Shown: piece after piece, positions 1 through 64,000 of the stretch
Position numbering within the stretch: position 1 is the stretch's first letter
Layout of the letters: the number at the start of each line of letters is the position of its first letter
NCBI GenBank assembly: GCA_965287045.1
Contig: OZ336873.1
Coordinates: forward strand, 11,036,001-11,100,000
Reading direction: 5' to 3'
DNA length: 64,000 nt
Origin: Carcharhinus amblyrhynchos
Lineage: Eukaryota
Notes under the pieces: model-generated
Seen by the model: only the letters and a program-made list of their open reading frames with translations
Told to the model about the DNA's origin: nothing
Database searches by the model: none
Program-made: the position numbers and the translations under genes

Positions 1-342
1 CATACTGCATTGCAGCAGCTCACCAAGGGTATTGACAATACCTTCCAAACCTGTGACCTCCACCACCAAGGAGGACAAGGCCAGCAGATGCATGGGGACA
101 CCTGCAAGCTCCCCTCCAAGCCACACACCCTCATGACTTGGAAATATATCACCATTCCTTCACTGTTGCTGGGTCAGAATCCTGGCATTCCCTTCCCAAC
201 AGAACTATGGCTGTGCCTACACTACATGACTGCAGCAGGGAAAGGTGGTATGTCACCATCATCTTCTCAATAGCAATTATGGTTGAGCAACAAATACTGG
301 CCTCGTCAGCAATGCCCACATTCCCATGAAGGAAGGAAAAAA
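1..342 (+). mobile_element. 3' end of an old CR1/L2-group LINE (shark type)
   Basis: Degenerate ORF2 C-terminus/3' UTR ending gcaattatggttgagcaacaaatactggcc...cacattcccatgaa plus A-rich tail; the same tail ends the SINE at 2258 and the fragment at 20620. Confidence 0.7.
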
Positions 343-632
343 GGTGTAGAATTGAAAGTAACTGCATGAAAGATGATAGTTATATTACATATAAAGTTAG
401 TAAAAACACTGACAACTCAGGCCTTCTTTTTATTTAAGAAAACGTGAATTTGGCGTATTTTACAGAAAGTCACAATTCTTCCAATGCTGAATATTTGTAC
501 CTTCTACAGTCAGTAAAAGACACAATTTATGATGTTAGTGAGTGGTGCAGGAAGATCAGTCAGCTGAATAGGATGTGTAATAATTTTTGTAGTGTTACTG
601 CGGTAAGCGGACTGAAAGTAGCTTTCACCAAA

Positions 633-650
633 TGACTCATCATGACGTCA
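633..650. promoter_or_regulatory. Adjacent AP-1 (TGACTCA) and CRE (TGACGTCA) sites
   Basis: aTGACTCAtcaTGACGTCAg: two perfect bZIP consensus sites 3 bp apart in non-repeat DNA. Confidence 0.35.
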
Positions 651-980
651 GTTAGACTCATCCTAAGAGTAACCACCCGCCACCGTGCTTTCGGAAAGAA
701 TGCCAGTGTACTTGCACATGCTGGCCTCTGTGTGGGAGATCCTGTTTCAAAACAAAACATCCTACTTTGTGACCAATAGTACACCAATACCTACTGATGA
801 GAAGCGACAGTGTTGCACTTTTGAAAATATTACTAAGCGGCGAGCATGATCATGCATTACCACTGCCCAACAGTAAAATGTAAAAAATAACCTATTCACA
901 GAGCATGTGTCCTTTATCCTATTAGGCAACTAGAGTTGGATCTGAACTGAATGTTAACATGCACATAACTGGACAGAAGT

Positions 981-1290
981 TAGAATCATAGATTCCTACA
1001 GTGCAGAGGGAGACCATTCAGTCCACTGAGGCTGCACAGACCACAATCCCACCCAGGCCCTATCCCCATAACCCCATGCATTTACCCTAGCTAGTCCGTC
1101 TGACATTAAGGAGTATGGCCAATTCACCTAACCCACACACCTTTGGAGTGTGAGGGGAAACCGGAGCATCCAGAAGAAGTGCATGCAGACATGAAGAGAA
1201 TAAGCAAACTCCACACAGACACTGACCCACGCCAGGAGTTGAACCCAGGTCCCTGGCGCTGAGGCTGCAATGCTAACCACTGTGCCACCA
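981..1290 (-). mobile_element. tRNA-derived HE1/V-SINE-like SINE, CR1-type tail
   Basis: Reverse complement has A box (tggcacagtggttag), B box (gggttcaactcc), core tgtgtggagtttgc...ccggtttcc, tail ctgcactgtaggaatctatgattcta. Confidence 0.9.
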
Positions 1291-2257
1291 GGATAAAAAT
1301 TAATACCAAAGGCTAAGGAAATCAAATGATTTCTGACAGTAAAAATGTTTACAATGAACTCCGCAACATAGATATACAAGATGATGTTAGTGCATAACAC
1401 CACCATTTCACTGACACTGTACAAGCTAAAGTGCCTAAATTCGACAATCTTTTGCAGAGTACATTAATCTACCTTTCAAAATGGAGGAACTTTGCACACC
1501 GAATGTGCTCTCAGTTTGCTTGTGTTTGCATTTTTTCTGAAGAATTTTGATTAAAAGAATCAAAATAACATTCTGAATATCGCATACCTCCATCAAATTA
1601 AGAATAAAAATTTCACAATTATCTTAGGAGCTGCAGATTCTTCTCACTTTGGTTTACAACAAACAGCATTGGAAAGAGATGCAGAAAATTATTTTGGTGC
1701 TTATTACAAACAAAAATCTGTTCTATTCTGGAAGCTGCAGAGAAAGTTTTGGAGCAGTCTGGTTGATTAAAAAACTGACCTTGTATGCACACACCATGAT
1801 TCAATTTTAACTTCTTTTATGGGGTGGGTGTTTGTGAGAGGAAATAAAATTCCCATTATAAACAGTACAATGGCTAAAACGATTTTGCCAACCTGGTATT
1901 GAAAATGGATCTTGTCAGAGATAACAAATTGGGAGTTAGTCATAAACTCAGTGCTGCAACTGCTTAAAAAAGTGCTCGAGACAACAGGCGGGGAGGCGGT
2001 GGTGTTGCGGTATTGTCGCAGAAGGTGGATGGCATGAAGGGGTGATCAGGGTCTCGCAGGAAAAGTCTGGGGAGAATTTTGGCGGGGGGGGGCGTTGGAA
2101 GGAAGGTCTGGAAGTCACTTCAGGTTTCTCCATGTTTAGGGTTACAGGGACAGAGTGGGGATAGGTTTCTTGAGCCCACCCGCCCGCCCACCTCCCCCCC
2201 ACCCCCCCAATAAAAATTGAGGCTGGGCAGTAAAACACCCTTGAGCAGCAATTAAAA

Positions 2258-2596
2258 GAGGCGATGGCCTAGTGGTATTATCGTTAGACCATTAATCCAG
2301 AAACTCAACTAATGTTCTGGGGACCTAGGTTTGAATCCCGCCACAGCATTGGAATTCAATAAAAAATATCTGGAATTAAGAATTTACCGATGACCATGAA
2401 ATCATTGTCGTTTGTCAGAAAGACTCATCTGGATTGTTTTTAAGAAAGGAAACCTACCACCCTTACCTGGTCTGGCTTACATGTGATCCCAGAGACACAG
2501 CATTGTGGCTAATGCTCAATTGCCCTCGGGCAACTAGGGATGGGCAATAAATACTGGCCACCCAGAGATGCTTATTTCCCATGAATGAATAAAAAA
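2258..2596 (+). mobile_element. Second tRNA-derived SINE family (tail shared with the LINE at 1-342)
   Basis: gaggcgatggcctagtggta head, ggtttgaatccc B box, tail gggcaactagggatgggcaataaa...atgaatgaataaaaaa; related copies at 7615, 17863, 40008. Confidence 0.85.
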
Positions 2597-2713
2597 TGTG
2601 ATCACTTTAGGGCCTTAATTTGGGTATGGGCAGGCATCCCCCATCTGCAATTGTGACCAGGTTAGGTGGGTGGGGGAGGCAAGGAGGGGAAGTGGTTAAA
2701 TTCTAGTCATGGT

Positions 2714-2780
2714 TCAAAGATTTTCATCTTGCACTCATCAGGACAAACCCAAGAATGTCAAATTTCAAATGATCATAACC
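2714..2780 (-). mobile_element. Penelope-derived fragment with degenerate hammerhead core (family C)
   Basis: Minus strand reads gtcCTGATGAgtgcaagatGAAAatctttga; related to the arms at 62855-62969. Confidence 0.55.
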
Positions 2781-2857
2781 CTTGCTGCCTCATTCAAATG
2801 AAGTACAAGACTTGGATATATTCTTCTTGCTTACAGTGAACTGGTCCCCCCATATTG

Positions 2858-3943
2858 GTTGTCAAATAGGAGACAGAGAGTGGGGGTCAATGGGTGCTAT
2901 TCGGATTGGCGGATGGTGACTAGTGGAGTGCCCCAGGGGTCGGTGCTGGGGCCTCAGCTATTTACCATTTATATAGATGATCTGGAAGAGGGAACCGAGT
3001 GTAGGGTGTCGAAATTTGCTGATGACACCAAGATTGGTGGAACGGCAAATTGTGCGGAGGGTGTGGAGAGTCTACAGAAGGAGCTAGATAGGCTGGGCGA
3101 ATGGACCAGGAAATGGCAAATGGAATTTAACGTTGGCAAGTGCAAGGTGGTCCACTTTGGTAGGAATAATGGTAGGAAGGATTATTACTTACGTGGCGAA
3201 AAACTGCAGCAGGCAACGGTGCAGAGGGACCTCGGGGTCCTTGTGCATGAGTCGCAAAAACCCAGCTTGCAGGTGTCAGGAAGGCGCATGGGATGCTGGC
3301 CTTCATAGCGAGGGGGATTGAATATAAAAGTAGGGAGGTCTTGCTGCGGCTGTATAGGGCATTGGTGAGGCCACAGCTGGAGTACTGTGTGCAGTTTTGG
3401 GCGCCGTACTTACGCAAGGATATTTTGGCCTTGGAGGGAGTGCAGAGGAGGTTTACTAGGCTGATGCCGGAGTTGAGGGGGTTGAGCTATGAGGAGAGGC
3501 TGAATAAACCAGGCTTGTACTCGTTAGAGTTTAGAAGAATGAGGGGAGATCTCATTAAGACGTATAAAATGATGAATGGGATGGATAGGATAGAGGTGGA
3601 GAGACTCTTCCCGCTCAGAAAGGATAGTAGGACTAGGGGGCACAGCCTCAAGATAAAGGGGGGGGGGGGCGGTTTAGAACGGAGTTGAGGAGGAACTTCT
3701 TCACTCAAAGGGTGGTGAATCTCTGGAATTCTCTGCCTGTTGAAGTGGTGGAGGCTACCTCGCTAAATATTTTTAAGACGCGGGTTGATGGGTTTTTGAT
3801 AAGAGAGGGGATTAAGGGTTATGGGGAGAGGGCGGGAATGTGGAACTGAGCCACGACAGATCAGCCATGATCTTATTGAATGGCGGGGCAGGCTCGAAGG
3901 GCTAGATGGCCTACTCCTGCTCCTATTTCTTATGTTCTTATGT
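2858..3943 (+). mobile_element. Young CR1 (HER1-like) LINE, 5'-truncated ORF2 RT and 3' UTR
   Basis: ORF 2859-3308 has GVPQGSVLGP and KFADDTK RT motifs; ORF 3293-3688 has LVRPQLEYCVQFW; frameshifted by a small deletion near 3275 and a G-run near 3658; tail ttcttatgttcttatg. Confidence 0.97.
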
Positions 3944-4904
3944 CATGTGTAGAAAGTGTAAATGAGCCAAGTTATGAGTTTGGCTGATAATCTTAAATGG
4001 GTTGTTAGTGTCATTATCAGTACTTAAGTAACATACTGCAGTATATGCAGTACAATGTCAACGCTACCTAAAATAAACGGAAAAAGACCTTGCAGAAAAC
4101 GTTCAAACACCATTCTCTTCAGATTTTGACATAAAAATATTCTGGATAGATGAGAAATAAAAGCAACAAGACTCTTTCTGCAGATATAAGCCCCGAGGCT
4201 CCTCCTACACCTGCACATATCACATCCCTTTCACTTGGACCTAGGTCAGGTCTCTGTTCATCGGGCAATTGCTGAGGAGGGATTGTGACTGTAGATGTGA
4301 CATAGCTCATTGTTACTGCTGCTATTGCTGACAGCAGCAGTAATCCCAGCAGATTTAACCACTCACACTCCAGTTCTGGTGCTTTTCATGCCTACTTTGC
4401 TGGATGGTGGAAACTGAACCTTCACATCAGTCTGACTGCCACATTTTCTCAGAGGGGTGCTGGGAAGCCACTGCCAATTGCAGCTCAAACTCTTGGCTTT
4501 TGGACAGATAGTACTTAGTTGCACAATGATTGATTATCAGCCAAATATTTTCCTGAACTAGAGCAAAGACTGAAGCGAAAGGGAACTAAGGAGAGCTTGG
4601 TGAAAATGAAGCTATGAGCCTGTGGACATGTCTGTACTGTCAGATTAAGGTGCAGGCTAGTGAGTAAACTTCAGGCATTTTAGATTGCAATGCAGCTGTG
4701 GAGTATCTGATTCAAAACTATGAAAAAGCAAGTACAGTGGATTTTTGAATACATTTATCACTATATAATGTATAACCTGAGTCAGATCTCAGTTAGGATA
4801 TACATACTGTGCTCCACACTACAGGGAAATCTTGAACTCTGGAGAGCATACAATGCAGATTCACAACAATACTGGCTAATTTGAGGAAATACAAATGAAT
4901 CCCA

Positions 4905-5200
4905 GAACTGTTACGATATAATAGGCCATTCGATCCAGCATGTCCACTCCAGCTTTCAAAATAAGCATTATGACATAGCACCATCCTCATGCCTTTTCCC
5001 CTGCACTTTGTTTCTATTCAAGTAATCATCTAATGCCCTCTTGGATGCCTCAATTGAACCTGCCGCAACCACACGTCCATACTGTGCATTCCAAACCTGA
5101 ACCAGGGCTGTATGAAAGTCTTTTCTCACTTTGCACTTGCTTCTTTTGCAAATCCTTTAAAATCTGTGCTCTATTGTTCTTTATCCTTTTATGAGCGGGA
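4905..5200 (-). mobile_element. Old CR1 3' end remnant
   Basis: ggccattcgatccagc tail hairpin and ctaatgccctcttggatgcctcaattgaacctgcc match reverse-complemented CR1 ends. Confidence 0.6.
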
Positions 5201-5207
5201 ACAGCGA

Positions 5208-6215
5208 GGGCAATCTTGAACGCATGCTCACCGTCCATATGAATGCCAGTGGGGGTTCACAATCTGGAAGTCGCAGTTCTCACTAGCAATTTCACGATTT
5301 TGGATCTTCCCTGCCCCTCGCCAGCAATGTCATCAGGTCCATACTGCTCATGCTTTACATTATTTGAATATGTTCAAATGTTATTAATCAAATCTCTCGC
5401 CAGATATTGACCCCTCACCCACCCCTTGCTGTATATTAATACTGTGCCAACATGAAGTCACACTGGCACAGTTTACAACAGATTCGCACAGACATGAATC
5501 TGTTAAGGTCTCCCGAGGGGTGCAGAAGTATAGCCTCGGAGGAAGGGAAATGGCAAGGCAGTGGTTTGGCGATGCCCACAGGCATTGCTCCATGGCACAG
5601 TTTGGCACTACCCTGATTGGCACCATGCCCATACCAACCTGGCAATGCCAAGCTATACCAAGGGGAGGGCTTCATGGGGGCGATGGGGGAGATTCATTTA
5701 GATGTGGTGGTGGCAGGGAGTGGAAGTTGGGGATGCCAGGGATGGCCGTTTGATGGGGATGGGGGTGGATGCCAGCTCAAGCTGTGGGAGGATGAGGGGA
5801 GAGGGGTGAGAAGGAGCTGATTATCGGGGCAGGGCGGGATGGGCAGGTTGGGGGGGGACGAGTGATGATGATCAAGGGAGGAGGGGCTGATGATCGGAGA
5901 GGGGATAGCAAAGTGCCAACTCTGTTCAGGGGTGAGGCAGGGACCCCTGAGGCCTCTCTCATAGGCTGGAGGGGGGTGCCTTACTCAGGGTATGCTTGGG
6001 GTGCTCTTTAAAGACGGCGCCCTGGTCTCTGTTCAACTGGGTTTTGTCTTGTTAAGGCTCCACCGCCCTGTATGACTGTGTGAAACACACTCACCTGATT
6101 ATTTTTGGCAGAATGTCGTAAGATCTGGAGAGAAAACCGATATGTTTCTCTGGAGAAAAAGACGTCAGTTTTCTCGCCAGAATCAACACTGCCATTTTTG
6201 GGTAAGACTTAGCCC
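5208..6215. mobile_element. GC-rich non-autonomous Harbinger-like DNA transposon (long MITE)
   Basis: Imperfect TIRs gggcaatctt...aagacttagccc; internal similarity to 59728-60546 (ggtctcccgagg, ggca/tgcc repeats, G-rich block, ctttaaaga). Confidence 0.6.
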
Positions 6216-6227
6216 CATTTCTCCCTA

Positions 6228-6960
6228 TTTATTCTGTCCAGTCCCTGAGGTCTAACTCGTGTTTTACACAAGTTTAGCATAATCTCCTTGCTCTTATATT
6301 CAATGCCACCATTAATAATGTCAAGGAAACCGTATGCTTTATTAACTGCTCTCTCCACCTGTTCTGGCACCTTCAATAACTTACGCACACATACACCCAA
6401 GTCCCATTGCTCCTGCACATTTTTTAGAGTAGTACTGCTTTCTAATAAATCGATGTGGCTCCAAGTAACAAGAGATTTATTGCCAGAGATAAATAAGTAT
6501 TTACAACAAAATGTAAGATAGAATCAACTATGCAACTCTCCTCCCAGTCTCTAACTGCAGGACCTCCTCAACCCGAGACCTCATCAATGAGCCCTTGCTC
6601 CTGGATAGCTCAGCTTCCTGAATTAACAATATACAGGGTCCGCTCCAATCACGTGGCCCTCAGGGAACGCTCCCTTAAAGGAACCTTGCTACCACACCCT
6701 TATTTTATATTGTTTCTCCATGTTCTCCCTACCAAAATGAATCACTTCACACTTATCCATACTGAACTCCATCTGCCACCTATCTATCCATTCCACCAAT
6801 TTGTCTATGCCCTTTCGAAGTCCTCCACTGTACCCCACACAGTCTACAATACTTTCAAGTTTTGTATCATTTGCAAACTTTGAAAACGTCACCTGCACAC
6901 TAATATCTGGATCAATGAAATACATCAGGAAAAGCAAGCGAATACTGACCCCCTAGAGAA
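6228..6960 (-). mobile_element. Old CR1 RT remnant interrupted by an LTR-like insert
   Basis: ORFs 6689-6937 (SKFANDTKL...WQMEFSMDKCEVIHFGR) and 6209-6418 (GIEYKSKEIMLNL...VRPQ) are consecutive CR1 ORF2 pieces. Confidence 0.9.
6436..6696 (-). mobile_element. Solo-LTR-like insertion
   Basis: Splits the CR1 remnant; minus strand starts TGTGG, contains a tata element and AATAAA, ends CA; no TSD seen. Confidence 0.5.
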
Positions 6961-7300
6961 CTCCATCACAACACTTCCTCCAGCCCAAAATATAACCGTT
7001 AACCATAAGAAAAAATGCTTTAAAATTAGGTCTTATTCCTTTAAAAGAATGCAGATAATTGGGTAATCTGATATAAACGTTTAACATCATGCAGGGATAG
7101 GGCAGGGTAGATAGACTGTTTATAGCAATTAAGGGATCTACAACTGTAGATACAAGGTGAAATGTAAAAGATGAACAGTGAACATTTGAAATTCCTTCAC
7201 AGAGAATATTGTCAGGCTGTGAAATTTACTTTCTGAGTCCATGTCTGGAATAGAAACATTCAAGTTTATTTTCATTGGTGACTGAAGAAAAAGAGATTAA

Positions 7301-7590
7301 CAGTGGCACAGTGGTTAGCTTAGCTGCCTCACAGCACCAGGGACCCAGGTTCAATTCTAGCCCTGGGTGATTTAATGTGTGAAGTTTGCAAGTCCTCCTC
7401 GTGTCTGCGTGGGTTTCCTCCAGGTGTTCCAGTTTCCTCCCACACTCAAGATGTGCAGGTTGGGTGGATTGGCCATGCTAAACTGACCCTCAGTGTCGGG
7501 GGATTAACAGGATAAATACATGGGGCTACAGGGAATGGCCTAGGTGGGATTGTTGTTGGTGCAGGCCCGATGGGCACTGTAAAGATTCTA
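7301..7590 (+). mobile_element. HE1/V-SINE-like SINE
   Basis: A/B boxes, gtgtctgcgtgggtttcctcc core, cactgtaaagattcta tail. Confidence 0.9.
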
Positions 7591-7614
7591 GGGTGGCTAA
7601 ATGTGGTCTATAGC

Positions 7615-7846
7615 GACTGTTATTGAAAACCCATCTGGTTCACAAATGCCATTTAGGGAAGGAAATCGGCCATCCTTACCTGGTACGGCCTACATGTGAC
7701 TCCAGACCCAAAGCAATGTGGTTGACTCTTAACTGCACTCTGAAATGGACCTGGCGAGCCACTCGGGAGGGCAATTACGGATAGGCAACAAACACCGGCC
7801 TTTCCAGCAGTGCCCACGTTCCATGAAAAGATAAAGAAAGAGAAAA
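7615..7846 (+). mobile_element. Second SINE family, 3' part
   Basis: cccatctggttcac...ggcctacatgtgactccagaccc, matching the 2258 copy. Confidence 0.8.
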
Positions 7847-9185
7847 GGCAATTGTCATCTCATTGTTACAGCACTTAAAGGGTTAATCTTTGCGAGGTGC
7901 TCTCGGCCAGAATTCGTTCCTAGCATGGCCTTCTCTGCTGTAAAACTGCAGAAAGACTGCCAGACTGGATGCTGCAGCAGCAGTGACTTTCACGTGATGG
8001 AAACTGCTGAAATAAGCCTGCAGCATGTGCACTATGAATGGAGAGAGGAGTAATTAATTGCTGTGCCATTTAGCTGCACATTATTCTGCACTCTTCTGTA
8101 AACACACAGTTAAGTGTCTTACTTAGTAAAGTGTCATCATAGCAATACCCGTCTCTTTAATTTAGATACCAAATTCACTTCCATTCTTCAAAGTAAATCT
8201 GTTAAGGTGTTTATTAAAATGCATTTGCATGTCCAATCAAACCTCATTATTATGAACTCCTGGGAACGTACAGAAGTAATTCATTCTATGATCATCTTTA
8301 TCAAGGTTTCAGCGTTATTATTGATTATAATGAATTTTATATATTAATATACGTTCGCATATATACACAGAGACAGACAGAAAAAATTATCGATACCCAG
8401 GAGTGATTACATGGCCATAATCTCAATGAGAAAATCAAGCTGTTTATAACCATCTGAAGCTCAAGATGAAATTACAGCCCTGAAATCATTAAAATTCTTT
8501 TTAAAAAGCGGTCAATAGAGTAATTTCATTCCATTTGCAGCACTGTTTTTTTAAAAAGCAGTGGTAGATGTCACTGAAGTCATCAATGCCCAAAACAATC
8601 CATGCAGTTTGATGTGTGATGACATCCCCACTGAGGGATTGATGGCTGCAACACAATCACTGTGGTTTATGGAGTGTTAACCTTCAGCCGATTACCAGAA
8701 AACGTGTCAAAGTTTACACTGTAATGAACCCTACGCTGTGCAATCAATGGGCTGATGTTGCTGAAAGGGTTAAGATATGAAATTCTTTCCAGAAAGATAC
8801 ACGGGTGAAGTGCAGATGCTGCATTAACCGAGGTGAAAGTTCAAACAATTTTAGCTTTTGGGACACATTTATTTGGTTTAGCAGAAGGGCATAAGCCAGG
8901 CAAAGGCAGTTTAAGGTCAGCAGAACTGTCAGTTCCTCTTCAATTGTGCTGTTGTTGTTATGTGTTGGTATGGCAAAAAGTTACAGACCTTAAGCACAAA
9001 GCCACAGTGTGATTCTGCTGGCTTGTTCAGACACTGGTGGAACCCTTCATCCCATGATATTTGGACCAAAAAACTACAATAGTGAACACTAGTTTGCCTA
9101 CTTAAACACACAGATAGTGCGCTATAGTTGATGTTACAGCATATACGGAGAATAAACATGTCTCTATCAAACACATTCTTCAATA

Positions 9186-9509
9186 GAGCAGCTTGATGGC
9201 ACAAGTAGTTAGCACAGCTATTTCACAGCATCAGGGACCTGGGTTCAATTCTGGTCTTGGGTGACTGTCTGTGCAGAGTCTGCACGTTCTCCCCATGTTT
9301 GCATGCATTCCCTCCGGGTGCTCCAGTTTTCCTCCCACAGTCCAAAGGTGTGCAGGTTACATTGATTGGCCATGCTAAATTTCTCCTCAGTGCGCTAAGA
9401 TGTATAATTAAGGAGGATTAGCAGAGTTAAAACTGGGCTATGGGTTAAGCCTGGGTAACATTCGGTTCAGACTCGATAGGCCAAATGGCCTCCTTTTGCA
9501 CTCGTTCTA
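9186..9509 (+). mobile_element. HE1/V-SINE-like SINE
   Basis: Head, core and gactcgataggccaaatggcctcc tail. Confidence 0.85.
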
Positions 9510-9593
9510 CAAGTAGACTTTGTGAACCCACCAGTGATGAAACGTTCAGCGAACTTGCCTTAAATCAGATACTGGTTTTCAAAACCATTTCAA

Positions 9594-9857
9594 TTGATTT
9601 GATTTATCATTGTCACATGCATTGGGATACAGTAAAAAGTATTGTTTCTTGCATGCTATACAAACAAAGCATACTGTACATAAAGAAGAAAAGGAGAGGG
9701 TGCAGAATGTAGTGTTTCAGTCATAGAATAATGTGTTGTTAGAGGCTTTAAAAGAGTTAGAATAGAGTTTTAGAAACATAGAACGAGAATAAAAGATAGA
9801 ATATGAGGGTACGCTGGGCACAGCTCGCAAGAAGTCGCCATGCTCCGGCACCATCTT
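9594..9857 (-). mobile_element. Short Rex1/Babar-derived element (putative 5' end joined to 3' UTR)
   Basis: 9594-9727 is the reverse complement of the Rex 3' UTR at about 36280-36424 with an (aaatc)n tail; minus strand starts aagatggtgccggag. Confidence 0.6.
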
Positions 9858-10407
9858 AAAATCAGGTAGTATATTTAAAATTGAGGAACAATTAGGGACA
9901 TAAGAAAGGATAACAATTCCTTGACAGTGTGTCTAGTTCACATACTTTTAACGTATATCACCGTCTGATTCCCTCATAAGCTTAGAACTTCTGGTTTCAG
10001 GTTGGCCTTCAGAGACAAAGAAATAAACAGCATCTTCCACAAAGTGCATGTAAAATAAAAACAGAGGGATATTTAACTATTAATACAAAAGCAAAATACT
10101 GCCAATTTTACAAAATACTACAGCTGAAGTGAAAATAAAAATGCTGGAATTTTTTTTCCCTCAAATTTGGCAGTTGGGGTGAAGCGCATAGTAAGGAGGG
10201 ATAAGAGCGACTAACTTCATGCAATATGACTTTCATTCCTGTAATTTACAAACTCAGATCTAAATACTGAGACTTTTTCATTTAGCTTATCTCAAAACCT
10301 TTTTCAGTATTTGTAGAATGATTTATAGCCACTGCAATTTGTTTTAATCCCTTTGGTCATGATGACTAGACAAAATGTACAATATTGACTGCTTGTCTAA
10401 TTTCATT

Positions 10408-10865
10408 GAGAGGAAAAGAGTGGATGGAAGGGGGACGGAGAAAGGGAGTGCAGAGGAAGGCACAGGATGATAGCAGGAGATCAGTACAGGAGAGGAGGAA
10501 ATGGTATGGAACATGACAGAATGATATGGGATTGGGGGTGGGGGGTTGCAGGGAAAAGGGAGGAAAGAGAGAAGAGGAGGCCAGAAAGAAGATGAGAACA
10601 GGGAGGAGTGGAAAGGAAAGCAGAGAGAGGAGAGGAGAGGAGTGGGGGAAGTTGGGGGTGGGGGGCAGTGGGGAGGGGAGTTGGGGGGGAGTGAGGGAGG
10701 CACGGGGGTAGGGGGCGAGGGAGAGGCGAGAGGAGAGAAAAAGAGAGAGAGAAGAGGCAAGCCTAGGAGAGAGGAAAGGTGAGGCGAGGAAGGGCAGAGA
10801 TAGGAGAGGAGGTCAGGGGTGGGAGGTCAGGAAAGGAGAGAAATGGGGGAGGGGAGGAAGAGAGA
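10408..10865 (+). repeat. Polypurine (G/A-rich) low-complexity tract
   Basis: About 450 bp strongly purine-biased on +, with several G4-G8 runs. Confidence 0.9.
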
Positions 10866-12149
10866 CCCTGCCATTATACAACAACCACCCACATGTGTAC
10901 AAGACCACAAGAAATTGGAGAGGTCGTAGACCATACAGCCTATCGAACCCACTCTCCAAATCCCTTGATTATCTGAGACACCAACTCTGTTTATCTCAGC
11001 CTTAAATGTTTTCAATGTTGCAGCGCTACAACATTCTGGAGTGGAGAATTCTGTATACATATCACAATGACTCACAATCTTGTCCTGTTTTCGGTCTTCA
11101 TTATTGCAAGGACACTCCTTTGACAATGCAGCTTATCTTATTGAATATTTTTATATCTGCACTTATTGCAGATAAGTGTATCAAGATAGTCACACAACCA
11201 ATAGCATGACGGCCTAATTAATCGCAGGATTGCAATTCAAGCAATTTGCACAGCACCTGAACCATGGAAAAGGTATTGCATGAATTCTGTGCACACGCAT
11301 ACACCTTGTGAGATACATATAGCCTACAAGGTTCACCTTTTCAGACAGATCTCTAACATATGCCCCAATAATCCCTGCAGTGAGACTTCCCTCAAACCAT
11401 TTACTTTCAAACCAGATGTGAAAGATGTAAGCGAATTCAGGATGAAGAAATCAGAGCTTTCCACCTTGATCTCAATACAGTGTTGTTCATCAATAATTCA
11501 GGCACCCTGTGAGAAAAGGGATGACAGGTCTCTCTTCCTAACACATTTGAGTGCATGGTCGAACAGGTCTGATGGAAAGGGGAAGTAATATTAGCTATTT
11601 TCATATCATGGGAGCCGACAAGCAGCAGCGAACATGATTTAAAAAAAAACCTACCTGGCTTCTTTTTTTTAACCACTGGGTGCTCATTCATTCATCACTC
11701 TCTCAATAAAGTCTGCTTGCTAACCCCCAGTTCCGCCCGATCTTCTTGCAACCAAGACATATCATCTGCTCAATTACTTATTTGTGTTGCAAAAGAATCC
11801 CATTATCTCTCACAGCTGATAAAATATTAATAAAAACAGGAATATTGCACTTTCCCAATCTGGCTGTCTTTCAATGGTATTACACTGACTCGGTGAAAGA
11901 TCTGAGGGTCAGATAATAGCTTCTGAAGGATGGGAGGGGTCGAAAGATGAACATTTCGTTGATTAGTTGTAGTCTGATTGAGAGCCACATGCTCACACAC
12001 AGGTAGGAATCAACTGTCCTGTTTCTTAAAAAGTTGGACTATTTGAATGAGCTTGATTTAACCCCACACGTTCACCTAAAATCACAGTATGTGGTGCCTG
12101 ACTATAATAAGCAATGCTAATGCATGCAAGATCTGCAAACAATACTTAC

Positions 12150-12337
12150 GCCAAATGTGAACTCTCTTTTTTAAATTCTGCTTTAAATTCAGCCTTGTTT
12201 TCAGATTTGTCTTTAACTAATTGTGCTTGCTTTGTATCTTCATGACTAAACATAACTGTGTGCATGCAAATGAACGGTTCCTTTTTGTAATTATCTGTGC
12301 AGTTGAGGTTTATAGATGTTTTGGCAGAATTTTCCAT
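12150..12337 (-). other. Candidate exon (ATG-initiated ORF ending at a GTAAGT donor)
   Basis: MENSAKTS...KKESSHL open up to GC|GTAAGT, with TGCATG about 20 nt into the putative intron; peptide not recognised. Confidence 0.25.
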
Positions 12338-15300
12338 CAGTGCTATTTTTAAAATTCATTCTACTAATATGTCACATTCATTAAATTACTGATTTAAACT
12401 ATATTACCTGAATACGTAAAGTACTGAAGAGCTTATATGTTTCCTATCCATCAGTATCATATTGTTTCGAGCGTGCATTGATATCACACCAGGAAAATTC
12501 AGCACAACTCCATAAATATTCACCAGCAAAAGTCAAAACCATATTTAAAATGCCTAATTTGTAGAGGATAGACAAATTTACATCCCATGAATGTAGAGAC
12601 CTCCTATAGATTGTGCTGATCTTCCCTATCCCTTGACTTATGACACTAATGGAACCCCTCCAATGGATTACTGTCTTGTAACTCTTTCCTACCTATTCTT
12701 CCTCGCTATTTTAAAAGCCCTTCTCAAACATGAAGGCTGCAGTTTTATAAATTACTTTGCAAGCTATCTGCTGATGTGAGCATTGGCACTGTTCATCCTG
12801 GTGTTGTCAGACTTCCTACACTGTTCATCCTCGCCGACCTACGTTATTGATCTCAGACATATCGCCATTAGGAAATCCTAACTGGAGGCCACTGATGGGG
12901 GAAAGAATTCAAGGCGGCCAATCTGTTCTTACATAGCTCCTGTAGGCTAGTTTCTTAACAGTATGAGAAGTGAGCCCATACTCCCTTCCAGCTACAAATG
13001 GTAAGCAAATGGGATAAGAAGAATAACTTATAAGGACAAAAGGGGATTCTGTGGCCTCCCACAGCATGTTTCTGGAGGCAGGAGGCAGCGTGCCATTCCC
13101 CGGTGACAGGATATTCTGGTTTGGTCTTGGCCAATGGGACTTTCCATTGACTTTGGGAAGCCTGCAGCAGGACTGCATCACGCTGGGTCTGTAAGATCTC
13201 ACCAGCACGAACAGCCAGAGGATTCCAGCCTTAGTGGCTCACCACACATAGATTTCAACAGCACTGCTTTAAATGCTTTGGAATAAATCTCTTTGTTTCA
13301 GGTACAAAAAGGGTGATATCTCTGCTGCCAACCCCTTCAAAACTTAAAAGTTCAGCAGCTAGCAGATGGCAGATGTCATACCAGATTCTCCATGACATGA
13401 ATGCCATCACTCATCTCAAACCACACCACAACACAAAGTGAGCTGATAGCACCAAGTATCTGAATAATTATGAGAACACAGAAATGGTGCACACAGTAGT
13501 AAGCGATTGGCAACAAAAGAGCTCTGAAATACTTGCTCAAATATCTTGATCACTTTTTATATGCTTTGCATCAACTTTCTAGTGCGACAGCTGTGTTGGA
13601 AAATTCAACCCATTCACTCAATAAGTGATGCAACTGAGAGCCATCAATGTCTGAAAGCACATATCTGCTGGCACAGAATTAGTAAACTCAATTGAGTGCA
13701 CTCTCAAAATATACTCAGACCCATAATGAGATGTCAACCAATCATCTCTCTCAGTACGTCAGCAGCAATAAGTAGCTTCCCATTGCCGTGCGTGCCTGAG
13801 CTACAAAAGCAAGTTACTAGCTCAAATAATAGTAGAACATAGCCCTTACACTCCCACAGATAATATCATTGCCTGTATTCTTATTCCAGGCACTGAGGCC
13901 AGTAGGTCAACTGAAAGACAACACCAAATGACTTGCCTATACTTAGTACAGCTTGAGCAGTTGTCCATTAATATTACTTCCATAATATTAACAACGTGAA
14001 CTCGTGAAAATATTAAAAAACTATCAAACTTCACATTTCTTGTTGTTAAATTGATTGAAAACAAACACCACAATTGTGTAAGCACGCAAAGAAACACAAA
14101 GGAAGATAACTGGGTCAAACAGCAACATACTGAGAGCATGGCAGGTCTTATAGATAATGTTACATCTGTCCTGTGTGTCAACAGTGTGTTTGTACTGGAC
14201 CATGTATGACATTTATCAGTGAACAGGTTCCAACAGAGATCTCCCATCTGTCCCACTCTCCGTGTGAGAGGCTTGTTTCATTTTCTCTGAGGTGAATGTA
14301 AGCATGCCGCATGCATAGATTAGTTTGCATGCTTAAAAAGCATAGCTCATTTCCTAACCAATGCAATCAATGCTAATAAAATTCATGTTAGCTGGCAGAA
14401 CAGAGAATTCTATATAGTGACTGACGAAAATCTTATTAAAAGCATATTCTTAGGGAAATGAAAAATATATTCCTAACTCAAGAAGCCTCAAAAGATAGGA
14501 GTATTGTGTCGCACTCTTAATATACTTGGGGAACCAACGTGGCTCAGTTTTTAGAAGGTGGAATCTGAACCTTGCCTGGACATAAGCAACTTTCCTCCTA
14601 ACGGAGAGAAAACTGGGTCAGGCAACGTTATCCTGCGGTTATTGCTAGGGTTTCAGGGTTAAACAGCACCAGGCTTGGCAAACAATTGAGAGATAATGTA
14701 GTCTTGTAAATCAGTGGTTTCAATTTCACTGCAGTACAAAAAAAAGTAGCAATGACCATACAGGTTTTCAAAAAAAGAAAAAATCCATTACAATTCTGGA
14801 ATGGCATCCTCTCTCAGATCAAGACATTGCTGCCCAAAATTTTATTTGACAAAAGCCACCCACTGTCTGTTTCAAGCAGCAAAAATAGTCGAGGACAAAT
14901 GTCCAAATGAACCTAAAATCAATTAGCCATCAAACTTTTACCCTTAATTCCAGGCTATCGGTGGTATTTTAATTGCAGTCACTGTGGGCAGGTGTTACTG
15001 AAGATATTGACAGTGAGCTTTGTACAATAAACTTTATTGGCAAGTTGTGTCTGATTGCAGTACTGAAGCTGAATAAAGAGAAATGGGGAAGGCTGCATGC
15101 AGTGAACAGATCATTAGTGTTGTAAATTTATACAACTCTTCTGGATTGCCCCCCTCCCCTTCTTAAACTGCAGACATGGCAGCTTCTCTTTAATCAGGAA
15201 TATTTAATTTTTCACAAATAAAACATCCAAATTTTGCGAGGTGTGATGAAGCAGCTCATTTTTGTTTCCTTTTTTTTGCACATCCACTCTGTCAGATTAA

Positions 15301-15540
15301 TGGGCAGGAGCCACTGCCAAGGAACATAAAAAATGTATGTAATTAGGTGCCATTTGGAAGATGGATTTCCACCCCAGCAAGCCATCACTACCCCCCTCCC
15401 ACTTCGACCACCTTCAAATCTTTCCACTTTTCTTTGAACAGTTTGTACAATATCTTCTTATGGCGACATAATGAGACACAACTGCTGCTGAAATGAGAAG
15501 GCTTCCTGAACAGAAAGGAACTTTTAAGGACAATTAAAAC

Positions 15541-15561
15541 CACTGCACCTCCTAGTGGCCA
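15541..15561 (-). promoter_or_regulatory. CTCF-like motif
   Basis: Minus strand TGGCCACTAGGAGGTGCAG versus consensus TGGCCACCAGGGGGCGCTA. Confidence 0.45.
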
Positions 15562-17862
15562 TTGTTGTTAATGTCCTCAGATGTTTAAAAAAAATTACAA
15601 CAAAAGCATGGCTTTTCACCAAAGGTAAAATAATCCTTATTCAGCACCTTCCCTGAAAATACCCCAAGAAACAGCTGCCGAGGACAGTCCCTCCTTAATC
15701 AAATTTTGGCTTCCGCTGCAAATCATTTCAAAAGGTTGAGCAATTTTATTTCAACTCTTTTCGGGATGGGAGCATTCCCTGTATCAGCAGCGCAGGTATC
15801 CCCAAAGAAAATTTTTTTAAAAATCATCACTTTAAAAGGCTTTAACATCAGCTTCAGGCACCTGAATGCCTTCGCAGTCTGATGCGACAAAATATTGAGA
15901 GATTTAGCAGTGTAAAATGAGTCACATATACAAATGTATAATTTCTCCAAATGAAGGCTTCTATGACACTCCATTGATGCAGCATTCTGGGGACCTAATC
16001 ATTTACATGGTGAAAGGATATTGAGGGCACATGGCGGGGGGAGTTGATCCACGTACAAATTACCTTGCCATAAATTAACAAAAATGCACAGATCATAGCT
16101 GACGTCCAAACACCACACAGAGAACTTGTCCATGCACTTTCCACTATCAGGAGCGGAACCTCTGACCCAGCCATTTTTATTCCAATACTGGAGGAGGAGA
16201 AAGGCTTCAGACTGAATTTTACCAGGTACCTTCAGTGCTACTTTGTTCAATGTACTGCTAAGGCCTCTTCGTGCTGCAAGGCTTAAGGACAATTCAGGTA
16301 AAATTGATCGCGTCGAACAAATTTTAGCTACCAAGGACATGGATAATTACAAATTAACACCAATGATGTTTTGAGGGATCCAATTAAAGGTCACTTATGT
16401 AATTATGTGGAAAAGTATAATTCTTTTGACAAATATATACATTTAAAAACATAGAAATTTAAAAAGCCCCTGACTTTCACTCCGAAAGATAAGCAATCAG
16501 GCCTTCCGATTATTGCCTGAGAAAATCCAAAGATAAGCATTAATTGTAATTCATTACAAGCGCGCTTCCTAACAACTACTCATTGCTCTGCAGGATTTCT
16601 AAAATTTGGCTTGGTTTTTACTCCCCAGTATTATCTTTGGGAGTTTAAAACTCAAGCTGACAGTCATCTAATCACTGGACTATCTCACTTTCTCGTCAAT
16701 TTCTAAAAATTCAATTTGGATGTGCATGATGCCAGAATGGGAGAGACACAAAGATTGTGTAGGGCTGGAGGACATCATAGTGACAGGGAGGGTTGAGACC
16801 ATGGTGACCCCACTTACTGAATGCATCCAAGTCTGTTCTACAGAGCTTGCTTTTGCTAACACTGGTGGAACATTTTAATGTAATTATTTCAAAACACTCA
16901 AATAGTTTGACATATTACTCAGTCACCAAGGCCAAGTCTGATGCAGTTCAAACAAGACTGTACTGGAATAAAATTCACCATTCACACCAAGTAGGTATCA
17001 ACAAACAAAAAGCTTAAGGAACTTTCAGAACCAAACTATTTTCAAGTATAGACAGATGATGCATGGCACCAGCTGCACTGTACACTTTATTTATTCTTCA
17101 GCAAATGAACCCACTTGCATAATCCTCTGAGCAAAAAGGACATAATTTTATTTTACTGTTTGTGACTGTGTGAGGGTCCAAGCATTCCTGAGCACAGCTG
17201 CCAACCATGTATTCAGCTTAGAGCTGTGTCCCTTTCCACAAAATCAAGGAAGACTCACACATGATGCACAGTAGTTGCATTACTGCTTCACTGAGTAAGG
17301 CCATGATATAGATAAGTTGCATATTGTGTCACCTTCTTTTAAAGAAAAAAAAAGCCAATGGCATCAAACTCTTGAGCCATGAAGGTGTGACTGACTTTAG
17401 TTAAACATATCAAGGGTCTCTCATGTTTCATGGTCTGCCAGTAAACAAAGGTATCCTGGCCTATATAAATTGAAGTTGCTACTGTTGTTGATATGCTTTT
17501 GTTTTAAAGGCATCTTCAGCTGACTTAAAAGAATACATTTTCATCCTCCATATTGCAGTAGATTGTATTGCTGGTGGGTTGGAAATGTCAGAGGCCATGA
17601 CCATCACAAGCTCAGCCTATGAATTTGGAATCTTCCATCCATACTGTAGAGATCTACCAAATATAAGTAGAGCAGAGAGCACAGGGAGCCAGGAAGGCCA
17701 CGAAAGGGAACACTGTGGATGGGAGGATAGAGTGAAAGATTCACATACGCAAACATCAAAAGAACAGATGAGGGACAATGAAAAGTTAAAGGACAAGTAA
17801 CTATCAGGTGGCAGGCCAACGGGAAGAGTGTTGCTGAAGAATCTCAACAAGCATGAAGGGGA

Positions 17863-18217
17863 GGGTGAGGCAATGGCCTAGTGGTATTATCGCTGGACTG
17901 TTAATCCAGAAACTCAGCTAATGTTCTGGGGCCCAGGTTCAGATTCCACCACGGCAAATGGAGGAATTTGAATTCAGTAAAAAATATCTGGAATTAATAA
18001 TCTACTGATGATCGTGAAACTGTTGTCGGTTGTTGGAAAAACCCATCTGGTTCACTAATGTCCTTTGAGGAAGGAAATCTGCCATCGTTACCTGATCTGG
18101 CCCACGTGTGACTCCAGAACTATAGCAATGTGGTGAAACTGCCCTTCAAGGGCAATTAAGGATGGGCAATAAACGCTGACCAGCCAGCAGCACCCACGCT
18201 CCACAAATAAATAAAAA
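17863..18217 (+). mobile_element. Second tRNA-derived SINE family, full length
   Basis: Aligns by eye end to end with 2258-2596. Confidence 0.85.
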
Positions 18218-19581
18218 CATGTGTCATGAGCAAACTTACAGGAAAATTTTGTTTACACACAGTAGAGAATATGCACGACTGCCTCAGATTCATTATGCAT
18301 TCTGTGAATTTACGATAGTCGAAACCAAAATGAAAACTAAGGGTTTAAACCAGATTGTGGTGTATGGTGTAATCCAGTGCAGGCCAGAATAAACAATGGT
18401 GCACTAAAGGTCGACGTGCAAATGGCCTGGGCATTGAACCATCTCAAACATAGGATTAAAACTTTGTGTTTTGAACCATTTTAATTTTTGATATGTCTCA
18501 ACAGATTAGCAATCACTATGAAGAAGTCCCACAGCAGATAATTCAAATGAGAGATCTGAGTAATGATGTTGTCAAGTGGCCTCAACTGAAACCAATTTTA
18601 GTTTCCACAATTTTAAACCAGAAGCAGTTTTAATAAACTATAAAAATTTACATTATTGAGGGAATCACTAAGTAGAACTAGAATGTGTTCAGTATTTAAT
18701 TCCATCGAGTCAATGTGACACAAAGAGGAATAGGATGGGAGGGGGAGCTCTAAACATTCAACATCTTTTTAGCAATTCACAGTTAGTGAGCAGTACTATA
18801 CAGTTATTGAAGCATTATATTCAATTAATATTTGTTGAAATGAGGCTCGAATTTTCCTTTATTTTTTTAAACAGCTGATTCAGAATAATATATCCCAAAA
18901 CTGACAATGTTGAGAATTAGGAGCTGAAAAATAATGGCCATGTACTGAGGGCTGTAGCACTTAATTTCATCTGCACTTTTAAATTCAAAGCTTATTATAT
19001 ACAGTAACAGTGAAGTTTAATAAACTGGTTCACTGATAATTAAAATACCTTGAATAATTTATCTTGTTGATCGCAGGCCGCCTTCCTCTTTGAAAACTAA
19101 TCCACACTGACACCCTGAATAAAGCTGCCAAATAATTGCACCAAGCCCGGAATATAAGTGAATTTGCCTTCAACAAGGTACAGAACACACGCTGGGTCGC
19201 GGAACCCCAAAAAGAAGCAGGACAACAACAATCTGTTCCTTTCAGTGACAGCCAGCATCAAAGTGAAGGTGCTGCTCCAAATCAAAAGCACAATCACTCA
19301 CTTACAAGCAGATATCCTTCACATGGCAGGCAGCAGTTTCTATCTAGTCATACGATCTCACTGCTGTGAACTATCTTTCCCTCCACTTTTACAAAAAAAA
19401 AACTAGCTATTGCATTAATTTACCACAAAGTTTAGCAGAACTGACTTCTTGACCGTATAATTCTAAGGCCCTCTTGAATGTGTACACATGTACATAAGCA
19501 ACAGATTCATATGCATGACAAAGGCTAAAATACTCCTCAAAGTGTTAAGCTGACATATCTTTGAGGACTCTAATAGGACTC

Positions 19582-19692
19582 TGGCTGGATTCTCCAATCG
19601 TGTTCGCCCCACCACTGCTGCCAGAGGGGACAGAGGATTTGGTGCTCGGCCAAATCTCCATTCGCAGCAGCAAAACCGGAGAATCCCAGCCT
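19582..19692. mobile_element. Short Harbinger-like MITE
   Basis: TIRs ggctggattctcc / ggagaatcccagcc. Confidence 0.65.
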
Positions 19693-19915
19693 GTGGTGAG
19701 GTCACAGAATTCCGGCTCTTATGTTTCTGTGGAAGGATGTGCTCAATAAGCCAAATGGTCTCCCTCATCTTTGCTATCCCACAAACTCTTCTAACCTAAA
19801 CTTACCTTATGATAACATGCCTAGCCTAATCACAACGTGCATCAATGGCTAGAGTATTTCAAGTGTCCCCCATAAGAAACCAAGATGGAAGGAAAGCAAA
19901 ACGTGAACAAAAACA

Positions 19916-20086
19916 CAGAATCATAGTATCCTACAGTACAGAAGGAGGTCATTTGGCCCATCGAGTTTGCACCAACCGCAATCCTACCCAGGGCCTATCC
20001 CCATAACCTCACATATTTACCTACTAATCCCGACACTAGCGTCGATTTAACATAGCCAATGAACCTAACCCGCACATCTTTGGATG
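19916..20086 (-). mobile_element. HE1-like SINE, 3' half
   Basis: agaatcatag...ggcccatcgag...cctaacccgcacatctttgga. Confidence 0.8.
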
Positions 20087-20204
20087 TAAAATAAATAACA
20101 TGCATACCATATTCAACAAACACTTTTCCAATTTGACAATGTGCAGTATTAATTCTTGTCTTATTTCATGAATGTTTTTGCGCTGCCTAACATGCAGCGA
20201 AAGC

Positions 20205-20490
20205 AAGAAAGATTTATATGGTGCTTTTCATGACCTTTGGATGTGCCAAAGAGCCTTACAACTAATGAATTACTTCTGAAGTGTAGTTCTTGTTGTTATA
20301 CAGGAAATGTGCCAACAAAATGCACAGCATGGTCCCACCAGCAGAAATGTAATAATGACTAAATAATCTAATAATTCTGTGATAAATATTGATCAAATCA
20401 GACTGTGGGGAGATCTCCCTGAACCATCTTTTACATCATTCTGGGAGGGCGGATGGTGCCTCGGTTTAACATCTCATCCAAAAGGCAAAC
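20205..20490 (-). mobile_element. Ancient SacSINE1/AmnSINE (Deu-domain)-like SINE
   Basis: tttatatggtgcttttcatgacc...ttctgaagtgtagt...gcctcggtttaacatctcatcc; related copies at 26975 and 50545. Confidence 0.65.
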
Positions 20491-20619
20491 ACATTATCAT
20501 TGAAAAAGTCATAACCTTTAACTTCTTCCCTCTCTGTAACTAGTAATCCAATGAAATAGCAAAACAAATTCAATAATTTATTGTGGGTAAATCTTGACCT
20601 TTTAAATTGTTCCAAGTCC

Positions 20620-20825
20620 AAAACACACTACGCACCATCCTGACTTGGAACTACATCATTCCTTCAGTGTCACTGAGTCAAAATCTTAGAATTCCTTCCC
20701 TAGTGGTAATGTGGTACTGCTCCAAGTCATGAACTACAGTAGTTCAAGAACGGCAGTCTACTACCACCTTCAAGGGTACTTAGGGATGGACAATAAATAG
20801 CCAGCAATTGCTATACCCCATGAAA
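20620..20825 (+). mobile_element. CR1/L2-group LINE 3' end (same family as 1-342)
   Basis: caccatcctgacttggaacta...ttagggatggacaataaat. Confidence 0.7.
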
Positions 20826-21532
20826 TATGCCCATGTCTGTTTTTGGCTTATTGTAGCGTTCCATCGAAGCCCAACGCAAACTGGAGGAACAACACCTGAT
20901 CTTCTGATTAGGCACTTTACAGCATTCTGGACTTAATACTGAGTTCATTAACTTCAACAACAAGCATGGACTCTCTCTTCCACCTTCACCCCATTTCCAT
21001 CATTTTTAAAAAGTAATTTACTTTCTTTTTCATTTCTTCCATTGATTAATTTTCATTTCTTTTTTAGTCCCACTTTCTATCTTTTTTCCTTTACCACAAT
21101 CTCCCCTCTCCCACCCCACCCTACTAGGACCACCTGTTACCTGTTCAGACTGTCCGTTGACACACTGCTTACCTTCCTTCTGCCACTAACACATTCTGAC
21201 TTCTTAATGTGCAACTACCAGCACCCTCCTTAGCCATGCTCACCAATATTTATATTCCTTTGCCTATTTGTCGATGACATCTTTGTCAATCTCTCCCTTG
21301 CCTCCACCTATCGCTGACCCTCTATCCACTCCCCATTGCCCACCATCACCTCCTCACCACAATGGCGTAAATCTCATCTGATTTCTAATTAGCTTTAGCT
21401 CTCAGGATGAGTCACCAGACGAAGTGCTGGCTCCGTTCTCTGTCCACAAATGCTGTCAGGCCTGCTGAGATTTTCCAGCAATTTTTTGTTTTTGTTTCAG
21501 ATTCCAGCATCTGAAGTAATTTACTTTTATCA
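20826..21532 (+). mobile_element. Penelope-like element 3' end (GIY-YIG endonuclease C-terminus plus pLTR)
   Basis: 20836-20957 translates SVFGLL*RSIEAQRKLEEQHLIF*LGTLQHSGLNTEFINF, the Penelope endonuclease tail; followed by a pyrimidine-rich UTR and ccacaaatgctgtcaggcctgctgagattttccagc. Confidence 0.85.
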
Positions 21533-21886
21533 TGCATGTTTTGACACTTCTTGTCCATTGTGAATGAAATGGAAACTCTTACCTTGATCAATGGCAACAA
21601 TCCATCAAAAGTGGGAGGACCAACAATCTGAGGAAGCCAATTTTCCTGTTTGCAGTGTTCCATTGATCATTATTACTTATTGAACAATAGCAATTTGCAA
21701 ACTGAAACCTGGGGATACTTCATCCTAAACTGGGATACATCTGGAATGTTGTTGGTCTCAGCTAAAATTGGATTTTCCCCACTTTTTATATATTCATTCT
21801 TATATTTTTATTCAATGGCAGTTGCCTGTGAGCACAGTCAGAAGAAGACACATCAGATACTGCAAAAAGGGCCAACCCAAAGGCTT

Positions 21887-22300
21887 AAATAAAAAATTAC
21901 TGTGGATGTTGGAAATCTGAAACAAAAACACACAAACTCAGCTGGTCTGGCAGCATCTGTGGGCACAGTAAGTAGTCTCACAATGCCAGGTTAAAGTCCA
22001 ACAGGTTTACTTGGTATCACAAGCTTTCAGCGCGCTGTTCTTTCATCACCTGAGAAGTATCTGTTGTGAGACTTCTTAGTGTACCCATCCCAGTCCAATG
22101 CCGACATTTCCACATCATAGCATCTGTGGAGAGAGAAAGTGTTCCACTGATCAGAGTTGATATTTCGAGTCCAATATGATTCTTCTTTGTAACAGTTCTG
22201 AAGAGTTATAATGGACTCAAAATGTTAACTCTTTTTGTCTCCCTACAGATGATGCCAATTGGCTAATGCCCGCTGAGGTTTTCCAGAATTCTGTGTTCAA
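21887..22300. mobile_element. Palindromic Penelope pLTR-derived element (family B) with nested insert
   Basis: Left arm is the reverse complement of the 21400-21530 type sequence; centre agagttgatatttcgagtcc...ggactcaaaatgttaactct is an inverted repeat. Confidence 0.7.
21963..22118. mobile_element. Penelope-derived inverted element (family A) with 11-bp TSD
   Basis: Flanked by agcatctgtgg at 21952-21962 and 22119-22129; same family as 43336 and 43890. Confidence 0.8.
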
Positions 22301-22618
22301 ATTAAAGGCTTGCCCCCCGTTTCTGCCTTCAAAAGATAACTTCAATTTTACATTTTTAGGGATAACAAGGAAGCTCCACAAAATGAAAACCACAAAATCT
22401 AAGTGTTTACCCAAATCTTTGTTCCAATTTAGCTGTGCCTGGGTTACAAGGTACAGTATTACAAAGTGGATTAACACAGGTTCACATTGGCAATTCATCA
22501 CACAATACCTCTTCATTTCAGCCATACTGGCAGGGGTTAATAGGGAGTACTCTCTACAGACAGGCATGGAAATAGAAGAATAAATAAAAAGGTGGGCAAA
22601 TTACCTTACACTGCTCTT

Positions 22619-22637
22619 CCACACCTTCTAGTGGCCA
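22619..22637 (-). promoter_or_regulatory. Weaker CTCF-like motif
   Basis: Minus strand TGGCCACTAGAAGGTGTGG; same orientation as the 15541 site. Confidence 0.25.
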
Positions 22638-24267
22638 GATCAGAAGTCTCTTTAACAAAACCCTGAAACTAAATCGCCTGCTGTTACTTGCAGCAAGGAC
22701 ATCCTCCAGGTTTTGCTAATTCAGTGCAACACTTGCTCAATTTTTAATTAAAATATTATCCATATTAATATGAACTCTTCAAGATAAACAGCATTCCACA
22801 TATCTAAGTAGGTTTGAAATCTATCATTCTCAATGATTGTGAATCCTATGTTTCTGTAACCAAACATCTCTTACTCACATGTTTAAATCACTTTTTAATG
22901 AGACCGTCCATTGCTCATAGTGTGTGATCTGACAAAAAACACACACAAAATGTACTCCCTGTGCATGACGGCACTTAAATACTGGGCTAGACACAGGGAC
23001 ACTGCACTGATTCACCAAATTAATAGTTAACTGAGCAATCAATTACGGAGAGGAAAACCGTGCCCACATAAAACGAACAATTACCGGTAATTTCTTGAAA
23101 TCACTTTTACTTTTTGAAATTTCATCTTTCAGGGAGTATGTGCACCACAACATGAATGCTTCCATGTTCCCTTTTATTTTCACAGAAAGCCCAGAGGTTA
23201 GGTTTAATAAGGATCAATGGCAGTTTATCTGGGACACAGCTACTTCAGAATGTGCAAATTAAAACCAACACTTGAAAGAAATGGATTTAATTAAAAAATG
23301 TAGAGCCACAGGGTTTGTAAATTCAATTAAAGGATTTATGCAAAGGTTCAGTAGTTGTTTTTTGTAAGTTACCGCCTATGTAATGAGATCTTCATATATA
23401 AAATCAATAGGTAATCTGGGACAGAAGATGATTCCTTAAGAACATTTTAAAATCAATTTTAAAAATACAGGTTGAACCAAGGAGACATCATCCAACACTA
23501 TGACTCCACTTTGTAAGGTAACAGTGGTATCACAAGATACAATGTTTTCATTTACTCTCATTCTTACAGAAGGTTAATCATTTTGCTTTTGTATTATGGC
23601 ACTACTTCAAGGAATAGGACAAGGTCAGATTTTTCAGGTCACTAACAGTCAATGAATATTATTCAATAAAGCACACTCTTTGTGTCATTTCCCTTTCACT
23701 TGTGTGCCTTTCTTTATAATATTTATTGCTACAACCGTATGCAGTTAAATTCTTTTCTATATACACAATGAAAGGTTACCTTACATCTGGTGGTCAGATT
23801 CTTATAGTTGTCAGTTTTGCTTTCAGCAGAGCTTGTGCCACAAAGAAAATGAAGGAAAGAGAAAGATTGTTTGCAACACTTGGCTTGATGTCTAAAAGCA
23901 CAACATGGTTTGATATTGTTATACAAACCAGAAGGTTCCAGGTTCCATCCCTGCCTTAAGTTAGCTAGCCTCAACTGATGCAGCATTTGACGAATTACTG
24001 TTGGCTTCAATGAGCCAAGCTAGGGATGGGAAAGAAGAAGTTAAAATGGGCTTTTGGTAGAAAATAACTTGAGGTGAGAACTTGACTGTGAGCGCAGTGT
24101 GGCATTCATGCCTTGGGCTATCTTGATTGCAGCTGAAAAAAGACCACTTGGATAGTGTAAAACAGCTAGCACTCATGGTACTGAATCTCAAAAGGAGGAG
24201 AAAGTTGGGGAAAGGGGGAGAAAATCTTTTAAAAAAATATAACCTTTGCTGTGTACACAAAACCTAA

Positions 24268-24454
24268 GGGTAGGATTTTCTGGTCCCTCCTGCCAGCAGG
24301 ATTTTCCGGTCCCACTGAAATCAATCCCCACCACAGGTTTTTTGGTGGTGGAATGGATAAGCAATGCAAATTGCTATAGACTTCAGCGACCCTTGAGGAT
24401 TCCGCCTCTACTGCTGGAAAGTTTACTGTGGTGGGGTCTGGAAAATTCTGACCC
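24268..24454. mobile_element. Short Harbinger-like MITE
   Basis: TIRs gggtaggattttc / gaaaattctgaccc. Confidence 0.7.
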
Positions 24455-25422
24455 AAACCCATTGAAAATGTGGAATCATCAAATTAAATAACACAGCTCC
24501 AATAAAGAACTCTAATTTTGTCTGTTGTGTACACTGAACACATGGTATTACACAAATATCATTCAGCTGGATGGTGCTGAGTCTCAACCTCTTCAATTTT
24601 ACACGATATGTTGGTGAGAAAGTAAATATTGTGTTAATGTACTATGCCAAATTAAAAATATTCCTTCTGTGGTCTCTCAAGGTTATACATTGAATAATAA
24701 CGTACAGCGATCACCCTAATTAACAAGCAAATGTTCAGCATTTATTTAATTACTTTGAATTGATCTGACAGTATCATAACTTCATGCAATTACATCCGGC
24801 TAGAATTGCTTCTTTGGTGGAATTTTGGGAATTTTGTTACATTACACATACCTTAAATGCCATACAATCAGCGCGCATAGTTTAAACCTCTGAAACATTC
24901 CAGTTAATTGACATATGTTCCTATTAGACAAATCCCATTTGTTGCTATCATACAAGCCTTGTAACACTGGGCCATTGTACTCCCTGGATTAGAAGTATAC
25001 TAATTCAGTTCTACCCAAAAAAAATGAGTGTGACTATATTTTTATAACCATAAAACAGCAAGTTAACATTCCAGAAAATTGATTCCTGCATTCTTACACT
25101 TGCCCCAGTTTCTGAAAAGTCTTTGTTTTGATTGTGGTGCTTTGGGATTTTATTTCACATTAAAGGGGCCACACGTCCCAAGCAAAATTAAGCACTAAGT
25201 TCAACATTCCATTATTCCCAGAGACAACTAACATGAAACAGTTTGGGTTACGTCCTGGTTGATAACTTTGGCCAGTTAACTGGTCTAAGAGGACATTTTA
25301 TATTTGAAGATAACAATCTGTAAAGAAAAATAAAACAGTAACCAGCATTTCTAAATATTTGTGCCCCATTTCTGAAAAAATTTGTTTGACCAGTAAGTCA
25401 AGTTGATAAAAAAGGAATCAAA

Positions 25423-25722
25423 GGTGGCATAGTGGTGCAGTGGTTAGCACTGCTGCCTCACAGTGCCAGAGACCTGGGGTTTGATCCCAGGCTTGGGTCG
25501 TTGTCCGTGCGGAGTCTGCAAATTCTTCCCTTGTCTGCATGGATTTCCTCTGGGTGCTCCGGTTTCTTCTCACAGTCTGAAAGACGTGCTGGTTAGGTGC
25601 ACTGACCATACTAAATTCTCCCTCGGTGTACCAGAACAGGTGCCGGACTGTGGCAATTAGGGGATTTTCACAGTAACTTCATTGCAGTGTGTGCCTACTT
25701 GTGACTAATAAATAAACTTTAA
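25423..25722 (+). mobile_element. HE1/V-SINE-like SINE with alternative (Rex-like) tail
   Basis: HE1 head and core, then ggggattttcacagtaacttcattgcagtg...cttgtgactaataaataaacttt. Confidence 0.9.
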
Positions 25723-27270
25723 GTTTTATTTTACTGAAAATAACAAACTAGGGGACCTAAACTATTATCAGTTGAAGAATCATTAAGCCAGGGCTGAAAC
25801 AGCCATCTTCATTCATTTCCTTTGTGCAAATAATGATTAAGACTCTTAGAAATCTGTCAGGTCTGGTAAATCGTCCAAGTCAACTTGTTGCCCTTCTTTT
25901 CCCCTCCCACACTCCTAGGTCTTGAGTGTTATCAGTGCTCATTTTTTTAAATAAAATCTTTAAGAAAGAAAGTTGATAGACTTGAGGGAAATTCCGAAAG
26001 TATGTTGTGCAATAATCACACTTCCAGTGAACATTTTTTTTTAAAAAGGATCCTGACATTGAGACTTTTACCATAACCTTTAAAACCGACCTGCAAATAT
26101 TGAGTACAGCACAGTATAACCTCCCACAGTAGCTATCTACACAGATATGGACAGCGTGCAACAAAACACAGTTGCTCAATCCCACCAGAAGGGTTTTTTT
26201 TCTTTCTTTTAGTTATTTTTTATTAGATATGAAATTAAATTTGATCCATTTCCAACTTGTATGACATTTCAATTCCCATGATAAAAGAGCTGGAACATCA
26301 GGAAATTTTCCAGTTCTAATGGCAAGAATTAGAATTCCAGCCCTTCAGCATGTACGTATTAACTTAAGTTACTGACTCCAAGTGCATAAAAACACGCATC
26401 GCTTCTCAAATGAAATGTCACACTTAAAACTAATTGAAATGAATTAATCAATTCCCTGCAGAATCAAGTGAAGTTAATATGTTAGAATGTACCCCATGAT
26501 GGACCTGTTTCAGTTCGCTGCACTGTGCTGAACTCTAAGTCTATATTCTCACATTGTTATTTTGCACTGAAGGGAAAGTGTACAGTGGGAATAAAATAAT
26601 TTTACAAAGTTTTGTAAGGCCTTTCACTAATTTTGTCTTTTTTTTTCCTGTTGGTAGGTAATGTAGAAGTACAACATACTTATAAACCCCTGTAGTCATT
26701 AATTATGGTATCAGCTGGCTGATGAAGTTACGCAGAGCACAGTGCTGTAGTTTTTAATTGCAGGAGGTGGAGTGGAACTAAAATGAAGCAGAACCCCAGA
26801 CTATTGCCTGAATTCAAAGTGAAAAGCAATTCCAGTGTGGAGGCAAGAGCTATTTGCTCTTTGGAGCAGTGTTCTGTTGTGCACTGGGAAATCACTACAC
26901 CAAGTTCACCCAAAGGTTGTCTTTTTTCTGTGCAACTTGAAACTTCTTGAAAAAAACTTCCATTTGTTTGGGTTTTTTCTTGACCTTGGGATGTCCCAAA
27001 ATGCTTTACAGTTTTTGAGTCACCTGTAAAGCATTGTCACTATTGCTGTATAAGAAATACGGCAGACAACTTGTGTACCTCAAGCTGCCACAAATATCAA
27101 AGTGATAATGATCAAATACTCTTTTTTTTTGGAGATGTTTATTGAGGGTTAAATATTGGCCAGGGCATAAGAAAGAACACTCCTCCCCTCCACCCCCTCT
27201 GCTTCCTTGAGGTAACGCCATGGGACCTTTCACATCCACCTCAGAGATCAAGACAAGGCCCTAACTTAAT

Positions 27271-29065
27271 TGACTAGATTTTCATGGAGAGGGTGAGACT
27301 CCATGGAGGGCTGCAAAGAGGGTTTGGGACTAGATTCTGATTTTCTGGAATGCATTTTAAAGCTGTGGGTTGTAAGCCCACACACTGCATTCCCAACCTG
27401 GCTGGCTCCATTGCAGAGATAGGCATGTCCTTATCCTCGGCAATTTGCATTGAGTAGAGCAATCTTTCAAACAGTTGTGGTCCACGCAGCAGGTCAAGCA
27501 ATATCGTGAATCATAATCCACATGAGACAACCTTTTGAAAGGTTAAAAATGACTGCTTCACGCCCCTCATATCAATATATGTCAGTCCCTCCCCCACCCC
27601 ACCAACCCACCCCCTTGGCCTGCTCATACCCCTCTATGCCAAGGTAAACAGCGCTGCCTTGCCCCTTCATGCCCATTCACCCACCCTACACTTTAAAAAA
27701 CAGTTTCATACGACTGGCGAACATTAGAGGGACATTAGCATATCTTTGGGGATAACAAGTTGCTGCAAATTTTTCAAGATTAAAAATTTCTTCTGTGTGA
27801 GTAACTGCCAATCATAATGTCAGTCAGTATAAAGTTTTGGTCCATTTTATTTCTATAATTTTGTAAAGCAGCCAGGGAGATATAATTATATATATATTTC
27901 TTCAATCATAGAATCCCTACAATGCAGAAGGAGGCCATTTGGCCCATTGAGCCTGCGCCAACAACAATCCCACCCGGGCTCTATCCCCATAACCCCACGT
28001 ATTTACCCTACTAATCCCCCGACATCCCCCGAACACTAAGGGGCAATTTAGCATGGTCAATCAACCTAACCCGCATATTTTTGGACTATGGGAGGAAACC
28101 AGAGGAAACCCACACAGACATGGGGAGAATGTGCAAACTCCACATAGACAGTTACTCAAGCCAGGAATCAAACCTGGGTTTATGATTACTTATTGGCAGG
28201 ACAGTAGTTAAAAGTGTGAGCAATTGGAACCACTTTGTCTTGTGCAAATAAACATAGTGAAATTGAAAAAAGATGTCAGAGAACTGGAGCAGTCAATCTG
28301 TCAATGTTTTATCTGGGACTCAGGTGTTTCAGTCCTCTAATGTATTTCTAGACTCTCAGTCAAGCCTAAGTATGTATCCCTAACTGAAAGCCCAGATACC
28401 AACACCTGAACCCCAGAAACAGATTACTTGATTGTCAGCTCTCGTTATCTGATCTCTTCTGTCAATTGCACAATAACAAGTTAGAGGTTTTGTGTGCTTG
28501 CAATTTCTGCTATTAATACTTTAAAGCATCTGAATGGTTGCCATTTTTATTGGCCTGCAGTAAAAAGTTTTTTTGAAAGCAAGTGGAGAATTATCAATTA
28601 CTATTTTCCTGAAGTTTTTTTTAAAAGCATCCTATGCAGCGTACTGTGGATGATTTGACATGGAATACCATGGCAATGGCAGGCCATAGAATATGGGTGG
28701 CGGTACACTTTGGCATTAAGGGCATAAGGGGACAGAGGGGAATGGGGTGACACGGATGGAGCATGGGGAATGTGTGTGGGGGGGTACTGGGAGTGTGAGA
28801 GAAAGACAGTCTTACTTGTGTCATTACAACTGGGACAGAGACACACAGCACTGAGACAGGTCTTTTAAACAGGCTGCCATGGCACTGGTGGCTCCTGTGA
28901 ACTCTTTTCTAGGTCAGCTGACCTGATTGCAGCAACCAACCCCCACTCACCCTACCCCCCACAATGAAAGTCCCGTCTCTTCTGGCACTTGCAGCCAAGC
29001 CAGGCGAACCACGCGAGGAATTTTCCTGACTCCCACTGTCAGCCTTGAGGATGAATATTCAGCCC
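27271..29065. mobile_element. About 1.8-kb non-autonomous Harbinger-like element
   Basis: Ends tgactagattttc / gaatattcagccc, flanked by a 3-bp aat repeat; C-rich left and G-rich right subterminal blocks. Confidence 0.6.
27905..28181 (-). mobile_element. HE1-like SINE nested in the Harbinger-like element
   Basis: atcatagaatccctac tail and gtgcaaactccaca core. Confidence 0.85.
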
Positions 29066-29263
29066 AATGTTGCATTTGAAATGAGGCATCTCTGACAGTG
29101 CAGCACTTCCTCAGTACTGCAATATGGACTGGTAGCCTAGATTTCTGTGCTCATGTCTTTGGAGCAGAATTTGAATGCAAACCTGATTCAGAGTCTAGCA
29201 TGGCACTTACCGAGCCATGGCTGGCACTTTGACATGCTTCACAGATACACATAAAGAAGGTTC

Positions 29264-29517
29264 CCAAGGACCCAGGTTCAATTTTAGCCTTGGGTGACAG
29301 TCTGTGTGGAGTTTGCAAGTTCTCCCCATGATGGTCCGGTTTCCTCCCACAGTCCAAAGATATGCAGGTTAAGTTCATTGATCCCTTAGTGTTCCAAGAT
29401 ATATAGGTTAGAGGGATTAGCGGGGTAAATACGTGAGGTTATGTGGTAAGCCTGAGTAAGAGTTGGTGCGGACTCGAGGGGCCGAATTGCCTCCTTCTGC
29501 ACTGTAGAGATTCTATG
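29264..29517 (+). mobile_element. HE1-like SINE
   Basis: B box, core, cctccttctgcactgtagagattctatg tail. Confidence 0.85.
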
Positions 29518-30609
29518 TGGTTATGTACACAGACAGACTCACATGGACTTCTCATTGCACGCAAACACAAGAGAGAAAACATTGCTCAATCAGGGAATTA
29601 ATTTCTCAGACAAAAGTGGCATTCTGTTCATGCAAGCACTGGATTGAGGATGTGCTGAGGCAGGATTGGAATAGATAAATGATCCAAAAGGAAGGCCACA
29701 GCTAGGACAGCTGAAGATGCTGTCAGGCCCTCTGGTGGGAATTCAGGGAGTGAGTTGGAAAGAGTAAGGATGCAGACGGTGGCCCAGCTGGAGTGAAGGA
29801 AATGGGTAGCAAAGTATTGGAAAAGAAAAGGAATTTTGCTTGCAGCCAATAATCTCACCTTGTGCACAGAAAGCAAACAACTTTATCATATGTAAATGAA
29901 GAGTTCTGAAAGCCCATTTTAGTCTCGGTGTCACAGAACAGAAGGCTCAAAAATCAGCCTCACATTCAGCAGTGGTTGACTATAAATTTGAGAAATCATC
30001 GCAGAGAAATCAGGAGCAGCTTCCCCCAGTATGGACAATAAAATGAAAGCGAATTGAACCGCACATCCCAATCAGTCCTCATTGCTGGGACTAACTTACA
30101 GGACGTTAGCAGCAAAGAACCTGAGTGGGATTCTTCAGTTTAAAATGGATATGCTGTGTGTCCAAGTGCAACAGATACTGGCAGTTCACCCAGATAATGT
30201 TCATGTTATTGAGGTCAACAAGTGGGATTCATGTTCCTCGGGTTGACTAAAGCAATTTCCTGTCCACAATGATTTGTCCTGTCAGGAAAGTTATTGAAAT
30301 GTGTTTTCAGATTGGGGACTGACAATGTTCCTTTAAAACTGCACGGGTAGGCAGCAATCCACAGCATATCGCACAGTGCAACATTTAAGCCGTATCAGCC
30401 AACATTCCTTAAAAGATGCGCACATCAAAGAATAATTATAGGAGACATTGCTAACGGAGCGTTTGTACAAGTATTAGCTCATCAGAAAAAGACCGTATGG
30501 AATCCAAACCTAAAGGTGATAAAATATAACATCAGCACAAATAAACTCGATACAACATTCAAGGGCAACTTCATTACCCCAAGAACGGCTTTCAGTGACC
30601 GAGAGATCA

Positions 30610-30757
30610 AGGGCAGGATTTTCCGGCCATGCTAACCCCAAAGCCAGAAAATCCCGCCCAAGGTCAACGGACCTCTGCCTGGTCCGTCCCCCACACCCCA
30701 CCATCCCTCCACCCCGGCTACAATTCCCATGGCGGGTGGATGAGAAAAGTGACCCCC
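30610..30757. mobile_element. Short Harbinger-like MITE
   Basis: gggcaggattttcc ... gaaaagtgacccc. Confidence 0.55.
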
Positions 30758-30875
30758 TAGAACAAAGAGATATAGATTTAATATTAATTCTAACAGATTT
30801 AGGGCAGTGAACAAGAGAAGGTTAATAAAAGAGATTTGTGATGCTACAGAATGTAGTAATAAATGCAAGGACCGT

Positions 30876-31015
30876 GGGTAGGATTCTCTGGCTGCGCACG
30901 CACCACAAGATCAGAAATTCCTGCCCCAACTCAGCAGAACTTTCAATGCTTCGCCAAATTTTTTGTCTCGTCTGCTGTGATTCTCACAGATGGCGAGACG
31001 GGAGAATTTCGGCCT
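30876..31015. mobile_element. Short Harbinger-like MITE
   Basis: gggtaggattctc ... gagaatttcggcct. Confidence 0.55.
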
Positions 31016-31831
31016 ATGTATGCGTATGAGTCAAGTAACGCAGCTACATTTAAGGGGAGGCGAGTTAAGCGTATGAAGGAAAGGAATGAAAGCATATGCT
31101 CATAGGATCAGATGAAGTATGATGGGAACATAAATGCCAGTTAGGGCAAAGGGCCAGTTTGTGCCCTATGCCCGATGTAACTTTTAAAAATGGGTGGCCG
31201 AAGGAAAGGGGAACAAAGCAATATAAGACAGGGCTGAGGCGACTGGATCAGGACTACAGCTAACGTGCAGAATAAACACTAACATGGAGTCAACCAGCTA
31301 GTTTCCATTTTGCAATTTCTATGCAATTCTATGCACTCTGATCTGTGGCATCTTCCCTTATTCGGGGATGAAACATCGGAAAATATTTCAAACCTTGAGA
31401 CTATAGCACAGCCTGCTGCAAAGTTACTCTGGTTTTAAGATACTAAACTACAGCCTTATTACATTTTACTTTTGTAACTCTTTTACAGCGGTTTGAGTGA
31501 AGACTGTGCATGGACAGGGAGGTGAAGCCTCTGGAACATTGACGGGTCATTCAGAAGTGGGCCAGTTCAGTTTGGGTATGTCAACTGTTTCCTGGAGGTG
31601 TCTGGTGTATTGGTCATCTACCTCCCCCTCACCAAATCCCCGTCATCCCGGTTCTTTGGTCAACTCCAGATCTGCGTCTGTGTAACTTGGGAGATGTTGC
31701 TTTGCTAAAGCTGGTATTGCTCAACAGGAGAATTTTGGGTGGGTATAGCTCTGAAAAGGGTGGACAGGGCCAGCATTAGAGGGCAGTCTCCTTGACCTGG
31801 AGCTTCCTGGAGCAGAGGAACAACAAGATTT

Positions 31832-32150
31832 GGGCGGCATGGTGGCACAGTGGTTAGCACTGCTGCCTCACAGAGCCAGGAACCCAGGTTCAATTCCTGC
31901 CTTGGTCACTGCCTGTGTGGAGTTTGCACTTCCTCCCCGTATCTGTGTGGGTTTCCTCCGGGTGCTCCGGTTTGCTCTCATAGTCCAAAGATGTGCGGGC
32001 TAGGTTGATTGGCCATGCTCAATTGACCCTAGTGTCAAGGGGATTAGCAGGATAAATGTGTGGGGTGACAAAAATAATGCCTGGGTGGGATTGTGGTCTG
32101 TGCACACTTGATGGGCCGAATGGCCTTCTGTATTGTAGATATTCTAAGAT
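31832..32150 (+). mobile_element. HE1-like SINE, full length
   Basis: gggcggcatggtggcacagtggttagcactg head to gggccgaatggcc tail. Confidence 0.92.
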
Positions 32151-32751
32151 TTTAAAGTTGGTCAAGTGCCTGCCTATAGACTGTATCTATCCTGGACCAG
32201 AGAGCTTCCAAAAACTCTACATGTTGCCTGATCTCCATTCCTAATACTCCACCAATGCCTGATACAGGATACATTTTGGAGCACATAGCCACATTCAGCT
32301 GCATTGGTTGCGAGCATGAAGATCAAACACTATTTCTCCATTTCTCCCTTTCTTTATTTTGTTTCTCGGCTGTGATGTTGGCACTGAACGATAGCAATAC
32401 AGGCTGTAATATTTCTGATATAATTCTAACATTTTAATATTGGTTATGCATAAACAATTGTACCCTCAGAGAATTTCCATTAGGTCAGTAAAAGCCTATT
32501 GATTGATATTGTTATGTGCACTTTGCTTCAAATTAACTCATCTCTCTTTTATGTCAAAACATATGGCTGGAGGTTCTAAGGCTGAGAAGAGAACCTTCAT
32601 AGTTCTAACATCTGTTTTCCATACTTGTGTTACAAATAAACCATTACAAGCAATCACAATACTTTTATGCTAGCAATGTAGATAATATATATCAGAAGTT
32701 CAAAAATGTCCACAGTTTTTGGTGTATCAAACTACTAAAATTTTTTGATCA

Positions 32752-33072
32752 GGGCAGCATGGTGATACAATGGTTAGCACTGCTGCCTCACAGGGACCTG
32801 GATTCAATTCTCAGCTTGGATGACTGTCTGTGTGGAGTCCATATTCTCCCTGTGTTTGCGTGGGTTTCCTCAGGGTGCTCCGGTTTCCTCCCACAATCCA
32901 AAGATGTGTGGGTTAGGTTGATTGGCCATGCTAAATTGACCCTAGTGTCAGGGGGATTAGAAGGATAAATATGTGGGTTAATGAGAACAAAGCCTGGGTG
33001 GGATTGTGGTCAGTGCAGACTCGATGGGCCGAATGGCCTCCTTCTGCACTGTAGGGATTCTATGATTCTATG
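32752..33072 (+). mobile_element. HE1-like SINE, full length
   Basis: Head, core and gattctatgattctatg tail. Confidence 0.92.
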
Positions 33073-34054
33073 AAAAATAACTGCTGTTATTTCAAGAGGT
33101 CAGCATTAAATTAAAAGTTTAACTTGTGTGTATTTCTCACAGCAATTGCAGTGTCTCGGACAAAACAAGGCTGAATGAATGGAAATCATTCAAAAGTATC
33201 TGGCAATGCTTGTTGAAATAGAACTCGACACCAAATTTGTTGAGATGGGAAAGTTAATTAAGGGAAGTCACTTTTACGCTACTTAGCATACTATCAAATA
33301 AACGAAAAGCAAATTTCCTGAAAACCTACCATTTCCCACTAGGAAAAGAATCAGCTTCCAGACAGACAGCACGAGTTAATTTGCCTTAGAGCTCTTTCAA
33401 AACCAGCGCAAGAGACACAGGTGTATTATGTCAGCTTTCCAGTCAACTCCACTTATGTGAATGTAAATTGAATAATTTAAGCTACTTTTTAAATGAGCAA
33501 CTTTATTTGTTCGTGTTAGCAAAATGTGACTAATAAGTTCCAATCGGGGAAATTTCTTTAGATCACATTACAAAGTTTGCCATCTTAACAACCCAAATTA
33601 TGCAGCAATGTAATTTGTATAGAATAGGATTTATTTTTACCTCCATTTATAATTGTGCTGCTGATACACCTTATGAGCTTAAAGCTGTTTTGTGGTTAAT
33701 ATGTGTGTGCCCGGCAGTATAACAGAACTCCATTAGATACCAGCTCTGCAGGTGGCTTTGAATGACAAATGTGATGATCTCCATTTGCGAAACCATACCC
33801 TAGCCAGATGCAGGGGAGGGGAAAGAGAAGGAAATCTATGGAAAAATGCACATGACATTATTATGTATTATTTTCATTACACACTTCTTATAACAATTAA
33901 AGATAATTGTATTGATGTATTTCTTCTTATTTTTCTCCTGAAAGGCATGTTTCAAGGTATGTGTTCCTCTAATTCTCGTCTCTTGTGCGCTCCCAATTTT
34001 AATTGTTCCACTATTTGTGGCCACAATTTCAATTGCCTAGGCCCCAAGCTGTGG

Positions 34055-34252
34055 AACCATAGAACCACAGAATCCTTACAGACCAGAAGAAGCCATCCAG
34101 TCCATCAAATCTGCACTGACTCTCCAAAAGAGGAAACCCACACAGACACGAGGACAACATGCAAACTCCACACTGTCACCCAAGGCCGGAATTGAATTAG
34201 GTCCCTGGTGCTGTGAGGCAGCAGTGCTATTCAATGTGCTATCACGCCACCC
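34055..34252 (-). mobile_element. Internally deleted HE1-like SINE inside an L2-like 3' remnant (about 33970-34440)
   Basis: SINE head and tail present; flanks gcctaggccccaagctgtggaa / ccctaaac...ttttggtcacctg read as a continuous L2-type end. Confidence 0.7.
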
Positions 34253-35475
34253 TAACGTCCACCCTAAACACTTCTACCCCACTTTCTCCTTTAAAACTCT
34301 CCATAAAATTTACTCTGATCACCATTTTGGTCACCTGATCTAACATCTCCTTATAAAGCTCAGTGTCAGGAGTCATTTTACAATATTCATGTGAAACAGT
34401 TTGGAACATTTGATGATGCCATTGGTACTTTAGAAACTAAACAGTGGGATTGTCTGGCTCTGCCCACTGCCGTGATTACCCAGTTCCGCCAACAGTCAAT
34501 GGACTTTTGTCTGGGCCACCGAAAATCCCAGAGCGGGTCCCACCATGACACAGAAGGGTAATCCTGGCAAAAGTCTTGTTCCCACATTGGACCAAAGGGA
34601 AACAAAGCACTTTGGGGAGGAAAAAGTGAAAAGATATTCAAACGTCTGATCAGCATGTTGTACAAGATATGAGTAACACAATCATTCTGAACAGCTTTGA
34701 ACTCTATTTCAGAAATAAGCAATTCTTTTTGACAAAAAATAAACATTCTTCATCTAATTTCCTGTCGAAACAAAAGTACTTGCATTTGTACAGAACCGTT
34801 CGCATGACACACTGCATAACCAATAAAGCTCTTTTGAAGGAAACATAAAGCACAGCAGCCAGTTTGCGAACAGTAAACTCCCGCAAACATCAATGTAAGA
34901 CGTGGCCAGATGGACTGTTGTGTGTTCGCCAGAGACATGACCATTTTTATCTTTTTTTCTAAACAGTATACTGCATTCACCCTAAGATTTAAGATGAAAA
35001 AATTCCTAAGATTACAAAAAGTACTGATTCATGTGTGCTGCTGTACAAAACATGGGCAAAGAAACAACCATTATGCACCATACCAGACTTGAACGTTGTT
35101 ACTTTAGATGCTTCCCACTTAATAGAACTACTTCCCACTTTATCACCTTCAAAGTTGTCTTATGCAGTTTCAATTAAATCTCTTCCACTGCATCACAAAG
35201 CTTATGGTGTCTGGATTGCTGGCATTCTGGAAGTACAGTGAAGAAGATCGACCAGAAGTTGGAGCTTATCTCCCCTTGGAATGCATCAGCAGGACAGACT
35301 TACTGCCACAACGGTTTTTAATTGAGTCCTTCTATCACCATTACCTTTGATGTCTTTTTGCTACTCATTTGTGGGAATTTGGAGTAAAATGTGCCTAAAT
35401 GACAATTTTTGGGAAAGACGTTGATTTATGACAGGAGTTTATGTTGATTGGTCATGTTAAATACAGTATATGATC

Positions 35476-36527
35476 GGGGCAGCATGGTGGCACAGTGCTT
35501 AGCACTGCTGCCTCACAGCACCAGGAACCTGGTTCAATTCTCGGCTTGGACCACCGTGTGTGGAATTTACACGTTCTCCCCATATTCACATGGGTTTCCT
35601 CCAAATGCTCCAATTTCCTACCAGAGTCCGAAACACGTGCTGGTTAAGTGACAATAATCGCTCCCTCAATGTCAACAAAATGAAGAAGATTGTCATCAAC
35701 TTCAGGAAACATACAGGAGAACACACCCCTATCCACATCAACAAGGACGAAGTAGAAAGGGTCTAGGGCTTCAAGTTTTTAGGTGATCAGATCACCAACA
35801 ACCTGTTCTGGTCCCCCCCATGCTGACAATATAGTTACGATAGCCCACTAATGTTCCTCTACTTTCCTCCACTTTAGCCCACCTCTACTTTCTCAAAAGC
35901 CTAAGGAAATTTGGCATGTCATTTACAATTCTCACCAACTTTTACAGATGCATGATAGAAAGCATTCTTTCTGGTTGTATGGTTCCTGCTCTGCCCAAGA
36001 TCACAAGAAACTAAAAAGGTTGTGAATGTAGCCCAACACATCATGCAAACTAGCTCCCATCCATTGACTCAGTCTATATTCCTGCTGCCTCAGCAAAGCA
36101 GCCAGCATTCTTAAGGACCCCACGCACCTAGACGTTCTCTCTTCTACCTTCTTCCATTGGGAAAAAGATACAAAAGTCTGGAGGTCACATACCAACCGAC
36201 TCAAAAACAGCTTCTTCTCTGCTGCCATCAGATTTATGAATGGGCCTACTTTGCATTAAGTTGATCTTTTTCTATACCCTAGCTATGACTGTAACACTAC
36301 ATTCTGCACTCTCTCCTTTCCTTCTCTATGAACCGTATGCTTTGTTTGTATAGTGCACATGAAACAATACTTTTCACTGTATACTAATAGATGTGACAAT
36401 AATAAATCAAATCAAAGCAAATCATTGACCTGAACAGCGCTGGAGTGTGGCGACTTGGGGAATTTCACAGTAACTTCATTGCAGTGTTAATGTAAGCCTT
36501 ATTCTTGACTAATAAATAAACTTTACC
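35476..36527 (+). mobile_element. HE1-like SINE (alternative tail) split by a Rex1 insertion
   Basis: Head and core 35476-35650; tail ggggaatttcacagtaacttcattgcagtg...aataaataaacttt resumes after 36424. Confidence 0.85.
35648..36424 (+). mobile_element. Rex1/Babar LINE, 5'-truncated
   Basis: Translates DNNRSLNVNKMKKIVINFRKH...PIHINKDEVERV*GFKFLG and TNRLKNSFFSAAIR; tail gtgacaataataaatcaaatcaaagcaaatca. Confidence 0.9.
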
Positions 36528-38309
36528 TTATCTTTGGATTCAACCGCTCTTGATGCTGCATTTATATTGCCATTTTTCTGCCAATGGAAAGTGGCTTAGG
36601 GAGTACACCAACATGTGTTCATCCAGAGCTCTGATAAGTGAACTAAAGCTCTTTAGATCCCCTCAACAGTCTGGTACACCCCATTAGTTCTGAGATCCCC
36701 AAGGGATCCAGCAGTAGACAAATACCTCTGTAATACAGAGGAGGAAACATTCAGGTTTAAGAGCAAGTAAGATGACGAAAAATTGCCCTTAATGAAACAC
36801 CTGCAACTGAAAGAGAAGCTGGCAGGAGAATGAAAGCAACATAATGGCAGGGTCAGTGGCATCTATCGTCAGTCTGTCTACTGAAATATAGGGAAAGCTA
36901 TAGCACACTACTTTAGAAGATAAGACTTTATAAGGAACAGGAAATGGACATCAAGGACAGACAAGTCAATTTTTTTTTACAGGCTAACCCACTTATTCAC
37001 ATTTTCAACATATCCCTCAATGTCTCATCTCTTTAGAAAAGCATCGAATTGACTTTTGAAGCCATTTATTTTGTAGGATCCAATGGCTGTACAGTCTACG
37101 ACCCAGAAAAAATAACAATACAGCAAGACGTAATCCTTCACCACATCAACAAAGACTTAAAAATAGCTTAAAACAGTGAATCAGTTAGAGTCAATCAACA
37201 AGAAATCAGGGCAATATTAATTATATCTGAAGCATTTATTTTGTACTTCACATTAAGAATTGCATACAAACTTCTATCTACTCTTCTTCCGATACACTAA
37301 GTAAATTGGAAAAGTCTGCCTTTTCTTCTATTTCTGATAAAAAAAATCTGCTTTAAGTGTTAGATTTCAATTACCAGTTTATCCACTGCAGCTGCAAACA
37401 AGCATTTCAAAAAATAAATTCAATCCAGGCAAACATATCCATGCCAGCAATTTGGCAACACATCTCCAACCTCCTTTTTACATGATTACCAATTAAAACA
37501 TAGGTGCAGTTTTTCGGTTCATTGCCTGATAGTGCAGATTGTCTATCAGCTTATAGAACCAGCTTGATTTTCATTCAAGATTGCCATCCAGGCAGTGAGA
37601 GCAAAATTTTACCTCACATTGTTTAGATCAAACCATACATTTGTAACTAACAACCTATGATAAGCATTAAAAGAATCATGTGGCTTTCCAATTAGGTATT
37701 TGGAAACCCACAGATTCTTTTTGATGTGACAATTTGGGAGACCACCATATTCAGTATTTTTGTATTGTGATTGAGAGTGTACACTACAAGCGTGCTTTAG
37801 AAATAGAATTAAGATCAAAACAGAGCCCAGAGACAGTTTACCTGTAAATTGCAGGCATGATGTTAGATCAGATGAGCCAAGATGCAGAAGTTTATTATTA
37901 GTCATTTAATGGACAGGTTCAGTTGTAGATGCTACACAATATTGCTCAGATATAGGAATGATTGCAATTGATAGAATATACAAGTTTGTAGTCACGCATT
38001 TTATCATTAATGGCTGAATTGTTCAACAGGCTTTGCATATAAGAGGAATTATGTGATAAAAGCAAAAAAGATCACACAGTTATGAAATAACTGTTCATAC
38101 CTTATCTGCCTAGTTGTTAGAAATGCTTAATATCTCAACAATCCGATCAATGACAAGAATTTATTTGATTTGAATATGAGTCCATTTAAACATCAAATAA
38201 GACTCAGAAGCAGTCTGTGCTCCTCAGTTCCTTGTTTTATATTGCTTCAAAATTGATGGTTAATCGTCCATATAACATCTGTCAGTCAAAAACTGTCAGT
38301 AATTACGCT

Positions 38310-38868
38310 GCAATTATACCAGACATTGGTGTGACCACATTTGAAACATTGTGTTCAGTTCTGGTCACCTCACTATAAGAAGGATGTAGAAACATTGGAG
38401 AGAGTGCAAAGGAGATTTACCAGGATGCTGCCTGGTTTGGAGGGTAGATCTTATGAGGAAAGATTGAAAGAGCTGGGGCTTTACTTTTAAGAACGGAGGA
38501 GGATGCGAGGCGACTTAATAGAGGTTTATAAGATGATGAGGGGATAGATAGAGTGGACATGCAGAGATTATTTCCTTGGATGGATGTAGCTGTTACTAGG
38601 GGGCATAACTATAAGGTTCATGGTGAAAGATATAGGAGGGATGTCCGAGGTAGATTCTTCACTCAGAGAGTGGTTGGGATGTAGAATACACTGCCTGCTG
38701 TGATAGTGGAGTCGGACACTTGAGGTACTTTCAAGCGGTCATTGGATAGGCACATGGAGCACACCAGAATTATAGGGAGTGGGATAGCTTGATCTTGGGT
38801 TTGGACATAGCTCAGCACAACATTGAGGGCCGAAGGGCCTGTACTGTGCTGTCCTGTTCTATGTTCTA
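38310..38868 (+). mobile_element. Older CR1 subfamily 3' fragment
   Basis: [39 protein letters not shown]; tail gggccgaagggcctgtactgtgctgtcctgttctatgttcta. Confidence 0.92.
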
Positions 38869-39116
38869 CTGAAAAGTTACAAAGATTCCAATTTATTTTT
38901 CTTGTTCATAAAATGTGTTAATCAAATACCATACTAGTAGTTTTTTGCCCTGTTTTTCTGCTTCTACGTAATGCAGCTCTGTAAATTAATCTATTAGCAT
39001 TGTCTCGTGCGTGACACCCTGATCTTTCAGATTATATGGGAGAATACGTTGGGAATCCCATGTGATCTTTGCTACAATATTGTAGAAATTGATATTCCTG
39101 TAGCAAAATAACTTAC

Positions 39117-39192
39117 CGCGCAAGAAGCAAGTTTTAATGCACCGGAAATTTAAGACATTTGCAGAAATGGCATTTTTGTTGGAATCAGTGAC
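39117..39192 (-). other. Candidate 76-nt internal exon
   Basis: Acceptor gttcttcattttag|G and donor GCG|gtaagt; one open frame VTDSNKNAISANVLNFRCIKTCFLR; TE-free flanks. Confidence 0.35.
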
Positions 39193-40007
39193 CTAAAATG
39201 AAGAACCCCTGGACTGTAATACATACCGGAGGGCCCAATAACACGAGAGACAAAAGAGTGCGTAGAGCCTAGTTGTGTAAATCATAAAAGCATGAAGTCA
39301 CCTTCTTAGAAAGAAGCAAGTCTGAAGATCGACAGCACCTGTATTGTTCCTACTTCCCCCAGAGCGTACAGGATGTAATAAAAGATTGCAACCTCCACTC
39401 ATCTTCCATTGGGCATTAATTCAGTTAATTCTGGCAAAGCAATTAATTCCATGCAACTTTCTAGTGCAGATTGAATGGATACACTATCAAGCCTGGCTGA
39501 ATGGCTACGAACGCTAAAAACAAAACTGTCACTATTGCTTCAAGTGCAGCTGAAAGACTGCACGTTAAATGGACAATACAAACATAGCTCACTTGCACTG
39601 GTGATTCAATTTCTAAAGCACCAAACTCAATCTAGCCAGTTAATGATTCACCTTATCCCTGACCTATAAGTGCAACAAATGATATCAAATAACTATTTAC
39701 AGCAGAAGTATAGTGCGGCTGAAACAGCAAGGTTTAAAATTTACCTATGCAGTGGATCTCATTTCAAAATAACAGTGACTAGTTGGAATAAATACATAAA
39801 ATATCATCTTCCCTTTTCCAGAATATCTGTGCCGCAATTGCCAGAGTTTCATTTTCAACGCACCCTTACATTTCCCCAAGTGTTTATTTTAATAGCGCAG
39901 CTTTATTACTGTAATGTTAGGGCCAATTTCAGCTTGATATGTTTAAGCCATAGAGAAAAAGAAACATCAGCCCAAGGATACTGGAATTGTCCTCAATCTC
40001 CAATAAT

Positions 40008-40355
40008 TATTTTACAAGATGTGGGCATTGCTAACAAGACCAGCATTTGTTGCCCATTCTTAATTGTCGCTGAACTGTGTGGTCGTTAGGTCATTTCAGA
40101 GAGTAGTTAAGAGTCAATCACATTGCTGTGGGTCTGGAGTCACATGTAGGCCAAGCAAGGTAAGGATGGCAGATCTTCTTCCTTAAAGGATATTTGTGAA
40201 CTGAATATGACAATTGATGATACTTTCACCACTACTGGGGCTAATTTTATGTTCCAGATGTTCTCCATGAGCTGCCATGGTGGATTTGAACACATGTTTC
40301 CAAGACATTAGCCTGAGCTTCTGGATTACTGATCCAGTGAATTCTCACTACCCCA
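40008..40355 (-). mobile_element. Second SINE family
   Basis: Reverse complement of the 2258/17863 family (cacattgctgtgggtctggagtcacatgtaggcc). Confidence 0.8.
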
Positions 40356-41041
40356 CAGTCGCCCCCTATGGCTGAAGATTTAAGGACCTTGAGTTGAAGT
40401 TTTAAGTATTCAAATGCCTGCATCTGGCTATCCAAAAGTGAATTTCCTTTAATTAGAAATAGAAATGTCAGACATATTTTAACTCCCTAACATTCCAGCA
40501 CTATCCTGCAATATTGCTACTATGTAAGTGATGTATTTTTAAATTTAAGTAATTTAATTGAAAATTTTGAAATCATGTCCGATCACCAAAGATCAGCCTG
40601 TGCTAAAATTTATTATTGTCACATGTATTCGGATACAATGCCAAAATCGTTTCTTGCATTACATACAGATAAAATGTACCATTCATAGAGAAGGAAAGGA
40701 GAGGATGCATATGATGCGAATAGAATTACCATATAACTATCTGTTCAGTCCCACAAACCTGTTCCACCGTTCCATTTCAATCATTGCAGCATTGATCTGC
40801 ATTCCATTTACCCACTTTTGTTCTTATCACTCACTACCTTAACCTAAATGAAATCTGTCAATTGCAGATTTGAATATTTCATTTGGGCCCCACCACCCAA
40901 TCTCCTTTGGGACACAGTTTCAAGTTTCCACTATGTATTGTGCAAAAAATTACTTGCTGATTTCACTCTTAAATGGCCTACGTCTAATTTTAATATCATG
41001 GCATCATTTTCTGGATTTCTCCTACCAGAGAAAATAACTTA

Positions 41042-41349
41042 GCTGGCATGGTTGCACAGTGGTGAGCACTGCTACCTCACAGCACAAGGGACCTGGGTTC
41101 AATTTCCAGCTTGGTTCACTGTCTATGCGGAGTCTACACGTTCTCTCCATGTGTGCGTGGGTTTTCCCCCAGGTGCTCTGGTTTCCTCCCACAATCCGAA
41201 AATGTGCTGGTTCATGCACTGGCCATGCTAAATTCTCCCTCAACATACCTGAAAAGGCGTCAGAGTGTGGCGACTAGGGGATTTTCACAGTAACTTCATT
41301 GTGGCGTGAATGTAAGTGTAGTTGTGACACAAATAAATAAACTTTAAAA
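41042..41349 (+). mobile_element. HE1-like SINE with alternative tail
   Basis: Same structure as 25423. Confidence 0.9.
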
Positions 41350-41981
41350 CTCTAAATTTTATCTGCATTTGCCCCACTGTGTGCCCGAAATGAGGTCTTT
41401 TCAATGATACCTTGAACCCTATCTGCTATCTCAGATGGCAACAAAGATTTCAGGGCATTTTCAGAAGAAAAATATGTTCTGGCCAACATTTATACCTCAC
41501 CTCACATCACTGATAGCAGAGTATCTGGTCACTGATCGTACTGTTATTCACCAGAGTGGCTGTGTGCAAATTGGCTTCAGGAATACTGATAAATGCACCT
41601 CAACAAATCCAAGTCTTTCTTTCTTTTTCACCCATTAACTTTCTAAACGTAAAAGAATGCAAGATGGGTTTATGCAATCAGTTCTCATAATTTAACTCTA
41701 TGAGCCCAATATCATCCTGACCATCTTCAGATGCTTCCCTCAGTTTTGGGAGAGGATTTCCCTATCCACTTCTAGCAGTAAAGCTGGCTCCAATAATGAT
41801 TCTTTCTCTCACTGGGCACATCAGACCAAACCTCAGATTCCTCAGATGGCTGTGGAATACATCTCTTCTGTTACAGACCATCTCCCTCCTGCATCCAGCT
41901 TTGACAGTTTGCAAAGAACCTGCAGCCTCTTCTCTGCGCTGACCACACCAATTGCTGTTGTTTTCCTCTCACTCTTTTCAC

Positions 41982-42052
41982 AGGGGGTTTTCACAGTAAC
42001 TTCATTGCAGTGTTAAGGTAAGCCTACTTGTGACACTAACAAATAAACTTTA
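41982..42052 (+). mobile_element. Isolated alternative SINE tail (5'-truncated insertion)
   Basis: gggggttttcacagtaacttcattgcagtgttaaggtaagcctacttgtgacactaacaaataaacttt. Confidence 0.75.
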
Positions 42053-42179
42053 AAAATATTTCCCTTCTGCCCAAAAGCTTGAAACTGACAATCTACTTAC
42101 TGCTAGCACAGCCGGTTTTGCCTTTTGCTCTCAGGTGTGAGAACTTTTCACCCTGCTCAGCAGGTCCCTTGACTAAGCC

Positions 42180-42452
42180 ATCATAGAATCCCTACAGTAC
42201 AGAAGGAGGCCATTTGGCCCATTGAGTTTGTGCCAACCATAATCCCACCCAATCCCTATTCCCGTAACCCCACACATTCACCCTGCTAATTTCCCTTTCA
42301 CTAGGGGTAACTTAGCATGGCCAATCAACCTAACCTGCACAACTTTGGCCTGTGGGAGGAAACCAGAGCATCGAGAGGAAAACCCGTACAGTCAAGGGCA
42401 GAATAGTGACCTGAGGCTGGAATTGAACCTGGGACCCTAACCACTGCGCCAT
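42180..42452 (-). mobile_element. HE1-like SINE
   Basis: atcatagaatccctacag tail; internal deletions. Confidence 0.85.
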
Positions 42453-43335
42453 CTCAGACTTCTTGTCAGGTAACATTTGGAATGGTCACATCGTACTCTT
42501 CATTTTAACACAAATTTAAAGACACAGTGTGAAACATCTTATGAAACGTCTTACAAAACATCAATTGTAGCAAAATCAAGATGGCAGCTTTTTTTGGCTG
42601 AGTGAAATTCATGTGCCACTATGAAGAAATAAATTCTGCAAATTAAGTGGCCAAATTATTCTGTAGATTCAGAAATGTAATTCCAAACATTTCAATGGTT
42701 TGTGCCTGAGATTTCTTCACTTTAAAATTAATTCATGGTGCCTGTACAGATGCAAACACTGTACTGTGCTGTATAAATGCAATGGCCATGAACCCACACA
42801 TTTGTTATTTCATGTTTGCCACCTCATACTTAATTTCTTTTAGAGGTGATTAAAATATTAGCAGTGCATGTAGTAATGCTTCAGAATCCTGAAGGGGAAA
42901 TATTTTTAAATTACTTACACAAGATTTTTTAAAAAGATACCTTGACTCTAATACTGTACTCTAAAGCTTTCATTTAAAGTTCTGCTTGGCAGACTTCATG
43001 GTGTGGGAGAACATGCTAGTGGTGGTGAACTGAAGGTCAGAAGGAATGGTCTAGACTTTCTCTTGTTTAAAATGATCGTAACCTGTTGTTTGATATGAAC
43101 GTTACATGACACTTGCTAAACCAAGCCTGGATGCTTTCCAAATTCTGCTGTACAGGGAATAGGTTGCTTCAATAACAGAGCAGTTTTGGATGCATCGCAA
43201 ATTGTGGAATGGTCAGCAAATACACTCATCAACTTATAATGAAGGAAAGGTCATCGATGAAACAGCTGAGGATCATTAGGCCAAGGGTATTTGCCTAAGG
43301 CACTTCTTCAGTGATGTCCTGGTGTTGAATTATCT

Positions 43336-43530
43336 TGATGTGGATGTGCCGGCGTTGGACTGGGGTAAACACAGTAAAAAGTATAACAACACCAGGTTTT
43401 AGTCCAACCGATTTATTTGATAGTAAACGCACAAGCTTTCGAGGTTTCACCTGACGAAGAGGGAAACCTCGAAAGCTTGTGCGTTTACTATCAAATAAAT
43501 CGGTTGGACTAAAACCTGGTGTTGTCAGAC
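43336..43530. mobile_element. Penelope-derived inverted-repeat element (family A) with 13-bp TSD
   Basis: tgttgaattatct at 43323-43335 and 43531-43543; perfect 63-bp arms 43386-43448 / 43463-43525. Confidence 0.88.
43448..43481 (+). ncRNA. Minimal type-I hammerhead ribozyme motif
   Basis: CAC CUGACGA A GAGG-GAAA-CCUC GAA AGCU U GUG: core boxes, 4-bp stem II with GNRA loop, palindromic AGCU helix III, CAC/GUG stem I. Confidence 0.7.
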
Positions 43531-43889
43531 TGTTGAATTATCTGCCAAACAAACCTTCTTCCTTTTTGTCAAGGATGACGCCAGCCAAAGGAGGATTTTC
43601 GCTTTGACGTTTTGCTAAGGTTCCTTTATGATGTATTTGGTTGAACATTGTCTCAATGTTGAGGCAAGTTACTATTTACTCTTCTCTAGCAGCCAGCTGT
43701 TATTGTGAAGAGATTTACAGACACGACGATCTGGTGGATCTCAAATAAATGTCACTGAACAGATTAGTGTCAATAAAGTATCATTGATAATATGACTGAC
43801 GACTTGTTTACTTACTTTACTGATGCTTGATAGCAGGTTTATGGATTAGTATTTGGCCAGGTTATACTTATCCTATTCCTGTTTATAGT

Positions 43890-44021
43890 CACTCACCTGA
43901 CGAAGGGGCAAACCCTGAAAGCTTGTGGGTTTACTATCAAATAAACTTGTCGGACTTTAACCTGATGTTGAGAGACTTCTTAGTGTGTTTACCCTAGTCC
44001 AATGCCAGCATCTCCACATCT
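43890..44021 (+). mobile_element. Penelope-derived element (family A) with hammerhead core and TSD
   Basis: cac CTGACGA a gggg-caaa-ccct GAA agct t gtg at 43894-43927; flanked by tttatagt at 43882-43889 and 44024-44031. Confidence 0.8.
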
Positions 44022-45437
44022 TATTTATAGTGCCAAGCTACATGATGTAGGATTTCCTCACTGGATTGTTAAGAGTCTTCATAAAGACTGTGTGGTTGTC
44101 ATTTCTACTAATTCTACCATGCATAGGAATGTCTGTAATTGCCATGCTGTTGTGGACAAAAGCAAGTAGGTTATTTCCTTCCTAGGTTTCCTCAACATCA
44201 AAGAGTGCAATATGGCAATTATGTCCTTCAAGACTAGCCCAGATCAGTCAGCACTGATACTTCCGAGCCAATTTGGTGGTGCAAATTGATATTCCCTACC
44301 GTCCATTGCTATTTATTTCATCAAAACTTTCAAAAGCATTGTGGAATACTGTCTCATCAGTTTTGAGACGATGTTAGTGACACATAGCGGAAGGTTTCCA
44401 GGGCACTGATCAATCTAAGCCACGAGACATCTGAGCCAGACCTCTCAGAAATATTCCCACCCAATTGTAAACCACAATGCAGCTATCTCTGAAAGGTCCA
44501 TTCTGTCAGAGGAGCAGGATATATCCAAAAGTAGGGGTGGGGCTAGATGGTTTACTCCAATCCCTAGTTTCTATCAATAAGCTAGATGTTGATAGAAAAA
44601 AATGTTTGTGTCAAGGGATGAAGACTTGTGCTCACATTTAGAAAGAAGGAACCTAGAAATTCATTTCACCCTCTGAAACCCAATATCATGCACAAAATCC
44701 AAAGTGGAGGTGGTGGCTGAAGGTGGAGGAGGCTAGTAATGATCCTCAAGATCGCTCACATTCTTTACTGATTAATACAGCATTTACCAAATGCCCTGAT
44801 GATATCTCATGGCTTGACATCAAGGTTTCATTAACATGAAGTTGAAAATGTTGCCCAATCTGCAAAGAGTGGATTCCCTCCATTGCATCTAAATGGAATG
44901 CCGGCCATTCACCAGATTGTTGAATACGTAAGATGATTATACATCCATCTTATATAAGATACATAAGATCCATGTCCAAAAGTTGAACCGAGCAATTCCT
45001 GAGAATTAGCTTCACAATAAGAGTGCCAAACCCTGAAGGGCTCATTCTCCAGCTCCAACATACCGAGCAGTGTATGTACTTAGGTGATGCACTTCAGACA
45101 CTACATGTGAGTAATTACAGCCTGAAGAGACATTTCCAAAGAAATCACAGCTGTCTATGGTTTAGATTCTGTATATCTAATCAATTTAGACTGTGTAGCA
45201 ATATTTTTTAAAATCAGCTTTTAAACATATAATGTTGAAAATTACACAGAGAGAAACATGAGCCGAGGCAAAAAAAAAGTTTAATTGCAGGAAACTAGTA
45301 AATAAAACATACTCGAATGTCAGAAAAAAAAGCTTTATTCCAGCTCCAACAGCCAGCTGTGTACTGCCACATCTGTTTTGATAATGGGAAAATACAACTG
45401 ATGTCTTTCACTGGTTCCAACAGTAAGGAGCTCCTAG

Positions 45438-45752
45438 ATAAAGGCAAAATACTGCAGATGTTGAAATCTGAAATAAAAACAGAAAATTTTGGAAAAATTT
45501 AGCAGCCAGAATTTTACTGTCCCATCCACCGCAGAAATTGGAGTGGGCAAGGGGTGGACAATGGGAACGTTTGTTGACATCAGGTAGGATTCTATAGTTT
45601 TGGGCCAAGTGAGGCTGTAAAATCCCACCCAACAGGTCTGACAGCATCTGTGGAGAGAAAACAGAGCAAACATTTCAAGTCAGGCTCTATTCTCTGTCAA
45701 CAGATGCTGTCAGACTTGTTAAGTTTTTCCAATATTTTCTGTTTTTGTTGTT
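45438..45752. mobile_element. Palindromic family-B Penelope-derived element containing a MITE (about 45504-45630)
   Basis: Arms aaaatactgcagatg...cagcatctgtggagag / ctctgtcaacagatgctg...ttttctgtttttg; internal TIRs gccagaattttac / gtaaaatcccaccc. Confidence 0.65.
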
Positions 45753-48700
45753 GAGTAAGAAAGCTCCTTCTGATTATCATTTGGGAATCACAGTCCAAAA
45801 AGGTGGTGGAAGCAGATTCAACAGAAACTTTCAAAAGGCACTGGACATAAAAAAAAATCAGAGCTGTGAGGGAAAAGCAGGCAAATGTGACTAATTGGGT
45901 GGCTTTCAAAAAGTTGGTCCAGGCACAGTAGGCTGAATGCCTTTGTGCCATCTCGTGTAGTTAATTGATTATCAGTATCCATTCACCTATGTTCAGCCGT
46001 GTGCAAAAATCAGCAATACAGAAGCAAAGAACAATATCCAGCCCATGTAAAACTACAGTCTGCTGACACTTCCACAGCTGCCAGAACCAGCTACTGCCAA
46101 GAAGCAAACATAACGTGACAGGCGGAGGCAAGGGTGTAGCAACAATAATTTCCTGTAGCAGGTACAGCTACCATTCAGCAATCCCTAGTGCAGGCTTTAC
46201 ATTAAAACACTTCTGTCACACAGTAAAGTTGTTCTGCAAATGGTCTACAATTCTGCTCATCCCCGGAGTTCTGCTGCTAGTATTCAACCATATTTATTTG
46301 AAATAAAAATTAATGGGCATGGAACACAATAAGGGTTAAATGCCAGTCCAAGTAGAAGCTAAAACCTTACCAAGCTCGACTGCAGAACATCACTATTAAT
46401 GTTTTACACTTTTTTTAAAAAACCTAACTTGCCTCAAGGGCTCTGAAGGTCAGAATTAATTCAGAGTTTTACAGGTGTCCCCTTACAGCCACTTTCTGTT
46501 AAGTACTGTATAGATACTGTGGTAATGTCACCTTAAAATAATAATCATTTGAACTTTACTGCATTTGTACAATCCTGCAGTAAAAATGGATTGCTTCATT
46601 TCACAGAATTATTAGCAGCAAAACGTAGTCCTTTTGTGCTGCCCTATAACTTTACTGCTTCTGCCAGCAGATTTAATATAAGCCAGTTTGTATTAAGATG
46701 TTACTACACCCTTCCAATCCTAATCGCCAATTATGACTCTATTAGCCCTACTTGGCAGCTCATTTGCTCTTGCAGCAGCTGAAGGGGACTAGGAGTAGAA
46801 CCTCTGGTCCTCGTGTTTCTGCTTCGATGAGCACAGCACAGCTGCTGTCATCGGTAGACAGGGATAAGCCAGGACAGCGCCTGCTTCACATAACTACACC
46901 TGACCTTCTGACAATTTAGAGGGAAAAATACCTGCCTAACTGCAGCGAGGAGCTTCCTTCAGATAGAACACTGAGCAAATTAAAGGCAACACAATATATC
47001 TGAGATCTACCCACTAGACACTTCATTAAATTGCTGCTCTTTCTTCTTGTACAGCACTAATAGAATCAGTGGCCTTGTTAGTTGGTGAGTAAAGATCAAT
47101 CACATACAGAGAGACACACTCTCTCTGCTGTCTTCCAGAAAATCACTGGGAAAAAAAGGCCATCATTAGAGTCTATAGTGGCCTTAATGTAAGGCACTTA
47201 AACAAAACACCATCCCATTGCAAACTTCAATCGGTATAAAAAAATACTCAGTGGAACTTGTTAAATCTGGCTGTGAGCAGTGTTGCCTAATATATGACTA
47301 TTTGGTCTTGGTCAAAAGATCATAATGTGCATATGTAAAAAGGCACTAGATTGCCTAAGGCCCAAGGCAGAGGAAAATAATTGCAGCAAAATGCTGAAAG
47401 TGCTCTACAGAGGCTCCTCCAAAGTGAACACCAGTGGGATAGGTAGATATAAATGCTTTGGCTCTACTGGATTCCAGCAACATGTTCCAGTTTCTGTAAC
47501 AGTTCTACAACAGTGGCCTCTACAGAGCTTCAGAATTTACATTTATTTGTATTTGCTTGCTGCAGTGAATCCTACTTAGCCCTTCCGACCTAGGTAATCA
47601 CCAAATAAAAATTGTCAAAGTTCCTTGCAATGCTAGCCTTTAATAAAAATCAGTAAATCTCACAACAGTGCAGTTATCTCAACAAATTTCAACTTGCCAA
47701 GTGACTGAAAGGCACTCGAGGGGTTCAGAGTCACACCATAAATAAAAAGCACACAATTTTGAAACATCATTTGAAACTCAGAAGTGATATAGTATTGAAG
47801 ACACTGGCAATATATTATTCTCTAGCCACTTTTGTTCCTTGCTTAACTACCCAGCATTTCTGTTTTCCACTTTTATAAGTAATTTTCCACCTCTAGTCAA
47901 GTGTTGACATGCAGCTTTCGACTAAGCGTCATTAGAAATGTTAAACCTATGCAAGACCAAAATGGACATTTGACAAGAAAACAGCACTTAAGTTCAGTTA
48001 ATCAAAAGAAGAGCAATATTCCATAAATTATGTGATGTATACAAGGCAACCATCATCTAAAAATGCTGCAGGACGTGCCTACAAATGTTATTCCATTCTT
48101 CACATGAGCACAAAGTGGTGGAGGCATTTTGTCGCAACATTCTGTCCCATTCCTTCTTCTTGTCACCTGATTTAAAGCTAAACAACACAATTCACTTGTA
48201 GGAACTCAGCAGCAGAACTGATGGCCTAGTCAACTGTGAAATACAGAATTATTCACTCTCTCATATTACATTAAACAAAAGTCAGCTGCAAATGCTTTAC
48301 AGCTACAGCACAATCTCTGCATTCTGGCAAGTACGCAAGTCATCAACAGCCTTGGATATGCTGTAACCTTTTAATAGTCGCAGCCAATTCTTATTCTGCA
48401 CACTGAACACAGCTTCTTATGAATTCTATAGCACCTGGTGTTGATTGTACATCCATACAGACCATACGCGAAGCAGTTAAACAGGAAACTTTATTAAATG
48501 CATGCATTTCCTCCATTTGGCAAAAATTCAACTGACACATTTACATAGTCATGGAAGCCATTACTTCACAAAAAATAAATTGAAAATGGAACTTGATTGT
48601 GAAATACAGACAGCATGCAAACACACTCAGATACTGGCAAAAATTTGCTGATAGGGAAGCCGTTGGAAATGGTCCAAAAAGGTGTCAAATGTCACAACCG

Positions 48701-48765
48701 AAGACCAGAATTCGAAAATCAGCAAACTTTGCAATGTGGCATCAAAGCCCTTCTATTGGGTAATG

Positions 48766-49024
48766 ACCTTATGATAGTAACCTGGTATCTCTTATTTTCT
48801 GCACACCAAGACAAAATCTACCCTCTAAAAGACATCCAGGACCTCAAAAGCCAACTTACTTGAAGTCACTGTTGGAATTTAACTATCCTGATTGCAAAAT
48901 AATAAACTATAACATGATATAAATTACTACAAGGACCAAAATGCTTAATCAAAATGCATTTCTCCAGGCATTGGAGATAAATTTTCATGAACTAGCACAC
49001 AAAAATTTTCCCTAGTTGGACAAA
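48766..49024 (+). repeat. 259-bp unique sequence, copy 1
   Basis: accttatgatag...ttggacaaa, identical by eye to 50191-50449. Confidence 0.97.
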
Positions 49025-49057
49025 GGAATTTTTCCCCTAACTTTACCCAGACCTAAT

Positions 49058-49312
49058 TGCACATGGTGGCACAGTGGAACGCACTGCTGCCTCACAGTGT
49101 CAGGGACCTGGATTCGATTCCTGGCTTGGGTCACTGTCTGTCTGTATGGAGTTTGCGTGTTCTCCCTGTGTCTGTTAAGTGCACTGGCCATGCTAAATTG
49201 TCTCTTAGTGTACCCAAATGCCAGAGTGCGGCAACTAGGGGATTTTCATAATGACTTCATTACAGTGTGAACGTAAACCTACTTGTGACTAAGAAATTAA
49301 CTTTAACTTAAC
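49058..49312 (+). mobile_element. HE1-like SINE with alternative tail, internally deleted
   Basis: Head plus ggggattttcataatgacttcatt...cttgtgactaag tail. Confidence 0.85.
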
Positions 49313-49457
49313 TTTTAATTGAACAATAGTTTCTCAAGCACACCACATTTAGATTCAAAATAATATCAGATCTAAAAAAGATTTGATCTCTTCATACAAT
49401 CTCAAAACCACAAAATTAAAAAATGAATGTTGTTGCCATTTTAGTTGTTTTGTAAAT

Positions 49458-50193
49458 TAAGAACATAAGAACATAAGAAATAGGAGCAGGAGTAGGCCAT
49501 CTAGCCCTTCGAGCCTGCCCCGCCATTCAATAAGATCATGGCTGATCTGTCGTGGCTCAGTTCCACTTTCCCGCCCTCTCCCCATAACCCTTAATCCCCT
49601 CTCTTATCAAGAACCCATCAAACCACTTCTTAAAAATATTTAGCGAGGCAGCCTCCACCACTTCAACGGGCAGAGAATTCCAGAGATTCACCACCCTTTG
49701 AGTGAAGAAGTTCCTCCTCAACTCCGTTCTAAACCGCCTCCCCTTTATCTTGAGGCTGTGCCCCCTAGTCCTACTGTCTTTTTTGAGCGGGAAGAGTCTC
49801 TCCACCTCTATCCTATCCATCCCATTCATCATCTTATACGTCTCAATGAGATCTCCCCTCATTCTTCTAAACTCTAACGAGTACAAGCCTAGTTTATTCA
49901 GCCTCTCCTCATAGCTCAATCCCCTCAACTCCGGTATCAGCCTAGTAAACCTCCTCTGCACTCCCTCCAGGGCCAAAATATCCTTGCGCAGGTGCGGCGC
50001 CCAAAACTGCACACAGTACTCCAGCTGCGGCCTCACCAATGCCCTATACAGCTGCAGCAAGACCTCCCTACTTTTATATTCAATCCCCCTCGCTATGAAG
50101 GCCAGCATCCCATTTGCCTTCCTGACCACCTGCTGCACCTGCAAGCTGGGTTTTTGCGACTCATGCACAAGGACCCCGAGGTCCCTCTGCACC
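49458..50193 (-). mobile_element. Young CR1 (HER1-like) LINE, 5'-truncated, uninterrupted ORF2 C-terminus
   Basis: ORF 49557-50192 (211 aa) nearly identical to ORF 55284-55982; tail taagaacataagaacataagaa on +. Confidence 0.97.
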
Positions 50194-50449
50194 TTATGAT
50201 AGTAACCTGGTATCTCTTATTTTCTGCACACCAAGACAAAATCTACCCTCTAAAAGACATCCAGGACCTCAAAAGCCAACTTACTTGAAGTCACTGTTGG
50301 AATTTAACTATCCTGATTGCAAAATAATAAACTATAACATGATATAAATTACTACAAGGACCAAAATGCTTAATCAAAATGCATTTCTCCAGGCATTGGA
50401 GATAAATTTTCATGAACTAGCACACAAAAATTTTCCCTAGTTGGACAAA
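50191..50449 (+). repeat. 259-bp unique sequence, copy 2 (at the CR1 5' junction)
   Basis: Identical to 48766-49024; shares acc with the CR1 end. Confidence 0.97.
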
Positions 50450-50544
50450 TTTCATTATCATTTTGGATGATTACAAAGAAACTCACATTTTGGTAGAGGT
50501 TATCGTGCCCTTAGGAAGTCCAAGAGTTTGCTGTGACCAATTAC

Positions 50545-50840
50545 TTACTTTGAAGCATAATGTTTGTGTAAAGTAGTGCAACACAATGGCCAATCTACAT
50601 ATGACAAGGCAAGACAATCAGCAAACAATGAATAACCAAATAATCTGCTGTTGCTGATGATGTATGTGGAGGTAGGGGTTGTTGGCCAGAATGCTGGGAA
50701 TAAAAACTCGTTCTTTTTCAGAAAGATACCATTTATGTTCACATGCGGGTGGCAAGCACAAAGTCATTTAATCCAACTGACAGCATGTCGAACAATGCAG
50801 CACAGCCTCAGTACTGCATTGACGTGTTGGATGTGTGCTC
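50545..50840 (-). mobile_element. SacSINE1/Deu-like SINE remnant
   Basis: accaaataatctg...ttggccagaatgctggg...gcagcacagcctcagtactgca. Confidence 0.55.
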
Positions 50841-50869
50841 CTGTCCATGCCATAGATATGAAGGTTAGG

Positions 50870-51097
50870 TGTAATGACTTCAATCAGGCTATTGAGGTTG
50901 GCCTATTGGAAAAAAAGTTCCCTGATTAAACAATCAGTTGATGGGCCAATCAGGGAGTCTTTTCCTTGTAGTTAGCCGGGAGTGTCAGTTCCTCTGGCAC
51001 TCCTGAAGGTAGACTGTTAGCACTCTGTGTACTGCTGTTAGAATTGTAAATAAAGGGATTTTTGTGAAAGAACTTCTGCCTCTGAAGACTTTTAACA
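50870..51097 (+). mobile_element. Solo-LTR-like insertion
   Basis: TGTAAT...CCAAT...AATAAA...TTAACA, 228 bp, between SINE-like flanks; no TSD seen. Confidence 0.5.
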
Positions 51098-51267
51098 GTG
51101 TCCAACGATGTGTAGATGGATTAGCCATGGGAAATGTGCAAGGTTATGGGGATAGGGTGGGGTAGACAGTGTGGGTAAGATGCTCTGTCAGACAGTTGGT
51201 GCAGACTCGATGGACCGAGTGGCCTCTTCTGCACCACAGGGATTCTATGGTTCTCTGATTCTATGAT
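51098..51267 (+). mobile_element. HE1-like SINE, 3' part
   Basis: ggtgcagactcgatggaccgagtggcctcttctgcacc...gattctatg. Confidence 0.75.
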
Positions 51268-51605
51268 TGAATCTGCAGCCTTCTGCCTCAAGCAAGGGTA
51301 TGACCATCCAGGTCAAGTTGACACAATGTAACAAAACATTTTAAATAGAAATATTTTAATATTTTATCTTTTTTTAAAAATGACTAATGCAATACATAGC
51401 TCTCTCAAGAGCGATGTATCTCTCACCTACAAGTCTGGTGGCAAAACAATCGACCTTTGGACTCCATAAAAAGCAGAAAACCCAGCCTGATTCACCAAAA
51501 ATACAAGAGGGCCTTCAAATATATTTTTCAATGGATTTGCTGTAGGTTTTTCACCAGTCAGTATTCATTTGTATTTAATTTGCAGAAGTCATGGAGTACA
51601 CAGGA

Positions 51606-51893
51606 GGTGGCATGATGGCACATTGGTTAGCATTTCTGCCTCACAGCGCCAGGGACCAGGGTTTGATTCCAGCTGTATGGAGTTTGCACATTCTCTCTGT
51701 GATTGCATGGATTTCTTCCAGGTGCCCTGAGTTCTCCACACTCCAAAAATGTGCAGGATAGATGGATTGATCACTGTAAATGTGCAGAGATGTGGGAATA
51801 GGGTGGAACCTGGATAAGATGATCTTTTGGAAAGTTGGTGCAAATTCGATGGGCCGAATGACCTCTTTCTGCATTGTAGAGATTCTATAGTTC
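51606..51893 (+). mobile_element. HE1-like SINE
   Basis: Head, partial core, tail. Confidence 0.8.
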
Positions 51894-51914
51894 TTTGGAA
51901 GCCATTTGTTTTAT

Positions 51915-52400
51915 GATACAAAATAGGCCATTCATCCTCTTGAGCCTGCTCTTCCATTCAATAAAATCATGGCAGATCTGTCTGCATTGAGTTCCACATT
52001 CCCATCCATACCCACTAACTTTGATCCCCTTGTCTAAGAAGAGTATATCAACCTCTGTCTTAAGAATACTCAGTGAACCTACTTCCACCACATTTTGATA
52101 TCCAAAGTCACACAACCCACGGGAAAAAGAATCTTCATCTTGATCCTATAAGGGCGACACCCGATTTTATTACAGTGCCTGCTAATTCAGGATTCACCCA
52201 CATGGGGAAACATCCTTTCAAATTTTCCTTTGTCAAAACCATTCAGGTTCTTATATACTTCAAACTCAAGATCCCTCCCTCTTTTAAACTCCAGTGGAAA
52301 CAAACCCAGCATTTCCAACCAATCCTCAATAGGCAAGCTGCTTATTCAGGTATCAATCTCATAAACATCCTCTGAACTGTCTCCATTGCATTATGTCTGT
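51915..52400 (-). mobile_element. Old CR1 3' remnant
   Basis: aggccattcatcctcttgagcctgctcttccattcaataaaatcatggcagatctg resembles the young CR1 3' UTR. Confidence 0.7.
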
Positions 52401-52512
52401 CCTGGCTCTTCAGAAAGATTATCTAATTAGCTGCACTCCTCTGCAAATTCCTATCAACATTTTTGGCTCAGGTTATCTAAGCTGCGAGGTTACACCCCAA
52501 GTTAACAATGTT

Positions 52513-52839
52513 CATAGAAATCAGAGAAACCTCCCAGTGCAGAAGTAGGCTATTTGGCCCATTCAGTTGGCACTGACAACAATCCTACCCCAGGCCTTAT
52601 CCCTACAACCCACACATTTACCCCACTAATCCCTCTAACCTACACATGTCAGGACGTTAAGAGGCAATTCTGCATGGCCAAACAACCCAACCTGTACATC
52701 TTTGGACGGTAGGAGGAAACCAGAGCAACTGGAGGAAATCCACACAGACATGGGGAGAACATGCAAACTCCACATGTTGACCCAAACTGGGAATTGGACC
52801 CAGGTCCCTGGAGCTGACAGGCAGCAGTGTGCCACTGTG
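52513..52839 (-). mobile_element. HE1-like SINE
   Basis: Head to tail on the minus strand. Confidence 0.88.
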
Positions 52840-54639
52840 CAGTGTTATATTCCGTAATGTTTCTTTTGGAGCAACGTTGGAATTATCCGGATTGCAGAAG
52901 ATAAAATAAATGAATCCATCTGCACCTGAGGTTTCATTAAGCCTTAAGCGGGGAAAGAGTGATAAAACTGACAGAGTGGCAGGAAAGAGCACTGTGTGTA
53001 AGCTACAAAAGTGGTGCACTTTTCTGAAATCTAAAGCTGTAAATTTATGAAAATAGAGCACAGATAAGGAAGAAAATATACTCTTCCTGCCTGTTGTAAA
53101 TGCAAACAACTCCCATCCTCACATCTTTCTACCCATTGCTGTTAACTGAGTACAAGGGTTGAGACCTCCCATTGAGGAGACTTGTTCAAGTATATTTACC
53201 CAAGACTAGACAAGGAGAAGGTCTGTCAGAAACATGTTAATGTCAGGACTCAAGCCAAAATCCATTACTTAAATAAAAGCAAAATGCTGGAAACTCCCAA
53301 AATGTGAAGGTCACAAAAAAACATTCCAATGTAATACATTGTTGGCAGCAATGCCTTAAAATAACTGCAGAAGAGAGAGAGAACAGAAAAATGAACTTTG
53401 CACCCAACATTCTATCAAATTAAACTCAAATATTAAATGCTAGCGAGTCTTCCTCGAAATCTGAATGAGTCAAGAGAACATGCAATGCTGGATGCTGGGA
53501 TTGCTGTAACATTTTTTTCATCTGTGCACAGAATAGTGCAAGTTCACAAAACTTCATCTTGGACTGACCTGCTACTTCTCTGGCAGCTTCTTCTTTGAGC
53601 GTGTCAGGTTGCTTCACCTCCTGTCCTCTTTTTTTAACATCTTCATTTCCTACTCACGCAGTTTGTCATCCAGCTTCTGCATTAGGCAGTCTCATCCGCA
53701 GTGATTCACCTGCTCCTCTTTACTCTGAGTTCACTGCTCTCCTATTTTTCCAATTAAATTCACCAACTCATTCAAACATCTCCACAGCCTTGACATCTTA
53801 TGTGGCCTCTCTATTCCCAATTGTTTCAATCACATATACAATCATCTCTGAGCATCATCCCATATCCCCCAACATTCACGTCCCCTACTCACCCCATTCC
53901 TACCCACATCTATTCTTGGAAAAATCTCTCTCTCCTCCAAATCATTATAATGGCATTTTTAAATCCATAGTGGTCTAACCTTAGGTTAGAATTCTCTCAT
54001 TGTGACCCAACAGGGTGGGTGGGTTAAAACAGCTGGAACTGCCAGTGGATCAGTCATCCAGCAAGAAGTCACTGACTTCCACCTTTAACTTGAGTGCATT
54101 TTACATTGCATAGGAAACCCCCATTGAACAGCCAGTATTTAAGCATTTAAACTGTCCACTGGCTGCTGTCTTAGTCCAGCATTCTGAAGTTAAAGATGTG
54201 GACACAGATTTCTCAGGGTTTGCTAGGGAAAACCAGGTGCGAGGACATTGGGATTTGACATCACTGAGCAACTGTCAAGCCTGGAAAAAGGTATGCGACC
54301 TTAGTATTTAGAGTATTTCTTGCCTGTCAGTTGCTCAGCCTCATACCTCTTTCCAGGCTTAAGTGGAAGGTTTTCACTCATTAGACTTGTTCTAAGAGCC
54401 TGTTTTCATTGCTTCAATACTTGAGGTCCTTTCTACTACCTTGGACAGCCTAGCCTGCGATCTGCGTTTCCCAGCTGTCAGTCTTGACAACAACTTGGGT
54501 CACTTGCGTAGTTCGACTATGGACTTCTGATAAGGAACAAGAAATAGCAACAGTGGGAATAGGAACAGTACCAGCAACAGAGTTCTCAACCACCTGCAGT
54601 CCAGAGAGGGGATGAGAACAGAGCTGAAACTCGCAGAAG

Positions 54640-55020
54640 GCGATATTCCAACACAAGGTATACAAGCACCAGTGTCCCAGGAAGCTCAGGCTTTCCCTTC
54701 AGCTGGTGATTGACATGTGCAACCTCCTGCTAAGTGGATCAGGTGGGCATCCATTGCCTGTGGCTGTTGAGGTCACCAGCTCTTAAACTCTTTGCCTCCA
54801 GATCCTTCCAGGAATCTGTTGGGGATACTTGCCAAGACTCATAATCTACTTCTCATCAGTCTTATCTCATAGGCGACAAATGCCATCTTTGCCAGGACTG
54901 CCGCTTATGTTAACTTCACAACTGGTAAGATCATCCAAAATGAGCCGGCACTTGGACCTGTTATACTGGTGGGCTTTCCACAGTTACAGGAAGCCATAGA
55001 TTACACACGTGACATCCCAG
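54640..55020 (+). pseudogene. Fossil PIF/Harbinger (HARBI1-like) DDE transposase fragment
   Basis: Across frameshifts reads GGHPLPVAVEVTS/LKLFASRSFQESVGD ... NERALG-like ... GFPQLQEAIDYTRDI, compared with Harbinger GFPxVxGAIDCTH(V/I), which holds the first catalytic Asp. Confidence 0.8.
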
Positions 55021-55305
55021 GTGTCTCCGGATCGCCCTGGAGTTTTCAAACAAAAGGAATTTCAGTCCGATATAGAAAGTCCAAATGGCCAAAGCGTTGT
55101 GGCTTTTGTAGGTTGCATGTATCCCTGTTCTGGCTGTTCAGGCTTGGTCAGTATCCTCTGAATCTCGGAACCTTTTAAGACCCTGCCAAAGACTGTCCCA
55201 TCTGTACCTGTTGGGAGATGCAAGAGACACATGTGGGGTTCGGAACGACCAGGAGAGTGTGAAAGGGCTCATTTGGATGCACTTTGAGTAGAGTCCCCAC
55301 TTCCA

Positions 55306-56081
55306 AGGACTATTACTTACGTGGCGAAAAGCTGCAGCAGGCGACGGTGCAGAGGGACCTCGGGGTCCTTGTGCATGAGTCGCAAAAACCCAGCTTGCAG
55401 GTGCAGCAGGTGGTCAGGAAGGCGAATGGGATGCTGGCCTTCATAGCGAGGGGGATTGAATATAAAAGTAGGGAGGTCTTGCTGCAGCTGTATAGGGCAT
55501 TGGTGAGGCCGCAGCTGGAGTACTGTGTGCAGTTTTGGGCGCTGCACCTGCGCAAGGATATTTTGGCCCTGGAGGGAGTGCAGAGGAGGTTTACTAGGCT
55601 GATACCGGAGTTGAGGGGATTGAGCTATGAGGAGAGGCTGAATAAACTAGGCTTGTACTCGTTAGAGTTTAGAAGAATGAGGGGAGATCTCATTGAGACG
55701 TATAAGATGATGAATGGGATGGATAGGATAGAGGTGGAGAGACTCTTCCCGCTCAAAAAAGACAGTAGGACTAGGGGGCACAGCCTCAAGATAAAGGGGA
55801 GGCGGTTTAGAACGGAGTTGAGGAGGAACTTCTTCACTCAAAGGGTGGTGAATCTCTGGAATTCTCTGCCCGTTGAAGTGGTGGAGGCTGCCTCGCTAAA
55901 TATTTTTAAGAAGCGGGTTGATGGGTTCTTGATAAGAGAGGGGATTAAGGGTTATGGGAAGAGGGCGGGAAAGTGGAACTGAGCCACGACAGATCAGCCA
56001 TGATCTTATTGAATGGCGGGGCAGGCTCGAAGGGCTAGATGGCCTACTCCTGCTCCTATTTCTTATGTTCTTATGTTCTTA
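55306..56081 (+). mobile_element. Young CR1 (HER1-like) LINE, 5'-truncated, uninterrupted ORF2 C-terminus
   Basis: ORF 55284-55982; tail ttcttatgttcttatgttcttat. Confidence 0.97.
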
Positions 56082-56630
56082 TCCTGTATCTTTCCTCTCA
56101 AAGTCCATCCACACTTTCCTGCTAACCAACACCTGTAGAGCACTTTTCTGCACTTCTCTCAACCAAAACTGCTCACCACTCCAGAATCACGCTGGAATGC
56201 AAAGGTAACCATTGGCTTCTTTTCTTCACTACCAATAGACTTCTTAAACCCCCTTCCCTTCAAACACATGCAGTGTATGTTACTCACACTGACAACATCA
56301 ACTGACCCTGTTGCATCTCTCTTTGCCCAGAAAGCCAAGCTTTCCACCTGCCCGAACACTGGCCCAGAATTTAATAAGTGCAAATCCAGATCTGCCAGTT
56401 ACCAAGGTCAGATGGGCAGTTAGATAGCACAAGGAATGAAACAAGCTGTAGATAGGTGAGCTTGGATGTTTGCACCAGACATATTGAAGCTGACTGCATG
56501 CCTATGGACATTGTTACTGAGAAGCAGAATGCATTTGGGGCCTACTACCACATCCTTGAGAATCCTGAGGCGACATTGCAAGTTAGGAAAAGAGAGAGTT
56601 CCAGTGGTTGTGATAGGACTGGTAATGAGT

Positions 56631-56975
56631 GGGGTTACATGGTAGCACAGTGGTTAGCACTGCTGCTTCACAGTTCCAGGGACCTGGGTTCGAATTCCGG
56701 CTCGGGTCACTGTCTGTGTGGAATTTGCACATTCTCCCCGTGTCTACATGGGTTTCCTCCAGGTGATCCAGTTTCCTCCCACAGTCCAAAGATATACGGG
56801 CTAGGTTGACTGGTCATTTTAAATTGCCTCTTAGTGTCCCGGGATGCATACGTTAGAGGGATTAGTGGGTAAATATGTAAGGATATAGGGATAGAGTCTG
56901 GGTGGGATTGTGGTTGGTGCAGAATCGATGGGCCAAATGGCCTCTTTCTGCACTATAGGATTCTATGATTCTATG
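56631..56975 (+). mobile_element. HE1-like SINE, full length
   Basis: B box gggttcgaattcc, core and tail. Confidence 0.92.
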
Positions 56976-57799
56976 AGTGGGAGCAGCTTCAGGAAGTCCC
57001 ACAATACTGGGCCCTGTAGGATGGTCCTGTCTAAAATGTGAAGTGATGCAGAGTCATTGAGAAGATCGAGCAGGGATAAGGCAGCACAATCACAGAGGCT
57101 ATCCAATTCAACTTCATAAACCAAATGCCCCAAATATTCTAACTAATGCTTGATTATGGAACATAAGTGTGGATAGCTACCAATCACAAGATAACTCTTT
57201 TTCAGGAAAGGAATAACATGAACGAGTAAAAATGGAAGTGAGAACAGTGTGTTTCTCTTCCAAAAAAAACTGTTCAACGATGAAATTTTACGTGATTTTC
57301 AATCGAGTTCACGCAAACCAGTGAAAAGGAATCATTTTCAATGAAGGACTTATTTTAAAGTTAATATTTAACATTCAGAATGACTTGCCTGGAACAATAA
57401 CTCCACATAATTTTAGAAATGATGAGTATATTGTTAGAGTGAAACAAATATTTTAATCTTCAATGATTGAAGCTTCCAAACTGAAATCTTACTGAAATTA
57501 AGTCATTTGTTTTAGAAATTCATGCAGAAGGGAAGACTTCTATTTCAGGATGCAGCTTCTCCCAACTGCTCACATTTGGTGACAGCTCTGACCAGCAGCA
57601 AGTATTTCTCCAGAAAAGGATGAAGATACCTGTTGAAAGTAACTCCAAGGTTTCAAGAGTGGGATTGACGGAGGTCACAAACCTACTGTCAAATCATCCT
57701 CTATGTTCCAATGTTGATTCAGAACTGGAAAAGGTAGGGAAAATAACTTCTCTTCATACATCATTTTGTAATTTCTTTAATGTAAAAATGGCATTTTCT

Positions 57800-58097
57800 T
57801 AGAATCATACAGTGCAGAAGGATGCCATTTAGCCCATTGAGTCTGCACCCACAATCCCACCCTATCCCTGCAGCCCATGCATTTCGTAGCTAGTCCCCCT
57901 GACACTAAGGGACAACTTACCATGGCCAATCCACCTAACCCACACATCTTTGAACTGTGGGAGGAAACCAGAGCATCCTGAGAAAGCCCACGAAGACACA
58001 GAGAAAATGTGCATATTCCTTACAGACAGTGATCCAATTCGGGAATCAAACCCAGGTCCCTGGAGCTGTGAAGCAGCAGTGCTAATCACTGTGCCAC
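57800..58097 (-). mobile_element. HE1-like SINE
   Basis: Head to tail on the minus strand. Confidence 0.9.
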
Positions 58098-59575
58098 TTT
58101 ACCTTCTTCTGTTTTATTCTGAAATACATTCTTCATCTATAACAGCATTTTTAACAAACTACTTGTAATATGAAAAATAAATAAAGACGGATCAATAGGT
58201 ATTTTTTTCCTGGTCATTCCACATTGCTCCACAAATTAAGGAAAATTCAACCATCAACCCAACATCTTGGTTGCACAAAGTAAAAGAAACAACAACTTAT
58301 AAAGACCCAAGTGCCAAACATCTAAACAATATATCTATAGGGTGTAACAAAAAAAGACCTATCCCAAACAGCACGGCTTCATTTCAAAAAAGAATAATTT
58401 TATTTATTAAAATTGACATTTGCAGATGCTGGTACAGGATTATATTTGCTCATAACAAGAAGTATTGCATAATGATCTAAACGATTTATTTTTAGAGCTG
58501 CTTAAAGTTTTACCTGAGCTTTAGCCTCGAAGAGCAAACCTGAAAATTTGAGATGCAAACATGGGCAATGTATAATTATCAGTAGAGTGCTAACTGAAAT
58601 AGTTAAGAATAGGTGGTGAAATTCCCCAGTCCCTGGCTTCTAATCAAACCCAGCAGGCATCCTAATAAATCACTTAGATGAATTGCTGCTTGCATTATGT
58701 GGATCACGCTTGAAGTGTGACATTCTGAGCCAATTACTTCCCCTTACTTTTTTTCTTAATAATTTCCCTCTTTATTACAACTTTACATATCAGGCATCTC
58801 CCACATCATTTCATTTGAGTTGTTCCAGATACAATATTCTTCTTTTTGGAGGGGGGATTTACGGATGTACAATATGAAGAAGATGGGAAGGGAAAAATCA
58901 ATCTCTTCCTTTTGTTAGGTTCCTACAGCCAACATTACGTTTTCTTTTCACTCTATACACAGTTCCCCCGCCCTGCGCTGGCTACACTCCCAGCATCCCC
59001 ATAATTATCTGATTGATTCACCACATTAACGCGCCAACTGTCCACTCCTCATTGCTGTGATTTTTATTTTTGCACTGCTTCCACTCTGATAAATTATTGC
59101 TGAAATCAATTAATTTAAAAAAAAATGTTGTGTAACACTGTTTCTCTATCGCACAATTTATCGACAAGTTTCCAAAAAAAACAGTACATAGAAGGACAAA
59201 GAGAGCCTGAAAGAAATGCAGAGTACTGCCCCCGGCCAAAAGTCATAACGGAGCCATGCTAAAGAGTGAAAGATGATGAATTTCAGCATGGAAATTTAGT
59301 ATCAGCAAACTTTTCTGCATATCCTGTTAATCAGAGAACAGAAATATCATATTAAGCAGAACACAAAATATGACTTCTAATGACATTCCATTTTGGTGTT
59401 CAAACCTGCTGTGCCACAGAGTGCTAGGATGTAGACTCATTCGCACCTGTGGTTCTCCATACGCTAAGTTTTCAGTCTCAACAGGGCTATCACGGAGAGC
59501 AGCTGTGCAGATGCCAGGCTGTTCTCAAAAGGAAGGCGAGTGTGCATTCCAGCAGAGTAAGAACGCCACTTATAC

Positions 59576-59698
59576 CAGATGCACCACCAAGTAAAAATCG
59601 TAGGCAGATGAAGAGCAGCAAAACCACAAGGCTGGGAAAGCAGCAGGTCTGTCGGAGAAGATCACCTCCACACTTCCTTTCTTGTACTTTGGTTGCAG
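59576..59698 (-). other. Candidate 123-nt symmetric (phase 1-1) exon with a hydrophobic segment
   Basis: Acceptor tttatttcatttgtactcag|C, weak donor CTG|gtataa; encodes ATKVQERKCGGDLLRQTCCFPSLVVLLLFICLRFLLGGAS. Confidence 0.2.
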
Positions 59699-59727
59699 CT
59701 GAGTACAAATGAAATAAATTTGATGCA

Positions 59728-60546
59728 TTGAGGATTTTGAGCCCGCATTCATGTCTGCTGGAACGGTGACACGTGCTCAAAATGCAGAGAGCGCGGTTTG
59801 CGCCGGTGAGGTTCCAAGTTCTGATCTTCCCAGCCTCTCACCAGTAGCGTGGTGTGAAACATGTCACAGGATCACAGAAAGCTCATTTTAATACATTAGA
59901 ATGCATTATGAGCACCCTGACCAGGGCCTCCCGCCTCACCTGAGATTCAGGGGGCACCTGCGTGACATCATATTGGCACCATTTACAACACGTCCACCTA
60001 GGTGTGAAGGCATTGTGGGGGGTCTCCCCGAGGTCATAAAGGTAATTAAAGCCCGGTTGGGTGAGAGGTATGCCAGGCAGTGGCCTGACAATGCCTCCTG
60101 GAATGGCCCCTTGGCACAGGTTTGCTCTGCCAGATGGGCACCATGCTAATCTATAAATGCCAGCCTGTACTAAGGAGTGGTCTCCAGTGGGAGCCTCAAT
60201 TGCAGGAGGGGGGGGGTGCGTGGGGGAATTAATTTAGGTGCAGTGATGATGGGGGAGCTGGGGATGCTGGTGACAACTGGAGGGTGCTGACGAATGAGGG
60301 GGTGGGAGGGTAATGAGCGGGTGAGGTTATGCAGGTTCCGCGTAGCACACCCTTTAAAGATTGAGCCCCAATCTCTGAGTAGCGGGGTTTTGCTGAGGTG
60401 TTGAAGCCCCACCTCCCCTGTATGATGGTGTGAAATAGGCCCCCTTGAATTTTTTTGCCAGTGTCATAAGAACTGGAGAGAAAATCTACTGGTTTCCTCG
60501 TCACAAAAAATGGCAGAGTATTTTTTATGACGAGAAGGTTTCGCCC
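59728..60546. mobile_element. GC-rich non-autonomous Harbinger-like element
   Basis: Internal similarity to 5208-6215; ends gaaggtttcgccc. Confidence 0.6.
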
Positions 60547-60621
60547 ATATTCTGTCTGTCTCAGGGTGTGAGATATTTTCACAATTAACCATTCAGGATC
60601 CTGGTGAGGAAGACAAGATAA

Positions 60622-60741
60622 GGGGGAGAATTTTCCCCTTGTGCCGGTCATGGGAATCGTAACGGGGGGGACCAAACAATGCAAAGGTCCATTGGCGGAA
60701 TTTTCCGGTTTTCAGATGAGTGTGGTCACAAAATCCCGCCC
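60622..60741. mobile_element. Short Harbinger-like MITE
   Basis: ggggagaatttt / aaaatcccgccc with a flanking aag repeat. Confidence 0.65.
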
Positions 60742-61777
60742 AAGTTGTTTTGGATAAAAACACATGTTTGTTCTTCAACTAAATAGCAAAAGTCTTTGAG
60801 GATTAACAAGATTGGTTTAGTCATACATTTCCAGTCATTAATGAGACATCATACTTTGACTGCAACTACATATGATTTCTAAGAGTTTAGTGTAGACACG
60901 TAAGGATTTAGAAGTGAATTTTGCTGGTTACGGGTAGAACGCATTACAAGGATTTACAAGTTGGATGTATCCCTGTCTTGTACCATTTTCCTCATGGCAG
61001 CTTTGTATTGTATTAAGCAGAGATTACCAGGAATCTGGACTGTTCAAATTATGTTAACAAATGTTTCAAGATCGGTTTCCTTTTCCCTTAACTGACGCAA
61101 TTGGAAAAAAATAAATCAGCAAGTTCTAACTTCCATTATTTGCAGAACAGTTGTTCCCTAAAATTATTGGAATTAAAGCCAACCATAAACACTTGAAAAA
61201 TATCTTGCCCACCAGAATTGCAATCCACAAAACCTTTCTAGAAAGGAAATCATTCAAAGGTCCTGAACACAAGTTTCTCCTTTTATTTTTAGGGCAGGGA
61301 AGGGAGGGGGCAGGGTAGTGGATAGGTTCGCTGATGGAAACTGTTCTGAACATAATTTGTTTTAAATCTGTTGATCAGAGCTGACATAAATCCTAGGAAA
61401 CTGCATGTTTTTTTTGGCACCCAATAACCCAATATCAGAATTATAAATTTCCAGGCCGTGTATAGAATGGCTAAATGTAGAAGAATTTTCCCAGTACACC
61501 CATACAGCATTTTCAATGCCTTACACTAACCAGCTAGGTGGCAGCTGAGTGAGGTTGCAATTGGAGTGTCAAGGGATACAATGAACGCACACCCAGCAGA
61601 ACTGGATTGAAGCTTATTCCACATTAGATCATTACAGGGCAAAAAAAACGACAAAACGTGCATTCTGCCTGCCCTGACTGGGGTCAGGATTGAAAGGACA
61701 ATGTGCAGATACACTGCATCACCCATTCCTCAGTTTTTGTTCACCAGGGATGCAGGCTCAATTCTGGCCTTGGGTAA

Positions 61778-62272
61778 GGGTGACACGGTGGCACAGTGGT
61801 TAGCACTGCTGCCTCACAGCCCCAGGGACTTAGGTTCAAATCCAGCCTCAGGCGACAGTTTGTGTGGAATTTACACATCCTCTTTTTTTCTGTGTGAATT
61901 TCCTCCAGGTACTCCGGTTTCCTCCCACATTCCAAAGATATGCGGGTAAGGTTGATTGGCCGTGATAAATTGTCCCTTGGTGTCAGGAGGATTAAGGCTG
62001 TAAAATATGTGGGGTTACAGACATGGGACCTGGATGGGATCAGTGCAAGCTTGATGGGCCTCCTTCTGCGCTGTAGATTCTATCTATTTAACTGTGTGTG
62101 TGGCATTTGCACATTCTACCTGTGGGCTTCCTCCAGGTGCTCCGGTTTTCTCCCACAGTCCAAAGACTTGCAGGTTAGGTGAATTGGCCATAGTAAACAT
62201 GTGGGGTTACAGGGATAGGGCAGGGGAGAGAGTTGGTGCAGACTTGATGGACTGAATGGCCTCCTTCTGCAC
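61778..62272 (+). mobile_element. Tandem HE1-like SINEs (full 61778-62084, 5'-truncated 62092-62272)
   Basis: Two cores and two cctccttctgc tails, head to tail. Confidence 0.85.
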
Positions 62273-62599
62273 CGGAGTGAATTTGTTTCCACATCTCAAT
62301 CTAATATTTTTCCACTTAGCATGGTTTTAAAAATCATGGTGAACGTAACTTTGGAACTGTCAACACACTGTTTCATTAGGCATAAGATGCTCTTATACTA
62401 AGCTGAAACAGCACTGGGTTCACTGTCAGCCGCTGCAATTCAAGCATAAAATTGTGAGGACCCTCCAAGACCAGCTATAAAGAAGACCCATTTTTCGTCA
62501 CTTTTCCAGGCCACAGGTGGTTACTTGGCTCGAACTGGCTGTCCACCATCGTGTGGAGGAAATCAAAAAGGGAAGCATAAATAAAAAATAATCACCATT

Positions 62600-62850
62600 A
62601 AATTGAACTGAGAATTCAGAAGACATTTCTTTACCCAGAGATGGGTTAGGTTGTGGAACTTACTACCACAGTGAGAAATTGAGGTGAATAGTGGGGGTGC
62701 ATATAAGGAGAAGTGAGGTGAACACACAAGGGACAAGAAAACGGAAGGTTATGCTGTTAGGATTAGACAAAACAGAGCGGGAGTTTATCCGATCAACATA
62801 AACACCAGCATGGGCTAGTCTGAGCAGCGCTGTACATTCTATATCATTCT
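62600..62850 (+). mobile_element. Old CR1 3' remnant
   Basis: gaagacatttctttacccagagatgggttaggttgtggaacttactacca resembles the RRNFFTQRVVNLWNSLP coding sequence. Confidence 0.6.
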
Positions 62851-62854
62851 ATAT

Positions 62855-63005
62855 AAAAAGAGACATGCTATCAAATCCTTTTGTTTTGCGCTCATCAGCA
62901 CGGTCTCAAGAATGCCAAATGTTTACTGATGAATGCAAGACAAAAAGCTTTGACTGCATGTCTCTTTTTTCAGCAATACTCAAGTTCTGTATTACCGAAT
63001 GACTA
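62855..63005. mobile_element. Penelope-derived inverted element (family C) with hammerhead-like cores on both strands
   Basis: Arms 62855-62898 / 62926-62969; + strand CTGATGAatgcaagacaaaaagctttgac; flanked by attctatata / attctatgta. Confidence 0.7.
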
Positions 63006-63822
63006 ATTCTATGTACACCACATTTGGAAACCTGGTGCCTTTAGAAATACATGGATAAAAAATGAGAGCTAAGACATGTTTTCAATATTTTCTATTGCAT
63101 GTAAAGTCAAAAAGCTACAATTTCTACACAACACAGAAGTAGACATATGAAATATGTTAATGGTTATGAATTATATTAGTTTCTGGATTATATTGCGTGC
63201 AGTGTTATGGAATTTGAAAATTATATTTTTGAGTTCAGCACTTTTTTATGGACACCAGAGTAATTTACTTTAATAAAATGTTGAATTGCAATATTCCCAA
63301 AGTGACTGTACAGAAGATGCTACATAAACAGCTACATGATATTAGTCTCCCAGTCCCCATGCACATTGACCTATTGTTCTCAATATTAGCCAGCAAACAC
63401 TTAGCGCATTCTTATGACTTTGCTCTGTCCAATTTTAATAGCAGTGTTAATCTGTTTTATGCAAATTGATCATACAAAACGGCCCAGAAGCAATCCCTCC
63501 GTTACTGCACTCGGCATTAATTTCCATGTTGATGTTACTCTCTTAATTACCAGAACTTTGCATTGCTTTATTCAATCAGTTACTTCTCCATTTCAAAACT
63601 TCTTCCCCATTCTGTGCTTTTCCAACAATGTGTTAAATACTATTCTCTGATGTGGCACTCTGTAGTCTAGAAATATAACATTTACTGAGTTTGTCTCATC
63701 AACACAGTTAATTCTCAAAAAAACTCCAGTAAATGTATCAATCAAGCTCTATCACTTGTTGACTACTTATTAATATGTTCGATGTCCCCTGATGCCTTTC
63801 AATGGCTTTCTCCCAAATGCTG

Positions 63823-63933
63823 AAAGTGGAACTGAGCAGCGACAGATCAGCTATGATCTTATTGAATGGCGGGGCAGGCTCGAAGGGCTGGATGGCCTAC
63901 TCCTGCTCCTATTTCTTATGTTCTTATGTTCTT
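63823..63933 (+). mobile_element. Young CR1 3' UTR-only insertion
   Basis: aaagtggaactgag...cctatttcttatgttcttatgttctt, nearly identical to 55971-56079. Confidence 0.95.
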
Positions 63934-64000
63934 CACCATTGTTTCAGAGTGTTTTCTATTTTCTTAATCCATCCCTACCATCAGGTTCCTGAATCTATAG

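What the first reader, a model, noticed from the sequence alone, without database searches (positions are those of the whole stretch)
48766..50460. Exact 259-bp locally templated duplication at the 5' junction of a young CR1
Seen: order is A (48766-49024), B (about 433 bp including an old SINE), CR1 on minus (tail at about 49458, 5' break at about 50193), A' (50191-50449), C. A and A' look identical. A does not abut the LINE tail, so this is not an ordinary TSD. The CR1/A' junction shares acc (CR1 ...ctctgcACCg, A gACCttatg). The A'/C junction reads ggacAAATTtc, and the B/tail junction reads gtAAATTaag. Inference, model 1: the empty site was A-B-aaatt-C; first-strand cDNA primed at the end of B copied about 735 nt of CR1, jumped by acc microhomology to a template about 690 bp upstream (DNA, or a minus-strand host pre-mRNA), copied 259 nt and rejoined at aaa. 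Model 2: B is a 3' transduction and A is a giant TSD. Either would be unusual for CR1, whose TSDs are normally absent or only a few bp.
Basis: partly seen in the sequence, partly recalled or inferred. Interest (0 to 1): 0.7.

Follow-up and report, generated by a model that had tools for sequence, protein, structure and literature searches.

The report
Neighbouring DNA copied into CR1 insertion
A young jumping-gene fragment carries at its broken front end an exact 259-base copy of DNA lying 433 bases behind it, and related species lack both pieces, so the copy was likely made while the insertion was being sealed, a rare but already known kind of repair scar with no sign of function.

Summary
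A (48766-49024) and A' (50191-50449) are 259/259 identical and flank B plus a 736-nt 5'-truncated CR1 on the minus strand. Contigs from two related organisms carry A-B and the empty site: in one, B is joined straight to C at the predicted 5-nt target, with neither CR1 nor A'. A, B's unique part and C are otherwise single-copy. I favour synthesis primed by the upstream target end on the resected downstream flank over a cDNA jump, but sequence cannot separate the two. None of 125 other young copies has such a long flank copy; short templated fillers are common. The class is known: ZfL2 5' extra nucleotides, L1 templated insertions, repair-mediated duplications. Caveat: only the A|C joint was seen in read-derived contigs of this species. 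Real, rare, neutral, known in kind.

The parts
48766..49024 (+). A: native single-copy host DNA, donor of the duplication; lies 434-692 nt beyond the CR1 tail
   Evidence: present once, followed by B, in organisms A and C
49025..49453 (+). B: native spacer, not transduced; holds an old SINE (about 49062-49320, +)
   Evidence: unique part single-copy; in the empty allele of organisms A and C; SINE from self-blast
49454..49458 (+). TSD copy 1 (AAATT), the primed end; 49458 is also in phase with the CR1 tail (1-nt overlap)
   Evidence: empty site holds the 5-mer once (X5 record 18)
49458..50193 (-). 5'-truncated CR1-clade LINE, 736 nt: end of ORF2, 3' UTR, octamer-repeat tail; very young family
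   Evidence: 40 of 40 scored places at 99% or more; 99.5% to the long copy L116, whose ORF2 has endonuclease and RT domains
50191..50193 (.). 3-nt microhomology (ACC) shared by the CR1 break point and the start of A
50191..50449 (+). A': templated copy of A (253 nt unambiguous plus 3 nt of microhomology at each end)
   Evidence: 259/259 identical; absent from the empty allele; A|C joint in contigs of S1 and S2
50447..50451 (+). TSD copy 2 (AAATT); its first 3 nt are the microhomology with the end of A
   Evidence: X5 record 18 joins 49453 to 50447
50452..50897 (+). C: native single-copy flank on the 5' side of the element

Best explanation
This is a young 5'-truncated CR1 insertion with an ordinary 5-bp target-site duplication, into whose 5' joint a 259-nt copy of host DNA from 433 nt beyond the tail was likely written during the same integration event. 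Shown: the empty site A-B-AAATT-C, the TSD enclosing CR1 plus A', and the 3-nt microhomologies at both new joints. Inferred steps: (1) the element's endonuclease cut the two strands 5 nt apart; (2) the end of B primed about 735 nt of cDNA; (3) the downstream (B/A) end was resected or opened for at least 692 nt; (4) the last three bases of the upstream 3' overhang paired with AAA at 49022-49024 and a host polymerase or the RT copied 256 nt of A; (5) the new end released, paired through ACC with the cDNA, and second-strand synthesis and ligation closed the site. About 0.9 that it is a templated insertion coupled to this CR1 integration. Within that, about 0.55 for priming by the upstream end on DNA, 0.35 for a cDNA jump onto DNA, 0.1 for an RNA template. 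No function is indicated.
For: Empty allele in organism A: 49453 joined to 50447, depth 8.6, and flank-A-B. Organism C agrees. A, B-unique and C are single-copy. The right end of A' falls inside the intact TSD, which ties the copy to the insertion. Chance of 3 nt or more of microhomology at both joints is about 0.003. Family behaviour: 5-7-nt TSDs in 26 of 126 copies against 4.8 expected from swapped flanks; templated repeats of 12 nt or more at the 5' joint in 10 of 126 against 1 of 126 at control sites, 8 after removing one insertion in a tandem array and one abutting an older CR1 tail. The A|C joint, which the ancestral allele lacks, is in contigs of S1 (X1, X2; possible source) and of a second sample S2 (X4) at depth 10-15. 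[quoted passage not shown]
Against: No contig of X1, X2 or X4 showed the A|B, B|tail or CR1|A' joint, and 49320-49379 had depth 0 in X2 and X4, so the filled allele is confirmed from reads at one joint only. Nothing in the sequence tells which strand did the copying. AAA triplets much nearer the cut were passed over, which a simple end-scanning model does not explain. The L1 templated insertions cited mostly come from within 15 bp of the site, unlike this donor. Organism B and organism D gave no cover at the informative joints.
Confidence: 0.85

Rival explanations
1. First-strand jump: the cDNA left the CR1 RNA at ACC, copied 256 nt of the minus strand of A (DNA, or a minus-strand host transcript) and then paired with the upstream overhang at AAA. 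Same product, different priming strand.
For: Fits every joint. SDSA-like cDNA switching is the published proposal for L1 templated insertions, and template jumps for ZfL2-2 fillers. Backward jumps within the CR1 sequence occur in this family (L012, 105 nt).
Against: It needs the minus strand of A as template, the strand that 5' resection of that end would remove, so the cDNA must invade duplex DNA with 3 nt of pairing (inference). No host exon was found nearby: 0 of 131 stop-free frames at 42-58 kb passed a Pfam cut-off, and only an RT hit among 62 longer ones. The DNA beside A diverges as fast as A (6 differences in 166 nt against 7 in 259).
Confidence: 0.3
2. Assembly artefact or merged haplotypes: the individual carries a plain A-C deletion allele and a CR1 allele, and the assembler fused them.
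For: Contigs of S1 and S2 read flank-A-C and lack B's unique part.
Against: In Logan contigs every 31-mer occurs once and the graph is simplified with SPAdes-like heuristics, so two A copies must collapse. The missing pieces are short unique links between very high-copy repeats, which such cleaning tends to drop (recalled, not tested). The rival needs an independent deletion ending inside the CR1's TSD and a seamless false joint in mid-CR1. No N and no second haplotig.
Confidence: 0.05
3. Two separate events: an ordinary CR1 insertion, and an earlier or later repair-mediated duplication of A at the same spot.
For: Size (259 nt) and distance are within the range of repair-mediated duplications (mean 162, maximum 619 bp, donor under 5 kb).
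Against: The A' end lies inside the intact 5-nt TSD, and there is no TSD around the CR1 alone. A' has 0 differences from A. The relative with the empty site lacks both pieces.
Confidence: 0.05
4. Model 2: B is a 3' transduction and A a 259-bp TSD.
For: A and A' are direct repeats around B plus CR1; flank-A-C contigs exist in S1 and S2.
Against: B lies between A and C in organisms A and C; B-unique has no second place in the genome; a true 5-bp TSD exists.
Confidence: 0.01

Closest known systems
5' extra nucleotides of zebrafish ZfL2-1/ZfL2-2 (CR1-1_DR/CR1-2_DR), 'annealing' 5'-end-joining pathway (PMC4245944 passages; PMC4760211 parts 1-2 of 4; PMC2666801 passages)
   Same: About 5-bp TSD, filler at the 5' joint copied from flanking or LINE DNA, microhomology.
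   Different: There 'several' nucleotides in cultured-cell and zebrafish inserts; here 253-259 nt from 433 nt away, in a germline CR1 of another host. The primary paper on filler origin (Kajikawa 2012) was seen only as cited.
L1 'templated insertions' (10.1101/2024.08.27.596794, section 4 read whole; PMC11702581 passages and Fig. S9-S10 legends; its 2026 version, passages)
   Same: A LINE fused at integration to a duplicated piece of local genomic DNA; rare (22 among about 3,600 solo L1s).
   Different: Somatic or engineered human L1; templates typically under 250 bp and within 15 bp of the site. Here a CR1, germline, donor 433-692 nt off, direct orientation, on the 3' side.
Repair-mediated duplications (Pace et al. 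2009, PMC2671141; abstract and sections 6-7 read)
   Same: Germline copy of 50-619 bp from a donor under 5 kb away, microhomology at the joints.
   Different: Defined as non-retrotransposition events; here the break was made and partly filled by a LINE.
mRNA/LINE-1 5' chimeras, trans-splicing type (10.1101/2025.02.02.635956, passages)
   Same: Host sequence in sense at the 5' end of a LINE inside one TSD.
   Different: A' is not a recognisable exon, comes from the insertion site itself, and the CR1 has no AG before the joint.

Membership tests
CR1-clade LINE | ORF2 with APE endonuclease and RT | tested here: met
   Long family copy L116 (99.5% to the focal piece): RVT_1 E 3e-34, Exo_endo_phos E 8e-12. 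The focal fragment itself holds only the C-terminal part, no Pfam hit.
CR1-clade LINE | ORF1 with esterase (GDSL-like) domain | tested here: inconclusive
   Lipase_GDSL_2 E 1.7e-5, 25.8 bits, below the curated cut-off of 32.9; link to CR1 from a cited title and recall.
CR1-clade LINE | 3' end of short tandem repeats, no poly(A); frequent 5' truncation | tested here: met
   Octamer tail and scattered 5' ends.
CR1-clade LINE | Short TSD (peak 3-5 bp for L2/CR1, PMC4245944) | tested here: met
   5 bp here, checked against the empty site; 5-7 nt in 26 of 126 copies against 4.8 expected.
CR1-clade LINE | RT phylogeny places it in CR1 rather than L2 or a related clade | not tested
   No reference RT set at hand; no tree built.
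Flank-templated insertion at a LINE 5' junction | Non-element sequence between the 5' break and the target, copied from local DNA | tested here: met
   A' = A, 259/259, otherwise single-copy.
Flank-templated insertion at a LINE 5' junction | Empty site lacks both element and filler; one TSD encloses both | tested here: met
   X5 record 18; X8 record 32 consistent, its continuation not shown.
Flank-templated insertion at a LINE 5' junction | Microhomology at the filler's joints | tested here: met
   3 nt at each end, joint chance about 0.003.
Flank-templated insertion at a LINE 5' junction | Whole structure present on single molecules | tested here: inconclusive
   Only contigs were available; A|C seen, CR1|A' and B|tail not seen.
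3' transduction with long TSD | Transduced segment absent from the empty site and present beside a source element elsewhere | tested here: not met
   B is in the empty site and single-copy.
Repair-mediated duplication (Pace 2009) | At least 50 bp, donor within 5 kb, microhomology | tested here: met
Repair-mediated duplication (Pace 2009) | Not part of a retrotransposition event | tested here: not met
   A' sits inside the CR1's TSD; it works like one but is not filed as one.
Trans-spliced mRNA/LINE chimera | 5' piece is an exon ending at a donor, joined to an AG acceptor in the LINE | tested here: not met
   A' ends at an AG/GT-like motif on minus, but the CR1 has no AG before the joint and A' has none before its start; no exon evidence.

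The most novel reading that the evidence does not exclude
The 259-bp direct repeats made by the templated copy have already recombined, so that a true flank-A-C allele segregates in this species. A CR1 insertion would then erase itself together with 433 bp of host DNA and leave a clean deletion with no retrotransposon trace: a hidden route from LINE activity to small deletions, caught with the empty, filled and collapsed states in view. The flank-A-C contigs without B in both samples fit this, though graph collapse explains them as well.
Probability: 0.1. Interest if true: 0.55.

Novelty: new member of a known kind. Interest (0 to 1): 0.27.

Why it matters
It is a clean germline example, with the empty site in hand, that CR1 integration can duplicate a few hundred bases of distant flank, extending to CR1 what is known for L1 and zebrafish L2-type LINEs. 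It implies that the primed end can be opened for about 700 nt during integration (inferred), and it warns that long direct repeats near a LINE are not always TSDs or transductions. It touches no recognisable gene, is rare in the family (0 of 125 other copies) and does not change the accepted picture.

Tried and rejected
Local source or inversion with the inverted CR1 copy at 55305-56081: it is 99.3% identical, less than copies on other contigs (up to 99.7%), and B-C is colinear in organism A; rejected. Transduction donor: none. Host exon at or near A: Pfam negative (three weak hits below cut-off), Rfam negative for 48000-51200, no constraint against organism C. Trans-splicing: no acceptor in the CR1. 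Runs X6 (organism B) and X12 (organism D) did not cover the informative joints. Contig depth was too noisy to count A copies or call zygosity. Apparent second cases in the survey: L089 is an insertion into a tandem array; the inverted match around L115 is another young repeat. Donor distance (692 nt) being close to cDNA length (735 nt) was noted and set aside as untestable. Gilbert 2005 and Ichiyanagi 2007 were not held. A search for CR1 + extra nucleotides + templated + insertion site + duplication found 0 papers; the listing for CR1/TSD/microhomology/shark showed no study of shark CR1 junctions (listing only). Subscription papers are not searched.

Full report
Observation. A (48766-49024) and A' (50191-50449) are identical over 259 nt, 1425 nt apart. 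Between them lie B (49025-49457, with an old SINE) and a 736-nt LINE fragment on the minus strand (49458-50193) ending in an octamer-repeat tail. A is found only at these two places in the 2.92-Gb assembly; B's unique part (49300-49470) and C (50450-50850) are found once. The window has no N. ACC at 50191-50193 belongs to both the CR1 and the start of A; AAA at 50447-50449 ends A'; AAATT stands at 49454-49458 and at 50447-50451.

The element. The family is very young: 40 of 40 scored places match the fragment at 99% or more, the nearest with 2 differences in 736 nt. A longer copy, L116, has an open frame with endonuclease and RT domains and an upstream frame with a weak GDSL-like hit. With the tandem-repeat tail this fits the CR1 clade; no tree was built. 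That the host is a shark or ray is recalled from the SINE/LINE type and stated in earlier AI notes; I did not test it. The inverted copy at 55305-56081 (99.3%) is no closer than copies elsewhere and is not the source.

The empty site. Public runs holding 46000-49060 include the possible source S1, a second sample S2 of the same study, and several other organisms. In organism A (7 differences in 1,031 laid letters, 0.7%) one contig runs flank-A-B and another joins 49223-49453 directly to 50447-50901 (X5 records 17, 18). That is the predicted empty site, holding AAATT once, with no CR1 and no A'. In organism C (24 differences in 707, 3.4%) one contig runs 48600-49110 and another covers 49263-49458 and goes on for 463 letters that are not the CR1 tail (X8 records 25, 32). 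B is therefore native, the TSD is 5 bp, and the inserted 993 nt are CR1 plus A'. Transduction with a giant TSD is refuted.

Is the filled allele real? Contigs of S1 (X1, X2) and S2 (X4) read flank-A-C without a difference in A or C, at depth 10-15. So the A|C joint, absent from the ancestral allele, exists in reads, and in a second sample. But no contig showed A|B, B|tail or CR1|A', and 49320-49379 had no cover in X2 and X4. Logan contigs hold each 31-mer once and are simplified with SPAdes-like heuristics (PMC12424806, passages), so A and A' must collapse. The missing pieces are short unique links to repeats of enormous depth, which such cleaning tends to remove (recalled, not tested). A true A-C allele cannot be excluded, but the simplest origin for it is recombination between A and A', which presupposes the filled allele. 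A pure artefact would need a deletion ending inside the TSD and a seamless false joint in mid-CR1; I give it about 0.05.

Family survey. 160 loci gave 136 distinct copies; 126 had a locatable 5' joint with at least 300 nt of flank. Ten were dropped: five reach the 5' end of the reference and five had too little flank; one locus lacked a usable tail. Copies were the best-scoring matches to four queries, not a random sample, and 3' flanks were 1.2-2 kb. A near-identical flank copy of 25 nt or more at the 5' joint was found only in the focal copy and in L089, which is an insertion into a tandem array. So 0 of 125 others, an upper 95% bound near 2.4% (hand calculation). TSDs of 5-7 nt occur in 26 of 126 against 4.8 expected from swapped flanks. 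Templated repeats of 12 nt or more at the joint occur in 10 of 126 against 1 of 126 at control sites, 8 after removing L089 and L078. Templated synthesis at the 5' joint is thus habitual in this family, and the focal copy is its long tail.

Mechanism. Shown: one TSD encloses CR1 and A'; both new joints carry 3 nt of microhomology (joint chance about 0.003); the right end of A' lies inside the TSD, which ties the copy to the insertion. Inferred: a 5-nt staggered cut; cDNA primed on the end of B; resection or opening of the B/A side for at least 692 nt; the upstream overhang paired by its last three bases at 49022-49024, copied 256 nt of A, let go, paired with the cDNA at ACC, and finished the second strand. 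The product is the same either way, so this is a preference (about 0.55 against 0.35, and 0.1 for an RNA template). It does not explain why nearer AAA triplets were skipped. For an RNA template there is no support: no Pfam-supported exon among 131 frames at 42-58 kb or 62 longer ones, no Rfam match, no constraint beside A, and no splice acceptor in the CR1 at the joint.

Comparison. About half of zebrafish ZfL2-2 copies have 5' extra nucleotides, largely copied from flanks, and L2/CR1 TSDs peak at 3-5 bp (PMC4245944 passages; PMC4760211 parts 1-2; PMC2666801 passages). [quoted passage not shown] Germline repair-mediated duplications average 162 bp, reach 619 bp and come from under 5 kb (PMC2671141). 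PMC2912911 (passages) added nothing specific; 10.1101/2025.02.02.635956 (passages) supplied the trans-splicing comparison. I found no paper on such fillers for CR1 itself, but two key papers were not held. An unchecked note from this scan reports 44-100-nt copies from 0.5-1.3 kb away at LINEs of another shark-like genome; it is a lead, not support.

Verdict. Real with high probability, explained, neutral, and a new member of a known kind, at the long and distant end of its range. Interest 0.27. The boldest reading left open is that A and A' have already recombined to give a real A-C allele, an insertion that erases itself with 433 bp of host DNA (probability 0.1).

Noticed in passing
window 49458-50193 (-) and 55305-56081 (+): Two 99.3% identical copies of the same young CR1 face away from each other 5.1 kb apart, a possible substrate for inversion; B-C is colinear with organism A, so none has happened at the left copy.
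   Followed up: partly
L012 (G000:C10:88.87 Mb), 5' joint: About 105 nt match the element again just 5' of the break, duplicating 67 nt of CR1: a backward template jump within the element.
   Followed up: partly
L103 (G000:C8:58.98 Mb): A 77-nt internal segment of a young CR1 copy is inverted, with direct CR1 sequence further upstream; 5' inversions are better known for L1 (recalled).
   Followed up: partly
L014, L016, L018, L021, L066, L135, L139, L141: Short (11-18 nt) iterated fillers at CR1 5' joints, copied from the element or the flank, resembling synthesis-dependent end joining.
   Followed up: partly
L053 (G000:C2:76.87 Mb) and L078 (G000:C8:64.10 Mb): L053 lacks about 790 nt inside the element; in L078 a CR1 5' break abuts the tail of another CR1 copy.
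   Followed up: no
L115, L116, L150, L157, L159: Long copies (3.8-4.2 kb) of the family; L116 has an uninterrupted ORF2 frame, in line with recent activity.
   Followed up: partly
window 43377-43534 and 45472-45749: A 158-nt near-palindrome (90%) and nested inverted repeats of 33 and 37 nt, MITE-like.
   Followed up: no
window 48704: Sample S2 (X4) differs from the window by A>G, and its contig breaks near 48421, so it likely carries another haplotype; it still has the A|C joint.
   Followed up: partly
window 3177-3943 (+) and 63822-63933 (+): Two more copies of the family in the window: an older one (94.7%, RT hit upstream) and a 112-nt tail fragment.
   Followed up: partly
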